Below, piece after piece: positions 1 through 64,000 of a DNA stretch of 64,000 nt. The stretch lies in contig MNTB01000030.1 of the NCBI GenBank assembly GCA_001916775.1, positions 120,901-184,900 on the forward strand, read 5' to 3'. Source of the DNA: Firmicutes bacterium CAG:321_26_22. GTDB taxonomy: Bacteria; Bacillota_I; Bacilli_A; RF39; UBA660. A program made the translations under genes and the position numbers. Numbering within the stretch: position 1 is the first letter of the stretch; every line of letters starts with the position of its first letter. The notes beneath the pieces are model-generated. The model was not told where the DNA came from and did no database searches. It was given only the letters and a program-made list of their open reading frames with translations.

Positions 1-1
1 T

Positions 2-646
2 AAGGAACTTATTATTAGTTTATCTTTTATTTATGATATTGATGCTATTAAGATGACTAATATTGTTAAAGGAAGTCTTAATGAAAGAGGTACTATTAAT
101 AAAGAAACTCTTAGAAAGACCGCTAGAAACTTTTACCAATTTGATAATGGCGGTAATCTTCCTACAATTGTATCTAATTGTCAACCAGAGTATTTGAGAA
201 AACCAATTGGAGATACTTCAAAGAGGGCTAAAATGATATATACTTTTGAAACTATTTCTCCTAGAGAACTTCTTATTAGTAAGAATAAAGGTAATGAACC
301 TACTAAAAGAGATTTAAGATTAGTTGAAGATTTACTTCTTGATTATAATTTAAAACCTGGTGTTGTTAATGTTTTAATTGATTATGTTCTTAATATTAAT
401 GATAAAAAGCTTACAAGAGGATTAGTAGAAACAATGGCGGGTGAATGGCAAAGAAAAGGTATTGAAACAGTTGAAGATGCTATGAGTCTTTGTGAAAAAG
501 AACATAAGAAAAGAACTAAAAAAACTATTGAAGAGAAGAGAATTATTACTAAAACACCTGATTGGTTTGATAAAGAAATTGAAAAAGAAAAAATTAATGA
601 TGGTGAAGATAATCAATTAGAAGAACTTTTAAAGGAGTATAAATGA
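2..646 (+). CDS. dnaB: Replication initiation / membrane attachment protein with DnaD-type C-terminal domain (B. subtilis DnaB-like); 5' end lies outside the window
   Basis: The frame is open from nt 2, with no stop before the ATG at 53, so the window edge truncates the gene. DnaD/DnaB_2-like segment LLDYNLKPGVVNVLIDYVL...TRGLVETMAGEWQRKGIETVEDA. The stop overlaps the dnaI start (ATGATG at 643), as in the conserved dnaB-dnaI pair of Bacillota. Confidence 0.6.
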   Translation, partial: KELIISLSFIYDIDAIKMTNIVKGSLNERGTINKETLRKTARNFYQFDNGGNLPTIVSNCQPEYLRKPIGDTSKRAKMIYTFETISPRELLISKNKGNEPTKRDLRLVEDLLLDYNLKPGVVNVLIDYVLNINDKKLTRGLVETMAGEWQRKGIETVEDAMSLCEKEHKKRTKKTIEEKRIITKTPDWFDKEIEKEKINDGEDNQLEELLKEYK

Positions 647-1554
647 TGAAGGATACTAAGAATATTATTAATAAATATAGTTTTGATAGATATGAGTTAG
701 AGAGAAATTTTGATATTGAAATGGAAGATGAAAATTTTAAAAAGTTAGTTAGTAAACTTAAGTTATCTAAAGATGAACTTATTAAATATACTTCTAGAAT
801 TAAGGATGCTTCTTTAGAACTTAAAAATTGTGCTAATTGTAAAAATATTATGGAATGTAAGAATAATATATGTGGATATGTTTATTATCCTAGTGTACTT
901 CAAGATAATTTAGTTTTTTCTTATGTTCCCTGCAAATACAAGAAAAAGTTAGATAATGATACTAAATATCAAGATAATATTATTTCTTTTGATATGCCTA
1001 AGGAAATAGTTAATGCTTCAATGAAAAATATATATACTGATGATAAGAATAGACTAGAAACTATTAAATGGCTTACTATTTTTATTAAAAAAATTGAAAA
1101 TAATGAAAAAAGTAAGGGCTTATTCTTGACAGGTAACTTTGGATGTGGTAAAACATATGTAGTGGCTGCGGCCTTCAACGAACTTGCTAAGAAAGGTAAA
1201 AAGGTAGCTTGTCTATATTATCCAGAGTTTTTAAGAAGTCTTAAAGAAAGATTTTCTGATGACTATAGAGAAGTATTTGATAAAGTTAAGAAATGTGATC
1301 TTTTATTAATTGATGATATTGGAGCAGAGACTGTTACTAGCTGGAATAGAGACGAAGTACTTGGTACTATCTTACAATATCGTATGCAAGAATCATTACC
1401 AACATTTTTTACTTCTAATTTATCTTTAAAGGAATTGGAAGTACATCTTGCCGGTAATGATAGTGAAGGTAAAATTAAAGCAAGACGAATTATTGAAAGA
1501 ATTAAATATTTGACAGATAATATTACAATGATCGCAGAAAATAGAAGAAAGTGA
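643..1554 (+). CDS. dnaI: Primosomal helicase loader DnaI (AAA+)
   Basis: N-terminal Cys-rich zinc module (CANCKNIMECKNNICG), Walker A GNFGCGKTY, Walker B LLLIDDIG. Translationally coupled to the upstream DnaD-domain gene. Confidence 0.85.
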   Translation: MMKDTKNIINKYSFDRYELERNFDIEMEDENFKKLVSKLKLSKDELIKYTSRIKDASLELKNCANCKNIMECKNNICGYVYYPSVLQDNLVFSYVPCKYKKKLDNDTKYQDNIISFDMPKEIVNASMKNIYTDDKNRLETIKWLTIFIKKIENNEKSKGLFLTGNFGCGKTYVVAAAFNELAKKGKKVACLYYPEFLRSLKERFSDDYREVFDKVKKCDLLLIDDIGAETVTSWNRDEVLGTILQYRMQESLPTFFTSNLSLKELEVHLAGNDSEGKIKARRIIERIKYLTDNITMIAENRRK

Positions 1555-1859
1555 GGATAAAAATGGAAAACAATAGTAATGCATTTAAGTTTGATCCTAA
1601 TAAATTAGAGAAGTCTTTTACTGATAAAAATGGTACTTCGAAGATTGAAATGGAAAGTGATGGAGCATATCTTAATATGCCAGAGAATGTTACTCTTGCT
1701 AATAGACCTAAGACTAAAATTCTTACCAAAGAGATAAAGACTCCTAAAGAGGGAGCTAACATTGGTGTTGGTAGTAATGGATTTGCCGGTGTTATAACTC
1801 TTGCAGGTATTATTGCAATAGCAGGAGTAATTATTGCTTATTTAACACTTAGATATTAA
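1551..1859 (+). CDS. Hypothetical small protein with C-terminal transmembrane anchor
   Basis: 102-aa ORF overlapping the dnaI stop. Hydrophobic C-terminus GFAGVITLAGIIAIAGVIIAYL. No recognisable family. Confidence 0.45.
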   Translation: MRIKMENNSNAFKFDPNKLEKSFTDKNGTSKIEMESDGAYLNMPENVTLANRPKTKILTKEIKTPKEGANIGVGSNGFAGVITLAGIIAIAGVIIAYLTLRY

Positions 1860-1887
1860 TTAACTTATATATAAAGGAGGAGTAGTT

Positions 1888-4806
1888 ATGCTTTGTGCTT
1901 TAGAAGTTAAAACTTGTTATTCTATTTTGAGTAGTTTAAATAGAATTGATATTTTGACTAAAAAGGCTAAGGAGATGGGCTACTCCTCTTTAGCTATTAC
2001 AGATTTGAATAATATGTTTGGAGTATATGAATTCTATTTAGCTTGTCTTAATAATGATATTAAACCTATTATTGGTATGGAAGTTAAAACTAATCAAGAT
2101 AATTTTATTTTAATTGCTAAGAATAATAATGGTTATAGAAATCTTATTAAAATAGCTACAATTATATCTGATAGAGAAATTACTTTTGATGATTTGAAGA
2201 CATATTCTAAAGATATTATTTTAATTATACCTTATAGTTCTTATAATGAAAAGATTACTAATTTTTTTGATGAATATTATATAGGATATACCTCTGTAGA
2301 AGAAAGAGATAAAGTTAAAGATAAGGGAGTTCTTATTACAGATATTTCTTATATTGAAAAGAATGACTATAAGTACTTAGATTATTTATTGATGATCAAA
2401 GATGATAAGAAATTAGGAGAGATGGAACTTAATACTTATACTGGGAAACATTTACTTGATAAAGAAGAATTTAATAATCTTACTAATGATATTGTTAGAA
2501 GTAATATGAAATATATTTGTGATGAATGTAATGTTACTTTTGAGAAAAGAGATGGATTATTACCTATATATAATAAAGATGTTGATTCTTTTGAATATTT
2601 GAATAGTTTGTGTAATAAAGGTCTTAATAAAAGACTCTCAGGTAATATTTCTAAAGAATATCAAGATAGACTTAATTATGAACTTGATGTTATTAATAAG
2701 ATGGGCTTCTGTGACTACTTCTTAGTAGTATGGGATTATGTTAAATATGCCAAGTTTAATAATATATTAGTAGGTCCTGGTAGAGGTAGTGCAGCTGGTA
2801 GTTTAGTTAGTTATTGTCTTGGTATTACAGATGTTGATCCTATTAAATATGATTTGTTATTTGAAAGATTTTTAAATCCTGAAAGAGTAACTATGCCCGA
2901 TATTGATATTGACTTTGATAGTGAAAAAAGGGGATTAGTAACAGATTATGTTATGAATAAATATGGTGAGAAAAGAGCAATTGGTATTATTACTTTTAAT
3001 ACATTAGGAGCTAAACAAGTTATAAGAGATGTTGGCAGAGTACTTAATATTTCACTTCCTATTATTGACGAAATTGCTAAGGCTATTACTACTAAAAACC
3101 TTAAAGATAGTTATATAGTAGGTAGTAAGTTTCATAGACTTATTAATTCTAATCCTGATTATATAAAATTATATAATGCTTCGGTTAAACTAGAGGGACT
3201 TCCTAGACATATATCAGTTCATGCTGCTGGGGTTGTTATGAGTAATATAGATATCGATGAAGTTATTCCTTTATATAAGAATCCTTTAGGTATGTATGTA
3301 TCAGCCTTCTCAAAGGATTATTTGGAGCCATTAGGACTATTAAAAATGGACTTTTTAGGACTTGATAATTTAACTTTAATTAGTAATGTTATTGAAGAAA
3401 TTAGAAAAAATGAAGGTATTAATATTAGTTTTGAAAAGATTCCTCTTGATGATAAGAAGACACTAAAAGTATTTAGAGATGTTGATACTGATGGTATATT
3501 TCAATTTGAATCTGTTGGTATGAAGAGATTTCTATCTAAACTTAAAGTTAATTCATTTGATGATATTGCTACGGCTTTAGCATTATATAGACCAGGACCT
3601 ATGGATAATATTGATTTATTTATTGCTAGAAGAGAAGGCAGAGAGAGGGTTGATTATATTCATCCTGACTTAGAAGATATTCTTAAACCTACTTATGGTA
3701 TTATTATTTATCAGGAGCAAATTATGCAAATAGTTAGAAAGATGGCTAGTTATTCTTATGGTGAGGCTGATATTTTAAGAAGAGCAATGTCAAAGAAAAA
3801 AGAAAGTATTATTTTAGCAGAAAAGCCTAAGTTTATTAAGGGATGTCTAGATAATGGATATGATGAAAGGACCGCTACTGAGGTGTATGACTTGATTTTA
3901 AAGTTTGCTAATTATGGTTTTAATAAATCACACTCTGTTTCTTATGCTATTACTGCTTATAAGATGGCTTTTATTAAAACATATTTCCTTAAGTACTTTA
4001 TCGCAGGAATCTTAACTAATTCTATTGGTAATACTAGTAAAATTAATATTTATGTTAATAGAGCAAGAAAATCCTTAATTAAAATTCTTCCTCCAGATAT
4101 TAATGAAAGTAGTAATAAATTTTATGCTGGTAAGGATGGTATTAGATGTCCTTTATCTATTATTAATGGCGTTGGTACTTCTATTTCTAATGATATCATT
4201 AGTGAAAGAGAAAATGGTAAGTTTACTGATCCTATTGATTTTATTGTAAGAATGTCGAATAAAGGTATTAATAAAAAGACTATTTCTAGTCTTATATATG
4301 CAAGAGCAATTAATTTTGGATATAATAAAAATACTCTTATACAAAATTTAGATACTATTTTAAATTATGCGGATATTGCTAAAGATGCTGGAATGATTGA
4401 AACTTTAAAACCAGAAATTATTTTATATGATGAATATGATAAGAATGAACTTATTTCTTTAGAACTTAAAACTATTGGTTTTTATCTTACTGAACATCCT
4501 GCTTCTAAATATAGAGATGATAGTATTATTGTTAATACTTCTAATATTAGTGATTTCTTTGATAAGAGAATTTTTATGATTGTTATGATTAGTAGACTTA
4601 AGGAGACTACTACTAAGAATAATGATGTTATGGCTTTTATTGTAGGTAGTGATGAATTTGGAGAAGTTGATCTTACTTGTTTTCCAGATGTTTATAAGAA
4701 ATTTAATAATATTAAAGTTGGTAATATTATTAAGATTTTTGGTAAAGTAGAAAAAAGATATGATAAATATCAAGTTATTATAAATAATATTAGTATATTG
4801 GAGTGA
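1888..4806 (+). CDS. dnaE: DNA polymerase III alpha subunit DnaE
   Basis: 972 aa. AAGGAGG RBS before the ATG. N-terminal PHP domain, the conserved GPGRGSAAGSLVSYCLGITDVDP and PDIDIDF motifs, and a C-terminal OB fold region. Confidence 0.95.
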   Translation: MLCALEVKTCYSILSSLNRIDILTKKAKEMGYSSLAITDLNNMFGVYEFYLACLNNDIKPIIGMEVKTNQDNFILIAKNNNGYRNLIKIATIISDREITFDDLKTYSKDIILIIPYSSYNEKITNFFDEYYIGYTSVEERDKVKDKGVLITDISYIEKNDYKYLDYLLMIKDDKKLGEMELNTYTGKHLLDKEEFNNLTNDIVRSNMKYICDECNVTFEKRDGLLPIYNKDVDSFEYLNSLCNKGLNKRLSGNISKEYQDRLNYELDVINKMGFCDYFLVVWDYVKYAKFNNILVGPGRGSAAGSLVSYCLGITDVDPIKYDLLFERFLNPERVTMPDIDIDFDSEKRGLVTDYVMNKYGEKRAIGIITFNTLGAKQVIRDVGRVLNISLPIIDEIAKAITTKNLKDSYIVGSKFHRLINSNPDYIKLYNASVKLEGLPRHISVHAAGVVMSNIDIDEVIPLYKNPLGMYVSAFSKDYLEPLGLLKMDFLGLDNLTLISNVIEEIRKNEGINISFEKIPLDDKKTLKVFRDVDTDGIFQFESVGMKRFLSKLKVNSFDDIATALALYRPGPMDNIDLFIARREGRERVDYIHPDLEDILKPTYGIIIYQEQIMQIVRKMASYSYGEADILRRAMSKKKESIILAEKPKFIKGCLDNGYDERTATEVYDLILKFANYGFNKSHSVSYAITAYKMAFIKTYFLKYFIAGILTNSIGNTSKINIYVNRARKSLIKILPPDINESSNKFYAGKDGIRCPLSIINGVGTSISNDIISERENGKFTDPIDFIVRMSNKGINKKTISSLIYARAINFGYNKNTLIQNLDTILNYADIAKDAGMIETLKPEIILYDEYDKNELISLELKTIGFYLTEHPASKYRDDSIIVNTSNISDFFDKRIFMIVMISRLKETTTKNNDVMAFIVGSDEFGEVDLTCFPDVYKKFNNIKVGNIIKIFGKVEKRYDKYQVIINNISILE

Positions 4807-4810
4807 TGTT

Positions 4811-5362
4811 ATGAAAAAAGGTAAATTTGTTATTATTTCTGGTCCTTCAGGAGTAGGAAAAGATACTATTTGTGATGAGTTAGTTAAAAAAGGAGTGGGC
4901 AGATATTCTGTATCTATGACTACTAGAAAGAAAAGATCTAATGAAATAGAAGGTATTAGTTATTTCTTTGTAAGTAAAGAAGAATTTAAAAGACATATTG
5001 AAGAAGATTATTTTCTAGAATATGCTATGTATAATGGTAATTATTATGGTACTCCTAATGAATTTATTAAAGAGACTACGAATAATGGGGATAATGTTAT
5101 TGCAGTACTAGAAATGAATGGGGCTATTAACGCTAAGAAGATTTTTAGTAATGCTATTACTATATTTATTATGCCTCCTTCTTTTGATGAATTAGAAAGA
5201 AGACTTAGGGGTAGAAAATCTGAAGATGATAATATTATTAGTGAGAGACTTAATATTGCTAAAGAAGAAATTAAATGTAAGGATAAATATGATTATATAG
5301 TTATCAACAATACTGTTGATGAGGCTGTTTTAGAAATTAAAAATATTATTAATAATTGTTAG
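4811..5362 (+). CDS. gmk: Guanylate kinase
   Basis: P-loop GPSGVGKDT, TTRKKRSNEIEGISYFFVS and RLRGR motifs, typical length (183 aa). Confidence 0.9.
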   Translation: MKKGKFVIISGPSGVGKDTICDELVKKGVGRYSVSMTTRKKRSNEIEGISYFFVSKEEFKRHIEEDYFLEYAMYNGNYYGTPNEFIKETTNNGDNVIAVLEMNGAINAKKIFSNAITIFIMPPSFDELERRLRGRKSEDDNIISERLNIAKEEIKCKDKYDYIVINNTVDEAVLEIKNIINNC

Positions 5363-5363
5363 T

Positions 5364-5386
5364 TTATCAACAGATACTGTGGATAA
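5364..5386. repeat. DnaA-box-like inverted repeat TTATCAACA-gatac-TGTGGATAA (palindrome family PAL-D)
   Basis: Read directly. The right arm is a perfect DnaA box (complement of TTATCCACA). It starts 2 nt after the gmk stop. Confidence 0.7.
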
Positions 5387-5402
5387 GTGGTAATTATATA
5401 AC

Positions 5403-5432
5403 AAAAACTCAAGAAATTAATCTTGAGTTTTA
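5403..5432. terminator. Bidirectional intrinsic terminator between convergent genes
   Basis: aaaactcaaga-aattaa-tcttgagtttt: an 11-bp stem with an A-run on one side and a T-run on the other. Confidence 0.7.
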
Positions 5433-5437
5433 CTATT

Positions 5438-5803
5438 TTATCTTCCTTTTCCTACGTTACCAAAGTTATAACCCTCTTCTTGCATTCTTTTATCAACAAA
5501 TTCTTCCCAATTTGCATAGTCTGACTTGATAGGATCTCCTGTAAGATCTGCCCTTTTCTTAGCCTCGTTATAATAATTGTAAAATTCTAAATAACTTTGT
5601 ACCATTAATTCTAAAGCATATGGATCATCTAATTCAGCCTTTAAATACTTATCATACATTTTATTGAATAATTGTTTATCTATGATATCATTATTTCTAG
5701 TTTCTACTACTAGACGATTATAATAGAATTCTCTTTCTTTTAAATCATCATGTGATAAACCTTCATCAGGAATAACGGCTTTATTTTTCTTCCTCCAGTT
5801 CAA
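5438..5803 (-). CDS. Hypothetical protein (121 aa)
   Basis: ORF only. It apparently starts at TTG with no clear RBS. No recognisable motifs. Confidence 0.4.
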   Translation of the reverse strand: MNWRKKNKAVIPDEGLSHDDLKEREFYYNRLVVETRNNDIIDKQLFNKMYDKYLKAELDDPYALELMVQSYLEFYNYYNEAKKRADLTGDPIKSDYANWEEFVDKRMQEEGYNFGNVGKGR

Positions 5804-5858
5804 TTTCTATATTAATTGTCTCATACCTAAATTGATATTTCAATATTAATTTTAGATG

Positions 5859-5886
5859 TTTACATTTTCTTTATTTTTGATATAAT
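5859..5886 (+). promoter_or_regulatory. Sigma-A type promoter with extended -10
   Basis: TTTACA (5859-5864), a 16-nt spacer, then TGATATAAT (5878-5886). This places the transcript start near 5893. Confidence 0.5.
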
Positions 5887-5958
5887 TATATTATAAGTAT
5901 GCATATAATATATATATTTTTTTATTCTTTTAAACATAAAATTGGGAGGAAATATGAT

Positions 5959-6669
5959 ATGATAAATGATGACTGTTATAAGTTTTTAAAACTAGATATT
6001 GTTAGTGATACAGATAATATGATTAGTGTTTACTCTTTATACAAATTATTAAATGAATACTTTGAAGATTTTAGAATATTAAGATATGGTAATGATAAAA
6101 TGATTAATAGTATGAATAATGAATATACTTTTGTAGATAGAATTAAAAATAACATGATAAATCCTTGGTTTAGAAAAATCTTTATTTCAGAATTTAATGA
6201 TAATTTTATTAAGATGGTTATTATAGTTAATCCAATATATAGAAGAAAAGAATTTTCTACTAATAATATTTATTATTATATAATAAAGGATAGAAATAGT
6301 GGTAATATTTACTTTGAGAATAATGTACTAAAAAATAGGGTATTTGATAAATTTTATCAAGAAATTATAAATATATTTTCTTTAGCTGAAATTTATACTG
6401 ATATTTTTATGCTTGATAAAAGAGATTTTCCTATATATCATCAGACATTTGACTTAGATAATGTTGGCGCCAGTGTTGATTATAATAATTTTGGTAATGT
6501 CTCTTCTTATATTATATATGATGGTAAAATATGTAGTAATAATGAAATTAAAGATATTAAAAATGATATCTTAAAAAGAATTCCTGTATATACAGATAAT
6601 CTTGATGTTATAAGTAGTTATATTGTTAATGAACAAAGAAAAGCTAAAATTAGAAAAAAAGAATATTAA
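5959..6669 (+). CDS. Hypothetical protein (236 aa from the ATG at 5959)
   Basis: GGGAGGA RBS at 5944-5950, 8 nt before the ATG at 5959. The ORF-track start at 5899 lies too close to the predicted promoter. No recognisable family. Confidence 0.5.
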   Translation: MINDDCYKFLKLDIVSDTDNMISVYSLYKLLNEYFEDFRILRYGNDKMINSMNNEYTFVDRIKNNMINPWFRKIFISEFNDNFIKMVIIVNPIYRRKEFSTNNIYYYIIKDRNSGNIYFENNVLKNRVFDKFYQEIINIFSLAEIYTDIFMLDKRDFPIYHQTFDLDNVGASVDYNNFGNVSSYIIYDGKICSNNEIKDIKNDILKRIPVYTDNLDVISSYIVNEQRKAKIRKKEY

Positions 6670-6720
6670 AGTAGAGACAATGTGGCTCTACTTTCTTTCT
6701 GAAGACTTATGGCTTCAGAA
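6669..6720. repeat. Two tandem hairpins of the AGAC...GGCT family (HP-AG); the first probably terminates the upstream gene
   Basis: aagtagAGACaatgtGGCTctactt and ttctgaAGACttatGGCTtcagaa, read directly. Confidence 0.7.
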
Positions 6721-6821
6721 ACAACGAACAACGAAGTGTGAGATGCCTAAATAAATTAGATATTTTACTTGAAAATTATATGATTTTATTATATACTTAT
6801 ATTAACCAAAGGAGGTATTTT

Positions 6822-7580
6822 ATGAAAAGTAGTAGAATTATGAAAATATTTGAACAATATGTCAGAAAATATGATATGAATAATATAGATATTAAAGCTA
6901 GATATTTTCATTCACTGAAAGTTATGGAACTTGCAAGAGAACTAGCTACTGGTTTGGGTATTTTTTCTGAGGAAGAAGTAGCCGTCTGTGAACTTATTGG
7001 TCTATTTCATGAGATAGGTAACTTTTCTAAAACTCCTAATTATCAAATGGATGATGATATTAATGATAGTTATAATAGAACTATTGATGTTTTATTTAAT
7101 AAAAAGTTAATTAGAGAAATTAGTAAAGAAACTAAGTATGATACAGTTATTAAAATGGCTATCTTTGCTTATGATAAAAATGGATTCCCTGCTGATATTG
7201 ATGAGAAAGGTAGACATATGTGTGCTATTATAAAAGATGCTCATAATTTAGATTCTTTTAGATTATTTGTTAATTATCCATATGTAGATACAGTAATCAA
7301 AAGTTATCCTAGTAGTCTCGTGTATGATGACTTTAAAAGTTTTAAGACTATTAGTTCTAAAGTAAGTGATAATGCTAGTGATGAAGTATTAGTTACTTTA
7401 TCGAAGATGTATTCATTTAATTATAAATATTCTTATTATTTATTAAAACAAAATGATTATGTTAATAAGATATTTAATTTTTTAAATTTTGATAATAGTG
7501 AATTAGAGGGGTTCTTTAAACAACTTATGGTTGTTCTTAATAATTATATCGATAAAAGGATAGGTGTTGTAAATGCTTGA
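6822..7580 (+). CDS. HD-superfamily-like domain protein
   Basis: AAGGAGG RBS before the ATG at 6822. [14 protein letters not shown] ... LIGLFHEIG pattern typical of HD-domain phosphohydrolases. The stop overlaps the valS start. Confidence 0.55.
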
Positions 7581-10107
7581 TAAAAAATATGACCACTTGA
7601 TGGTTGAAAAAGATAAATATGATAATTGGAAGAAAAAGGGGTATTTTAAATCTGGTGATTTAAGTAAGGAACCATACTGTATAGTTATTCCTCCTCCTAA
7701 TGTAACGGGTAAATTACATTTAGGTCATGCTTGGGATACTTCAATTCAAGATATTATTATTAGATATAAGAGAATGCAAGGGTTTGATACTTTATGGCTT
7801 CCAGGTATGGATCATGCTGGTATTGCTACGCAGGCTAAGGTAGATAAAAAACTTAAGAGTGAAGGTATTAATCCTAGAAGTATGTCTCGTGAAGAGTGGC
7901 TTAAGGTTGCTTGGTCTTGGAAAGAAGAATATGCTGAAAATATTCATAGTCAGTGGGCTAAACTTGGTTTATCTCTTGATTATGATAAGGAAAGATTTAC
8001 TTTAGATGATGGTTTATCTCATGCTGTTAGAAAGGTATTTGTTGATTTATATAACAAAGGTCTTATCTATAGAGGTGAGAGAATTATTAATTGGGATCCT
8101 GCAGCGATGACTGCTCTAAGTAATGAAGAGGTTATTTATAAAGATGTTGAAGGAGCCTTCTACCACATTAAATATATGATTGAAGGTACTGATGAGTATC
8201 TAGAGGTTGCTACGACTAGACCAGAGACTTTATTTGGTGATACTGCAGTTGCAGTTAATCCAGATGATGATAGGTATAAGAAATATATTGGTAAGAATGT
8301 TATGCTTCCAATAGTTAATAAACTTATTCCTATTATTGGTGATGAACACGCTGATATGGAGTTTGGTACTGGTGTTGTTAAGATTACTCCTGCTCATGAC
8401 CCTAATGACTTTGAAGTAGGTAATAGACATAATCTAGAGAGAATTGTCGTTATGAATCCTAATGGTACAATGAACGAGAATGCTGGTAAATATAATGGTA
8501 TGGATAGATTTGAATGTAGAGATGCTGTTATTAAGGACTTAGATAGTGAAGGACTTCTTATTAAGATTGAACCTATTAATCATAACGTTGGTTTTTCTGA
8601 GAGAAGCGATGTTATGGTTGAACCTTATCTTTCTAAACAATGGTTTGTTAAGATGAGACCACTAGCAGATAGAGTTCTTGAAAACCAAAAGGATAAAGAT
8701 AAGAAAGTTAACTTTGTTCCTCCTAGATATGAAAAGACTATGAATCACTGGATGGAGATCACATATGATTGGTGTATCTCTAGACAATTATGGTGGGGTC
8801 ACAGAATACCTGCTTGGTATAAAGGTGAGGAAGTTTATGTTGGTATGGAAGAACCTAAAGGTGATGGTTGGGTACAGGATAATGATGTACTTGATACTTG
8901 GTTTTCTTCAGCACTATGGCCTTTTAGTACTTTAGGATGGCCTGATAATACTGACTTACTTAAGAGATATTATCCTAATAATGTACTAGTTACTGGTTAT
9001 GATATTATTCCTTTCTGGGTTAATAGAATGACTTTTCAAGGACTTGAGTTCTTAAATGAAAGACCTTTTAAAGATTGTTTAATTCATGGTCTTATTAGAG
9101 ATAAAAAAGGTAGAAAGATGAGTAAGAGTCTAGGTAATGGTATTGACCCTATGGATGTTATTGATATGTATGGTGCTGACTCTTTAAGATTCTTCTTAAC
9201 TACAAATACCGCTCCTGGTATGGATTTAAGATATGATGAAGAAAAAGTTAAATCAACTTGGAACTTTATTAATAAGATTTGGAATGCTTCAAGATTTGTT
9301 TTAATGAAACTAGAAGACTTTAAAGAGGAAGATTATACTCTTGATAATTTAAAAGAAGAAGATAAGTGGATTTTAAATAGATTAAATACTACGATTAAAG
9401 ATGTTACTAAAAATATGGATAAATATGATTTTCATATTGTAGGTAATACACTATATGATTTTGTATGGGGAGACTTCTGTGACAAGTATATTGAGTTATC
9501 TAAGTTCTATAATGATAATACTACGAAGAGTGTACTTATTAGAGTTCTTACAGATATTCTGAAGATGCTTCATCCTTTTATGCCTTATGTTACTGAAGAA
9601 ATATATGGTATGATGCCTATTAAAGAAGCAGAATCTATTATGATTAGTAATTATCCTGTATATAATAAGAAAGAGGTATTTACCACTAATATTGATAATG
9701 TACTTGAATTTATTACAATGTTTAGAAATAAAAAGGCTGAACTTGGTAATATTGGAGAGTATAAGGTATATATTGATATTGATGACGAGACTTCTAAAGA
9801 CATTATTATTAATATGCTAAAATTAAGTGATAAGATTTCTTTAGAAGATGGTAATGGTATAAAAATAGAATATGCTGGTATGAAGGCTTCTATTATATAT
9901 GATAATAGTAAGAGTTTAGAAGAAGAAAAAGAAAAACTTCTTAAAGAAAAAGAAAGTCTAGAGGCTTCAATTGCAAGAAGAGAGAAACTTCTTAGTAATA
10001 GTAATTATGTTGAGAAGGCTCCTAAAGCAATTGTTGATAAAGATAGAGAAGCTCTTCTTAAAGAAAAAGAAATGTTAGATATTATTTTAAATAAAATTAA
10101 TGGTTAG
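7573..10107 (+). CDS. valS: Valyl-tRNA synthetase
   Basis: [15 protein letters not shown] (HIGH region), KMSKSLGN, class Ia editing domain, and the C-terminal coiled coil typical of ValRS. 844 aa. Confidence 0.95.
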
Positions 10108-10130
10108 TTTATAAAAAGGAGGTTATATTT

Positions 10131-10466
10131 ATGGCTAAGTATTGTGCAAATTGTGGAAAGGAATTAACTGATGAACAAGATATTTGTTTAAATTGTGGTG
10201 TTAGAGTTAAAAAGAGTACTACTTCAAGTGATCCTAATGCTAAATCTAAACTTGCTGCTGGGTTATTTGGTATTTTCTTAGGTGCCTTTGGTGTTCATAA
10301 CTTTTACCTTGGTTTTACTGGTAAAGCAGTTGCTCAACTTTTAATCACTGTTTTATCTTGTGGTATCTTAAGTCCTGTGTCCGCTATATGGGGACTTATT
10401 GAAGGTATTATGATTCTTTCTAGTAATGACTATAAAGATGCTGATGGTAATACTTTAAGAGACTAA
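10131..10466 (+). CDS. Zinc-ribbon plus TM2-domain membrane protein
   Basis: N-terminal CANCG...CLNCG ribbon, then GLFGIFLGAFGVHNFYLGFTGKAVAQLL, which matches the TM2 domain signature. Confidence 0.75.
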   Translation: MAKYCANCGKELTDEQDICLNCGVRVKKSTTSSDPNAKSKLAAGLFGIFLGAFGVHNFYLGFTGKAVAQLLITVLSCGILSPVSAIWGLIEGIMILSSNDYKDADGNTLRD

Positions 10467-10837
10467 TGAAAAAAAGAATTATTAATTTAATTATTTTGCT
10501 TTCTGGTACTTTATTTATTTTTATAATAGTTACTGGGAAGGTTAATGTGGAATGTCTTTTTAAGAAGATATTCCATATTTCTTGTCCTGGATGTGGTTTA
10601 ACTAGATCTTTTAGGTCTATTCTTAATTTAGATTTTATTAATGCTTTTAAATATAACATTCTTGGTATACCTTTATTTATTTTATGTATTATTTATATTA
10701 TTCTCTTAATTAGAGATGTTATAATAGGTAGTGATAAAGGTAATAAGTTAGTACTTTATATTTTTAGTAAATACTATATACTTATTATTTGTTTATTTAT
10801 TATTTCTATGATCATTAATAATATTAATGGTATATAA
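10466..10837 (+). CDS. DUF2752-family membrane protein
   Basis: CPGCGLTRSF motif followed by TM helices. ATGA overlap with the TM2 gene, a commonly co-occurring pair. Confidence 0.7.
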   Translation: MKKRIINLIILLSGTLFIFIIVTGKVNVECLFKKIFHISCPGCGLTRSFRSILNLDFINAFKYNILGIPLFILCIIYIILLIRDVIIGSDKGNKLVLYIFSKYYILIICLFIISMIINNINGI

Positions 10838-10875
10838 TTATTTTTACACTTCATACTAATTATGAGGTGTTTTTT

Positions 10876-11586
10876 ATGAGCAATTTTTTTAATATTTGTT
10901 TTAGAACAATACTAGTTCTTATTATTCTTTTCTTTATTACTAAGATGATGGGAAAGAAACAGATATCTGAACTTAATTTTTTTGACTATGTTGTTGGTAT
11001 TACGATTGGTTCTATTGCCGCGGATATTTCTTTAGATATTGAAAAGAATATGATTGCAGGAATAGCGGCATTATTTATATATGGATTTATATCTTATATA
11101 ATTTCATTTGTATCTATAAAAAGTATTTGGGCAAGAAGATTTTTTATTGGTGTACCAACAGTTCTTGTGGAAAAAGGTAAAATTATTGAATCTGGTTTAA
11201 AGAAATCTAAAATTGATGTTAATGATTTATTAATGGAGGCAAGAGAAAATGGTTATTTTAATTTAGATGAAATTGATTATGCTCTTATGGAAGTTAATGG
11301 TAATATTAGTTTTCTTCCTAAAGAAAAAGAAAAGCCTGTGACTAAAAAAGATATGAAAATTAAATGTAGTAATGAAGGACTTACTGTAAATGCCATCATT
11401 GATAGTAAGTATATGGTTAATAATATGAAGGCGATTAATAAGGATAAAGAATGGTTAGATCATGAACTTAAAGTTAATGGTTATGATAATTATGATAATA
11501 TTCTTTTAGCTATGATTAATAATAATTATAAAGTTACTATTTACGAAAAGAATGTAAAGCCAGATAAAAATACTGTTTTGGAGTAG
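10876..11586 (+). CDS. DUF421 (YetF-like) membrane protein
   Basis: MGKKQISELNFFDYVVGITIGSIAA is the characteristic YetF/DUF421 N-terminus. GAGGTG RBS 6 nt before the ATG at 10876. Confidence 0.7.
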   Translation: MSNFFNICFRTILVLIILFFITKMMGKKQISELNFFDYVVGITIGSIAADISLDIEKNMIAGIAALFIYGFISYIISFVSIKSIWARRFFIGVPTVLVEKGKIIESGLKKSKIDVNDLLMEARENGYFNLDEIDYALMEVNGNISFLPKEKEKPVTKKDMKIKCSNEGLTVNAIIDSKYMVNNMKAINKDKEWLDHELKVNGYDNYDNILLAMINNNYKVTIYEKNVKPDKNTVLE

Positions 11587-11610
11587 TATTTTTTTTATAG
11601 TGATGATATA

Positions 11611-13011
11611 ATGAAATCTGATATGGAAGTAGATAATATGAAGTTTAAAAAGACAATAATTATCTCTATAGTTATTTCAGTAATTTTACTTATATGTTCT
11701 TTATTATTACCTAATATTAATATTGATAAAGATACAATTGGTTATAATGGTAATGATACATATAATATAAAAGCTTATAACACTATAAGAGACATAAATA
11801 AGTATATTAAAATTAGTGATAATATAGATAAAAAGATGCTTGGAAATTATCAAGTTACTGTTAAAGTTAGATATTTATTTTATAGATATAATAAAGTTTT
11901 TGATATTAAAGTTGTCGATAAAGTAAAACCAGAAGTTGAATTAAAAGGAAATAATCCAAGTTATGTTTGTCCTAATAAAGATTATGATGAAGAAGGATAT
12001 ACAGCAAGTGATGATTATGATGGAGACATTACTGATAAAGTAAATATAGAAAAGAATGGTAATTTTATTATTTATAGTGTTAAAGATAGTTCAGGTAATA
12101 AAAATGAAATTAGAAGAAGTATTATATTTGAAGATAAAGAAGAGCCTTCACTTACTTTAATAGGTGATGATAATATTGTTATTTATAAAAATAGTAAATA
12201 TATTGAAAAAGGATATACGGCAATTGATAAATGTGATGGTGATATCACTGATAAGGTTATAGTAACAGGTACTGTTGATACTAATAAGGTTGGAACTTAC
12301 ACTATTAATTATAAAGTAGTAGATAATAGTGGTAATGAAGCTTCAGCAGATAGAAAAATTACTGTCAGAGAAAGACCAAGTTATTATGGAAATGGTAGTA
12401 TTTATTTAACCTTCGATGATGGGCCTAGTTATTTGACAAAAGAAATTTTAGATATTTTAGATGAAGAAGGTATTAAAGCAACTTTCTTTGTAACTAGTGG
12501 TGGTGAATATGTAAAGAGAGCCTACAATAGTGGACATACAATTGCTTTACATACTTCTAGTCATAAATACAGTTATGTGTACTCTAGTGAAGAAAATTAC
12601 TTTAATGATTTAAATACTGTTAGTGATAGTGTTTATAATTCTATTGGAATTAGATGTAAATTTATTAGATTTCCTGGAGGTAGTTCTAATACTATAAGTA
12701 GAAATTATAATAAAGGTATTATGTCTAGACTTGTTAATGCTGTCACTAATAAAGGATATGTATATTTTGATTGGAATGTTGATTCTAATGATGCTGGTGG
12801 TGATGGTAATAACAGTAATAAAATATACAATAATGTTATAAATGGTTTATCTCATAATAAAACAAACATAGTACTTATGCATGATTCTGCTAATCACAGG
12901 GGTACTGTGAATGCTTTAAGAGACATTATTAGATATGGTAAAGATAATGGATATTCATTTAAAGCTATTACTAATGATACACCAGTAGTAAGACATGGAG
13001 TTAATAATTAA
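11611..13011 (+). CDS. Membrane-anchored polysaccharide deacetylase (NodB homology domain) with two Ig-like repeats
   Basis: N-terminal TM helix. Two GYTA.D..DGDITDKV repeats (DUF5011-like). C-terminal YLTFDDGPS ... HTSSH ... LMHD NodB motifs. The start may instead be the ATG at 11638. Confidence 0.8.
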   Translation: MKSDMEVDNMKFKKTIIISIVISVILLICSLLLPNINIDKDTIGYNGNDTYNIKAYNTIRDINKYIKISDNIDKKMLGNYQVTVKVRYLFYRYNKVFDIKVVDKVKPEVELKGNNPSYVCPNKDYDEEGYTASDDYDGDITDKVNIEKNGNFIIYSVKDSSGNKNEIRRSIIFEDKEEPSLTLIGDDNIVIYKNSKYIEKGYTAIDKCDGDITDKVIVTGTVDTNKVGTYTINYKVVDNSGNEASADRKITVRERPSYYGNGSIYLTFDDGPSYLTKEILDILDEEGIKATFFVTSGGEYVKRAYNSGHTIALHTSSHKYSYVYSSEENYFNDLNTVSDSVYNSIGIRCKFIRFPGGSSNTISRNYNKGIMSRLVNAVTNKGYVYFDWNVDSNDAGGDGNNSNKIYNNVINGLSHNKTNIVLMHDSANHRGTVNALRDIIRYGKDNGYSFKAITNDTPVVRHGVNN

Positions 13012-13046
13012 ATAGTTGTAAAAAAAAATTTACAACTATTTTTTTA
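13011..13046 (+). terminator. Intrinsic terminator
   Basis: aatagttgtaaa-loop-tttacaactatt followed by a T-run. Confidence 0.7.
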
Positions 13047-13105
13047 GTTATGTTGTTGTAATTTTTGGTAATTTTGTTATAATATTGTTAGAAAGGATGG
13101 TTAGT

Positions 13106-13669
13106 ATGATTAAGAAAATAAATGAGTACATTAATTTATCAATTATATTGTCAGTTTTATTTATGATAGTGGGAGTATTACTTATAGTATGGCCTAAAGC
13201 ATCTCTTGATACTTTTGCTTATGTTATTGGTACTATTATGATTATCTATGGTATTTATAGTTTTATAGATAGTTTTAGTATTAATCCTGCTCTTTGTTTA
13301 TTCCAAATGACAAATAGTATTTTATCATTTTTACTTGGTATTTGTGTATTCTTAAATCCTAGTATTTTTGAGAGTATTTTACCAATTGCTTTAGGTATTT
13401 TCTTTATTATAAGTGGTGCATTTAGTTCTAGAATATCATTTATTATTAAAGATATTGATAATAGTTATATTCTATCTTTATTTACCTCTATCTTAATGAT
13501 CATATGTGGTGTAGTATTAATTATTAATCCAGGAAATACTGCTCTTGTTATTACTACATTAATTGGTATTATTCTTATTGTATACTCTGTAAGTGCCATA
13601 ATTGACATGTTTGTATTTAAATCAAGAGTAAAAGAAATAGATAAGTACTTTAGTAAATTACTTAAATAA
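13106..13669 (+). CDS. HdeD/DUF308-family integral membrane protein
   Basis: Six predicted TM helices in the repeated pattern typical of DUF308. RBS AAGGATGG before the ATG at 13106. Confidence 0.55.
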   Translation: MIKKINEYINLSIILSVLFMIVGVLLIVWPKASLDTFAYVIGTIMIIYGIYSFIDSFSINPALCLFQMTNSILSFLLGICVFLNPSIFESILPIALGIFFIISGAFSSRISFIIKDIDNSYILSLFTSILMIICGVVLIINPGNTALVITTLIGIILIVYSVSAIIDMFVFKSRVKEIDKYFSKLLK

Positions 13670-13778
13670 TCCTATTAACTTAGGGTTATTTTTTTGTAAA
13701 GTATTCTGTAAAATATGAATCATTTCCTTTATTGTTATTTCTAAATATGATATATTTATACTAGAAAAGGTGATAACT

Positions 13779-16280
13779 ATGGATGATAACATGAGAAATG
13801 CTTGGCTAGATATGATATCTAAAGTTTATACTAATTTACATAATAGTGATAGAGTTCTTAGAGCTTCAAATGTATCTGATAAAAAAAGAGAAAGATTATT
13901 AAAATATTTTGAAAGACTTGAAGAACTACATAATAGAGTATCTGAGACAAGAAGTGTTAATGGTGAAAAATTACTTAAAAGTTTTTATTATGACTTATAT
14001 GTTATTAAACCAGAAAACATACCTGATGCTTACTTTCAAAACCAAGTTAGACTTGCTAGAGAAAGAGGTTATGGTAACATAGAATTAACTGAAGAAGATA
14101 AGAGGAGAATGACTGAAGAAGTTATTGATGATCAAAGGAAAAGTTTAGATAAATGGATTGAATACTTTTTATATGATGAAGAAAGTAAATCTTATGGAAT
14201 GTGGGAAAAATACTGGGTATTTCAAGGACTACAAAGTTTAGGTAAATATGATAAGGAAACTGGTAAATTTAGTAAAAGAGATAAAAGTACTGTATATCCT
14301 TTTCCTCTAGTAGAAAGAGAATATATTTTTACTACTTTAAAACTAATGGAAGATTTTCTTAAAGATAAAAAAAGCAAAGAAGATATTAAACAAGCATTAA
14401 GTACTGGTAATTTTAAACTTTTATATGAGTATGTTATTAAGCAAAGCTTTTTAAAAGGAGAACATCAAAGTAATAGTACTGATGGTAAATGGATTAAATA
14501 TGAACAAGAAAGTGATTATAATATTTTAAGAGATTCACTTCAAGGCTATTATACTGGTTGGTGTACTGCTGCTGGGGAGAACTTTGCCAAAGACCAGTTG
14601 GCAGGTGGTGACTTTTATGTTTACTACTCATTAGATAAGAATGGTGAAGCAAAAGTACCTAGAATTGCTATTAGAATGGATGGTAAAGATAAAATTGGAG
14701 AGATTAGAGGTATTGCAGATAATCAAAATATGGAACCTGAAATGATGCCCATTCTTGAAGAAAAACTAAAAGATTTTCCTGATAAAGGTAAATATCTAAA
14801 AAAAGAACATGATATGAAATTACTTACTTTAATTGATAAAAAGGTAAATGATAATATTGATCTTACTCTTGAAGAACTTAAATTTTTATATGAAATAGAT
14901 GGTCAAATCATAGGTTTCGGGTATGGAAAAGATCCTAGAATAGAAGAAATTAAAAGAAAAAGAAATGAAAGAAGAGATTATAGTCTTATATTTAATGTTA
15001 AAGAAGAAGAGGTTGCTTTATCACAAAAAGAATGGCTAAATAATCCAAAAAAATTTAAAGCTCTTCCGGGTAATATAGATTTAGGCTCTCTTACTAGTGC
15101 TGATGGACTTGTTCTTCCTCAACATGTTGGTGGCAATATAGATTTAAATTCTCTTGCTAGCGCTGATGGGCTTGTTCTTCCTCAACATGTTGGTGGCAAT
15201 ATATTTTTAAGACATCTTACTAATGCTGAGGGACTTGTTCTTCCTAAACAACTTGGTGGTGGTATAGATTTAAGATCTCTTACTAGTGCTGAGGGACTTG
15301 TTCTTCCTCAACATGTTGGTGGCAATATATTTTTAAGACATCTTACTAGTGCTGAAGGACTTGTTCTTCCTCAACATGTTGGTGGCAATATATATTTAAG
15401 TTCTCTTGCTAGTGCTGATGGACTTATTCTTCCTCAACATGTTGGTAATAGTATAGATTTAAGTTCTCTTACTAGTGCTGATGGACTTGTTCTTCCTAAA
15501 CAACTTGGTGGTGGTATAGATTTAAGTTCTCTTGCTAGTGCTGATGGACTTGTTCTTCCCGAAAGTATTGGTGGTAGGATAGATTTAAGTTCTCTTACTA
15601 GTGCTGATGGACTTATTCTTCCTCAACATGTTGGTAATAGTATAGATTTAAGTTCTCTTGCTAGTGCTAAAGGACTTGTTCTTCCCGAAAGTATTGGTGG
15701 TAGGATAGATTTAAAATCTCTTACTAGTGCTGATGGACTTGTTCTTCCTCAACATGTTGGTAGTAGTATAAATTTAAGTTCTCTTACTAGTGCTGATGGA
15801 CTTGTTCTTCCTCAACATGTTGGTGGCTATATAGATTTAAGATCTCTTACTAGTGCTGATGGACTTATTCTTCCTAAACAACTTGATGGTAGTATAGATT
15901 TAAGATCTCTTACTAGTGCTGATGGACTAGATTTAAGATCTCTTACTAGTGCTGATGGACTTGTTCTTCCTCAACATGTTGGTGGCTATATAGATTTAAG
16001 CTCTCTTACTAGTGCTGATGGGCTTGTTCTTCCAGAAAGTATTGGTGGTGATATATATTTAAACTCTCTTACTAGTGCTGATGGGCTTGTTCTTCCAGAA
16101 AGTATTGTTGGTGATATATATTTAAACTCTCTTACTAGTACTGATGGACTTGTTCTTCCTCATGATTTTAATTTATTTATGCTATATTGTCCTTATTATA
16201 TTGAAAAAGAAATTATGAATAATCCTGATAAATATTATATGGCTCCTACTGAAGATGATAAAAAAGAAATAAAAAGATAA
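13779..16280 (+). CDS. Large repeat protein: about 430-aa N-terminal domain of unknown function plus about 17 tandem 21-aa LRR-like repeats; no signal peptide seen
   Basis: RBS AAAGGTGA before the ATG at 13779. The C-terminal 364 aa consist of G(G/N)xIDLxSLTSADGLVLP(QHV/KQL/ESI)G units. The N-terminal part contains GWCTAAGENFAKDQLAGGDFYVYYS...IGEIRGIADNQN. Confidence 0.8.
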   Translation: MDDNMRNAWLDMISKVYTNLHNSDRVLRASNVSDKKRERLLKYFERLEELHNRVSETRSVNGEKLLKSFYYDLYVIKPENIPDAYFQNQVRLARERGYGNIELTEEDKRRMTEEVIDDQRKSLDKWIEYFLYDEESKSYGMWEKYWVFQGLQSLGKYDKETGKFSKRDKSTVYPFPLVEREYIFTTLKLMEDFLKDKKSKEDIKQALSTGNFKLLYEYVIKQSFLKGEHQSNSTDGKWIKYEQESDYNILRDSLQGYYTGWCTAAGENFAKDQLAGGDFYVYYSLDKNGEAKVPRIAIRMDGKDKIGEIRGIADNQNMEPEMMPILEEKLKDFPDKGKYLKKEHDMKLLTLIDKKVNDNIDLTLEELKFLYEIDGQIIGFGYGKDPRIEEIKRKRNERRDYSLIFNVKEEEVALSQKEWLNNPKKFKALPGNIDLGSLTSADGLVLPQHVGGNIDLNSLASADGLVLPQHVGGNIFLRHLTNAEGLVLPKQLGGGIDLRSLTSAEGLVLPQHVGGNIFLRHLTSAEGLVLPQHVGGNIYLSSLASADGLILPQHVGNSIDLSSLTSADGLVLPKQLGGGIDLSSLASADGLVLPESIGGRIDLSSLTSADGLILPQHVGNSIDLSSLASAKGLVLPESIGGRIDLKSLTSADGLVLPQHVGSSINLSSLTSADGLVLPQHVGGYIDLRSLTSADGLILPKQLDGSIDLRSLTSADGLDLRSLTSADGLVLPQHVGGYIDLSSLTSADGLVLPESIGGDIYLNSLTSADGLVLPESIVGDIYLNSLTSTDGLVLPHDFNLFMLYCPYYIEKEIMNNPDKYYMAPTEDDKKEIKR
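15069..16160 (+). repeat. Tandem 63-bp coding repeat array (16 full units plus one partial)
   Basis: Direct reading: the period is exactly 63 nt and many units are more than 85% identical at the DNA level. One unit carries an internal 33-bp duplication (15897-15929 / 15930-15962). Confidence 0.95.
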
Positions 16281-16286
16281 ACTTAA

Positions 16287-16367
16287 AATTGAAGACTACA
16301 GGCTTCAATTTTTTCATTAAAGACCTTAGGCTTTAATGATAGTAAAGAGATTACAAGCTCTTTACTA
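16287..16367. repeat. HP-AG hairpin pair plus tail element; the first hairpin is the terminator of the repeat-protein gene
   Basis: aattgaAGACtacaGGCTtcaatt+TTTT. Then cattaaAGACcttaGGCTttaatgatagt..., which is 29/30 identical to 52722-52751. Then the hairpin agtaaagag-attacaag-ctctttact. Confidence 0.75.
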
Positions 16368-16474
16368 AACACTATAATATTTTATATACATTTGTTTGAT
16401 TTTTTTATATTTTCTATTTACTTGATATTAAATATATGATATACTTTAAATGTGAAATATGGAGGTATAAAAAA

Positions 16475-17545
16475 ATGTTAGATTATATAATTATAGGACT
16501 ACTTATTGTAGTAATTATCTTAGTTATTATAGCAATTAGTAAGAATGTTAATGAAGGAAAAATTACTGAAAGACTTGGTAATTTAGAAACTACTACTGTT
16601 AAAGAGTTATCTAGTTTTCAAATAGATATAATGAAAACAATGAATGATAATTTTAATGGATTAAATGAAAGAATGGAAAAGAAACTTAGTCAAATTAATG
16701 ATAAAGTTAATGAAAGATTAGATGATAATTTTGCTAAGACTAATAAAACATTTACTAATATATTAGAAAGATTATCTAGAATAGATGAAGCACAAAAGAA
16801 AATTGATACTTTATCTACTGATATTGTTTCTCTTCAAAGTATTTTAACTGATAAAAAGAGTCGTGGTATATTTGGTGAAATTAATCTTAAGCATATTCTT
16901 GTTAGTATATTTGGTGAAAGAAATGATAATGTATATAGACTTCAGTATACTTTTCCTAATACCACTATTGCGGACGCAGTAATATTTGCTCCCGAGCCAT
17001 TAGGTACTGTTGCTATTGATTCAAAGTTTCCTTTAGAGCACTATCAAAAAATGGTTGATAAGAATCTTTCTCCACTAGAAAGAACTGCTGCGGAAAAAGA
17101 ATTTAAGGCTGATGTTAAAAAACATATTGATGCTATTAGTTCTAAATATATTATTCCTGGTATTACTTCAGATCAAGCTATTATGTTCTTACCTGCTGAG
17201 GCTTTATTCGCCGAAATTAATGCTTATCATAGTGATTTAGTTGAATATGCTCATAGAAAAAGAGTATGGATATGTTCCCCTACAACATTAATTAGTACAT
17301 TTACTGTTATTGAAGTTCTTCTTAAGAATATGGAAAGAGATAAATATACTAGTATAATTCATGATGAACTTAATAAGTTAGGTGTTGAATTTAGTAGATA
17401 TAAAGATAGATGGGATAAGTTATCTAGAAGTATAGAAACTGTTAATAAAGATATTGAAAGTATTCATGTTACTACTGATAAGATTACTAAAAGATTTGAT
17501 TCTATTAGTAGAGTAGAAATTAAAAATAATAACGAAATTGAGTAA
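16475..17545 (+). CDS. rmuC: DNA recombination protein RmuC
   Basis: N-terminal TM helix, coiled coil, KSRGIFGEINLKHIL and a C-terminal restriction-endonuclease-like fold region typical of RmuC. GGAGG RBS before the ATG at 16475. Confidence 0.85.
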   Translation: MLDYIIIGLLIVVIILVIIAISKNVNEGKITERLGNLETTTVKELSSFQIDIMKTMNDNFNGLNERMEKKLSQINDKVNERLDDNFAKTNKTFTNILERLSRIDEAQKKIDTLSTDIVSLQSILTDKKSRGIFGEINLKHILVSIFGERNDNVYRLQYTFPNTTIADAVIFAPEPLGTVAIDSKFPLEHYQKMVDKNLSPLERTAAEKEFKADVKKHIDAISSKYIIPGITSDQAIMFLPAEALFAEINAYHSDLVEYAHRKRVWICSPTTLISTFTVIEVLLKNMERDKYTSIIHDELNKLGVEFSRYKDRWDKLSRSIETVNKDIESIHVTTDKITKRFDSISRVEIKNNNEIE

Positions 17546-17587
17546 GTAAAAACTCTTAATAATATCTATTTATTTGAATATGTTTAA

Positions 17588-17821
17588 ATGAGGGATATTA
17601 TGGTAAGAGTTTTTTTCTTTTTACTTGGATTTGGTTTTATGGTTATTGGATGTAGTTTTATTATTTTATATCTTAATTTAATGTCTATGGGGTATAATTT
17701 TTTGAATTATGTTAATTTTATTGTTAGAAGATTTGAATGTTATTTTAGTATTATCGGTCTTATTATGATGATTTTATCAATGACTATTAAAGGAGAAGAT
17801 AAGAATGAATTATATTTATGA
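17588..17821 (+). CDS. Small hypothetical membrane protein (77 aa)
   Basis: Two hydrophobic helices. Overlaps the next ORF by 17 nt. Confidence 0.4.
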   Translation: MRDIMVRVFFFLLGFGFMVIGCSFIILYLNLMSMGYNFLNYVNFIVRRFECYFSIIGLIMMILSMTIKGEDKNELYL

Positions 17822-18431
17822 TATTGTACTTAATTTTAATAAGGAATATTATTCTTTTTATGAATGGAATAGAAAAGATAATATTATTAATGTTAAGAAG
17901 ATTCCTCTGTTTCTAGTAGATAATGAATGCTTTAATATTATGAAATATGATAATGTCTATGTTAGTAAGGATTTTATTAATGTTATTAGGGATAAAACTT
18001 ATACTTATACCAGAAGTAAACTTGGTCCTTCTCTTCTTATTTCTAATGAGAAAGAAGTAATAGCTATTATGTTTAATGAAAATGGTAACTTAATTAAAAG
18101 AAGTAGTCTTACTCTTGATGAAGAAGAAGAGGTACTAGATGAAATTGTAAACAATGAAATATACAATATTCCTATCATTAAACATACTAAAGTTAATAAT
18201 GATAATGTTACTAGAAGTATTAGAGAAAAGAGAGACTTTCTTCTAAAATATATTAGTAATGAAAAGAATGATATTAATTTAAAATATTTATACTATGATT
18301 ATTTTGAGAAGGATGAAGATAATATTAAAGATATTAAAGATAAGTTAATTAAAGAAATTAAAAATGATTGGAATAAAAGACTTAATAAATTTTATGATAC
18401 AGCAATTATATTTAGTAAGATTAAGAATTAA
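17805..18431 (+). CDS. Hypothetical protein (208 aa)
   Basis: ORF with an AAGGAGAAG-like RBS inside the upstream ORF. No family recognised. Confidence 0.5.
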   Translation: MNYIYDIVLNFNKEYYSFYEWNRKDNIINVKKIPLFLVDNECFNIMKYDNVYVSKDFINVIRDKTYTYTRSKLGPSLLISNEKEVIAIMFNENGNLIKRSSLTLDEEEEVLDEIVNNEIYNIPIIKHTKVNNDNVTRSIREKRDFLLKYISNEKNDINLKYLYYDYFEKDEDNIKDIKDKLIKEIKNDWNKRLNKFYDTAIIFSKIKN

Positions 18432-18561
18432 ACTTATATTTATTTGTATAAAAAAAAGAAAGTTTTTACATAATTATAATAGAATATTCGCAGATATTCA
18501 CTTAAGAAAATATTTATTTATTTTCTTTTTTTTGATATACTTATAGTGGAGGTAACCTAAT

Positions 18562-18918
18562 ATGGATATATTTTGTAAAATTATTAATAATGAAATACCA
18601 TCATATACAATATATGAAGATGATATTGTAAAGGTATTTTTAGATGTTAACCCTAATAGTACTGGCCACTGTTTAATTGTACCTAAAGAACATTATCAAG
18701 ACTTCTTTGATATTGATAAAGAGGTACTTAATCATGTTTTAGAAACTGCGAAAGTTATAGCAAATAGATTAAAAGAAAGACTAAATTGTGACGGTATTAC
18801 TTTTGCTCAAAATAATGGCCTTGGTCAAGATGTTAAGCATTATCATTTACATCTAATTCCTAAGTATCATAATGATGATAAATTATCTATTGAAGAAGTA
18901 TATAATAAATTAAAGTAG
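18562..18918 (+). CDS. HIT-family nucleotide hydrolase
   Basis: Histidine triad HYHLHLIP, N-terminal CIFCKI-like DIFCKIINNEIPS. GGAGGT RBS. Confidence 0.85.
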   Translation: MDIFCKIINNEIPSYTIYEDDIVKVFLDVNPNSTGHCLIVPKEHYQDFFDIDKEVLNHVLETAKVIANRLKERLNCDGITFAQNNGLGQDVKHYHLHLIPKYHNDDKLSIEEVYNKLK

Positions 18919-18943
18919 GCAAATGTCTGCTTTTTTTGATATG

Positions 18944-18965
18944 AAAAAACTATCCGAAGATAGTT
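18944..18965 (-). terminator. Intrinsic terminator for the minus-strand tiny-peptide genes
   Basis: On the minus strand: aactatc-ttcg-gatagtt followed by TTTT. Confidence 0.6.
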
Positions 18966-18982
18966 TCTCTAATATAAATATT

Positions 18983-19102
18983 TTAATATAAGAAAGCATT
19001 TCCTAATATGATAGCAAGTAAGATGTATAATACAATAACAATTAATAAACCATTATTGCTTTTATGACTGCAAGTGCTGCTGCAAGAACTATTTCCAGAC
19101 AT
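18983..19102 (-). CDS. Tiny hydrophobic peptide, 39 aa (MSGNSSCSSTCSHKSNNGLLIVIVLYILLAIILGNAFLY)
   Basis: Not in the ORF track because it is under 60 aa. AAGGAGGTG RBS 7 nt upstream of the ATG (complement of 19100-19102). Small Ser/Cys/Gly-rich head plus one TM helix. Confidence 0.6.
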   Translation of the reverse strand: MSGNSSCSSTCSHKSNNGLLIVIVLYILLAIILGNAFLY

Positions 19103-19122
19103 TATAATGCACCTCCTTTAAA

Positions 19123-19215
19123 TTATATCCAAGCGCCTAGTATGATTATTAGTAGGATAAATAGTACTAATACAATAGCAGCACTAGATCCAGTACCGCA
19201 TCCACAGTTACCCAT
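19123..19215 (-). CDS. Tiny hydrophobic peptide, 30 aa (MGNCGCGTGSSAAIVLVLFILLIIILGAWI), YjcZ-like
   Basis: Not in the ORF track. AGGAGGAATG RBS upstream of the ATG (complement of 19213-19215). The Gly/Cys head plus the VLFILLII core resembles the YjcZ / tiny-TM family of Bacillota (from memory). Confidence 0.65.
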   Translation of the reverse strand: MGNCGCGTGSSAAIVLVLFILLIIILGAWI

Positions 19216-19402
19216 AATACATTCCTCCTTTTTTTCTATTCACAATATTTTATGGAAAAATAAGAAAAGTGTGCTGTACTTTATAAACAATAAAAAAATA
19301 AAATTTAAAATTGTGGTAATTTGCCCATATTTACAAAATAGCCTTGTATTTTTAGCCTAGATTTGATATTATATTAGTGTATCTTTGAAAGGAGAATGAA
19401 AA

Positions 19403-20545
19403 ATGGCAAAGAAAAAACAAGAGACAAAAAATAATAAAAAAGAAAAGAAAGAGGTAGTAGTAAAGGAAGAGAAAGTAGTTAAAGAAGTTCCTAAAAAAGA
19501 GTCTAAAAAAGAATCAAAGAAAGATACTAAAAAAGTAAATAAAGTTAATGATGATAAAGTATTTAAAATGCTTGAATTCTTTGATAAATATAGACTTGCA
19601 ATTTATGGAGCAGTTGGTGGTATATTAATTACTGTATTAGTAGTTGTTATTATATGGCCTGATAGAATTGCTACATTAAAAGATGGTACTCAACCTGTTG
19701 CAGAAATTGATGGTTATACAGTAACTGCAAATGACTTATATGAAGATATGAAAGATGTATATTCTATTAGTTCATTATTAGATAAGATTGACAATAAAAT
19801 TCTTGAAGAAAAATATCCTGAAACTGATGAAATGAACGATGAATTAAAACAGCAAGCAGAAAGTTATTATAGTGCTTATGAACAATACTATAAAATGGAT
19901 AAAGAAACTTTCTTATCAAATAATGGTTTTGGTAGTGAAAAAGCTTTCTTAGAATATTTAAGACTACAATATAGAAGAAATAAATATGCTGAAGACTATA
20001 TCAAAACTTTAATTTCTGATAAAGAAGTAAAAAAATACTATGAAGATAAAGTTTATGGTGATATTAATACTAAACACATCTTAGTAAAAGTAGATAGTTC
20101 TGCGAGTGATGAAGATAAGAAAAAAGCTGAAGATTTAGCTAAAGAAATTATATCTAAATTAAATAATGGTAAATCTTTTGATGATGTTAAAGAAGAATAT
20201 AAAGATCAAATTACTTATGAAGAATTAGGATATAAATCTTATAATGCCAACTTAGAATCTGCTTATATGGAAGCTATGCAAAAACTAGAAAATAATAGTT
20301 ATAGCAAAGAACCTGTTAAGACTTCTTATGGTTATCATGTAATTTATAGAATAGACCAAAAAGAAAAACCTGTTCTTGAAGATGTTAAAGAAGAAATAAT
20401 TGATTCATTAGTAAGTGAAAAGAAATCAGAAGATAAGAATATCTCTTATGTTGCTTTAGATAAAATGAGAGAAGAATCAGGTCTTAAATTCTCTGATACT
20501 GTATTAGAAAAGAAATATAATACATATATGTCTCAATATAAATAA
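19403..20545 (+). CDS. prsA: PrsA-like membrane-anchored parvulin peptidyl-prolyl isomerase (foldase)
   Basis: Lys-rich N-terminus, one TM helix, SurA-N-like region, parvulin core INTKHILVKV ... SYGYHVIYR. Confidence 0.8.
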   Translation: MAKKKQETKNNKKEKKEVVVKEEKVVKEVPKKESKKESKKDTKKVNKVNDDKVFKMLEFFDKYRLAIYGAVGGILITVLVVVIIWPDRIATLKDGTQPVAEIDGYTVTANDLYEDMKDVYSISSLLDKIDNKILEEKYPETDEMNDELKQQAESYYSAYEQYYKMDKETFLSNNGFGSEKAFLEYLRLQYRRNKYAEDYIKTLISDKEVKKYYEDKVYGDINTKHILVKVDSSASDEDKKKAEDLAKEIISKLNNGKSFDDVKEEYKDQITYEELGYKSYNANLESAYMEAMQKLENNSYSKEPVKTSYGYHVIYRIDQKEKPVLEDVKEEIIDSLVSEKKSEDKNISYVALDKMREESGLKFSDTVLEKKYNTYMSQYK

Positions 20546-20550
20546 TTTAA

Positions 20551-20580
20551 ATGGTATACACTCTGTGTACCATTTTTTTA
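20551..20580 (+). terminator. Intrinsic terminator of prsA
   Basis: atggtatac-actct-gtgtaccat followed by TTTTTTT. Confidence 0.75.
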
Positions 20581-20676
20581 TGTTTTTTGTAGTATATTCT
20601 TCACTTTTATCATTTTATTTGATATAATTTAGTTATAAAAGAATATAAGGTGTACATTTAAGAAAGAGAGGATTAT

Positions 20677-21591
20677 ATGAAAAAAGATGTAACATTAGTT
20701 ATTTTAGCTGCTGGTATGGGTAGTAGATTTGGAGGTTTAAAACAGATAGAACCAATGGGTCCTAGTGATGAATTTATTATAGACTATTCCGTTTATGATG
20801 CTATAAAAGCAGGATTTAATAAGATAGTATTTATCATAAAAAGAGAAAATTATGAACTATTTAAGGAAACTATTGGTAAGAGAGTAGAACCACATATTAA
20901 GGTAGAATATGCTTTTCAAGAATTAAATAATTTACCTAAGGGATGGGATATTTCAAGTGGTAGAATGAAACCTTTAGGGACTGCTCATGCGGTATTATGT
21001 GCTAAAAATTTTGTTAATGAACCTTTTGCTATGATTAATTCTGATGATTTCTATGGTAGAGATGCATTTATTAAAGCATATGAATATTTAAGTAATACCG
21101 ATAATGACTCTAGTAAATATGGTATGATTGGCTATATGGTAGCGAATACTTTAACAGAAAATGGTTCTGTTAAAAGAGGTGTTTGTGAAGTAGATAGTAA
21201 TAATTATTTAAAATCTATTACTGAGAGTAAAATAGAAAAAATTGGCAATGAAATTGTAGCTAGTCCACTTGATGGTAGTGATAGTTTCACTGTTAATAGC
21301 GATGATACTGTAAGTATGAATTTTCTACTATTTACTCCTAGTATATTTGGATATATTGAAGAAGGTTTTAGTAAATTCTTTATAGATAATAAAGAAGACT
21401 TACTTACTTCAGAATATTTAATTCCTGATGTTGTAAGTAATCTAATTAAAGATGGCAAGGCATCAATGAAAGTAATTAGAACTACTGCTAGTTGGCATGG
21501 TGTTACTTATAGGGAAGATACTCCTGATGTTAAAAATTCTATTAAGAAATTAGTAGATGAAGGGGAATATAAAGAAAATCTTTGGTCTTAA
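20677..21591 (+). CDS. Sugar-phosphate nucleotidyltransferase family protein
   Basis: LAAGMGSRFGGLKQ nucleotide-binding signature at the N-terminus. Extended -10 TGATATAAT at 20620-20628. Confidence 0.7.
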   Translation: MKKDVTLVILAAGMGSRFGGLKQIEPMGPSDEFIIDYSVYDAIKAGFNKIVFIIKRENYELFKETIGKRVEPHIKVEYAFQELNNLPKGWDISSGRMKPLGTAHAVLCAKNFVNEPFAMINSDDFYGRDAFIKAYEYLSNTDNDSSKYGMIGYMVANTLTENGSVKRGVCEVDSNNYLKSITESKIEKIGNEIVASPLDGSDSFTVNSDDTVSMNFLLFTPSIFGYIEEGFSKFFIDNKEDLLTSEYLIPDVVSNLIKDGKASMKVIRTTASWHGVTYREDTPDVKNSIKKLVDEGEYKENLWS

Positions 21592-21699
21592 TTTTACTCA
21601 AATTATGTTTAAATTATGTTAAATTATGTTATTTTCATTTTTCTATTTTATTTTTAAATTATTTCTGATATACTTTAATTATAGGAGGAGGATGTTGAT

Positions 21700-22227
21700 A
21701 TGAAATACAATATTCGTGGTGATAAAATGCTTATTACCGATGCAATAAAAGACTATACGGAAACTAAATTAGGAAGACTTGAAAAATATTTTAAGGACGA
21801 TGATATTACCGCTAATGTACTGGCTAAAGTAAGAGGTAATTCACAAATAGTGGAAGTTACTATTCCTACTAGTAAATTTATTCTTAGAAGTGAAGAAGAA
21901 AGTGATGATTTATATGCTGCTATTGACTTGGTAAGTGATAAATTAGAAAGACAAATCAGAAAGAATAAAACTAGATTAAACAGAAATGTTAAAGATAATA
22001 TTAAAGAATTTAACTTTGATTTTGATATAAAAGAGGAGGAAGAACCTAAAGAAAAAATTGTTAAAAGAAAAGATATTGAAATGAAACCTATGGATGAAGA
22101 AGAGGCCATTTTAGAAATGGAACTTCTTGGTCACTCATTCTTTGTATATAAAGATATGGATACTAATAAAACTTGTGTTCTTTATAAAAGAAAAGATGGA
22201 GACTATGGTTTAATTGAAACTAAGTAA
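21700..22227 (+). CDS. hpf: Ribosome hibernation promoting factor (long form)
   Basis: N-terminal S30AE domain (NIRGDKMLITDAIKDYTETKLGRLEKYF) and C-terminal dimerisation domain (KPMDEEEAILEMELLGHSFFVY). Confidence 0.9.
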   Translation: MKYNIRGDKMLITDAIKDYTETKLGRLEKYFKDDDITANVLAKVRGNSQIVEVTIPTSKFILRSEEESDDLYAAIDLVSDKLERQIRKNKTRLNRNVKDNIKEFNFDFDIKEEEEPKEKIVKRKDIEMKPMDEEEAILEMELLGHSFFVYKDMDTNKTCVLYKRKDGDYGLIETK

Positions 22228-22232
22228 AATAA

Positions 22233-22257
22233 AGTATCAACAATTGTTGTTGATACT
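22233..22257 (+). terminator. hpf terminator formed by a PAL-D palindrome
   Basis: agtatcaaca-attgt-tgttgatact followed by ctttttattt. Confidence 0.75.
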
Positions 22258-22276
22258 CTTTTTATTTATAATTGGT

Positions 22277-22299
22277 TTATCCACAGATTATGTTGATAG
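22277..22299. repeat. PAL-D palindrome with a perfect DnaA box
   Basis: TTATCCACA-gatta-TGTTGATAG, read directly. Confidence 0.7.
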
Positions 22300-22324
22300 A
22301 ATGCTTTTCATTTTTTTATATTTA

Positions 22325-23209
22325 TTAGTTAGTTATTAAATTATTTTCTTCATTAACCTGGTTTTGTAATAATTCTAATTCTTTAATATTTTTATTGTCT
22401 CTTAATACTTTCATTTGCCTTATTGCAGAATTATTAAGTCTTATTAATCTTTCACCTTGTGGAATATTTTCTTCAATTAATTCGGCATTTGTATTTTGTA
22501 GATTATTTAATATTACTAAATGGAGTAAATCAGTATAATCTCTTATATTTCCATTTTTTGCTAGTTCAGGATTTGCTTCTCTCCACTCTTTAGCAGTCAT
22601 ACCAAATAATGCAACATTTAAAACATCTGCTTCTTCAGCATAAATATGCTTTTTTTGTTCTTCTGTAAGAGTTGGAACAATATAATTTTTTACTGCATCA
22701 GTATGAACCATATAATTTAATTTAGATAAAATTCTATTCGCACTCCAATCTAATTTGTACTGATAGGCTTCATTAGTTTTTAGTCTCTCAAATTCAGTTA
22801 TTAAATATAATTTAAATTCCGGACTTAACCAACTTGCAAATTCAAAAGCAATATCAGGATGGGCAAATGTGCCAATACTATATCTTCCACCTTTTGAAAT
22901 TATTCCTATTGCATTAGTCCTTTTTATCCATTGTGTTGGAGACATTGCAAACGAATTTCTACCATACTCCGTTTTAATTTGGTCGAATTCGACCAAATTA
23001 AAATCTTGATTATGAATTTCTTCCCATAAACCAATATAATCAATGGTACTTATCCTTCTTAACCAATTTTTCACCGTAAAAGATGGATCACTAGAATTTT
23101 GATACTTTGCCAAATCAGTTAATGAAATATAATTAACATTTCCTACCCTTAATATTCCTATTTTATTTTCTTTAACAGTGATTTCTGTTCTAACTATGTC
23201 TCTTTTCAA
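22325..23209 (-). CDS. KilA-N domain protein
   Basis: ILRVGNVNYISLTDLAKY ... TFAHPDIAFEFASWLSPEFKLYL matches KilA-N. TTG start 6 nt after AGGAGGG. Confidence 0.8.
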   Translation of the reverse strand: MKRDIVRTEITVKENKIGILRVGNVNYISLTDLAKYQNSSDPSFTVKNWLRRISTIDYIGLWEEIHNQDFNLVEFDQIKTEYGRNSFAMSPTQWIKRTNAIGIISKGGRYSIGTFAHPDIAFEFASWLSPEFKLYLITEFERLKTNEAYQYKLDWSANRILSKLNYMVHTDAVKNYIVPTLTEEQKKHIYAEEADVLNVALFGMTAKEWREANPELAKNGNIRDYTDLLHLVILNNLQNTNAELIEENIPQGERLIRLNNSAIRQMKVLRDNKNIKELELLQNQVNEENNLITN

Positions 23210-23286
23210 GTTTTTCCCTCCTAATGGTTATTATATCATACTTTATTTATTTAATATATTGTTTAAATTAAAATTTGTAATTATTC

Positions 23287-23352
23287 TATCAACAGTAGTT
23301 GTTGATATATTTTATCTTATATTTTAATTTTATCAACATATACTGTTAATAA
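23287..23352. repeat. Two PAL-D palindromes
   Basis: tatcaaca-gtagt-tgttgata (23287-23307) and ttatcaaca-tatac-tgttaataa (23330-23352). Confidence 0.7.
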
Positions 23353-23360
23353 CTTTAAAG

Positions 23361-23414
23361 TTTTAAAGACTTATGGCTTTAAAACTCTTTTTTGAAGACC
23401 TTAGGCTTCAAAAA
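23361..23414. repeat. Two HP-AG hairpins
   Basis: ttttaaAGACttatGGCTttaaaa and tttttgaAGACcttaGGCTtcaaaaa. Confidence 0.7.
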
Positions 23415-23528
23415 CACCAAAGTGACTATAGGAACGGAGGTGAAACTTCAATAAAATAAAGGAAATATTAAATATTTACTAGTTTTTTTAGTTAAAATAT
23501 AGTAAAATATTATTTAGGAGATGATTTG

Positions 23529-26024
23529 ATGTTTAAAACACTTAAAAAATTATTTGATAATGAGTATAAAGAATTATATAGATTTAGTAAATTAGCAGAT
23601 CAAATAGATGCTCTTGATGAAGAAATGAGTAAATTATCTGATAAAAAACTTGCTAGTTATACTGATAAATTTAAGAAAAGATTAGAGGAGGGAGAAACTC
23701 TTGATGATATCTTAGTTGAGGCTTTTGCAGTTGCAAGAGAGGCTGCTTATAGATGTCTTGGAATGAAACCGTTCTACTGTCAATTACTTGGTGGCCTTGC
23801 TATTCATTATGGTAATATTGCAGAAATGAAAACAGGTGAAGGTAAAACACTTACTTGTGTACTTCCTGCTTATTTAAATGCTTTAACTGGAAAAGGTGTT
23901 CATATCGTTACAGTTAATGAATTTTTGTCTACTAGAGATTCTGAATGGATGGGGAGTATATTTAAGTTCTTAGGTCTTACTGTAGGTCTTAACTTAAGAG
24001 AACTTTCTTTTAAAGAAAAACAAGAAGCTTATAACTGTGATATTTTATATAGTACTAATAATGAACTTGGTTTTGATTACTTAAGAGATAACATGGTTGT
24101 AAAAAAAGAAAATAGAGTGCAAAGACCTCTTAACTATTGTATTGTCGATGAAGTTGACTCTATCTTAATAGATGAGGCTAGAACTCCTCTTATTATATCT
24201 GGCGGAGTTATGCAGTCTGCTAATCTATATATTGATGCTGATAGATATGTTAAAAGTTTAAAAGAAAATGAAGATTACATTATGGATGAAAAATCTAAGG
24301 CTGTTAGTTTAACTGACGAAGGCAGTAGAAAAGCTGAAGAACATTTTCATCTAGATAATTTATATGATATTAATAATACAGCTTTAGTACATCATATTAA
24401 TCAAGCACTTAAAGCAAATTATGCTATGAGTTTAGATGTTGACTACGTTGTACAAGATGGTGAAGTTGTTATCGTAGACCAATTTACTGGTAGACTTATG
24501 AAAGGTAGAGCCTTCTCTGATGGACTTCATCAGGCAATTGAAGCTAAGGAAGGTGTTAAGATTCAACAAGAAACTAAAACTCTTGCTACGATTACTTTCC
24601 AAAACTACTTTAGAATGTATAACAAGATTGCTGGTATGACAGGTACTGCGAAGACTGAAGAAGAGGAGTTTAGAAATATTTATAATATGTTTGTTATTCA
24701 AATTCCTACTAATAAACCAGTTATTAGGGAAGACGCTACTGACTTATTATATCCTGGTAAAGAAGGTAAATATAATGCTATTATTAAAGAAATAGAAAAT
24801 AGACATGCTACTGGTCAACCAGTACTTGTTGGTACTATTGCTATCGAAACTTCTGAACTACTTAGTAAAATGCTTACTAAAAAGAAGATTCCTCATGAAG
24901 TATTAAATGCTAAGAATCATGCTAGAGAGGCTGAAATTATTGCTCATGCTGGTGAAAAAGGTGCTGTTACTATTGCTACCAATATGGCTGGTCGTGGTAC
25001 CGATATTAAACTTGGTGAAGGTGTTAAAGAACTAGGTGGTTTATGTGTTATCGGTAGTGAAAGACATGAATCTAGAAGAATAGATAATCAGCTTAGAGGT
25101 AGAAGTGGTAGACAAGGAGATCCTGGTTTTACACAATTCTTTGTATCATTTGAAGATGACCTTCTTGTTAGATTCGGTTCTGATAGATATAAGGATATGC
25201 TTAAAAATCTAGGTTTTACCGGGGATATGGCTATTCAAAATAAGATGTTCTCTAAAACTGTTGAATCTGCTCAAAGAAAAGTTGAGGGTAATAACTTTGA
25301 TATAAGAAAACAACTTCTTAACTATGATGATGTTATGAATAATCAAAGAGAAATTATCTATGGTAAGAGAAATGAAATATTAGATAATGATTCTATTCAT
25401 GAAACAGTTCTTAATGGTTTTAAGGAATATATTAGTGATATTGTTAATTCACATTTAGTGGAAAGTAATAAACTAAAAGAAAATGATTATAGTGAAATAC
25501 TTGAGGCTGTAAATGAAAACTTACTTAGAAAATATAGAATTAACTTATCTGAAATTAATGGTAAACATCCTAGTGAAGTTATTGATTTGATATATGAAAA
25601 TGCTCTAAAGGATTATGAAGAAAAATTAGAAGATATTCCAGAAGAAGTTAGAGATGAGTTTGAAAAGGCTATTTCTCTTAGGGTTATTGATAATTACTGG
25701 ATGGAACATATTTCTACGATGAGTCACTTAAGAGATGGTATTGGTCTTAGAGGTTATGCTAATACTAGTCCTCTTCAGGCATATACAATGGAAGGATATC
25801 AATTATTTGATGAAATGATTGCTAAAATTAATAGGGATATTAGTATTTATCTATTAAAATCTGAAATTAGACAAAATATTGAAAGAAAACAAGTAGCAAA
25901 GACCGCTATTACAAATGATAGTAAAGATCATGCTAAGGTACAAAAGAAGAGTACTAAGGTTGGTAGAAATGACCCTTGTCCATGTGGCAGTGGTCGCAAA
26001 TATAAGCAATGTCACGGTAAATAA
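23529..26024 (+). CDS. secA: Preprotein translocase ATPase SecA
   Basis: MKTGEGKT Walker [33 protein letters not shown], and C-terminal SEC-C zinc motif [15 protein letters not shown]. Confidence 0.95.
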
Positions 26025-26107
26025 TCGCTCAAACCCTTATAAATAAAGGGATTGCGGGTTTTTCTATGATTCCACATTTTAGGTAATTTTTGGAGTGACA
26101 ACTGTCC

Positions 26108-26169
26108 TAGATACGTTTTAGATACGTTATAAAAATCTTGCAAAGCCTTATAAAATAAGGCTAAAACGC
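26108..26169 (+). repeat. TAGATACGTTT doublet followed by a hairpin related to the secA 3' flank
   Basis: tagatacgttt-tagatacgtt (26108-26128), then cttgcaaAGCCTTAtaaaaTAAGGCTaaaacgc (26137-26169). An inverted half-site aaaacgtatcta lies at 26200-26211. Confidence 0.75.
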
Positions 26170-26256
26170 ATATTCAAACTTTAATTTCAAATTACATACA
26201 AAACGTATCTAAAAAATAAAAGTTTAATGATATAATATAAATAGGAGTTGATAATT

Positions 26257-27354
26257 ATGCTAAAACCACAAAAATTGAATAAAGGAGATAAAGTTGCAAT
26301 AGTTAGTTTATCTAGAGGATTATTGGGAATGCCTTTTTGTAAACATGAGTTAGATATAGCAATTAAAAGATTAGAAGAATTTGGATTAATACCGGTTATA
26401 ATGCCAAATGCATTGAAAGATATGGATTATCTTCAAAACCATCCAGAAGCAAGGGCAAGTGATTTAAAACAGGCTTTTATGGATGATAGTATAAAAGGAA
26501 TTATTTGTGCCATTGGTGGAGATGATACATATAAAACAATTCCATACTTAATGGAAGATGAGGAATTTATAAATGCAGTTCAAAATTATCCGAAATTATT
26601 TACAGGTTTTTCTGATACAACAAACAACCACTTAATGTTAAATAAATTAGGACTCTCAACTTTCTACGGTCCTTGCTTATTAGTTGATCTAGCAGAATTA
26701 GATAAAGAGATGTTGCCATATACAAAACAATATTTTGAAAAGTTTTTTATGAATGAATCTAATTTTGAAATAGCATCAAGTCCAATATGGTATTTTGATA
26801 GAGAAAGCTATGGCACTGAAGAAGTTGGAAAACCAAGAAAATCTCAAAATGAGCAACATGGGTTTGAAGTTTTGAATGGTAAAGGAAAAATAACAGGAAA
26901 ATTATATGGTGGATGTCTAGATAGTTTATACGATATTTATACAAGTGAAAGATATGGAAATGAAAATGAAATATACACTAAATATAATATATTACCAACT
27001 TTAGATGAATGGAAAGAAAAAATACTATTTATAGAAACTTCTGAGGAAAGAATGCATCCAGATAAATTGGAACTAATATTGAACTTTTTTAAGAATAATA
27101 AAGTATTGGAAAGCGTAAGAGGTATTATTGTTGGTAAACCTATAGATGAAAAATATTATGAAGAGTATAAGCAAGTTTACAAAAAGGTTTTTGCAGATTT
27201 AGAAACGCCTATTTTGTATAATGTTAATTTTGGACATTCTGTTCCAAGATGTATAATACCATATGATGCTGAAGCAACTATAGATTTTGATAATAAAAGG
27301 ATAACTATTAACACTCCAATATTTGAAGAAACAACAATTACTAAAAAATTGTAA
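26257..27354 (+). CDS. S66-family LD-carboxypeptidase / MccF-like serine peptidase
   Basis: GDKVAIVS..., nucleophile motif FTGFSDTTN, NFGHSVP histidine motif. Extended -10 TGATATAAT at 26228-26236 and a GGAG RBS. Confidence 0.8.
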   Translation: MLKPQKLNKGDKVAIVSLSRGLLGMPFCKHELDIAIKRLEEFGLIPVIMPNALKDMDYLQNHPEARASDLKQAFMDDSIKGIICAIGGDDTYKTIPYLMEDEEFINAVQNYPKLFTGFSDTTNNHLMLNKLGLSTFYGPCLLVDLAELDKEMLPYTKQYFEKFFMNESNFEIASSPIWYFDRESYGTEEVGKPRKSQNEQHGFEVLNGKGKITGKLYGGCLDSLYDIYTSERYGNENEIYTKYNILPTLDEWKEKILFIETSEERMHPDKLELILNFFKNNKVLESVRGIIVGKPIDEKYYEEYKQVYKKVFADLETPILYNVNFGHSVPRCIIPYDAEATIDFDNKRITINTPIFEETTITKKL

Positions 27355-27376
27355 AAAATTCAACAATGGCAAATTT

Positions 27377-27400
27377 TAGATACGTTTTTAGATACGTTTT
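27377..27400 (+). repeat. TAGATACGTTTT doublet (second copy)
   Basis: tagatacgttttTAGATACGTTTT, a direct repeat of 26108-26128. Confidence 0.8.
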
Positions 27401-27547
27401 GCTAGGTTTGCCGAGTGCTACGGAGTGCTCCCAAGTGCAACCAAGTGCCGAATTAACGAGCCAAGTGCTCCCAAACGCTCCCAAAAACCCCAATACAAAA
27501 AGCCATGTGGCAGTGGTAAAAAATATAAACAATGTTGTGGTAAATAA
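27392..27547 (+). pseudogene. Start-less open frame ending in a secA-like SEC-C tail (remnant 1)
   Basis: ...YKKPCGSGKKYKQCCGK*. The 15 nt ccatgtggcagtggt are identical to the secA 3' end. There is no ATG or RBS, and the frame opens right after a TAG inside the TAGATAC doublet. Confidence 0.7.
27411..27490 (+). repeat. Eight phased 10-nt GC-rich units (consensus CCAAGTGCTC)
   Basis: ccgagtgcta cggagtgctc ccaagtgcaa ccaagtgccg aattaacgag ccaagtgctc ccaaacgctc ccaaaaaccc. The period is exactly 10 nt, which is not a multiple of 3. Confidence 0.8.
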
Positions 27548-27593
27548 ACTTGCAAACCTGCATAAAATAAGGGAAAGCGTGAGCTTTTTCTTT

Positions 27594-27654
27594 GCTAAAA
27601 AATTGCGAGTTTATATGTTCTGAACCACTTTAGATACCTTTTAGATACCTTTTT
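27594..27654 (+). repeat. Direct repeat, left copy: gctaaaaaattgcga + TAGATACCTTTT doublet
   Basis: gctaaaaaattgcgaG...tagataccttttagataccttttt. Its partner is at 29718-29773. Confidence 0.8.
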
Positions 27655-27717
27655 CCGGTATTTTTAAATAGAAAAGAATTTATTATGTTATAATATATAT
27701 GAGAGGATAGTGATTTT

Positions 27718-29532
27718 ATGTTTAATTTAGAAGATGACGATACTTTAACAATCGAATTATTAAATAAAATTATTGAAACTGATGAGCAGTATAAAGATAA
27801 TGAGTATTTAAAATACTTGATTAACAACGAGATAATAAGTGGAATAAGTTATGGAAACTTTAAAAAGATATGTGAATTTATAGGTAAAGAGGATATATAT
27901 AATGTGTACGATTATAATTTTCTCAATTTAATATGTAAAAATATGGTTCTATTATATTCTGATGTAGATGAGGAAGATATAGATGATCCAGAAGAGGTAC
28001 AACATATTGATAAAATTAAAAAATCGGTAGATTCATTTTATGAGATAATTGACTCAGGGAATTTAAATGCATTTGATAAATTAATAAATCTTCTTCTTGA
28101 AAATAATAAAAATAAAAAAGATAAAATAAAATTAATGCTTGATGTTGCTTCAAATTTTAAAAAGTATTCACAATTAGTTGATGAGATAATAAAAAAAGGA
28201 CAATTAGATTTTAGAGAAAAATATGCTGTGCTTGGATTATTAAAATTTGATACAGAGTATTATGATGATCAATATTATAAAAGTGATTATGAAGAGTACG
28301 AAAGAGATTTTTATCCTGATGATGAAGTAATAAATAATATAACTACATTAGAAGATTTAAAAAAATATACTGATGCTTGTTATGTAGTACAAATTTCTAG
28401 AATTAAGGAATTAAATGAGGATGATTATTATGGTGATGCAAATTATATGATAAAGAATGAAATCACTAAAGCATTAGCAAACATAAAGTATTTTGGAAAT
28501 GAATCACTAGATACTATTGGATTTGAAACATCTTCATTAAAAGAGCTTAGAAATAGTGTTACAGATGAAAGTATAAAAGAAGAACTATCTAAATATATTT
28601 TATTTATGAGTTTAATAGATTCCATTTTAAAAATAGATGATTTAAGAAAACTTAAAGTAATTGCAAGTAGAATATTAAATTTTAAAAAGAGTAATGATAC
28701 AATTTATACAATTTATAATTATACAGAGAATATGGCAAAAAGAATTAAAGAAATATATGCTCATGAAATAAAAGAAAAATTAATTGATTTTACAAATTTA
28801 GAAAATGGAAATAATCAATTATACTCAAGAACAAATTCTAAATTTACTGCTGATAGTAAAATGTTATATGATGAGGATATTACTGGAAGAAAAGTTGATT
28901 ATATAGAATTATCAGGAATAGATTATGTTTCACTTGTTCATGTATTAAACGCTTATGGTGAAGGTGGAACTCTAAAAGATTTCAAAACTCCAAGAATAAT
29001 TGGTAAGGAATATATTTGTTTATCTGCAATTGATGAAACAAAAGAAAAAATAGCAAAGTCAAAACAAGACGATGAAGAACATGTATGCTTATTATTTAGC
29101 AATATTGCACCAGATCAATTAATATCTGAATCTTTTGAGGATTTATATTCAGACGGAGATTTAAATAGCCTATCAATAACTTTTGGAGAAAGAGAAAATT
29201 TTAGACCGATAAAAAAGCAAATTCAATTAAATGAGGGTAGCCATACAGAGTTTGTTTTATACAGAGATTCTTCAAATGGTAATTCAATTTATCCAAGCGG
29301 TATACTTATTCAAAATGAAATGCCAACACAAGCAGAAATTAATGCAGCTGCATATTTAAATGTGCCACTTGTTTTTATAAATCATGAAAAATATAAAAAT
29401 AAGTCTAATAGTCTTGAATCTAAAAGTGATAATACTGAACCTTATAAACCAACATCTGAAGATTATAGATTATTTAGAGAAAGTCTAATGGAATTACGAG
29501 ATTCTATAAATGGAAAGGGTAAAGGTAGATAG
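27718..29532 (+). CDS. Hypothetical protein, 604 aa, acidic, no recognisable domain
   Basis: GAGAGGA RBS and a long uninterrupted ORF. I found no P-loop, nuclease or HTH motif by eye. Confidence 0.7.
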   Translation: MFNLEDDDTLTIELLNKIIETDEQYKDNEYLKYLINNEIISGISYGNFKKICEFIGKEDIYNVYDYNFLNLICKNMVLLYSDVDEEDIDDPEEVQHIDKIKKSVDSFYEIIDSGNLNAFDKLINLLLENNKNKKDKIKLMLDVASNFKKYSQLVDEIIKKGQLDFREKYAVLGLLKFDTEYYDDQYYKSDYEEYERDFYPDDEVINNITTLEDLKKYTDACYVVQISRIKELNEDDYYGDANYMIKNEITKALANIKYFGNESLDTIGFETSSLKELRNSVTDESIKEELSKYILFMSLIDSILKIDDLRKLKVIASRILNFKKSNDTIYTIYNYTENMAKRIKEIYAHEIKEKLIDFTNLENGNNQLYSRTNSKFTADSKMLYDEDITGRKVDYIELSGIDYVSLVHVLNAYGEGGTLKDFKTPRIIGKEYICLSAIDETKEKIAKSKQDDEEHVCLLFSNIAPDQLISESFEDLYSDGDLNSLSITFGERENFRPIKKQIQLNEGSHTEFVLYRDSSNGNSIYPSGILIQNEMPTQAEINAAAYLNVPLVFINHEKYKNKSNSLESKSDNTEPYKPTSEDYRLFRESLMELRDSINGKGKGR

Positions 29533-29713
29533 TGTGAATAATAAAGATAATAGTCAAGATGATTTTATATTAGCGATTAATAATCTAATAAAAGAAACTA
29601 ATTTAAATGAATTCGAAGAATTAAAAGATTCAATAGATAATATTAATTCGGAAGCAAATAAAATTATTAAGAATAGTGAAGAAAAGAATCAAGAAAAATT
29701 TGATAATAATTAG
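29510..29713 (+). CDS. Small acidic hypothetical protein (about 60-67 aa)
   Basis: ORF overlapping the end of the 604-aa gene. The start is uncertain (ATG at 29510 or GTG at 29534). Confidence 0.4.
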   Translation: MERVKVDSVNNKDNSQDDFILAINNLIKETNLNEFEELKDSIDNINSEANKIIKNSEEKNQEKFDNN

Positions 29714-29717
29714 TTTT

Positions 29718-29773
29718 GCTAAAAAATTGCGAAAAACGATTAAAAAAGTATTTTAGATACCTTTTTAGATACC
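29718..29773 (+). repeat. Direct repeat, right copy: gctaaaaaattgcga + TAGATACC doublet
   Basis: gctaaaaaattgcgaA...tagatacctttttagatacc. Confidence 0.8.
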
Positions 29774-29923
29774 TCGGGAGTAAATTCACGGGTGCTGTTG
29801 GAAGCTACCAAGTGCATTCAAGAGCAAAAAAGGACCACAAAATGCTCTCAAGAACTCCCAAAAACCTCAAATTACAAGCCTTGTGGGTCTGGTAAGAAAT
29901 ATAAGAACTGCTGTGGAAAGTAA
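29744..29923 (+). pseudogene. Start-less open frame ending in a SEC-C tail (remnant 2)
   Basis: ...ATKCIQEQKRTTKCSQELPKTSNYKPCGSGKKYKNCCGK*. Homologous to remnant 1 (ATKC...Y(K)KPCGSGKKYK.CCGK). No start codon. Confidence 0.65.
29787..29866 (+). repeat. Second array of eight phased 10-nt units
   Basis: cacgggtgct gttggaagct accaagtgca ttcaagagca aaaaaggacc acaaaatgct ctcaagaact cccaaaaacc. Same architecture as 27411-27490. Confidence 0.7.
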
Positions 29924-30047
29924 GATAAATAAATTTAATTTTGTGTCTTAAAAATAATATATTAAAAATATATAGCAAAATAGAGGTGTCACCATGAGAT
30001 AATGTGCTGGCACCTTTTAAAATAATAACTGGAGGGGGAAAATAATA

Positions 30048-31064
30048 ATGAATAATAAAGTAATTGGAAATGAAAAAAATATAATATTTTATAATGATGG
30101 AGAAGGAAATACAAAAATTGAAGTTCTTCTGCAAGATGAAGATGTTTGGTTAAATACAGAGGCATTAGCAATACTTTTTAATGTCAAAAGACCCGCTATT
30201 ACTAAACATATAAATAATATATACAACGATGGCGAACTTAGTGAAAATAGCACATGTTCCAAAATGGAACATATGGGTAATGATGGTAAACAGAGTTATA
30301 ATACAAAGTACTATAATTTAGATATGATTATTTCTATTGGATTTAGAGTTAATTCTAAGAAAGCAATTAAGTTTAGAACTTGGGCTAATAAAATAATTAA
30401 AGATTATATAATTCAAGGCTTTGCTCTAAATGATGATAGATTTATGAAAGTAAGAAAATCTGACCAAGAATATTTTAATAGATTACTAGAGAGAATTAAA
30501 TTAATTAGAACAAGTGAAAGAATGTTTTATCAAAAAATCACTGATATATTTTCAGAGTGTTCTATTGATTATGATAGGAATAGTGAGACTGCTTCTACAT
30601 TTTATAAAATTATTCAAAATAAATTTCACTATGCTATAACTGGAAAAACAGCAGCGGAAATTGTATATGATAGAGCTGATGCAAAAAAAAAGAATATGGG
30701 ACTTACTACTTGGGAAAAATCTCCTGATGGCAAGATACTTAAATCAGATATAATTATTGCTAAAAACTATTTAGCTGAAAAGGAAATTAAAGGATTAAAT
30801 AACTTAGTAAACTTATTTCTAGATATTGCAGAAAATAATGCAGAAAGAAATATTCCAATGTATATGAATGATTGGAAAAATGAAGTTGAAAATGCTTTGA
30901 AAGTTTTTCATTATGAAGCACTAGAAGGAAAAGAAAATATTTCACATAAGCAAGCAATTCAAAAAGCAACAGGTGAATATGAAAAATATAGAGTTATTCA
31001 AGATAAGAATTATATCTCTGACTTTGATAAGTTAGTTAAAGAGACTGAACAATTAGAAAAATAA
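30048..31064 (+). CDS. RhuM-family (virulence protein RhuM-like) protein
   Basis: IIFYNDGEGNTKIEVLLQDEDVWLNTEALAILFNVKRPAITKHINNIYNDGEL and YYNLDMIISIGFRVNSKKAIKFRTWA are characteristic of RhuM. GGAGGGGG RBS. Confidence 0.8.
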   Translation: MNNKVIGNEKNIIFYNDGEGNTKIEVLLQDEDVWLNTEALAILFNVKRPAITKHINNIYNDGELSENSTCSKMEHMGNDGKQSYNTKYYNLDMIISIGFRVNSKKAIKFRTWANKIIKDYIIQGFALNDDRFMKVRKSDQEYFNRLLERIKLIRTSERMFYQKITDIFSECSIDYDRNSETASTFYKIIQNKFHYAITGKTAAEIVYDRADAKKKNMGLTTWEKSPDGKILKSDIIIAKNYLAEKEIKGLNNLVNLFLDIAENNAERNIPMYMNDWKNEVENALKVFHYEALEGKENISHKQAIQKATGEYEKYRVIQDKNYISDFDKLVKETEQLEK

Positions 31065-31150
31065 ATAAAAAAATACATTTTACATTAAAGTGTATCTTTT
31101 TTTGAAACTTTTTTATTTATATATGGGATAATTATAGTGTAGGTGATAAT

Positions 31151-31690
31151 ATGACTAGTCAAGCAAACCTAGATAAGTTTAATGAATTTTATAAAGAAAC
31201 TTATTCTAATATTCTTAGATATATTATTATTAAATGTCATAATATTAATGATGTAAATGATATTATTCAAGATGTTTATTTAGAATTATGGAAGATTATG
31301 AATAAGAAAAATATTGATGATACTAATATTAATAGTTATTTAATTGGAATTGCTATTAATAAAATTAAGAAGTATTATTCTTTAGTTATGAGAATAAGAG
31401 ATATTTCTTTATTTGATAAAAATAATAATGACTTAGAAATTATAGATAAAATAGATTCTTCATTTGATATTGAAAGTTTACTTATTAAAGATGAAGAATG
31501 GAAGTCAATATGGAATTTTATTAAAAAGAAAAAGAATCAAGATGTTCCAAAAGTATTTTATTTATATTACAAAGAAGAAATGACTATTAAAGAAATTAGC
31601 AAATTACTTAATACTAAAGAATCTTATATTAAAAATCTTATTTATAGAACATTAAATGAATTATGCTTATATTTTAAGGAATGTGATTAA
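31151..31690 (+). CDS. ECF-type sigma-70 family sigma factor
   Basis: Region 2 (DVNDIIQDVYLELWK) and region 4 HTH (MTIKEISKLLNTKESYIKNLIYRTLNEL). 179 aa. Confidence 0.8.
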   Translation: MTSQANLDKFNEFYKETYSNILRYIIIKCHNINDVNDIIQDVYLELWKIMNKKNIDDTNINSYLIGIAINKIKKYYSLVMRIRDISLFDKNNNDLEIIDKIDSSFDIESLLIKDEEWKSIWNFIKKKKNQDVPKVFYLYYKEEMTIKEISKLLNTKESYIKNLIYRTLNELCLYFKECD

Positions 31691-31691
31691 A

Positions 31692-32384
31692 ATGAATAAT
31701 GAAGATAAATTAAATAAAGTTATAACAAATGATTTTGATATAAATAATAATTATACTTCTATTAGAAAGAAAATGGAAAGAGGTAATAAAATGAATAAAA
31801 TATTTAAATATAGTCTAGTACCTATGGCTATAGTTATAACTATGACTGGTGTATTTCTTTTAAATAAAAAGAGTATTACAAATAATGTATTAGATAGTAA
31901 TGTTAAAAATAATGATGTTATTATTTTTAATAATATTGATAACAATTTTGATAATGCTAAGTTAGATATTGATGGAAGAAGTGAAGATATAACTACTGAT
32001 GATTTATATAAAATATATCCATTACTTAAAGATATTGTAGTACCAAATGACTATAATATAAATGGAATAATTAAATGCTATTTATTCAATGAGAATACTG
32101 GTAAATATGATAAATTATATGGATATAATATTATTTATAGTGGTGGTAATAATAAATATATAGATATATTTATTTTAATAGATACTACTAAGAGACTTAG
32201 ATGTTTTAGTATTGATACTGATGAAATGAAAAATTCTATAGTTAATAATACTAACATTAAAATTATGGGTGGAAATAAAAATTATTATGCTATATTTAGT
32301 TATAATAATATTAATTTTGATATTGAAACTGCTGGAATATCGGAGGAAGAGGTTATTCAGTTATTAAAATCTATTATTAAATAA
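31692..32384 (+). CDS. Putative single-pass anti-sigma-like membrane protein
   Basis: ATG 1 nt after the sigma stop. A short cytoplasmic N-terminus, one TM helix (IFKYSLVPMAIVITMTGVFLL) and an extracytoplasmic domain. The call is by position only. Confidence 0.45.
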   Translation: MNNEDKLNKVITNDFDINNNYTSIRKKMERGNKMNKIFKYSLVPMAIVITMTGVFLLNKKSITNNVLDSNVKNNDVIIFNNIDNNFDNAKLDIDGRSEDITTDDLYKIYPLLKDIVVPNDYNINGIIKCYLFNENTGKYDKLYGYNIIYSGGNNKYIDIFILIDTTKRLRCFSIDTDEMKNSIVNNTNIKIMGGNKNYYAIFSYNNINFDIETAGISEEEVIQLLKSIIK

Positions 32385-32387
32385 GTT

Positions 32388-32419
32388 ATCTATCAACAGA
32401 TATTGTTGATAGATTTTTT
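32388..32419 (+). terminator. PAL-D palindrome acting as an intrinsic terminator
   Basis: atctatcaaca-gatat-tgttgatagat followed by TTTTT. Confidence 0.75.
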
Positions 32420-32471
32420 ATTGAATATTTATATTTTATATGTTATTATTTTGTTATAGGAGGAAATGTAT

Positions 32472-32732
32472 ATGAACGATAAGAATTTACCTTATGAATA
32501 TAAACCTATATCTATGTGGGGATATTTTGGATATGAAATTTTGTTTTCTATTCCTTTTATAGGTTTTATTCTACTACTAGTATTTTCGTTTGGTGGTACT
32601 AAGAATATTAACCTTAGAAATTTTGCTAGATCATATTTTTGTTTTTCAATTATTGTCATTATCTTTATCGCTATTATATTTTTATTATATGGTAGTAGTT
32701 ATGTTAATAACGACTTTGGAACTACTATTTAG
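32472..32732 (+). CDS. Small hypothetical membrane protein (86 aa)
   Basis: AGGAGGA RBS 7 nt before the ATG at 32472. Two TM helices. Confidence 0.5.
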   Translation: MNDKNLPYEYKPISMWGYFGYEILFSIPFIGFILLLVFSFGGTKNINLRNFARSYFCFSIIVIIFIAIIFLLYGSSYVNNDFGTTI

Positions 32733-32739
32733 AATTTAG

Positions 32740-32770
32740 TCTATCAATAGGTATTGTTGATAGATTTTTT
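32740..32770 (+). terminator. Second, near-identical PAL-D terminator
   Basis: tctatcaata-ggtat-tgttgataga followed by TTTTTT. Nearly identical to 32388-32419. Confidence 0.75.
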
Positions 32771-32812
32771 ATATATAGTTATGGCTTATATAAATTAGGT
32801 ATGGATGATACA

Positions 32813-32864
32813 GTATAAGAAGACTTTGACTTCTTATACCACTAGTAAGACATTTATGGCTTAC
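32813..32864. repeat. Two hairpins, the second of the HP-AG family
   Basis: gtataagaag-actttga-cttcttatac and gtaAGACatttatGGCTtac. Confidence 0.65.
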
Positions 32865-32955
32865 AGTGAACATAAAAAAGAAAATAATTTTATGTTTTAA
32901 AAATACTATTTTAATGATATAATGGTTTATATAAGATTATAAGGATGTTGGTAGT

Positions 32956-34242
32956 ATGAAAGATATTAGTGATAAAAGAGTAAATATTTCTTTAGATAAT
33001 CCTTCAATTACATTTGATAAAAATAAGTGTGATGAATGCAGTATATGTAAAAATATTTGCAAATTTAATGTTGGAGTATATGGATTTAGTAAAGATGATT
33101 ATCCTTGTATAAATTGTGGTAGTTGTACTCTAGCTTGTCCAAATAAATGTTTATCAGAAAAAGATGAAACTGATAAATTAGAAGAATATTTACATAGTAA
33201 TAAAGTTATTGTAATGCAAACTGCTCCTGCTGTTAGAGTAAGTTTAGGAGAAGAGTTTGGTATGAAACTAGGTACTAATGTAGAAGGTAAAATGATTACT
33301 GCTCTTAGAACTATTGGTGCAGATTATGTTTTTGATACTACTTTTGGAGCAGATCTTACTGTTATGGAAGAAGCAAGTGAACTAGTTAATAGAATTAAAA
33401 CAAGTAAAAATTTACCAATGTTTACTAGTTGTTGTCCTTCATGGGTAAAATTTTGTGAAATGTTTTATCCTGAATATTTAGATAACTTATCTACTTGTAA
33501 AAGTCCTATATCAATGATGGGTTCTGTTATTAATAATTATTTTTGTAAAATTAATAATCTTAAGAGAGAAGATATTATTAGTATTGTAATAGTTCCTTGT
33601 ACTAGTAAAAAGATGGAAATACTTAGATATAACGATATTGATCTTGCTATTACTACTAGAGAACTAGCTAAATATTTAAAAAAAGAAAAAATAAACCTTG
33701 CAAGATTAAAAAATAGTAGTTATAATAGTTTACTCGGTAAAGGAAGTAGCGGAGGTATTATCTTTGGTACTTCTGGAGGAGTTATGGAAGCTACTTTAAG
33801 AGAGGTATATCACATTCTTTATAAAAGATACCCTAAAGGTAGGCTTCTTAATTTTAAGTCTATTAGAGGAACTTCAAATGTTAAAGAGGCAGTAGTTAAA
33901 ATTAATGGTACTCATATTAATGTAGCTATAATCAATGGTACTGGAGATGCTAGAAAAGTAATTGAAAAAATTAAAAATAAAGAAGTTTATTATGACTTTA
34001 TTGAAGTTATGGCTTGTGAAGGTGGTTGTATCTCTGGTGGAGGTCAACCTAGAGTGTTTCCTTTAAATAAAAACTTAAAAAATAAAAGAATGAATGCTTT
34101 ATATAAAAGTGATAAAAGAATGAAAATTAGATGTGCTTCAATGAATCCAGATATAAAAGATATATATGATAATTTTTTTGGAGAAGTTGGTAGTGATATT
34201 TCTTTAAAATACTTACATACTAAACATAGAAATGAGGAATAA
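32956..34242 (+). CDS. hydA: [FeFe]-hydrogenase catalytic subunit (monomeric, with N-terminal 2x[4Fe-4S] ferredoxin domain)
   Basis: H-cluster motifs FTSCCPSWV, VPCTSKKME and MACEGGCISGGGQP. N-terminal CxxCxxCxxxC clusters. Extended -10 TGATATAAT at 32915-32923. Confidence 0.9.
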   Translation: MKDISDKRVNISLDNPSITFDKNKCDECSICKNICKFNVGVYGFSKDDYPCINCGSCTLACPNKCLSEKDETDKLEEYLHSNKVIVMQTAPAVRVSLGEEFGMKLGTNVEGKMITALRTIGADYVFDTTFGADLTVMEEASELVNRIKTSKNLPMFTSCCPSWVKFCEMFYPEYLDNLSTCKSPISMMGSVINNYFCKINNLKREDIISIVIVPCTSKKMEILRYNDIDLAITTRELAKYLKKEKINLARLKNSSYNSLLGKGSSGGIIFGTSGGVMEATLREVYHILYKRYPKGRLLNFKSIRGTSNVKEAVVKINGTHINVAIINGTGDARKVIEKIKNKEVYYDFIEVMACEGGCISGGGQPRVFPLNKNLKNKRMNALYKSDKRMKIRCASMNPDIKDIYDNFFGEVGSDISLKYLHTKHRNEE

Positions 34243-34244
34243 TA

Positions 34245-34706
34245 ATGAAAGATATTATGAATTTTGGTATTGAAGAAGCAAGAAGAACTATGAATGAAAA
34301 TAAAGGTGGTCCTTTTGGAGCTGTTATTACTGATAGTGAAGGTAATATTATTAGTGTGGCTTCAAATAGAGTATTAGAGTTACATGATGCAACTGCTCAT
34401 GCGGAAGTTATGGCTATTAGAGAAGCAGGAAAAATACTTGGTACTCACGACTTATCTAATTGTATTTTATATGCTACTGGTTATCCTTGCCCTATGTGTT
34501 TGTCCGCTATTATATGGGCAAATATTAAGAAAGTTTATTATGGTACTAATTTAAAAGATGCTGAAGATATTGGCTTTAGAGATGATTTTATTTATCGGTA
34601 TTTAGAAAATAAAGACGCAAATACTTTGGAACTTTTAGAACTTGATCATGATGAATGTTTAGAGTTATTTAATGAATATAAAACAAAAAATAAGGAAATT
34701 TATTAG
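34245..34706 (+). CDS. guaD: Guanine deaminase (CDA-fold zinc deaminase)
   Basis: GGPFGAVI, HAEVMAIREA and PCPMCLSAIIWA. Closely resembles B. subtilis GuaD over its full length (from memory). Confidence 0.75.
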   Translation: MKDIMNFGIEEARRTMNENKGGPFGAVITDSEGNIISVASNRVLELHDATAHAEVMAIREAGKILGTHDLSNCILYATGYPCPMCLSAIIWANIKKVYYGTNLKDAEDIGFRDDFIYRYLENKDANTLELLELDHDECLELFNEYKTKNKEIY

Positions 34707-34718
34707 AGGTGATTAATA

Positions 34719-36335
34719 ATGGAAAAAGTTTATATATTTGGGCATAGAAATCCCGATACTGATAGTGTTACTGCTGCTATTACACTATCTTATTTAAAAA
34801 ATAAATTAGGAATGAATACCATTCCAGCAGTACTTAGTTCTATTAATTTAGAATCTAAATTTGCTCTTAACTATTTTAATGTGCCAGAACCTATCTTTCT
34901 AAATGATGTCAATATTAAGATTAAAGATTTAAGATATACTAAAAATTATACTGTTAAAGAGAAAGATTCTATATATGAAGCTTATTTTAGAATGAACAAA
35001 GTTGGTATTAGTAAAATACCTGTTGTTGATAAAGATAAAAATATGATTGGTATTCTTAGTATGAAAGATATTGCTAAAGATCAGTTTGCTTTTAATTATA
35101 GTTATGTTGATGCTACTTATGATAATATTTGTGAAGTTATCAAAGGTACTGAGATACTTAGATTTGATGATGATATTGAAGGTGAACTACTTGTTGCATC
35201 TTATAAAAGTACTACCTTTATGGAAGAAATTACTTTAAATAAAAACAATATTTTAATTGTTGGTGATAGACATAGTATTATAGAATACGCTGTTAATTCT
35301 GGAGTTAAACTTATTGTGGTTATTGGTAATGGAAAAATGAAAGAAGAACATTTAAAAATTGCTAAAAAAAATAAAGTTAATATTATTTATACTAGTTATA
35401 ATACTTTGGAAACTACTAAGATTTTTAATTTATGTAATAATGTTACTTCTATTCTTAATACTGAGAAAATCTTATGTGTTAATGAAAATGATGACGTTAA
35501 TGATTTTATTAAATTAGCTAACAAAACTAGATATAGTTACTATCCTGTACTTAATAAAAGAGGAAAATGTAATGGTATTATAAGATTTTCTGATGTTGGA
35601 TTTAGAAGCAAAAAGAATGTTATTTTAGTTGATCATAATTCTTATGAACAATCCGCTATCGGACTTGAGGAAGCTAATATCTTAGAAATTATTGACCATC
35701 ATAATATTGGTACTATTGGTACTAATATGCCTATTAGTTTTAGAAATATGCCTGTTGGTAGTACTAATACAATTATTTATAAATTATATAAAGAAAATAG
35801 AATTGCTATTCCTAAATCTATGGCAGGCCTTATGTTATCTGGTATTTTATCTGATACTTTGATTCTTACTAGTCCTACTACTACAGATATTGATAAAGAA
35901 GCTGTAAGTGAACTTGGTAAACTAGCTAAAGTTGATTATAAAGTATATGGTAGTAAAATGATTAAAGCTGGTTCTTCACTAAAGGGTATGACTAGAGAAC
36001 AAGTTCTATATAAGGATTATAAGACTTATACAATTGATAATTCTAAGATTGGACTTGGTCAAGTTATTACTATGGATATTGATGAAGTAATGAGTGAAAA
36101 AGATGAATATGTTAGTCTTCTTAATACTGTATGTGAAAGTAATAATTACTTATTTGTATGTTTATTTATTACTAATATATTAGAAAATGGTACTTATGTA
36201 TTATTTAGTGATAGAGCTAAAGAAGTACTTGAATCATCATTTAGTATTAAAAATATTAAACAAGGTGAATTTTTAAAAGGTATTGTTTCAAGAAAAAAAC
36301 AGATTCTTCCAGTACTTATGAATGATATGGATTAA
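34719..36335 (+). CDS. ppaC: Family II (DHH) inorganic pyrophosphatase with inserted CBS/DRTGG regulatory module
   Basis: N-terminal GHRNPDTDS, DHH motif VDHNS...IIDHH, CBS pair in the insert, C-terminal DHHA2 region. 538 aa, as in CBS-PPases. Confidence 0.85.
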   Translation: MEKVYIFGHRNPDTDSVTAAITLSYLKNKLGMNTIPAVLSSINLESKFALNYFNVPEPIFLNDVNIKIKDLRYTKNYTVKEKDSIYEAYFRMNKVGISKIPVVDKDKNMIGILSMKDIAKDQFAFNYSYVDATYDNICEVIKGTEILRFDDDIEGELLVASYKSTTFMEEITLNKNNILIVGDRHSIIEYAVNSGVKLIVVIGNGKMKEEHLKIAKKNKVNIIYTSYNTLETTKIFNLCNNVTSILNTEKILCVNENDDVNDFIKLANKTRYSYYPVLNKRGKCNGIIRFSDVGFRSKKNVILVDHNSYEQSAIGLEEANILEIIDHHNIGTIGTNMPISFRNMPVGSTNTIIYKLYKENRIAIPKSMAGLMLSGILSDTLILTSPTTTDIDKEAVSELGKLAKVDYKVYGSKMIKAGSSLKGMTREQVLYKDYKTYTIDNSKIGLGQVITMDIDEVMSEKDEYVSLLNTVCESNNYLFVCLFITNILENGTYVLFSDRAKEVLESSFSIKNIKQGEFLKGIVSRKKQILPVLMNDMD

Positions 36336-36447
36336 ATGAATGTTAGTTATTACTTTAAAAGATAGATATTTATAACTATTAGAAATGATATAAAATCTAT
36401 CTTTTTTACATTTATTAACGATTTTTCTTTCTAAATAGAAAAAAATT

Positions 36448-36456
36448 TGATATAAT
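36448..36456 (+). promoter_or_regulatory. Extended -10 element (TGATATAAT) upstream of ackA
   Basis: Read directly. The same 9-mer lies upstream of many genes here (5878, 20620, 26228, 32915, 40287). Confidence 0.5.
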
Positions 36457-36479
36457 ACTAAAAGGAAAGAGGTGTTTTA

Positions 36480-37658
36480 ATGATTATATTATCAATTAAT
36501 GCTGGTAGTTCTTCTTTAAAATTCACTGGTTTTGATATGCCAAGTGAAAAAGTTCTTATCAGCGGAGTATTTGAAAGAATTGGAATTGATGGTAGTTTTT
36601 ATACTATCAAAATTAATGGAGAAAAAATAAAGAAAGAGGTGCCTTTAAAAAGTCATGAAGATGCTGTTAAAATTTTAACAGAAGAATTAATTAACTATAA
36701 TATAGTTAAAGATTTAAGTGAAATTAAAGGTGTAGGTCATAGAGTAGTTCATGGTGGAGATAAATATGCAGATAGTACTATTATAAATAAGCATGTTACT
36801 GATACTATTCGTGAATTATTTCATCTTGCGCCACTTCATAATCCCGCTAATCTAATGGGAATTGAAGCGTTTCAAGAATATATTCCTGAGGCTCCTAACG
36901 TAGCTGTATTTGATACTGGTTTTCCACAATCTATGCCAGAAGAATCTTATACTTATGCTATTCCTTATGAATGGACTAAGAAATATGGAGCTAGAAAATA
37001 TGGTTTTCATGGTATAAGTCATGAATATCTAACTGAAACTATGAAAAAAGAATTAGGTAAGGAAGATATTAATTTAATTACTTGTCACTTGGGTAATGGT
37101 AGCAGTATTTTTGCTATTAAAGATGGGAAATGCTTTGATACTAGTTTAGGCTTTTCTACTAATTCAGGACTTGTTATGGGAACTAGATGTGGCGATATAG
37201 ATGCATTTTTAATTCCTTATATCATGAGAGAAACTGGTAAAAGTCTTGATGAAGTTGTAAATATACTAAATAAAGAAAGTGGTTTACTTGGCGTTTCTGG
37301 TGTAAGTAGTGATTCAAGAGATGTTGAGGACGGAATTAAAGCGGGTAATGAAAGATGTATTCTAGCACAAAAACTATTTGTTAATAGAGTTGTTGGATAT
37401 ATTGCTAAATTATGGTGTGAATTACAAAATGTTGATGCTATCTGTTTTGCTGGTGGCATCGGAGAAAATTCTATTATGACTAGAAAACAAATTATAGATA
37501 AGTTAGCTCCTCTTGGTATTACACTAGATGAAGAAGCTAATGATATTCGTGGAGAATTTAGATTAATTACAAAAGAAGGTTCTAAAATTCCATGTTATAT
37601 AGTTCCTACTGATGAAGAGTTAATGATAGCTAGAGACACATATAGATTAATAGGATAA
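36480..37658 (+). CDS. ackA: Acetate kinase
   Basis: ILSINAGSSSLKF, GHRVVHGG, AVFDTGFPQSMP, KYGFHGISH and GGIGENS motifs. Confidence 0.95.
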   Translation: MIILSINAGSSSLKFTGFDMPSEKVLISGVFERIGIDGSFYTIKINGEKIKKEVPLKSHEDAVKILTEELINYNIVKDLSEIKGVGHRVVHGGDKYADSTIINKHVTDTIRELFHLAPLHNPANLMGIEAFQEYIPEAPNVAVFDTGFPQSMPEESYTYAIPYEWTKKYGARKYGFHGISHEYLTETMKKELGKEDINLITCHLGNGSSIFAIKDGKCFDTSLGFSTNSGLVMGTRCGDIDAFLIPYIMRETGKSLDEVVNILNKESGLLGVSGVSSDSRDVEDGIKAGNERCILAQKLFVNRVVGYIAKLWCELQNVDAICFAGGIGENSIMTRKQIIDKLAPLGITLDEEANDIRGEFRLITKEGSKIPCYIVPTDEELMIARDTYRLIG

Positions 37659-37662
37659 TATT

Positions 37663-38619
37663 ATGAATATTTATAAACAAATATTTAAGCAAATAAAAAA
37701 ATATGATACTATTGTAATTGCGAGACACATTGGTGCAGATCCTGATGCTCTTGGTTCTCAATTTGCTTTAAAAAATATTATTCTAGAACTTTTTCCAGAT
37801 AAAAAAGTTTATACAGTTGGTAATCCTGCTAGTAGATTTAAGTTTTTTGGAAGTCAAGATAAGATTGATAATCTAAATACTAGTAAGGCAATGTGTATTG
37901 TCCTAGATACTCCAGATATTAAAAGAATTGATGGAGCAAATATTAATAATTTTGAATATGTTATTAAAATTGATCATCATCCAATAATTGATAAGTATGC
38001 TAATATTGAAGTTATTGATGATAACGCATGTAGTACTTGCCAATTAATTCTTGAATTTGCTTTTGCTAATAAAATTAATTTAAGTAAAAGTGTTGGTGAA
38101 AAACTTTATTTAGGAATTGTTGGTGACACTGATAGATTCTTACATGACTATACGTCTCCTAAAACATTTAAATTAGTTAGTAAATTACTTGAACAAACTA
38201 ATATTGATTTTACTGGATTATATGGCTACTTATATCAAAGACCACTTAATGAAGTTAGATTTGAAGGATATATTTATCAAAATCTTACTTTAACAGATAA
38301 TGGTGTTGCATATATTAAAATAACTGATAAGTTTATGAAAGAATATGGTGTTGATAGTGCCGCTGCTGGTAATATGATTAATGATTTAAAATTTGTTAAT
38401 GAAATTACTGTATGGATATTCCTATCTGAGGATATTAAAAGCAACTTAATTAGGGCAAATATTAGATCTGTTGGTCCATATGTTAATGATACTGCTTCTA
38501 AATATGGTGGTGGTGGTCATAAGTATGCTTCTGGAGCTAAACTTAAAGATTGGGAAACTGCTGATAAGTTAATTAATGAGTTAGATAATTTAACAAAAAA
38601 GTACAAACAAAATGATTAA
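37663..38619 (+). CDS. nrnA: DHH/DHHA1 phosphoesterase (NrnA-like nanoRNase / pAp phosphatase)
   Basis: ARHIGADPDALGS, IDHHP and GGGGHKYASGA motifs. 318 aa. Confidence 0.75.
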   Translation: MNIYKQIFKQIKKYDTIVIARHIGADPDALGSQFALKNIILELFPDKKVYTVGNPASRFKFFGSQDKIDNLNTSKAMCIVLDTPDIKRIDGANINNFEYVIKIDHHPIIDKYANIEVIDDNACSTCQLILEFAFANKINLSKSVGEKLYLGIVGDTDRFLHDYTSPKTFKLVSKLLEQTNIDFTGLYGYLYQRPLNEVRFEGYIYQNLTLTDNGVAYIKITDKFMKEYGVDSAAAGNMINDLKFVNEITVWIFLSEDIKSNLIRANIRSVGPYVNDTASKYGGGGHKYASGAKLKDWETADKLINELDNLTKKYKQND

Positions 38620-38697
38620 TTATGCAATTAATCAGTGTTTGACTTTTTTTTGTTTATGTGTTAAAATATTTACTCGATCAAAGAGGAGGTTTATTTT

Positions 38698-40236
38698 ATG
38701 AATAGTAGTAATAAGATTATTGTTGAAAAAATTAAAAGTTTTAAATTGTTTGACCTAAATTCTTATAATATACTTGTTAATAATTTTGGTATTGATAGAG
38801 TAAAAGAAGTATTTAATGAACTATATAATGCTGCTGATGAAGTAGAAAAAGAAAAATTGCTTAATTTATATTATCCTTATTTTATTTCAGCTGATTTAGA
38901 AAATATTGATTTGAGTAATGATGATTGTTTTTTATTAATTGATAAATATGGATATGAAAATATTGAAAACTATTTTACTGAATTATTATTACAAACCAAG
39001 AATCCTAGTTATTTGAAGAAAAAATATGAATTTTTCTATAATATTATTGATGATAATAGTTTAAGTATAGATGATAAAAGTGAAGATTTTGATGTTCAAT
39101 ATAATGATGCTTTTCAATTATATTTAAAGGATATTGGACAATATCCTCTACTAAGTAGAAACGAAGAAAAAAGAATCTTTAAATTATTAAGTGACTTAAA
39201 AGAAAAATTTAGTATATTTTCTCTTAATGAAAATAATAACTTAGTTTTTGTTGATTCTCCCACTATGATAGCTTCTATAAAAAATATTAATGATAAAAAA
39301 AGATTAGCTAAACTTAGTAAATATTTAGGTACTGATGATAAAATTTTAATACAAAAATATATTAAAATATGGGAAGAAATAAATGGTAAAAAGAAAGAAA
39401 ATATTATTCTTCCAGATAAAAAGACAATTAAAAATAAGCTTGGTATTAATCTTACAAATAAAGGATATGATTATGATCTATTTGATAAACAAATTGAATA
39501 TGCTTTAATGTATTGTAATAATAGAGAATATATATATAATTGCAACTTAAGACTTGTTGTTTCGATAGCAAAAAAATACAGAAACTTTTCTTTTCCAATT
39601 GAAGATAGAGTTAGTGAAGGTAACATAGGTCTCATGAAAACGGTTGCTAAATTTGATTACACTAAGGGATATAAGTTTTCTACTTATGCTACTTGGTGGA
39701 TTAGACAATCTATTACAAGAGCTATGGCAGATCAAGCAAGAGCTATTAGAATACCAGTCCATTTACTTGAATTAATAAATAGAATTTTTGCTGTTAAACG
39801 TGATTTTATGCAAAAGTATAATAGGGAGCCTTCTAATGAGGAAATTGCAGAAATTCTTAATACTACTCCAGAAAAAATAGAAGATGCTATTATGGTATCA
39901 GTTGAACCAACATCTTATGATATTCCTGTTAAAGAAGATGAGGATACTAGTTTTAGAGATTTTATTCCTGATAGAGCAGAATCAACAGAAAGCATTGTAT
40001 TTAATAGTTCTCTTGGAGATGACATTAATAAAATACTTGAAAGTTTAAACCCACGTGAACAAGAAGTAATAAAACTTAGATATGGTCTTGGTGGCAAAAA
40101 TCCAATGACTCTTGAAGATGTCGGTAAAAAGTTTGGAGTAACAAGAGAACGTGTTAGACAAATTGAAGGTAAAGCATTAAGAAAGTTAAAACATCCTTCA
40201 CGTGGAAAAAGAATTAAAGATTATTTACTAGATTAA
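38698..40236 (+). CDS. sigA: Primary RNA polymerase sigma factor (SigA/RpoD) with an unusually long N-terminal extension
   Basis: Region 2 (NLRLVVSIAKKYRN...GNIGLMKTVAKFDYTKGYKFSTYATWWIRQSITRA), region 3, and region 4 (TLEDVGKKFGVTRERVRQIEGKALRKLKHP). 512 aa. Confidence 0.9.
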   Translation: MNSSNKIIVEKIKSFKLFDLNSYNILVNNFGIDRVKEVFNELYNAADEVEKEKLLNLYYPYFISADLENIDLSNDDCFLLIDKYGYENIENYFTELLLQTKNPSYLKKKYEFFYNIIDDNSLSIDDKSEDFDVQYNDAFQLYLKDIGQYPLLSRNEEKRIFKLLSDLKEKFSIFSLNENNNLVFVDSPTMIASIKNINDKKRLAKLSKYLGTDDKILIQKYIKIWEEINGKKKENIILPDKKTIKNKLGINLTNKGYDYDLFDKQIEYALMYCNNREYIYNCNLRLVVSIAKKYRNFSFPIEDRVSEGNIGLMKTVAKFDYTKGYKFSTYATWWIRQSITRAMADQARAIRIPVHLLELINRIFAVKRDFMQKYNREPSNEEIAEILNTTPEKIEDAIMVSVEPTSYDIPVKEDEDTSFRDFIPDRAESTESIVFNSSLGDDINKILESLNPREQEVIKLRYGLGGKNPMTLEDVGKKFGVTRERVRQIEGKALRKLKHPSRGKRIKDYLLD

Positions 40237-40267
40237 AGCATAAATGTTAAGTTTATGCTTTTTATTT
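40236..40267 (+). terminator. Intrinsic terminator of sigA
   Basis: aagcataaa-tgttaag-tttatgctt followed by a T-rich run. Confidence 0.7.
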
Positions 40268-40318
40268 ACCTTATTTTTTAAAAATATGATATAATTATAT
40301 GTGAAATGAGGGATTATT

Positions 40319-41089
40319 ATGCTTAAAATTAATAACTTAGAAGTAGCTACTGATAACAAGATTATTTTAAAGGATTTTAATTTAATTATTAACGATGGTG
40401 AAATACATACTATTATGGGTCCTAATGGCGTTGGTAAATCAACTTTATCAAGAGTAATTATGGGTGATCCTAATTATAAAGTTCTTAATGGTGAAATGAC
40501 TTTTAATGGAGATAATTTAATGGTACTATCTACTGATGAAAGAGCTAAAAAAGGTATTTTTCTTGCTATGCAGTATCCTATGGAAATTGAAGGAGTAAGT
40601 AATCAAGATTTTTTAAGAACCGCTATCGGAAGTGTTAATAATAAAAGGATTGGTTTATATGACTTTATATTAAAATGTGAAAAAGGTGCAGAAGAACTTT
40701 CTATGAATAAAGATTTAATTCATAGAAGTCTTAATGTTGGTTTTTCTGGTGGTGAAAAAAAGAAAAATGAAGTACTTCAAATTAAATTATTGACTCCTAA
40801 GTTTATTATTTTAGATGAATTAGACTCTGGTCTTGATGTTGATAGTTTAAGAATAGTAGGAGAAAATATTAAAAAATATAAAGAAGAAAATCCTAATACA
40901 TCTATTTTAATTATTACACATCATCCTAAAATATTAGAATATTTAAAACCTGATTTTGTTCATGTTATGAGTAAAGGTAAGATTCTTGAAACAGGAGACT
41001 ATTCTCTTGCTAATGATATTGAAAAAAATGGATACAATAAATATTTAAATAAGGAAAATGTTATAACTAAAGAGGTTAATAATGAATAA
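40319..41089 (+). CDS. sufC: Fe-S cluster assembly ATPase SufC
   Basis: GPNGVGKST, FSGGEKKKNE and ILDELDSGLDVD. Extended -10 TGATATAAT at 40287-40295. Confidence 0.9.
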   Translation: MLKINNLEVATDNKIILKDFNLIINDGEIHTIMGPNGVGKSTLSRVIMGDPNYKVLNGEMTFNGDNLMVLSTDERAKKGIFLAMQYPMEIEGVSNQDFLRTAIGSVNNKRIGLYDFILKCEKGAEELSMNKDLIHRSLNVGFSGGEKKKNEVLQIKLLTPKFIILDELDSGLDVDSLRIVGENIKKYKEENPNTSILIITHHPKILEYLKPDFVHVMSKGKILETGDYSLANDIEKNGYNKYLNKENVITKEVNNE

Positions 41090-41846
41090 AATAAAAGTAG
41101 TAAACAATAAAATTATTCCATTTGTTAGTGATGATGTAGAAATTAATGATAATAGTATTAATTTTAATAATAATGGTAATTATTTTATTGATTATATAGA
41201 TTGTAATAATGTAAGTTTATGTATTAACGTTAATAATAATAAATGTATTCATTTATTTGAATATTCTAATAATAATGATATTAATTTTAATATTAAGTAT
41301 AATTTAGATATAGCTTCTTCTTTAATAATAAGTAAATTTTATTATAATAATAAATGTAATGAAGTAGTTAATATTAGTTTAAATAAAAAAGGAGCTAATA
41401 TTAAATATAATTTTTCTAGTATTAGTAATAATGATAATTTTTATAAAATTAATGTTTATCATTTAGATAATAATACTAGTAGTGATGTATTTAATAGAAT
41501 TGTAGCTAAAGAAAATAGTTCTAATTACTTTGATATTAATAGTTATGTTGATAATGGTATTAAGGACTGCTACTTAAATCAAAGTACAAAGATTGTTACT
41601 TTAGGTGATTCTGATAATAGAGTTAATCCTAATATGTTTATTAGTGAAGAAGATGTTACCGCTATTCATAGTTCTACTATTGGTAGTATTAATGAAGAAG
41701 ATTTATTCTATTTGATGAGTAGAGGTATATCATATAATGATTCTGTTAAATTAATTATTAAAGGTATGATACTTTCTAATATTAATCCTGATATGGAAAA
41801 TATGGAAAGAATACTTAATATTTTAGATTCGATTGGAGGTGAATAA
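41082..41846 (+). CDS. sufD: Short SufB/SufD-family Fe-S assembly protein (254 aa)
   Basis: Conserved C-terminal block AIHSSTIGSINEEDLFYLMSRGISYNDSVKLIIKGM. Sits between sufC and sufS. Confidence 0.65.
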   Translation: MNKIKVVNNKIIPFVSDDVEINDNSINFNNNGNYFIDYIDCNNVSLCINVNNNKCIHLFEYSNNNDINFNIKYNLDIASSLIISKFYYNNKCNEVVNISLNKKGANIKYNFSSISNNDNFYKINVYHLDNNTSSDVFNRIVAKENSSNYFDINSYVDNGIKDCYLNQSTKIVTLGDSDNRVNPNMFISEEDVTAIHSSTIGSINEEDLFYLMSRGISYNDSVKLIIKGMILSNINPDMENMERILNILDSIGGE

Positions 41847-43043
41847 ATGCATAGAGATGATTTTGCAATGCTTTCTAATAATATTGTTTACTTTGATAAT
41901 GGTGCTACTACTTTAAAACCTAAATGTGTTAGAGATGCTATTTGTAAATACTATGATGAATATACTGCTAATGCACATAGAGGAGACTATAAAACTAGTA
42001 CTATTGTTGATAATTTATATGAAAGTACAAGAGAAGAAATTAAAAATTTTATAAATGCTAAAGAAAACTCAGAAATCGTTTTTACTAGTGGTACTACTAA
42101 TGGAATGAATATGATAGTTACAGGCTTTTTTAAGAATTATCTTAAGAAAGATGATGAAGTATTAATTACACTTAGTGAACATGCTTCAAATATTCTTCCG
42201 TGGTTTATTTTACAAAAAGAAATTGGTATCAAAGTTAAATATATTCCTTTAAATGAAAATCATGAAGTTACTATTGATAATTTTAAAAAGAGTATTACTA
42301 ATAAGACTAAAGTTGTATCACTTGCTTATGTTACTAATGTTGTAGGAGATGAAAGACCTATTAAAGAAATTAGTAAGATAGCTCACGATAATAATATTTT
42401 AGTAGTAGTAGATGCTGCTCAGGGTATTCCTCATAAGAAGATTGATGTTCAAAAAGATGATATAGATTTTATGGCTTTTTCAGGGCATAAGATGTATGGA
42501 CCTACTGGAGTTGGAGTTTTATATGCTAAATTTGATTTACTTGATAAGATTACTCCTATGAACTATGGTGGTGGTATGAATGCCATATTTACTAAAGATG
42601 GTTATGTTGAACTTAGAGAAATTCCTACTAGACTAGAAGGAGGTACTCCTAATATAGAGGGAGTATTAGGTCTTAGTGCTGCTATCAAATATTTAAATAA
42701 TATAGGTATGGATAAAATTAATAAATATGAAAAAGATCTTAGAAGATACTTAATTAATGAACTTAATAAACTAGACTTTATTGAAGTATATAATAAAGAT
42801 GTTGATACTAATATTGTAGCATTTAATATTAAAGGAGTATTTGCTCAAGATGCTGCTATTTACTTAGATAAATATAATATATGTGTTAGAGCAGGTAATC
42901 ATTGTGCTAAAATTCTTGATAATGTATTTAATATTAGTAATACTGTTAGAATTAGTTTAAGTTTCTATAATAATAAGGAAGAAATTGATTTACTTATTAA
43001 TGTACTTAAGAATAGTAGTAATATATGGAAGGAAATATTATAA
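41847..43043 (+). CDS. sufS: Cysteine desulfurase SufS (class II)
   Basis: FSGHKMYGPTGVGVLY (PLP lysine) and RAGNHCA active-site Cys loop. Confidence 0.9.
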   Translation: MHRDDFAMLSNNIVYFDNGATTLKPKCVRDAICKYYDEYTANAHRGDYKTSTIVDNLYESTREEIKNFINAKENSEIVFTSGTTNGMNMIVTGFFKNYLKKDDEVLITLSEHASNILPWFILQKEIGIKVKYIPLNENHEVTIDNFKKSITNKTKVVSLAYVTNVVGDERPIKEISKIAHDNNILVVVDAAQGIPHKKIDVQKDDIDFMAFSGHKMYGPTGVGVLYAKFDLLDKITPMNYGGGMNAIFTKDGYVELREIPTRLEGGTPNIEGVLGLSAAIKYLNNIGMDKINKYEKDLRRYLINELNKLDFIEVYNKDVDTNIVAFNIKGVFAQDAAIYLDKYNICVRAGNHCAKILDNVFNISNTVRISLSFYNNKEEIDLLINVLKNSSNIWKEIL

Positions 43044-43468
43044 TGGATAGAGATTTAAAAAGAAGTATTATTTTAGATAATTATCAGAATCCTAATATGA
43101 AACATACTAGTAATGAAGATTATGTTAAGATTAATACTAGAAATGTTAGTTGTATTGATAATTTAGATATTTATTTAAAAATAGAAGATAATATTATTAG
43201 AGATATTTCTTTTGAAGGCGAAGCTTGTGTTATTAGTATATCTTCTACTAATATTTTAGCTAATATGCTAGTAGGTAAATCTAAGGAAGAAGGTATTTAT
43301 TTAATTGATAATTATCTTAAGATGATTAATGAAGAAGAATATGATAAAGATGTACTTAAAGAATTACTTGTTTTTGATGATACTAGTAAGCAACCATCAA
43401 GAATTAAATGTGCTACTTTATCCGCTAATGGTATAAAAGATTATTTAGAAGAAGAAAATCACTCATAG
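43043..43468 (+). CDS. sufU: Fe-S scaffold / sulfur acceptor SufU
   Basis: ILDNYQNP, GEACVISISS and SRIKCATLS motifs. The ATG overlaps the sufS stop (TAATG). The track start at 43025 lies inside sufS. Confidence 0.85.
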   Translation: MDRDLKRSIILDNYQNPNMKHTSNEDYVKINTRNVSCIDNLDIYLKIEDNIIRDISFEGEACVISISSTNILANMLVGKSKEEGIYLIDNYLKMINEEEYDKDVLKELLVFDDTSKQPSRIKCATLSANGIKDYLEEENHS

Positions 43469-43516
43469 TTAAATGGGTGATTTTTATGTATCAACAGGTG
43501 TTGTTGATACTTTTTT
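43458..43516 (+). repeat. sufU 3' end + hairpin + PAL-D terminator (copy 1 of a roughly 55-nt direct repeat)
   Basis: aatcactcatagttaaatgggtgatttttatgtatcaacaggtgttgttgatac + TTTTTT. Confidence 0.8.
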
Positions 43517-43608
43517 ACGATATATATTATATCATAAAATATGGTTATTTTCAAGACTTGTAGTTTTGAAAATAATAACTTATAATTGTTACGAGGTGAG
43601 ATTCTAGT

Positions 43609-45339
43609 ATGAAAAAAGATAATTTTAAAATAAACTTAAAAAAAGTATGGCAATATGTTAAAAAGAAGAAAGGTTTATTAATTATAAATATTTTTCTTAA
43701 TATCATATATTGTGCTGTCTGTATTATTATTCCTTTAATATCTGCAAAGATAATTTTGAATATTACAAGTGGATTATTTGATGAACTTTTAATTACCGCT
43801 ATTATGCTATTTGGAATTTATATTATTGAAGTTATAGTATCATATTTTCATGGTAAATTACTCCAGATAATTTCTAGAGAAACATTAGTTAATATTCAAT
43901 CTGATTTGGCCAAAGCAACATTAAACTTGGATATACAAATAATTGACAAAAATGGTTCAGGGATGTTACTGGAAAGAATTAATGGAGATTGTAATAAAAT
44001 AACTTCATTATTTTTTGATATATCTGGAATGCTATCTAAAATAATTACCCTTATTGGAGTATTTATTTCAATTCTTGTAATTAATAAATATATGTTTATA
44101 TATATGATTGTTAATTCCATTATTATTTTTATCATTAATAAAAAAATGATAAATAAAAGATTTGAAATAGATAAAAATAAGAGAAAATTTTCAGAAAAGA
44201 AAACGAGTCTTATTAGCGAACTAGTCAGAGGTATTAGAGATATTAAAGTGTTAAACATATCTGATTCTTTTGAAAAAATGCTAGATGAACAATTAATAAT
44301 AGATAACAATTACAATTATGCAATGGCTAGTGTTAATAGAAAATTATCTTACTTAACGGCATTTACTCAATATTTATTTTCTTTCCTGTTTATTATTTTT
44401 GGTATTATATTGTGTAAAAATAATCTACTAGAAATATCTGGCTTTTTAATAATATATAATTATAGAAATAAGGCTTTTAATTCTCTATCATTTATAACAA
44501 AAATAAATGAAAGTTTAAAAGATTTTAATTTATCTGCGAGTAGGATATTTGAGATTATTGATGGCAAAGATTTTAAGAAAGAAAAATTTGGTAAGAAAAT
44601 GATTAAAAATGCAGAAGGTCATTTTAAATTTGAAAATGTTAATTTTTCTTATAATGGTGAAGAAAAAATTATTAAAGATTTATCTTTTGAAATTAAACCT
44701 AATGAAACTGTTGCTTTTGTTGGTAAATCAGGGACAGGAAAAACTACTATATTTAGTTTACTCGATAAATTATATACGATAGATAGTGGAAACATCTATA
44801 TTGATAATATTAATATTAATGATTTAGATAGAGATAGTATTCGTAATAATATTTCTATCATTACTCAAAATCCTTATATATTTAACTTTAGTATTAGAGA
44901 AAATCTGAGACTAGTAAGACCTAATATGACTGATGAAGAAATGATTGAAGCCTGTAGGATGGCTTGTATAGATGATTATATTAATAAATTACCTCAGAAG
45001 TACGATACTATTTTGGGTGAGGGTGGTATTATTTTATCTGGAGGTCAAAAGCAAAGACTTGCTATTGCTAGAGCTCTTCTTAAAAAAACAGAAATAATTT
45101 TATTTGATGAGGCCACTAGTTCTTTGGATAATGAGACTCAACAAAAAATACAAACTGCGATTAAAAATATGCAGGGAGAGTATACAATACTTATAATTGC
45201 ACATAGATTATCTACTGTTATTAATAGTGATAGAATTATAGTTATTGACGATGGTCATGTAATTGCAGAAGGTACTCATGATGAACTTATAAATGACAAT
45301 GAATTTTATAAAAATTTATATCATAATGAATTAGAATAG
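43609..45339 (+). CDS. ABC exporter, fused permease/ATPase (MsbA/MdlB type)
   Basis: Six N-terminal TM helices, Walker A GKSGTGKTT, signature LSGGQKQR, Walker B ILFDEATS. Confidence 0.85.
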   Translation: MKKDNFKINLKKVWQYVKKKKGLLIINIFLNIIYCAVCIIIPLISAKIILNITSGLFDELLITAIMLFGIYIIEVIVSYFHGKLLQIISRETLVNIQSDLAKATLNLDIQIIDKNGSGMLLERINGDCNKITSLFFDISGMLSKIITLIGVFISILVINKYMFIYMIVNSIIIFIINKKMINKRFEIDKNKRKFSEKKTSLISELVRGIRDIKVLNISDSFEKMLDEQLIIDNNYNYAMASVNRKLSYLTAFTQYLFSFLFIIFGIILCKNNLLEISGFLIIYNYRNKAFNSLSFITKINESLKDFNLSASRIFEIIDGKDFKKEKFGKKMIKNAEGHFKFENVNFSYNGEEKIIKDLSFEIKPNETVAFVGKSGTGKTTIFSLLDKLYTIDSGNIYIDNININDLDRDSIRNNISIITQNPYIFNFSIRENLRLVRPNMTDEEMIEACRMACIDDYINKLPQKYDTILGEGGIILSGGQKQRLAIARALLKKTEIILFDEATSSLDNETQQKIQTAIKNMQGEYTILIIAHRLSTVINSDRIIVIDDGHVIAEGTHDELINDNEFYKNLYHNELE

Positions 45340-45353
45340 AATAAACTTATTTA

Positions 45354-45410
45354 TGATCATTCATAGTTAAATAGGTGATTTTTTATGCATCTACAGTTAT
45401 TGTTGATAGG
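45354..45410 (+). repeat. Copy 2 of the sufU-3'-end/terminator repeat (degenerate)
   Basis: gatcattcatagttaaataggtgattttttatgcatctacagttattgttgatag aligns to 43458-43510 at roughly 45 of 54 positions, including the non-coding cat-tca-tag. Confidence 0.75.
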
Positions 45411-45413
45411 TTA

Positions 45414-45495
45414 ATTTAGAGACTTTTTTAGAAAGGCTCTAAATTATTATAGAAAGACCTAGGCTTTCTATAACACGAAAGAGACTACAGGCTCT
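45414..45495. repeat. Three HP-AG hairpins
   Basis: atttagAGAC...GGCTctaaat, tatagaaAGACctaGGCTttctata, agAGACtacaGGCTct. Confidence 0.7.
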
Positions 45496-45585
45496 GAAGT
45501 AAAAAAAGTTTGTAAAAAGAATGTAAATATGTTTAATTTACTTCTTTTTTTTAGTATAATATTATTTAGGAAGTCAGGTGATATT

Positions 45586-48500
45586 ATGCAGGATAAAATG
45601 GAAAGATTGCTTAATCAAATAGGCATGAACAAAGATTATTTAGAGAATGCTAGTATTGATAAGATTATAGTGTATGAGAAAAATAATTTATGGGAGTTTA
45701 TTATTAGTAATGATAAAGTTTTACCTGTATATATATATGATGAATTATGTAATAAAATAATGAATACTTTTAAAACTATTAAAGATATTAATGTTGTTAT
45801 TACTACGAATAATAATAGTAATGAATATTTAGAAGATTATTTTGATAGATTAATAGATTTATTTAGTGATGATAGTATTAAATATAAGACTTTTATTGAT
45901 AGAAAGTTAAATATTGATAATGATAATTATATATTTGATGTTTATAATAAAGCAGAGCTTGCTTATATGACTGAAAAGAAAGAATATTTGAATGAAATGC
46001 TTAATAGATATGGATTTAATGGTAATTTTGTTTTAAATCTTTGTGAGAATAAAGAGAATGATATTCTTAATCAAATTGAAAAAGATAAAATAGTTAATAT
46101 ACCTAGTATGGTGTCTCCTAGAAAGGAAAGTGTTCCTGATAAAGTAGAAGAAAAAAAATACTTTAGACCAAAGAGAGATACTAGTATTACTCCTATTAAG
46201 GATTTAATGTATGAAGTAGATAATATTACTATTAATGGGATGATATTTGGTATGGATATGTTTGAATCTAAGAGTGGATATAAGATTATTACTCTTAAGG
46301 TTACTGATAATAGTGATAGTATTTATGTTAAGATGTTTACTAAAGATAATGATGAATATGCTAGAATTAAAGATTTACTTAAGGTTGGTTCTTGGTATAA
46401 CTTTTATGGTAAAGTAGCTATGGATAAGTATTCTAACGAACTTACTTTTACTACTAGATATAAAGATGTTGATAAGACAGAGAGTCCTGAAAAAGAAAAG
46501 GTAGTAGATAATGCTCCTGTTAAGAGAGTTGAACTTCATGCTCATACAATGATGAGTCAGATGGATGGTATTACTAATGTTGATTTAAATAAACATACTT
46601 GTGAACTTGTTAGTAAGTGTATTGATATGGGTTACAGAGGGGTTGCTATTACCGATCATAGTGGTTGTCAAGCTTTTCCTATTGCTTATGATATTATTAA
46701 AAGTTATAATAAAAAGATAGAAGATCCTAGTAAACATTTTAAGGGATTATATGGTACTGAACTTACTGTTGTTGATGATACTGTTAATATTGTTGTTAGA
46801 CCTGATGATAGAATTCTTAAGGATCTTACTTATGTTGTTTTTGATACAGAGACTACTGGTTTTAATGCTGGTGGGGCTGATCAAATGATTGAAATAGGTG
46901 CTGTTAAGATTAAAGATGGTGCTATTATTGATAGATTTGATGAATTAATTGATCCAGGAAGACATATTCCTGATAAGATTACAGAACTTACTTGTATTAC
47001 TGATGATATGGTAAAAGGTAAAGACAATGAAGAGAATGTTACAAAGAGATTCTTAGAATGGGCAGGAGATAATCCAATGGTTGCTCATAATGCTAAGTTT
47101 GATATTTCGTTTATTTCTAGTGCTATGAAAAAATATAATCTTGGTGAATTTAATAGTACTGTTATTGATACTTTGGAGTTATCTAGAGCGTTAGATACTG
47201 GGTATTCTAGGCATAGTTTATCTGCATTAGTTAAAAGATATAATGTTCCTTGGGATGAAGACGCCCATCATAGAGCTGATTATGATGCTGAAGGTACTGC
47301 TTTAGTCTTCTACAAGATGCTTGGTAAATTATTTACACAGAACTTTGAGAAGATAAGTGATTTAGAGAAACTTATTCCAAAAGATGAAATATATAAATTT
47401 GGTAGAACTTATCATTTTAATGCTATTGCTCTTAATAAGACAGGACTTAAGAATCTATTTAAGATTATTTCTCTTGCTAATACTACTTATTTATATAAGA
47501 CCCCAAGAATTCTTAGAAGTAAACTTAATGAACTTAGAGAAGGTCTTATTATTGGTAGTGGCTGCTACGAAAGCGAAGTTTTTATTGAGGGGAGAAGTAA
47601 AGAGGGAGAAGAACTTACTAATATTATTAATTTCTATGATTATGTTGAAGTACAGCCTCCGGAAGTATATGACCATTTGATTCAGACTAGTGATTTTAAA
47701 GATGTTAATGAAATTAAGGAACATATTAAGAAGATTATTAATGCTACTCGTGAGGCTGGTAAGCTTATCGTGGCTACTGGGGATGTTCATCATTTTAGTA
47801 AAGAAGATAAGATATATAGAGAAATTATTGTTAATCAGAAGGTTCCTGGTGGTGGTAGACATCCTCTTGCTAAGAGTAGTATTAAGAGTATTCCTTCACA
47901 GCACTTTAGAACTACTGAGGAAATGCTTAATGATTTTGCTTTTCTAGGAGAAGAACTTGCTTATGATATTGTTGTTACTAATACTAATAAGGTTCTTGAT
48001 ATGGTAGATGAGATTGAGGTTATTATTGATACTGGTGGTATTCCTTTTTCACCTAGAGTTAAGAGTGATGATGGTAAGTCTTATTTGGATTGTCCTAGAG
48101 TGGTTACTGACTTAGTATTTGATAGGGCTAAAGAATGGTATGGTGATGATTTACCTCATAATATTGAAGAGAGAATATCTAAGGAATTATATGGTGATAT
48201 TGTCTACAAATGCTGGAAAGAACTTATTAGTGAAGATAATCCTAATATTAGTGATGATGAACTAGATTCTAAGTTATTTGAAAATTTACATAATACTTTA
48301 GTTAATGGATTTGATGAGGTTAAGATGCTTGTTAGTGATTATGTTAAAAAACATTGGAGTGAAGAAGATGGTGAAATGACTGATAAGGCACTAGATAAAA
48401 AAATTAAAAAGTCTCTAGGTGGTGTTATTGGTGGGGGATTTGATCCTATTTACTTGATTGCTCAAAGACTTGTTAAACACTCTAATGATGAAGGATTCTT

Positions 48501-50208
48501 GGTTGGTTCAAGAGGTAGTGTTGGTTCTTCATTTGTAGCTACGATGATGGGTATTACTGAGGTTAATCCTCTTCCTGCTCATTATAGATGCCTTAAATGT
48601 AAAAATAGTATTTTTAAAGATGATAATGGTAATGATTTAGGTGCTACTTATTCTAGTGGATTTGATTTGCCTGATAAGATTTGTCCTAATTGTGGTGAGC
48701 ATATGTATAAAGATGGACAAGATATGCCATTTGCTACTTTCCTTGGGTTTAATGCTGATAAGGTTCCTGATATTGATCTTAATTTTTCGGATTTGAATCA
48801 AGCATCTGCTCATGAATATACTAAAGTTTTATTTGGTGTTGATAATGTTTATAGGGCTGGTACAATTGGTACTGTTGCTGAAAAAACAGCCTTTGGTTTT
48901 GTTAAGGGATACTTTGAAGATAAGGGTATTATGAATAAGAGATCTTGTGAAATTGAGAGACTAGCGATGGGGTGTACTGGTGTTAAGAGAACAACTGGTC
49001 AGCATCCTGGTGGTATTGTTGTTGTTCCTGATTATATGGATGTATCTGACTTTACACCTTTTCAATTTCCTGCTGAAGATCCTACTAGTGCATGGAGAAC
49101 GACACACTTTGATTATCATGCTATTGACCAAGATTTACTTAAACTTGATATATTAGGTCATTCTGATCCTACGCAGCTTAGATTAATTCAAGAATTATCT
49201 GGTACGGATATTCTTAAGGTTCCTCTTGATGATAAAGATACGATGAGTATATTTACTTCTACTAAGGTACTTGGTGTTACTAATGAACAAATTATGTGTG
49301 ATACTGGTACTCTTGGTATTCCTGAGTTTGGTACTCCCTTTACTATTTCTATGGTAGCGGAAACTAAACCTACTACTTTTGCGGAACTTATTAAGATATC
49401 TGGATTATCTCATGGTACTGATGTATGGCTTGGTAATGCGCAAGAACTTATTAAAAATAATATTGTTCCTTTTAAAGATGTTATTGGATGTCGTGATGAT
49501 ATAATGGTTTATCTGATGTATCATGGTGTTGAACCTATTAAGGCATTTAAAATAATGGAATTTGTACGTAAGGGTAAGGCTAGTAAAGATCCTGAAACTT
49601 GGGCTAAGCATAAAGAAACTATGGAAAAGGCTGGTATTGAATCTTGGTTTATTGATAGTTGTCATAAGATTAAGTACATGTTCCCTAAAGCACATGCTGC
49701 TGCTTATGTTATTAGTGCTTTTAGAATTGCTTGGTATAAGGTACATATGCCTGTATACTTCTATGCTAGTTGGTATACTACTAAGGCTACTGATTTTAAT
49801 ATTGAGGCTATGATTAGAGGATATGATAGTATTAAGAATGCTATTATTGAAATTGAGAGTAAGGGATTTGATGCTTCTAATAAAGAGAATGGTATATCTG
49901 AATCTTTAAAGGTTGCTTTAGAGATGGCTGCAAGAGGTATTAAGGTTGCTCCTTATAATTTATATAAGAGTAAGGGTTCTATCTTTACAGTAGAAGATGA
50001 TAAGACTATTATTCCTCCATTTAGAGCTATTGATGGTCTTGGTGATGTTGTTGCTAAGAATATTGAAAAAGAGGCTGCGAGAGCTCCATTTATTAGTATT
50101 GAGGATTTTCAAACTAGATGTAAGGTATCTCAAACTTTAATTGATAAGATGAGAACGATGGGTATATTTGAAGATATGCCTGAGACTAGTCAACTTAGTT
50201 TATTTTAG
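45586..50208 (+). CDS. polC: DNA polymerase III PolC (Gram-positive type, with 3'-5' exonuclease)
   Basis: 1540 aa from the ATG at 45586 (AGGTG RBS; -10 TAGTATAAT at 45552-45560, upstream of which the track start at 45529 lies). PHP domain, exonuclease motifs VVFDTETTG and HNAKFD, zinc finger CLKC...CPNCG, polymerase core PDIDLNF. Confidence 0.95.
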   Translation: MQDKMERLLNQIGMNKDYLENASIDKIIVYEKNNLWEFIISNDKVLPVYIYDELCNKIMNTFKTIKDINVVITTNNNSNEYLEDYFDRLIDLFSDDSIKYKTFIDRKLNIDNDNYIFDVYNKAELAYMTEKKEYLNEMLNRYGFNGNFVLNLCENKENDILNQIEKDKIVNIPSMVSPRKESVPDKVEEKKYFRPKRDTSITPIKDLMYEVDNITINGMIFGMDMFESKSGYKIITLKVTDNSDSIYVKMFTKDNDEYARIKDLLKVGSWYNFYGKVAMDKYSNELTFTTRYKDVDKTESPEKEKVVDNAPVKRVELHAHTMMSQMDGITNVDLNKHTCELVSKCIDMGYRGVAITDHSGCQAFPIAYDIIKSYNKKIEDPSKHFKGLYGTELTVVDDTVNIVVRPDDRILKDLTYVVFDTETTGFNAGGADQMIEIGAVKIKDGAIIDRFDELIDPGRHIPDKITELTCITDDMVKGKDNEENVTKRFLEWAGDNPMVAHNAKFDISFISSAMKKYNLGEFNSTVIDTLELSRALDTGYSRHSLSALVKRYNVPWDEDAHHRADYDAEGTALVFYKMLGKLFTQNFEKISDLEKLIPKDEIYKFGRTYHFNAIALNKTGLKNLFKIISLANTTYLYKTPRILRSKLNELREGLIIGSGCYESEVFIEGRSKEGEELTNIINFYDYVEVQPPEVYDHLIQTSDFKDVNEIKEHIKKIINATREAGKLIVATGDVHHFSKEDKIYREIIVNQKVPGGGRHPLAKSSIKSIPSQHFRTTEEMLNDFAFLGEELAYDIVVTNTNKVLDMVDEIEVIIDTGGIPFSPRVKSDDGKSYLDCPRVVTDLVFDRAKEWYGDDLPHNIEERISKELYGDIVYKCWKELISEDNPNISDDELDSKLFENLHNTLVNGFDEVKMLVSDYVKKHWSEEDGEMTDKALDKKIKKSLGGVIGGGFDPIYLIAQRLVKHSNDEGFLVGSRGSVGSSFVATMMGITEVNPLPAHYRCLKCKNSIFKDDNGNDLGATYSSGFDLPDKICPNCGEHMYKDGQDMPFATFLGFNADKVPDIDLNFSDLNQASAHEYTKVLFGVDNVYRAGTIGTVAEKTAFGFVKGYFEDKGIMNKRSCEIERLAMGCTGVKRTTGQHPGGIVVVPDYMDVSDFTPFQFPAEDPTSAWRTTHFDYHAIDQDLLKLDILGHSDPTQLRLIQELSGTDILKVPLDDKDTMSIFTSTKVLGVTNEQIMCDTGTLGIPEFGTPFTISMVAETKPTTFAELIKISGLSHGTDVWLGNAQELIKNNIVPFKDVIGCRDDIMVYLMYHGVEPIKAFKIMEFVRKGKASKDPETWAKHKETMEKAGIESWFIDSCHKIKYMFPKAHAAAYVISAFRIAWYKVHMPVYFYASWYTTKATDFNIEAMIRGYDSIKNAIIEIESKGFDASNKENGISESLKVALEMAARGIKVAPYNLYKSKGSIFTVEDDKTIIPPFRAIDGLGDVVAKNIEKEAARAPFISIEDFQTRCKVSQTLIDKMRTMGIFEDMPETSQLSLF

Positions 50209-50210
50209 AA

Positions 50211-50299
50211 AATATTTCCCGGGAAATAATTTGGGAAATATTTTTTTCAGTTCGAGCTTGTAATCTCTCACTGTTAAATAAAGCCTGTAGTCTTTATTT
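50211..50299. repeat. Composite repeat module (left): CCCGGG-centred palindrome + tail + inverted HP-AG hairpin
   Basis: tatttcccgggaaata-atttgggaaata...agttcgagcttgtaatctctcactg...aaataaAGCCtgtaGTCTttattt. Confidence 0.75.
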
Positions 50300-50372
50300 A
50301 AAGTGTTTTTGTTCTAAATATATTTTATATAAAAATGCACAAAAATTTAAATAATTTGTGCATTTTTTTGTT

Positions 50373-50840
50373 TTAATTAAATATTGATAATTTTCTTACT
50401 GGTAATTCTTTTGGTTTTTGATTAGTTATATACTTTTTAATTTTGATATCTATAGTTATTAAATTAGTAAGATTAATTCTTATTATATTAATTTCATCAT
50501 CAGTTAAATTATTTACTGGTAATATATATTTTTTATATATTCTTGGAGAGACTCCTACTAAAGTAGTAAATATTTCTGAGTAATATTCTAATGAATTATA
50601 ACCACTTTTAAAGGCTATGTTTAATATTTTATTATTATAATTATAATGTTCTAAACTATTTAGAATTTTTTTTATATTTATATATTCTTTAATAGTTATA
50701 TTTAATTCTCTTTTGAATCTTTTCATTATATATGTTTTATCATAACTGAATATTTTACTTAATTCATTAATAGTTATTTCTCTATTTAAATTTTCATTTA
50801 TGTACTCTATTATATTACATACTAGTTCATTAGAATAAAT
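50373..50840 (-). CDS. AraC-family HTH-only protein; the coding frame extends upstream of the track start
   Basis: Two HTH units: ITINELSKIFSYDKTYIMKRFKREL (upstream of the track Met at 50726, same frame) and GYNSLEYYSEIFTTLVGVSPRIYKK. The frame is open to 50852 with no in-frame ATG. ATT/ATA codons follow a GGAGGG at 50847-50852. Confidence 0.55.
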   Translation of the reverse strand: MYSNELVCNIIEYINENLNREITINELSKIFSYDKTYIMKRFKRELNITIKEYINIKKILNSLEHYNYNNKILNIAFKSGYNSLEYYSEIFTTLVGVSPRIYKKYILPVNNLTDDEINIIRINLTNLITIDIKIKKYITNQKPKELPVRKLSIFN

Positions 50841-50939
50841 AATTATCCCTCCTTATTATTATTTTATCATAAAAAAGCCATTTTTGTTTAATTTTTTTAT
50901 CATTTTTAGGTCTATAATTAATTTGAAAGGAGGAATAAT

Positions 50940-52301
50940 ATGTTTTATTCAAAATGGACTTCTGAAAAAGATTTAAAAAAATATCTTACAGAAGTAGAGA
51001 TTGGCTTTGAGATGCAAAAGTCTGGAATACAAATGTTATCAGAAGGAAATAAAATTTATATTAAGGATGATGAATCTCATAGTCTTGTTATTGGTTCTGC
51101 TGGTAGTGGTAAAACACAAGCTGTTGTATTACCACTTGTTAGAACTATTATCAAATCAAATGAATCTTTTTTGATTAATGATGTCAAAGGAGAAATAATG
51201 AACAAAGTGGGAGGTGAGTTAAAGAAAAGAGGGTATAATATAATAGTTTTAGATTATGCTAATTTAAAAATTGGTAATCATTATAATGTACTTGATTTTC
51301 CATATTATCTTTATAATAATGATGAAAAAGATAAAGCTATTGAAATATTAGAAAATATTGCCTACTATATAATGCATGATATTGATTCTACTAGTGATCC
51401 TTTCTGGGAAAAAACTGCTGGTGATTACTTTGTTGGACTTGCTTTATATTTATTTGATAATGCTAAAAGCGAAGAAATTAATTTAAATAGTATATTTAAT
51501 TTATCAAATGATATTTTTAAAGATGAAAAGGGATATGATAAACTAATTATGAATAGTTTGGATAAATCTTCTAGTACTTATCAGTTCCTATCAGGTACTT
51601 TGTTTTCGCCTAAAGAAACTAGTGGTGGTATTATTGCTACTTTTAGTCAAAAAATTAAGGGGTTTGTTACTAGAGAAAAATTATCTAGCATGATGGCTAC
51701 ATCTGACTTTGATTTTAAAAATATTGGTAATGAAAAAACTGCTATCTTTGTTATTACTGGTACTGCTAACTACGCTAATGATTTAGTTTCAATACTAGTA
51801 GATGAGTTATTTTATAGTTTAGATTTATTTAAAAATAAAAATAATAGATTTAATTTAATATTAGATGAATTCGATAGTATGAAACCAATAAAAGATTTTT
51901 ATAATAGAATTAACTATGCTAGAGGAAACAATATTAAAATTACTGCTTTAATAAAAGATCTTACTAATTTAAATATTGTTTATGGTACCAATTATAAAGA
52001 TTTAATTAGAATGTGTTTTAATAATATTATTTATTTACTAGCTAATGATTTATATACTTTAGAAGAAATTAGTAAGTTATGTGGTGATACTGAAAAAGGA
52101 CCACTAATTAGTATTCAAGAACTTAAAACACTAGATAATTTTGAAGAAGTTATTCTTATGACAAGGATGTATCCTGTTAGAACTAAAGTTCTTCCTGATT
52201 ATAAAATTAATTGGAATTTTGATAATTCAGAATTAGGGTTTAATAATCTAGAAAAAAATCAAATTAATTTATTTGATATTGAAAAATTTTTGAAAAAATA
52301 A
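50940..52301 (+). CDS. Soluble TraG/VirD4-like (type IV coupling protein family) P-loop ATPase lacking N-terminal TM helices
   Basis: Walker A GSAGSGKTQ, NDVKGE, Walker B LILDEFDSM, and overall T4CP-like spacing. AAAGGAGGA RBS. Confidence 0.7.
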   Translation: MFYSKWTSEKDLKKYLTEVEIGFEMQKSGIQMLSEGNKIYIKDDESHSLVIGSAGSGKTQAVVLPLVRTIIKSNESFLINDVKGEIMNKVGGELKKRGYNIIVLDYANLKIGNHYNVLDFPYYLYNNDEKDKAIEILENIAYYIMHDIDSTSDPFWEKTAGDYFVGLALYLFDNAKSEEINLNSIFNLSNDIFKDEKGYDKLIMNSLDKSSSTYQFLSGTLFSPKETSGGIIATFSQKIKGFVTREKLSSMMATSDFDFKNIGNEKTAIFVITGTANYANDLVSILVDELFYSLDLFKNKNNRFNLILDEFDSMKPIKDFYNRINYARGNNIKITALIKDLTNLNIVYGTNYKDLIRMCFNNIIYLLANDLYTLEEISKLCGDTEKGPLISIQELKTLDNFEEVILMTRMYPVRTKVLPDYKINWNFDNSELGFNNLEKNQINLFDIEKFLKK

Positions 52302-52381
52302 TATTTAATATTATGTATTTAGAAAAGAAATATATGAAAGGAGGGTAAGTAGCAGGATAATGGGGGACTGCTACTGAATAT

Positions 52382-52675
52382 ATGACTTGTTCTAGTTGTA
52401 AATACTTAAATGAAAATAAAAAACTAGATGGAAAAGTAAGTGGCTGTGAATATTTCTGTAATAAAAATAAATATTTTGTTAATGGTCAAAATAATGCTTG
52501 TAATAAGTATGAAAGTTCTTTTAGAAGTACTAATAGATGTAATGAAATATATAACGAAGGTAAAGATTTTTATAATGACATTCATTCTGTTAGTTATTAT
52601 TTATTTATTCTTATTATAGTTATTATTATAGCTATTATTGCTCGTATTAGTAATCCAGAACTTTTCCCATTTTAA
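52382..52675 (+). CDS. Cys-rich small protein with C-terminal TM anchor (97 aa)
   Basis: CSSC...C..FC...C...C pattern, then YYLFILIIVIIIAIIARI. The RBS spacing is poor, so the start is uncertain. Confidence 0.45.
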   Translation: MTCSSCKYLNENKKLDGKVSGCEYFCNKNKYFVNGQNNACNKYESSFRSTNRCNEIYNEGKDFYNDIHSVSYYLFILIIVIIIAIIARISNPELFPF

Positions 52676-52685
52676 AAATATTGTT

Positions 52686-52797
52686 AAATATGAAGACTAT
52701 TTTTATAGGCTTCATATTTTTCATTAAAGACATTAGGCTTTAATGATAGTGAGAAACGTAGATTCGAACTAATAAATTATTTCCTGGGAAATAATTT
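52686..52797. repeat. Composite repeat module (right, inverted relative to 50211-50299)
   Basis: aaatatgaAGAC...GGCTtcatattt, cattaaAGACattaGGCTttaatg, atagtgagaaacgtagattcgaac, aattatttcctgggaaataatt. Confidence 0.75.
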
Positions 52798-52878
52798 ATA
52801 TAAATAAAATAACATAGAAAGACTTTATTTTAAGGCTTTTTTTTAGTATAATTATATATAGAAAGACTTGGTGATGTT

Positions 52879-55473
52879 ATGAAAAAAATAGTTTTAGTAG
52901 ATGGTAATAATCTTTTATTTAGAAGCTATTATGCTACTCTTTATACAGGTAATATAATGAGAAATAAAGATGGATTCCCTACGAATGGAGTATATGGTTT
53001 TGTTAATATGATTAATAAAATTGTTAATGATGAAAAACCAGAATACATGATGGTTGCTTTTGATATAGGTAAGACTTTTAGACATGAAAAATATGAAAGA
53101 TATAAAGATGGAAGAAAAGAAACTCCTGATGACTTAAAGGTACAATTTCCAATTGCTAAGAAAATACTTGCAGCAATGGGAATTAAATATTTAGAATGTG
53201 CCGGTTATGAAGCGGATGATATTATTGGTACTGTATCTATGTGGTGTGAGAAAGATCCAGAATATGAGGCTTTAATTGTAAGTAGTGATAAAGATTTACT
53301 TCAGTTAATTAGTGATGAGACAACAGTTAAATTACTTAAAACTAAAGATTATATTATGATGGATAGAAAAACTTTTAATGAGACATATGGTTTTGAACCT
53401 ATTCATATGATAGATTTAAAGGCTTTAATGGGAGATGCTTCAGATAACATTCCTGGTGTTCGTGGTATTGGAGAAAAGGGAGCTATTAAATTAGTTAGTG
53501 AATATACTACTATTGAAAATATTTATGCTAATATTAATAATATTAAAGGTGCTACACAAACTAAACTTATTGAAGGTGAAGATGATGCTTATTATAGTAA
53601 AGATTTAGTTACGATATATAGAGAAGTTCCTCTTGATGTTAGTTTTGATGATTTAAAATATAAAAATTGTAATATTGAAGAACTTACTAATATTTATAAG
53701 GAATTAGGTTTTTATTCTCTTCTTAAGAAATTGGATGATGTAATTGAAGAAGATAAAAAGAAAGACGAACATAATAGTATAGATAACTTTAAAGTTATTA
53801 CTGATATTAATGAAGTTAAAATTAATGAGGAGACCGCTATCTGGTTAGATACCACTATTGGTAATTATCATGATGCTGAATTACTTGGTATTTCTTTATA
53901 TAATAATAATTTAGCCTACTATATTCCTTTTGATATATTAAAAAATAATTATAATGTTTTAAATACTGAATTTAATTTATTTACTTATGATTATAAGAAG
54001 TTAATTGTAATATTTAATAGATATGGTATTAAAGTACCTAAGATTGGTTTTGATACTATGATTAGTGCTTATTTACTTAACTACGAAACTAAAGATGATA
54101 TTGCTTATCTTGCTAATAATATGAATTTTAATATTCCTATTTATGATAAGAAAGAAGTAGTAAGTGATGAAGAAGCTAGTAAGAGAGCTATTCTTAAAGC
54201 TAAATTTATTTATACTTCAAAGAAAGAACTATATAATAAGATGAAAGAAGAAGATAATATTTATCTATTTGAAAATATTGAAATGCCTCTAGCAAAGGTA
54301 CTTGCTAAGATGGAAATTGAAGGTATTAGAGTTGATAAAAATATTTTAAAAGAAATGGGAGAAGAAATTAAAATTAAATTAGAACTTATTACTAAGGATA
54401 TTTATAATTATGCTGGATGTGAATTTAATATTAATTCTCCTAAACAACTCGGTGAAATTTTATTTGAAACGCTTAATCTTCCTTATGGAAAGAAAAATAA
54501 AAGTGGGGGATATACTACTGATGCTGATGTTCTTAAAAAATTAGTGGATTATCCTATTGTTAATTGTATCTTAGAATATAGAGCACTTACTAAACTTTAT
54601 TCTACTTATATTGATGGTATGATTAACTGTATTAGAGAGGATGGTAAAATACATACTATTTACACACAGACTTTAACAAGAACTGGTAGATTATCTTCAA
54701 TTGAACCTAACTTACAAAATATTCCAATGAGAAGTGAGTATGGTAGACTTATTAGAAAGGCTTTTATTCCAGAAAGTAATAGTGTTATTTTATCTTCTGA
54801 CTACTCACAGATTGAACTTAGAGTATTTGCTCATTTATCAGGAGTTAATGATTTAATAAATGCTTTTAATGAAGGTATAGATATTCATACTAAGACCGCT
54901 ATGGATATATTTAAAGTACCACAAGAAGGTGTTACTAAAAATATGCGTAGGCAGGCTAAAGCTGTTAACTTTGGTATTTTATATGGTATTAGTAGTTATG
55001 GCTTAGCTGAAGACTTAGGTATTCCAGTTAAAGAGGCTAAAGAATTTATTAATAAATATTTTGATACTTATCCAGGTGTTAGAGACTATATGGATAAAGA
55101 AATTGAAACTGCTAAAAAGAATGGCTATGTTAAAACTATTATGAATAGAAAGAGAGTTATTGATGAATTAAAGAGTACTAATTATATGATTAGAAATATG
55201 GGTGAAAGAATGGCTCTTAATACTCCTGTTCAAGGGTCAGCTTCAGATATTTTGAAAAAAGCTATGATTGAAATTGATGAAATATTTGAAAAAGAAAATA
55301 TTAAGAGTAAGATGCTTCTTCAAGTACATGACGAATTAATATTTAATGTATACGATGATGAAATTGATAAAGTTAAAGAGATTGTATATAATACTATGAC
55401 TAATGTATTTGATTTAAAGGTACCACTTGATGTAGATATAGAGTTGGGAAATAATTGGTATGAGGCTAAATAG
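52879..55473 (+). CDS. polA: DNA polymerase I
   Basis: 5' nuclease domain (LVDGNNLLFRSYYA, GVRGIGEKGA) and polymerase motifs A (LSSDYSQIELRV), B (RRQAKAVNFGILYG) and C (LQVHDEL). Confidence 0.95.
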   Translation: MKKIVLVDGNNLLFRSYYATLYTGNIMRNKDGFPTNGVYGFVNMINKIVNDEKPEYMMVAFDIGKTFRHEKYERYKDGRKETPDDLKVQFPIAKKILAAMGIKYLECAGYEADDIIGTVSMWCEKDPEYEALIVSSDKDLLQLISDETTVKLLKTKDYIMMDRKTFNETYGFEPIHMIDLKALMGDASDNIPGVRGIGEKGAIKLVSEYTTIENIYANINNIKGATQTKLIEGEDDAYYSKDLVTIYREVPLDVSFDDLKYKNCNIEELTNIYKELGFYSLLKKLDDVIEEDKKKDEHNSIDNFKVITDINEVKINEETAIWLDTTIGNYHDAELLGISLYNNNLAYYIPFDILKNNYNVLNTEFNLFTYDYKKLIVIFNRYGIKVPKIGFDTMISAYLLNYETKDDIAYLANNMNFNIPIYDKKEVVSDEEASKRAILKAKFIYTSKKELYNKMKEEDNIYLFENIEMPLAKVLAKMEIEGIRVDKNILKEMGEEIKIKLELITKDIYNYAGCEFNINSPKQLGEILFETLNLPYGKKNKSGGYTTDADVLKKLVDYPIVNCILEYRALTKLYSTYIDGMINCIREDGKIHTIYTQTLTRTGRLSSIEPNLQNIPMRSEYGRLIRKAFIPESNSVILSSDYSQIELRVFAHLSGVNDLINAFNEGIDIHTKTAMDIFKVPQEGVTKNMRRQAKAVNFGILYGISSYGLAEDLGIPVKEAKEFINKYFDTYPGVRDYMDKEIETAKKNGYVKTIMNRKRVIDELKSTNYMIRNMGERMALNTPVQGSASDILKKAMIEIDEIFEKENIKSKMLLQVHDELIFNVYDDEIDKVKEIVYNTMTNVFDLKVPLDVDIELGNNWYEAK

Positions 55474-55479
55474 GTAAAA

Positions 55480-55509
55480 TTATTTCCCGGGAAATAATTT
55501 GGGAAATAA
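55480..55509. repeat. Third copy of the CCCGGG palindrome (probable polA terminator)
   Basis: tatttcccgggaaataatttgggaaata is identical over 28 nt to 50213-50240 downstream of polC. Confidence 0.75.
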
Positions 55510-55535
55510 TTTAAGTAATAAAAGAGGTGATATAT

Positions 55536-56363
55536 ATGCCAGAATTACCAGAGGTAGAGACTGTTAAAGAATCTTTAAAGTTAAGATTGAATAATAAAAA
55601 AATAATTAGAACTAGAGTTTTATGGGATAATATTATTGCATATCCTAGTAAAGAGAAATTTATTAAAGAGACTGCTAATCAAAGTATTAATGATGTTAAA
55701 AGAAGAGGTAAATTCTTGCTGTTTGATTTAGACGATTATTATCTTCTGTCACATCTTAGAATGGAAGGTAAATACTTTTTTAAGACTAAAGATGATGATA
55801 TTAATAAACATGAACATGTTATTTTTGACTTAGATGATGGTAGCGAACTTAGATATATGGATACTAGAAAATTTGGTAAAATGTATCTTATAAAAAAAGA
55901 AGATATCGATAAGATAGGACCACTAGTGGAACTTGGTCTTGAACCTTGGGATGATAATCTTACTAGTGAATATTTACTTGATAAATATAAGAAAAAGAGA
56001 TTACCTATTAAGAGCGTTTTACTTGATCAAAATATAATCGTTGGTATTGGTAATATATATGCTGATGAAATTTTATTTCTATCTAAAATTAATCCTTTGA
56101 AGAAATGTAATCTAATTACTAAAGAAGAAGCTGAAAATATAATTAAATATACAAAAAAAGTTTTAGAGGCCGCTATTGAAAAAGGAGGAACTACTATTAG
56201 AACATATAGTTCTGTTGATGGAGTTCACGGTTTATTTCAAAATGAATTATTTGTTCATGGTAAGGATAAAAATAATTGTCCTATTTGTAATACGAAAATT
56301 GAAAAGATTAAAGTTGGTGGTAGAGGTACTTATTATTGTCCTAAGTGCCAAACTTTACAATAA
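55536..56363 (+). CDS. mutM: Formamidopyrimidine-DNA glycosylase
   Basis: Begins MPELPEVE (the catalytic Pro2 requires the ATG at 55536, not the GTG at 55527). H2TH region and C-terminal zinc finger CPICNTK...CPKCQ. Confidence 0.9.
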   Translation: MPELPEVETVKESLKLRLNNKKIIRTRVLWDNIIAYPSKEKFIKETANQSINDVKRRGKFLLFDLDDYYLLSHLRMEGKYFFKTKDDDINKHEHVIFDLDDGSELRYMDTRKFGKMYLIKKEDIDKIGPLVELGLEPWDDNLTSEYLLDKYKKKRLPIKSVLLDQNIIVGIGNIYADEILFLSKINPLKKCNLITKEEAENIIKYTKKVLEAAIEKGGTTIRTYSSVDGVHGLFQNELFVHGKDKNNCPICNTKIEKIKVGGRGTYYCPKCQTLQ

Positions 56364-56374
56364 TTTGACACTGA

Positions 56375-56408
56375 AAATGTAACCCATTTGGTTACATTTT
56401 ATTTTTTT
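56375..56408 (+). terminator. Intrinsic terminator of mutM
   Basis: aatgtaacc-cattt-ggttacatt followed by a long T-run. Confidence 0.8.
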
Positions 56409-56456
56409 TATTGACTTTACTATTATCTATATGGTAATTTAAAAGTGGTGAATTTT

Positions 56457-56864
56457 ATGAATGACGAAATATTTAGATTATCTTTAATTGATGTAATGAA
56501 TGAGGGGTTACTTAATGACTTTGTAAATGATATTTTTGGTTATGATTTTGATATTAAAAAGGAAGAGTATGTCTATATTCAATATAAAATATTAGGAGAC
56601 AATATTATTCTTAATATTTATGATAATAAGAATAATAATAGATTTAAAGCTTATATATTTACTATGAATGATATCGATAGTGATGAAGATACTAAATATA
56701 TTAATGTAAAAGAAAAATATGATAAATATAAGAAAGGTAACAAGGAAAAAATTACTTTAATAGCTAGTTTACTTTTATCTAAGGATAATGATGAAAAAAA
56801 AGAGATTATTGAATCTCTATTTAGTGGGAAAATAAAAGACATTTTTAGTCATTATTTTCTTTAA
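56457..56864 (+). CDS. Hypothetical protein (135 aa)
   Basis: RBS AGTGGTG before the ATG at 56457. The 3' end overlaps convergent tmcAL by 20 nt. No family recognised. Confidence 0.45.
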   Translation: MNDEIFRLSLIDVMNEGLLNDFVNDIFGYDFDIKKEEYVYIQYKILGDNIILNIYDNKNNNRFKAYIFTMNDIDSDEDTKYINVKEKYDKYKKGNKEKITLIASLLLSKDNDEKKEIIESLFSGKIKDIFSHYFL

Positions 56865-57987
56865 TTATTGGTTTTATTTGATATTCTCTTTTAATAAGAG
56901 ACATATCTGTAACTAAGGCATATATTTTTGTAGCCTTTAATTCTATATCTAATACTTTAGATATATTTTTTTTATATCCTATAACTAAAGGTATTGATAA
57001 TTCTTTTTTTATTTTATTTAAATATTCTTGACCACTTCTAGTAAAACCTAATATTCTTATGTAGTCTATAGATATATTATTAGCTTCTTCTTTAGTAAAG
57101 CCTACGAGTATATGAAGAAGCATTCTAGATATTTTATTATAAGTATATCTTTTAGTTTTGATATTTTGAATTAATTCTTCATAGTTATTTGATATATAAA
57201 TACTTTTTATTATTCTTGATTCAATGCCTTCATCTACTGTTTGATATTTACTGATACTTGTATCTTCTATTAATATTTTGTATTTTAGTATGTCATAATA
57301 CTTATTCATATCTATTTTATAAAGATATTTTTTATCAAAAGGTACTAGGTTATCTATACAATTATCTGATAGATATAGTTTTCTGATATTTGATGCTGAT
57401 GTTATGTTATCTAATACTTCTGAGCCATGATATGATGTTGTTCTTTTTATATTTAAATATTCTATTGAATAATTATGTTTTTTTATTTGTTTTATATAAG
57501 ATAGGGCTAATAGGTCATTTGGAGTATCTACTTTTATACTAGTTAAATCTTCAAGGGCTTTATTAGTAGATGTTGCATAATTTAATCCTTGACTTAGATA
57601 TTCTTTTACTTTGTCTTGATACTCTATATTATTTATTTGAATATCTGCTAGAAGTTCTAAGTCGCTAATATTATCTCTTTCTGTACCAAAAACAAGAGTA
57701 TCTATTTTTAAGGTATTTAGAATACTAATTGCTCCTTCTGCAAAAAGATCAGAAGACTGAGTTGAATAGACAAATGGTAGTTCTACGACTAAATCAACAT
57801 TATTATCTAAAGCTATTTTTGTTTTATCCCATTTATTTAATAGTGAGATATTTCCTCTTTGGGTAAAAGAAGAAGAAGTGACCACTACTAAAAGACTATT
57901 GGGATATTTTTCTTTTATTTTATTTATTTGATATAAATGTCCTTTGTGAAAAGGATTATATTCCGCTATTACTCCTATTACATGCAT
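56845..57987 (-). CDS. tmcAL: tRNA(Met) cytidine acetate ligase (YlbM/TmcAL family nucleotidyltransferase)
   Basis: N-terminal GVIAEYNPFHKGHLYQI signature of the YlbM/UPF0348 family. Size about 380 aa. Confidence 0.8.
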   Translation of the reverse strand: MHVIGVIAEYNPFHKGHLYQINKIKEKYPNSLLVVVTSSSFTQRGNISLLNKWDKTKIALDNNVDLVVELPFVYSTQSSDLFAEGAISILNTLKIDTLVFGTERDNISDLELLADIQINNIEYQDKVKEYLSQGLNYATSTNKALEDLTSIKVDTPNDLLALSYIKQIKKHNYSIEYLNIKRTTSYHGSEVLDNITSASNIRKLYLSDNCIDNLVPFDKKYLYKIDMNKYYDILKYKILIEDTSISKYQTVDEGIESRIIKSIYISNNYEELIQNIKTKRYTYNKISRMLLHILVGFTKEEANNISIDYIRILGFTRSGQEYLNKIKKELSIPLVIGYKKNISKVLDIELKATKIYALVTDMSLIKREYQIKPIIKENND

Positions 57988-58111
57988 AATTATCACCGGT
58001 TATATAATATCATATTTAACATAATTATTCAAACATTTTTTATTAGGGAGTTTTTTTATTGTATTAAATGTCAATGTATGATACAATATTTCTGAAGTGA
58101 GGTTGTATGTG

Positions 58112-59620
58112 ATGTATTTTTTAAATATTATTAATTCAATAGGGGATTCTTATCTTGCTTGGAAAAATGTATACAATATTATTGGTAAGATTCTTGTTAT
58201 TATGATGGTTTATAAAACTTTATATTGGTTAATTGGTGTTTTCTTTACTAGGAAGTTTAAACCTGCTAAAAATAAACATAAATATGCTATATTGATAGCA
58301 GCGAGAAATGAAAAAAATGTTATTGGTAACTTACTTGATAGTATTAATAAGCAAGATTATCCAAAAGAACTTATTACTACTTTTGTAGTAGCGGATAATT
58401 GTACTGATAATACTGCTGAGATTGCTAGAAAGCATGGAGCCATCTGCTACGAAAGATTTGATAATGAACATAAAACTAAAGGATTTGCTCTTCAATATTT
58501 ATTAGAAAAAATAGGTGAAGATTATGGTAGAATGAGTTTTGAGGGATACTTTATCTTTGATGCTGATAATCTTCTTAATGGAAATTATATTTCTAAGATG
58601 AATGATGCCTTTGATTCTGGTGAAAAAATTATTACTTCTTATCGTAATACGAAGAATTTTGATGAAAACTGGATTGCTTCTACTTATGCTATTCACTGGA
58701 TTAGATCGATAAGATGTAATCATAGAGCTAGGTCTGTTCTTAGACTAGCTACTAATATACAGGGTACTGGTTTTTTATTTGCTAGTGAGATAGTAAAGGA
58801 TGGGTGGAAGTATACTTCTCTTACTGAGGATAGAGCACTTACAGCAGATGCTGTTGCACAGGGATATCAGATTACTTATAATGATGAAGCTATGTTTTAT
58901 GATGAACAACCTACTAGCTTAAAGATTGCATTAAGACAAAGACTTAGATGGTCAAAAGGTCATTTACTTGCCTTCTGTGAAAGTGGTCCTTATTTATTTT
59001 TAAATATTTTCTTTGGTAAATTATTTATTAAAACTAAGTGGAGAGAAAATACTAAAAAAAATAATAAATCTTTTAAAGATATTATTCTTAGTATTATTGA
59101 ATCTATTAGACATAGATTTGCTTCTTATGATACTTTACTTCAATTAACACCTTTTTCAGTATTTAATTTAGCTAAATGGATTATTGTTATTCTTATTATG
59201 GGAAGTTGCTACTACTACAACAATGGTATTAATAATATTGATTTACTTAGTGGCGGTACTTATTTGGCTAAGGGTCTTAGAAATTTATTTTCAATTAAGA
59301 TTTCTGTAGAGCCTGGTATTAATGCTTTATTTATTGGAATGATTACTGCTATTTGGCTTAGATTATTCTATCGAATGGGTATGTATATACAGAACATGTG
59401 GGTAGCTGTTTATGTATTTATTATTGAAAGAAAAAATATTAAAAAGATGACTTTTAAGAAAAAAGTATTATATACTATTACTTGGCCAATATTTGATATT
59501 ATTGGTAGATATACTACTTATGCAGCATTATTTATGAAAGTTACATGGAAACCTATACCACATGATAGTAAAGTTACTATTGATGATATTGATACTAATG
59601 TAAAAGAAAAAGTTCACTAA
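58112..59620 (+). CDS. Membrane-embedded processive family-2 glycosyltransferase
   Basis: N-terminal TM helix, GT2 core (ILIAARNE, FDADN) and QRLRWSKG (QxxRW), followed by several C-terminal TM helices. Confidence 0.8.
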   Translation: MYFLNIINSIGDSYLAWKNVYNIIGKILVIMMVYKTLYWLIGVFFTRKFKPAKNKHKYAILIAARNEKNVIGNLLDSINKQDYPKELITTFVVADNCTDNTAEIARKHGAICYERFDNEHKTKGFALQYLLEKIGEDYGRMSFEGYFIFDADNLLNGNYISKMNDAFDSGEKIITSYRNTKNFDENWIASTYAIHWIRSIRCNHRARSVLRLATNIQGTGFLFASEIVKDGWKYTSLTEDRALTADAVAQGYQITYNDEAMFYDEQPTSLKIALRQRLRWSKGHLLAFCESGPYLFLNIFFGKLFIKTKWRENTKKNNKSFKDIILSIIESIRHRFASYDTLLQLTPFSVFNLAKWIIVILIMGSCYYYNNGINNIDLLSGGTYLAKGLRNLFSIKISVEPGINALFIGMITAIWLRLFYRMGMYIQNMWVAVYVFIIERKNIKKMTFKKKVLYTITWPIFDIIGRYTTYAALFMKVTWKPIPHDSKVTIDDIDTNVKEKVH

Positions 59621-59637
59621 ATTAAAGTGAGCTTTTT

Positions 59638-61629
59638 TTATACTTCTTTATCTTTTGAAGTAGATATCTTTTTGAAATAATTATATTTTAATGTTAAATC
59701 GTTTTTTCTTATAATGTAGTTTATATAATAATTTTTATCTTCTAATGATACTTGGTCTATATATTTATTATTGGTTACTGCTCCGCCATCAACATATACA
59801 TTTCCATCATACCATGAATAATCACTAAAGAAGACTATGCCGTTGTAACTACTATTTAAAGCATCTTTTCCTATATAGTAATTAGGATGATATTCTAGAC
59901 CTAATAGATTTATTATAGTAGGTAATATATTTAATTGTGATGTTACAGATGTTACTTTCTTTTTAGTATTTCCATTGTCCCATATAAAGAATGGAGTATG
60001 ATTTATTAAATTATTACTTGTATCTTTATATTTATCTAATATTGTTTGATCTGATAAGGTATATAGATAATGGTCAGTGAATACTACTATTACTGTATTG
60101 TCTATTAAATTCTTCTCAGTTAGTGTATTTATTAGAAGTTCAACCATATAATCTGTTTCTTTAGCTTGTCTTCTAGCACAATCTTCTTCACTCATAGTAG
60201 GTAGAACATAATCTGATGGAAGTTCTTCTAATCCTTGTTCTTTTAATATATCTTCAGTTACTAATTTTTTACATACACCTTTTTCTGTAGTAAATGGTAA
60301 GTGTCCTGAGTAAGTTATTATATAATCGGCAAATTTTTCTTCACTAAACATTTTTTCTTTAAATGTTTCATTTAATATTAATTCTCTATCTAAAGTATAG
60401 GCATCATCTTTATATGTTCCTAGTTCTTTTAAACCATAATAGTTATCATAACCCCAATTTTTATAATTTGTTGCTCTTGAATAATATTCTCCATCATTCA
60501 TATGGAAGGCATTAACACTATAATTTTCATTTTTTAATAATTTTGCTAATGAATATGGGAATGAATTTTTATTAAATGAATAAGCGTTTTGGGTATATGA
60601 TAGAGGAGTTATAAATCCTGTATTTACTGCAAACTCTGAATTGAATGTTGATCCACCGCCATTATAATATGAATAATGATTAGTAAAGTTAATAGAATTA
60701 TTCATCATATTATATAGAGTTGGTGTATCTTCTTTTGTTATTAACCAGTTATCGGTTCCCTCTAATTGAAGAAAGATTACATTTTTATCTTTAAATTTTC
60801 CAGTATAACTTGTTTGATAATTTTCTTCTTCTTTATTATATTCTTCTTCAAGAAAAGTTATATCTTCTTCATTATCTGTTTTTTTAGCTTTAATAAATGT
60901 TATATAGAAATTTCTAACACTATATTCATATATTCCTGATACCATCATACTTTTATTGTTATCATTGAAATTTATATATATATTTCTTGGATTTCTCCAT
61001 GTACTCCATGTTAAGGCATCATTTGGTTTTCCTAAGAATAATGGAGTTATTAAATGAAGAATTAAAAATAAGAAAAATACTTTTATTATTTTTTTTAAGT
61101 CTGTTTTTTTTCTTTCTTTAAATTGTTTTAATCCAAATATATAAGATATTATTATTACTACACTTGATATATATACCCAAATATTACAATTTAAAATAGC
61201 ATCCATAAAGTAATCTGAGCCTTCTCCTGCTAACATAATTAAACTAAAATCAAAGAATGTGTTAGTCATTGAATAGTAGATATTGTTAGTTATAAATAAA
61301 GCAAAGGCTAATATAAAAAAGATTGTATATACTATCTTACCTTTCTTTTTTTCTAAGAATAGGGATATTCCAACCATTAGGATTATATATGTGATAGTAA
61401 ATAAACATGGTACTAATCTAAATATTCCATAGAAATGTATTTTGTATCCCAATATTTTAGTTATTATATCGATTAATATAAAAGGTAATGATATAATTAA
61501 TATATAATAATATTTTAAAATAAAATCTTTAACTTTATTTTTTATTTCTTCATATTTTGTTTTTTTATTTTTATTTATATTTTTTTTATTCTTTTTTTGT
61601 TTTACTTCTTTTTTCACAGAAATCACCAC
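59638..61629 (-). CDS. LtaS-family sulfatase-domain membrane protein (lipoteichoic acid synthase-like)
   Basis: Five N-terminal TM helices plus an extracytoplasmic alkaline-phosphatase/sulfatase domain (FLQLEGTDNW, GGGSTFNSEFAVNTG, VVFTDH). The start codon is uncertain (GTG at 61629 or 61617). Confidence 0.8.
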   Translation of the reverse strand: MVISVKKEVKQKKNKKNINKNKKTKYEEIKNKVKDFILKYYYILIISLPFILIDIITKILGYKIHFYGIFRLVPCLFTITYIILMVGISLFLEKKKGKIVYTIFFILAFALFITNNIYYSMTNTFFDFSLIMLAGEGSDYFMDAILNCNIWVYISSVVIIISYIFGLKQFKERKKTDLKKIIKVFFLFLILHLITPLFLGKPNDALTWSTWRNPRNIYINFNDNNKSMMVSGIYEYSVRNFYITFIKAKKTDNEEDITFLEEEYNKEEENYQTSYTGKFKDKNVIFLQLEGTDNWLITKEDTPTLYNMMNNSINFTNHYSYYNGGGSTFNSEFAVNTGFITPLSYTQNAYSFNKNSFPYSLAKLLKNENYSVNAFHMNDGEYYSRATNYKNWGYDNYYGLKELGTYKDDAYTLDRELILNETFKEKMFSEEKFADYIITYSGHLPFTTEKGVCKKLVTEDILKEQGLEELPSDYVLPTMSEEDCARRQAKETDYMVELLINTLTEKNLIDNTVIVVFTDHYLYTLSDQTILDKYKDTSNNLINHTPFFIWDNGNTKKKVTSVTSQLNILPTIINLLGLEYHPNYYIGKDALNSSYNGIVFFSDYSWYDGNVYVDGGAVTNNKYIDQVSLEDKNYYINYIIRKNDLTLKYNYFKKISTSKDKEV

Positions 61630-61684
61630 TAATGAAATTATACTATATATTTAATATTTTGTAAATAATTGAAGAAAAATATTA

Positions 61685-61761
61685 ATTTTAAGACAATTTT
61701 GGCTTAAAATTATTTTTTAAAGACCTAAGGCTTTAAAAATAGTGAGCAACAAAGTGCGAAC
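61685..61761. repeat. Two HP-AG hairpins plus tail element
   Basis: attttaAGACaattttGGCTtaaaat, ttttaaAGACctaaGGCTttaaaa, atagtgagcaacaaagtgcgaac (compare 52746-52769). Confidence 0.75.
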
Positions 61762-61843
61762 TACTCTAAAAAATTATTAAAAAGTTATTTATTTTTTGAT
61801 ATTTATTTGGTATAATTTACTTAGAATAGAAAGAAGGGCGATT

Positions 61844-63604
61844 ATGTTTAAAGAAATTATTGCTATTAGTAAAAATTATGCTATTGTTAAAATTGATAAT
61901 GTTATTACTGATGATTTACTTAACTTAAATGTTGTTTTTGAAGAAAATAATAAAAAAATATTAGGTGAAGTAGAAGAAATTATGAACGGAGAGGCTAAAA
62001 TTAGTTTTTTAGGAGAATTTCATGGAAGTAAATTTTATGATGGTATTATTAGAAAACCTAGTATTAATTCTAAAATTAGAATTATTAATGCTGATGAATT
62101 AGCAGAACTCACTGGGTATAATGACAATACTGCAATGATGCTAGGACTTTCTCCTTTGTATAATGATAGCCCTATTAAAATTAATATTGATGATATGTGG
62201 AGCAATCATAGTGCTATTTTTGGTAATACTGGTTCTGGTAAAACTTATGGTGTTGCTAGATTAGTACAAAATTTATTTACTATGCCTAATTACATTCCTT
62301 TTAATAGTATTATTTTTATATTTAATAATACTGATGAATATGATAGTGCTTTTAGTAGTATTTCTAGTTATAATTATAATTTTAATTACAAGATGTTTAG
62401 TACTGATACTGATAAAGAAGTTAATATTCTTAAATTACCCTTATGGTTACTTTCTGTTGATGATTATGCTAATATACTTGATGTAACTGATTATTCACAA
62501 ATTATGATTATTGAAAAGATGCTTGCTTATGTTTCTTTATTTGCTAAAAATGATGAGAAATCTAATAGATATAAAAACCATTTAATTGCATCCGCTATTG
62601 TATCAGTTATGTATTCTAATCAAGTATCTGCTAGAATTAGAGACCAAATATTTTCTATTTTAACTGATTGTCATACACCTGAACTTAACTTAGATGTTGA
62701 AGTACCTGGTGTTGGTTATACTAGAACTTTTAGAAAATGTTTTGAAATTGATAGTCAGGGACAATTTGTAGAAAGAATTCTTATTACTGAATATATTAAA
62801 AAGTTTGTAGATAATGAGACTAAGTGGAATGAAGATTATGTACCTACTTTCTTTACAATTGACGATTTAGAAGTAGCTCTTAACTTTACATTAATATCTG
62901 AAGGACTTCTTCTTAATGAGAAATCTTATGCTGAAGCTACGGCTTTAAAAGTTAAATTACATACTATTGCTAATAGTTCTATGAGAAAGTATTTTGAATG
63001 TGATAAGTTTATTACTGTAAATGAATTTATATCTGATTTAATATTAGTTGGTAATAATAAGAGAGCACAAATTATTAATTTTGTATTAGAAAATATAGAT
63101 GATAGATTTGCTAAAGCTCTTGTTAAGGTATATGCAAGAATTATCTTTAACTTTGCTAAAAAACTTCCTACTAGAGGTAGTATGCCAATGCATCTTATGC
63201 TAGAGGAGGCTCATAGATATGTTCAGAAGGATAATGATATTAATATTCTTGGATACAATATATTTGAAAGAATTGCTAAGGAAGGTAGAAAATTTGGTAT
63301 ATGTCTTGACTTAATTACACAAAGACCTACTGAACTATCTGAAACTGTTTTATCACAGTGTAGTAATTTCTTAATATTTAAAATTAACCATCCTAGTGAT
63401 TTGGAGTATATTGAAAAGATGGTTCCTAATATTAGTAGTGATGTTATTGAAAAACAAAAATCACTTCAATCTGGTACTTGTGTTGCTTTTGGTAAGATGA
63501 TGAAGATTCCACTTATTGTAAAAATGCAACTTCCTAATCCAGAACCACAGAGTACAAATGCTAAAATATTTGACAAGTGGATGATACAGTGGAAAAGTAA
63601 CTAG
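61844..63604 (+). CDS. HerA-like (FtsK/HerA superfamily, DUF87-type) ATPase with N-terminal HAS-barrel-like domain
   Basis: Walker A GNTGSGKTY, Walker B LMLEEAHRY, EGRKFGICLDLITQRPTELSETVLSQCSNFLIFK. Extended -10 TGGTATAAT at 61808-61816. ATG at 61844. Confidence 0.75.
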   Translation: MFKEIIAISKNYAIVKIDNVITDDLLNLNVVFEENNKKILGEVEEIMNGEAKISFLGEFHGSKFYDGIIRKPSINSKIRIINADELAELTGYNDNTAMMLGLSPLYNDSPIKINIDDMWSNHSAIFGNTGSGKTYGVARLVQNLFTMPNYIPFNSIIFIFNNTDEYDSAFSSISSYNYNFNYKMFSTDTDKEVNILKLPLWLLSVDDYANILDVTDYSQIMIIEKMLAYVSLFAKNDEKSNRYKNHLIASAIVSVMYSNQVSARIRDQIFSILTDCHTPELNLDVEVPGVGYTRTFRKCFEIDSQGQFVERILITEYIKKFVDNETKWNEDYVPTFFTIDDLEVALNFTLISEGLLLNEKSYAEATALKVKLHTIANSSMRKYFECDKFITVNEFISDLILVGNNKRAQIINFVLENIDDRFAKALVKVYARIIFNFAKKLPTRGSMPMHLMLEEAHRYVQKDNDINILGYNIFERIAKEGRKFGICLDLITQRPTELSETVLSQCSNFLIFKINHPSDLEYIEKMVPNISSDVIEKQKSLQSGTCVAFGKMMKIPLIVKMQLPNPEPQSTNAKIFDKWMIQWKSN

Positions 63605-63607
63605 AAT

Positions 63608-63634
63608 AAAGCCTTATAAATCAAGGCTTTTTTT
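63608..63634 (+). terminator. Intrinsic terminator of the HerA-like gene
   Basis: aaagcctt-ataaatc-aaggcttt followed by TTTTT. Confidence 0.8.
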
Positions 63635-63636
63635 AT

Positions 63637-63770
63637 TTATCCACAATATCCACAGGGCTGTGGAAAAGTAAAACTGTTGACTGTTGACAACAAAAATTGA
63701 CAAAAATTGTGGAAAAGTCTTTTAAAGTCTTATTTTATATGGTATTATATTGTTGATAAGTTGTGGATAA
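63637..63770. promoter_or_regulatory. oriC-type DnaA-box cluster upstream of dnaA
   Basis: TTATCCACA (63637-63645, perfect), ATATCCACA (63646-63654), TGTGGAAAA (63659-63667 and 63708-63716), TGTTGATAA (63751-63759), TGTGGATAA (63762-63770, perfect). An AT-rich tract follows at 63771-63830. Confidence 0.8.
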
Positions 63771-63804
63771 CTTGTTATTTTACCTGTTAATTAAAAAAAA
63801 TATC

Positions 63805-63832
63805 TAGACAAAATTTTTTTTTGAGATATAAT
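63805..63832 (+). promoter_or_regulatory. Candidate dnaA promoter
   Basis: TAGACA (63805-63810), a 16-nt spacer, TATAAT (63827-63832). AAGGAGG RBS at 63855-63861. Confidence 0.5.
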
Positions 63833-63868
63833 AAGATTAATGGCAGATTTGATTAAGGAGGTTTTGAT

Positions 63869-64000
63869 ATGAATACGGATAATTTATGGAATGAATTTCT
63901 TGATAAAATTAAAGAACGTATTACTCCTTTATCTTATGATACTTGGTTTAAGGATACTAAATTATATAAGTTAGATGGTGGTACTGCCACTATTATTGTT
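63869..64000 (+). CDS. dnaA: Chromosomal replication initiator DnaA, first 44 codons (3' end outside the window)
   Basis: MNTDNLWNEFLDKIKERITPLSYDTWFKDTKLYKLDGGTATIIV is the typical DnaA domain I N-terminus. Preceded by DnaA boxes. Confidence 0.9.
   Translation, partial: MNTDNLWNEFLDKIKERITPLSYDTWFKDTKLYKLDGGTATIIV

Follow-up and report, generated by a model that had tools for sequence, protein, structure and literature searches.

A candidate conflict gene pair carried as a cassette in an integron-like secA-tail array of low-GC gut bacteria

A pair of genes of no recognisable family lies between a peptidase gene and a RhuM gene in the window (the whole stretch of 64,000 nucleotides analysed here, from Firmicutes bacterium CAG:321_26_22) and raises two questions, namely what delimits the unit to which the pair belongs and what its products may do. 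The first-pass annotation had described an open reading frame of 604 aa (27718-29532) overlapped by a small one of 67 aa (29510-29713), and both are present as described; the neighbours it named are likewise confirmed as a Peptidase_S66 gene of the MccF/LdcA-like type and a RhuM gene. The pair was further said to be bracketed by direct repeats of roughly 60 nt. These repeats are real and above chance: GCTAAAAAATTGCGA occurs exactly at 27594-27608 and 29718-29732, as part of 18 nt (TTTGCTAAAAAATTGCGA) shared identically from 27591 and 29715, and is followed after 22 and 21 nt, respectively, by TAGATACCTTT(T)TAGATACC at 27631-27653 and 29754-29773. A search for TAGATACSTTTT with at most one mismatch gave nine matches against 2.1 expected, a number reached in 0/100 shuffles, and eight of the nine fall within 26.1-29.8 kb; the repeat 20-mer gave two matches against 0.04 expected. 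The repeats do not bracket the cassette, however, but are internal to it, its borders being the copies of the secA tail at 27503 and 29879, where identity to the related contig L006 breaks. Nor is the repeat system limited to the two copies originally noted, since it includes additional TAGATAC pairs (26108-26130 and 27377-27400), one inverted TAGATAC-type copy (26200-26211) and three secA 3' ends. We consider it probable, taking the explanation as a whole, that 27503-29878 is one cassette of a site-specific array at the 3' end of secA and that the gene pair it carries is a conflict module.

The secA gene in the window is intact and its product ends in the SEC-C zinc-finger motif (Pfam). Downstream of it lies an array in which every unit opens with 45 nt that repeat the final 15 codons of secA (hereafter the core), and three cores, starting at 25980, 27503 and 29879, are found in the window (Table 1). 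As in lambda-type elements, direct repeats of the target 3' end thus flank the units and the secA reading frame is restored. A contig of the same species (L086) matches the window at ~100% identity as far as ~25973, beyond which the two diverge across the core (RKYKVCCGK), and the core on the functional secA would have been brought in by the first (S66) cassette. The final segment, from RhuM to ~32367, has no distal core, and part of the local variation departs from the array model; no RNA element was detected with Rfam over 25.9-33 kb. The proposal of a cassette hotspot was therefore correct in that a discrete mobile cassette is present, whereas the structured site-specific array downstream of secA had gone unrecognised.

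Table 1. Features of the secA locus and its array in the window.
Feature	Position	Strand	Evidence or remark
secA, 832 aa, array target gene	23526..26024	+	Pfam SecA_DEAD, P-loop_SecA, SecA_SW, SecA_PP_bind, SEC-C
Core copy 1, last 15 codons of functional secA	25980..26024	+	L086 comparison
TAGATACG x2, X' arm of first (S66) cassette	26108..26130	+	Motif search; 84 nt past secA stop
Cargo of cassette 1, LD-carboxypeptidase/MccF-like Peptidase_S66	26248..27354	+	Pfam
P-arm of cassette 1, TAGATACG x2 (27377-27400) and ~100-nt spacer	27377..27502	+	Spacer with 10-nt periodicity
Mobile unit, 2376 nt	27503..29878	+	Core, hairpin, P' arm, promoter, large gene, small gene, P arm, periodic spacer
Core copy 2, pseudo secA tail (..KKPCGSGKKYKQCCGK*) without start codon	27503..27547	+	Left end of the 604-aa cassette; high L006 identity starts here
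Left repeat of first-pass annotation, P'-arm-like, TTTGCTAAAAAATTGCGA-N22-TAGATACC x2	27591..27653	+	Kept in 90-site consensus
Putative extended -10 promoter, TGTTATAAT	27686..27694	+	Read from sequence; stretch 97.5% identical to L006
RBS GAGAGGA ahead of large gene	27702-27708	+	
Large gene, 604 aa, ATG start	27718..29532	+	Variable helical N-terminal part; conserved C-terminal alpha/beta domain, residues ~356-560
Small gene, 59 aa from GTG 29534 (ORF open from ATG 29510, 67 aa)	29534..29713	+	Acidic, pI 4.3; conserved motif IKETNLNEFEEL
Right repeat of first-pass annotation, P-arm-like, TTTGCTAAAAAATTGCGA-N21-TAGATACC x2	29715..29773	+	
Periodic spacer, X to next core, 10-nt repeats of CAAGTGC-like unit	29774..29878	+	Lag-10 autocorrelation, 62 sites
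Core copy 3, pseudo secA tail (..YKPCGSGKKYKNCCGK*)	29879..29923	+	Opens next, RhuM-containing segment
RhuM family gene, downstream neighbour	30048..31064	+	PADLOC candidate family PDC-S05

The limits of the unit are set by comparison between genomes. Its sequence is 95.9% identical to a copy in L006, whose secA is just 77% identical to that of the window, and identity breaks at ~27490-27503 and ~29880-29885, that is, at the cores; the spacing of the repeats (2377 nt) is consistent with the unit length. A second, independent cassette is 94.3% identical from core to core between L086 and L112 and has different neighbours in the two, so that genome-to-genome breakpoints coincide with the core in three pairs (window/L006, window/L086 and L086/L112). 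The positions of these breakpoints rule out crossover at the TAGATAC pairs instead of the core. Taken together, the comparisons support the description of the unit as a discrete, apparently horizontally mobile two-gene cassette within a hotspot. The cassette may also be self-promoted, for its large gene is preceded by the putative promoter listed in Table 1 and the S66 gene by a similar extended -10-like sequence (TGATATAAT); a consensus scan for promoters and terminators was uninformative in DNA of 26% GC (41 sites against 39 expected). Within the unit an arm (GCTAAAAAATTGCGA...TAGATAC x2) lies ~50-80 nt downstream of the core and the same arm recurs ~126 nt upstream of the next core, from which it is separated by a spacer with 10-bp helical periodicity. 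By analogy, the repeats of the first-pass annotation, which sit inside the unit and flank the core, resemble the arm-type sites of a lambda-style attP.

The same architecture is found in at least 75 metagenome loci, the hosts being low-GC Bacilli-type gut bacteria: among at least 130 loci recovered with the TAGATAC motif, 75 carry secA tails and 60 have the upstream arm (X) followed by a tail. At least 92 pseudo-tails and at least 22 real secA ends are represented, and in many loci the real ends, as in the window, are trailed by the X' feature (TAGATACG x2). The distance from X to the core is tightly constrained (median 126 nt, IQR 123-127) and the intervening spacer is periodic at lag-10/20/30 (autocorrelation, 62 sites). 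At least 63 cassettes were delimited, all of 0.26-3.5 kb except two of 6.7 kb, and they usually hold one to three cargo genes without mobilisation genes; 102/105 cassette ORFs are co-oriented with secA, and the densest array has five cores in 6.5 kb (L047). The cargo comprises at least 77 protein clusters or families, including type II R-M, GNATs, HD, Ltp and methyltransferases, and non-defence cargo such as GNATs, a tRNA synthetase and Q_salvage is also common.

No integrase is encoded anywhere in the window. Lambda-type tyrosine integrases (Phage_int_SAM_3 plus Phage_integrase) follow a core at a distance of ~260 nt in L006, L044, L057 and L037, and occur at other array positions elsewhere; in these related arrays they lie within the array and are co-oriented with it. 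The copy in L006 is frameshifted, which, with the lack of an integrase in the window, makes current mobility of this particular cassette no more than putative; neither an excised circle nor an empty site was seen. Under the model that we favour, a circular cassette would carry an attP made up of arm, phased spacer, core, hairpin and arm, and an integrase supplied in trans would catalyse recombination, at CCATGTGG, between the core of the cassette and the secA 3' end. Insertion would restore secA with the cassette's own tail and displace the old tail downstream, so that pseudo-tails would accumulate with successive insertions. A geometry that is fixed across ~60-90 independent sites (X 126 nt upstream, X' 50-80 nt downstream and a helically phased spacer), integrases that recur ~260 nt past cores, a near-total orientation bias and breakpoints at the 5' edge of the core are difficult to reconcile with an alternative that sees in the repeats no more than ordinary intergenic elements and traces the array to homologous recombination between copies of the secA tail, with no dedicated site-specific recombinase. 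We regard this origin as improbable, although the window has no integrase, the distal end of the island lacks a core and some homologous exchange is conceivable between cores of 45 nt.

The large protein is, as had been noted, acidic (pI 4.7) and devoid of recognisable motifs. It belongs to a family of at least 123 representatives (clusters at 50% identity), mostly of 700-1650 aa, in which the conserved region is C-terminal and retains H408, N411, G429, C434, S436, F460, D475, N483, E511, R516 and P526. Neither this protein nor its small partner nor distant homologues matched a family in Pfam, PADLOC, PHROGs or NCBIfam, and hence the homology to a housekeeping family that would have removed the locus from consideration was not found in these collections. 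At E <= 1, PADLOC-DB 2.0 gave no match for the 604-aa protein, the small protein or the homologues P0066 and P0067, and identified just the neighbouring RhuM (PDC-S05), while a sequence-profile search of the PDB returned only noise (ribosomal protein S2, E 0.97; LT-IIB, E 2.7). Homologues were absent from the phage and plasmid collections searched, and a scan of a genome collection with alignment A1 recovered four species only, all of them 'uncultured Bacilli bacterium' MAGs. The C-terminal domain was poorly modelled in the full-length AF2 prediction (pLDDT <50 for residues 401-526), with which Foldseek found nothing; remodelled with 34 diverse sequences it reached a pLDDT of 92.8. The structural comparison proposed in the first-pass annotation thus yields a confident domain with no structural neighbour in the PDB or BFVD (Foldseek; best E 0.9 and TM <= 0.19 among the hits listed). 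Independent fusions of homologues to HD and to Metallophos_2 phosphoesterase domains suggest that the substrate may contain phosphate.

Translationally coupled to the large gene is a second one, whose product is an acidic helical partner of ~45-65 aa. A small ORF is present as claimed, although its start at 29510 is doubtful: homologues begin 2 nt after the stop of the large gene, and the start is therefore most likely the GTG at 29534, giving 59 aa. Both genes of this two-gene operon are under purifying selection (dN/dS <0.5), with values of 0.09-0.22 for the C-terminal and 0.27-0.46 for the N-terminal part of the large gene and 0.18-0.37 for the small gene. The expectation that the two form a conserved pair is borne out in most lineages examined, the small partner being kept in five of eight and lying upstream rather than downstream of the large gene in one of these (P0077); partners were found in L001, L011, L016, L017, L018, L013, L019, L154 and L152. 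Homologues P0066 and P0067 have none, and P0067 is alone among housekeeping genes. The small protein has no match to HTH, RHH or AbrB domains. Weak NCBIfam matches (SunS, E 0.24; Nif11 leader, E 5e-4, below cutoff) raised the idea of a RiPP precursor and its enzyme, which was rejected on the grounds that the C-termini of the small proteins are hydrophilic, poor in Cys, Ser and Thr and unconserved, and that no transporter or protease is present.

Our best guess is that the products form an effector-plus-regulator pair of a conflict system, either defence or toxin-antitoxin-like. Such a module would be of the toxin-antitoxin or of the defence/abortive-infection type. Enzymatic activity would reside in the conserved domain as effector, with H408, C434/S436, D475, E511 and R516 as candidate catalytic residues; sensing or targeting would fall to the variable N-terminus, and inhibition or regulation to the small acidic protein. 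Homologues are located in variable or defence-type regions, as had been predicted: one locus has Shedu SduA_C, Mob_Pre and a serine recombinase as neighbours, another has SocA_Panacea, and YhcG, PDDEXK_2, HipA_C and HIRAN are found beside others. The earlier suggestion of an accessory or defence system fits this genomic context, and it is from the context that we infer a role in defence; as much of the array cargo is not defence-related, the context counts little toward the conflict reading. The pair might alternatively have a non-conflict accessory function, for example as a metabolite or envelope enzyme with a small chaperone or regulatory subunit, and travel as ordinary array cargo, most families of which are not defence genes. 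The solitary position of P0067 and the absence of a PADLOC match are compatible with this alternative, to which we give serious weight while considering it unlikely, because the joining of a variable N-terminus to a conserved C-terminal domain, and the close partnership, flexible in gene order, with a tiny acidic protein, are what conflict systems typically show, and because several homologues have Shedu, Panacea, HipA or nuclease genes as neighbours and are located in mobile elements.

It is also conceivable that the pair serves to stabilise the array or in inter-bacterial competition rather than in phage defence, as an addiction (toxin-antitoxin) module or a polymorphic-toxin/immunity pair. 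Toxin-antitoxin cassettes are common in chromosomal integron arrays, and the small gene comes directly after the large one, to which its translation is coupled, with the order inverted in P0077. A polymorphic toxin would be expected to carry a secretion or trafficking domain, of which none was found (no LXG, Rhs or signal peptide by Pfam), and here the C-terminal domain is the conserved rather than the variable part; a length of 600-1650 aa is atypical for a TA toxin, neither the 604-aa protein nor its 59-aa partner matches a family above curated cutoffs, and the partner has no DNA-binding domain. We therefore judge this assignment to be rather unlikely. A local motif that includes E511 (YNEYVxYR) resembles YNEYIVY of PARP1 and prompted the hypothesis of a very divergent H-Y-E ADP-ribosyltransferase (PARP/diphtheria-toxin-like) in the C-terminal domain, with H408, Y432 and E511, whose spacing we take, as a lead only, to resemble that in PARP and DT; the weak match to the LT-IIB A chain (E = 2.7) would point the same way. 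This hypothesis was rejected by hhalign, which aligned just 15 columns with 4% probability. Against the Pfam models for PARP and ART, with a threshold as loose as E <= 5, 0/34 family members gave a match, and the Foldseek hits listed for the pLDDT-93 model include neither kind of structure; we consider the hypothesis highly improbable. The pair resembles PADLOC-type two-gene defence or TA modules, made up of a large effector and a small regulator, in being a compact, translationally coupled operon that combines a variable with a conserved domain and occupies mobile or variable regions, where Shedu, Panacea, R-M and RhuM are among the adjacent genes. Unlike the catalogued modules, the present pair has no PADLOC, Pfam, PHROG or NCBIfam match and its conserved domain has no PDB or BFVD neighbour.

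The secA arrays share with integrons a tandem arrangement of small (mostly 0.7-3.5 kb), mostly single-gene and co-oriented cassettes with very diverse cargo, including defence and GNAT genes, and would further resemble them in using a tyrosine recombinase and in admitting new cassettes at one fixed site. To our knowledge, classical integrons are not known in low-GC gut Bacilli-type bacteria. In contrast to the attC hairpins of integrons, the junctions here consist of direct repeats of coding sequence together with arm-like repeats, and a search for attC-type sites (R''-L''/L'-R') at the junctions revealed no conserved inverted-repeat structure and weak folding. Here an essential gene provides, at its 3' end, the recombination site and is restored by each cassette, and the cassettes carry their own promoter-like sequence, whereas in integrons the Pc promoter drives promoterless cassettes. 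IntI lies beside attI at the head of the array and is usually divergent, whereas the integrase of the secA arrays is lambda/Tn916-like, co-oriented, internal to the array and often absent.

Tandem accretion at gene 3' ends has been described for IMEs, CIMEs and ICEs of Firmicutes (PMC5704250) and for the tycheposons of Prochlorococcus, which are tandem integrative elements (bioRxiv 10.1101/2020.12.28.424599). These elements have in common with the secA arrays a replacement 3' end brought by the element, direct repeats of the target flanking the units, and integrase-less derivatives in tandem with integrase-bearing ones; in them a conserved gene is targeted at its 3' end by a tyrosine integrase, as is probable for the secA arrays too. 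The secA-array units are far smaller and more numerous, and they differ further in having secA as target and an attP-like region with a conserved, helically phased spacer. Full-text literature searches gave no report of secA-targeted islands or cassette arrays, and the integron-like secA-tail array of low-GC gut bacteria is apparently so far undescribed. We propose tentatively, as a possibility that we hold with less than even confidence, that the locus combines an undescribed integron-analogous system, with a lambda-type integrase, a secA core and a zinc-finger tail rewritten at each insertion, and a new conflict system whose effector fold has no solved counterpart.

If the array model is correct, uncultured gut Firmicutes would possess a compact gene-capture platform with a role like that of integrons in Proteobacteria and a different recombination logic, based on a coding-sequence core, arm sites, a phased spacer and self-promoted cassettes, and the C-terminal zinc finger of an essential gene would be serially replaced by mobile DNA. 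The 45-nt core and the TAGATAC arms provide a sequence handle with which accessory, resistance and defence cargo can be harvested from metagenomes, and the cargo family described here, with an enzyme-like domain that is confidently modelled and has no PDB or BFVD neighbour, is a concrete target for functional discovery.

Both open reading frames proposed in the first-pass annotation (604 aa and 67 aa) were confirmed in the sequence, as were the direct repeats around them. The motif GCTAAAAAATTGCGA occurs exactly in two copies in the 64-kb window, the identity between these copies is longer than was described (18 nt, TTTGCTAAAAAATTGCGA), and a tandem TAGATACC pair lies 22 or 21 nt downstream of each. 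The repeats are above chance level: TAGATACSTTTT with at most one mismatch is found nine times in the window compared with 2.1 expected, none of 100 shuffles reaches nine, and eight of the nine matches are clustered inside 26.1-29.8 kb. The neighbours are also those claimed, with a Peptidase_S66 (MccF/LdcA-like) gene (S66) on one side and a RhuM gene on the other. The repeats do not, however, bracket the cassette: identity breakpoints place both of them inside a mobile unit, the borders of which are copies of the secA tail.

Features of the secA-anchored island (window coordinates)
Feature	Position	Remark
Ribosome hibernation factor gene	21700-22227	
KilA-N domain protein	22325-23209 (-)	294 aa
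secA	23526-26024	C-terminal SEC-C zinc-finger motif
S66 cassette, left arm	25980-26218	
TAGATAC pair (X')	26108-26130	after secA tail
Extra hairpin region	26131-26215	GCCTTATAAAATAAGGC
Inverted TAGATACG	26200-26211	
S66 cassette, right arm	27337-27546	
TAGATAC pair (X)	27377-27400	before pseudo-tail 1
Spacer	27401-27502	periodic
Pseudo-tail 1	end 27547	...KKPCGSGKKYKQCCGK*, copy of secA last 15 codons
GCTAAAAAATTGCGA, copy 1	27594	
TAGATAC pair (X')	27631-27653	after pseudo-tail 1
Large gene	27718-29532	604 aa
Small gene	29510-29713	67 aa as first described
GCTAAAAAATTGCGA, copy 2	29718	
TAGATAC pair (X)	29754-29773	before pseudo-tail 2
Spacer	29774-29878	periodic
Pseudo-tail 2	end 29923	...YKPCGSGKKYKNCCGK*, copy of secA last 15 codons
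Last segment	29924 to ~32367	
ECF-type sigma factor	31151-31690	
242-aa ORF	31656-32384	
Hairpin	32390-32412	CTATCAACAGATATTGTTGATAG
Membrane-like ORF	32466-32732	88 aa
Hairpin	32741-32763	CTATCAATAGGTATTGTTGATAG

The last 15 codons of secA (45 nt, here termed the core) are found two more times downstream of the gene, as pseudo-tails without a start codon. Each is preceded at constant distance by a TAGATAC pair (X), separated from it by a spacer of about 100 nt composed of 10-nt repeats. The real secA tail and the first pseudo-tail are followed by a hairpin and a further TAGATAC pair (X'), which the third tail lacks. The order is secA-core, hairpin-X', S66 gene, X-spacer-core, hairpin-[GCTAAA..]-X', large and small genes, [GCTAAA..]-X-spacer-core and then RhuM. 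The arms of the S66 cassette, the left of which contains an extra hairpin and an inverted repeat copy, recur at 84-90% identity in five comparison loci (L035, L047, L050, L126 and L129) with no S66-gene match between them, and it appears that cargo is swapped between arms that are themselves conserved. A KilA-N gene next to the array on its upstream side, located between the ribosome hibernation factor gene and secA, may be another inserted or phage-derived gene.

In five gut metagenome contigs (L006-L010) the two genes lie behind a secA that shares only 77.0% identity with that of the window, yet window positions 27387-29922 are matched at 95.9% identity. In a 40-nt sliding comparison of the window with L006, identity reaches at least 95% at about 27490-27503, 27503 being the first base of core copy 2, and drops sharply at about 29880-29885, within the first bases of core copy 3. 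Because identity starts and stops at cores, we delimit the mobile unit as 27503-29878 (2376 nt), in agreement with the repeat spacing of 2377 nt. The flanks differ, being S66 and RhuM in the window and two GNAT genes and a 6.7-kb integrase-bearing element in L006. A contig of the same species as the window (L086, 98.3% identity over secA) matches it almost perfectly as far as ~25973 but departs from it across the core. The strains accordingly encode different tails of the essential SecA protein (RKYKQCHGK versus RKYKVCCGK) and different first cassettes; the zinc-finger tail of SecA appears to be supplied by the most recently inserted cassette. L112 also has the first cassette of L086 (94.3% identity over essentially the whole core-to-core length), preceded there by a different element. 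Since the three genome comparisons agree, the crossover is placed at CCATGTGG on the 5' edge of the core, or immediately before it, and each cassette is predicted to bring its own core. In L046 (oriented) a 729-bp cassette with cores at 229 and 958 lies between duplications of the secA 3' end that are longer and include KVEKIGRNEPCPCGSG, and the duplicated target can therefore exceed 45 nt in some lineages.

This cassette system at the secA tail is widespread and structured. Scans of metagenomes and viral contigs for TAGATACSTTTTTAGATAC gave at least 130 loci, at least 75 of which contain SEC-C tails and at least 60 X followed by a tail. Among the loci listed, X precedes the core by a median of 126 nt (IQR 123-127) and X' follows it after about 50-80 nt; in the consensus of 90 distinct sites conservation is limited to X, the 45-nt core, the hairpin and X'. 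The spacer is unconserved in sequence but strongly periodic at 10-10.5 nt, in 62 sites (L022-L151) as in the window; self-match in the 62 sites is 0.417, 0.396 and 0.343 at lags of 10, 20 and 30, and 0.24-0.25 at lags of 5, 15 and 25 (shuffled mean 0.29). Such periodicity suggests helical phasing, for example an intrinsic bend or binding to one face. Core-to-core intervals (70 in the loci listed) span 0.26-3.5 kb with a median of about 1.5 kb; two further intervals of 6.7 kb represent the integrase element in L006 and its near-duplicate contig L007, and L047 holds five cores within 6.5 kb. In 63 cassettes of the loci listed, 102 of 105 ORFs are co-oriented with secA and 36 cassettes contain a single gene. 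Cassette proteins form at least 77 clusters and include GNAT acetyltransferases, HD proteins, methyltransferases, S66, LOG, Q_salvage, a CfrBI-type restriction enzyme with DNA methylases, type IIG R-M, Ltp lipoprotein and a class I (Trp/Tyr-type) tRNA synthetase. Two IMG/VR contigs classed as viral (L145 and L149) carry X-spacer-core, to which L149 adds an integrase fragment and a genuine secA end; either they are host DNA wrongly classed, or they point to transfer in phage particles.

The L006 tyrosine integrase (Phage_int_SAM_3 and Phage_integrase) has homologues in at least ten other loci (33-53% identity), and several integrase genes begin about 260 nt after a core in the same orientation; none is present in the 64-kb window. 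The L006 gene (10433-11703) is frameshifted, being split into ORFs of 297 and 126 aa at an A-run (..GATAAAAAAGAATATGG..); either the gene is a pseudogene, or the A-run is a slippery site. We thus observe core-bounded units, fixed arm geometry, a phased spacer, orientation bias, associated integrases and swapped SecA tails, and consider it very probable that these loci are arrays of integrated cassettes. An excised cassette would be a circle whose attP comprises GCTAAAAAATTGCGA-X, the phased spacer, the core, the hairpin and GCTAAAAAATTGCGA-X', the TAGATAC pairs serving as arm-type sites for a lambda/Tn916-like integrase. Integration would occur into the secA 3' end or any pseudo-tail, secA being restored with the incoming tail, and cassettes without an integrase, including this one, would be mobilised in trans. 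Plain homologous recombination between tails could also generate an array, but the conserved geometry and the breakpoint positions argue against it. The cassette array fits the last segment (RhuM, ECF-type sigma factor and 242-aa ORF) poorly. This segment is variable, a different small cassette replacing it in L075 (same species) with identity resuming at ~32367, and its exchange is unexplained by core recombination since neither a distal secA-tail core nor X' was found within it. At the distal island edge two near-identical hairpins, each followed by a T-run, enclose a membrane-like ORF.

The 604-aa protein is acidic (pI 4.7), as the first-pass annotation held, and is without a match in Pfam, PADLOC, PHROGs and NCBIfam. 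Close homologues (55-100% identity) are few, and their only sources are gut metagenomes and MAGs labelled 'uncultured Bacilli bacterium'. An exhaustive profile search revealed a wider family of 123 cluster representatives (56 at E ≤ 1e-30), mostly of 700-1650 aa, in which the homologous part is C-terminal and some members have N-terminal DUF4116 repeats. The conserved core covers query residues ~390-560, with H408, N411, G429, C434, S436, F460, D475, N483, E511, R516, P526, A544 and P550 near-invariant; dN/dS is 0.09-0.22 in the C-terminal domain and 0.27-0.46 in the N-terminal part. The distant members P0138 (residues 1200-1319) and P0166 (616-736) each have a phosphoesterase domain, HD and Metallophos_2 respectively, on the C-terminal side of the conserved domain; this hints weakly that the substrate is a nucleotide or nucleic acid. 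With 10 sequences as input AF2 failed to resolve the C-terminal domain, but an alignment of 34 diverse domain sequences yielded an alpha/beta domain (pLDDT 92.8, pTM 0.82). Among the matches listed, Foldseek found no neighbour of this model in PDB (best E 0.92, TM ≤ 0.19) or BFVD (best E 0.76), and the cargo represents a new protein family with a conserved domain that is structurally isolated relative to these databases.

Homologues of the small gene begin 2 nt after the large-gene stop, so the window copy most likely starts at GTG 29534 (59 aa, pI 4.3). The pair is conserved: a small gene with motif IKETNLNEFEEL (dN/dS 0.18-0.37) accompanies every homologue of at least 55% identity whose locus was examined. 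Similar polar, acidic, helical ORFs of 53-61 aa lie downstream of the distant members P0070, P0071 and P0073, and at P0077 the small ORF is upstream, overlapping the large-gene start; none was found at P0066 and P0067. The proposed pairing holds in most lineages examined, and several homologues lie in defence-type regions. Distant members occur beside a Shedu SduA_C gene with Mob_Pre and a serine recombinase, a SocA_Panacea gene, an island with YhcG, PDDEXK_2, HipA_C and HIRAN, a tRNA gene and, in one case, plain housekeeping genes.

Homology gives no biochemical function for the pair. The likeliest interpretation, tentative and somewhat short of an even chance, is that of a conflict module (defence/abortive-infection or toxin-antitoxin type). 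It is suggested by the joining of a variable N-terminus to a conserved, polar-residue-rich C-terminal domain, by the tiny partner that accompanies the large gene in flexible order, by carriage on mobile cassettes and in defence-type islands, and by occasional fusion to phosphoesterase domains. In such a conflict module the conserved domain would act as enzymatic effector, with the variable N-terminus for sensing or targeting and the small acidic protein as inhibitor or regulator. Alternatively, the pair may be a benign accessory enzyme or a pure addiction or competition module. The C-terminal domain could also be a divergent ART, as its PARP-like motif YNEYVxYR might suggest, but the likeness is limited to this motif, with no domain-level match (hhalign 4% probability over 15 columns).

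The array resembles integrons in function but lacks their defining features, namely attC hairpins and an IntI/attI/Pc platform, whereas it shares with lambda-type 3'-end integration the repeats of the target 3' end around each unit, a restored target ORF and breakpoints at the core. Mechanistically it is similar to the Firmicutes IMEs and CIMEs (PMC5704250) and to tycheposons (bioRxiv 10.1101/2020.12.28.424599), in which islands targeted to gene 3' ends by an integrase accumulate in tandem. We found no description of a secA-targeted cassette array in the full text of open-access papers, although an earlier description elsewhere is possible. The gene pair and repeats of the first-pass annotation are real, and the finding is more interesting than was first stated, though partly for another reason: what the repeats bring to light is a structured system of cassettes, widespread at secA tails.
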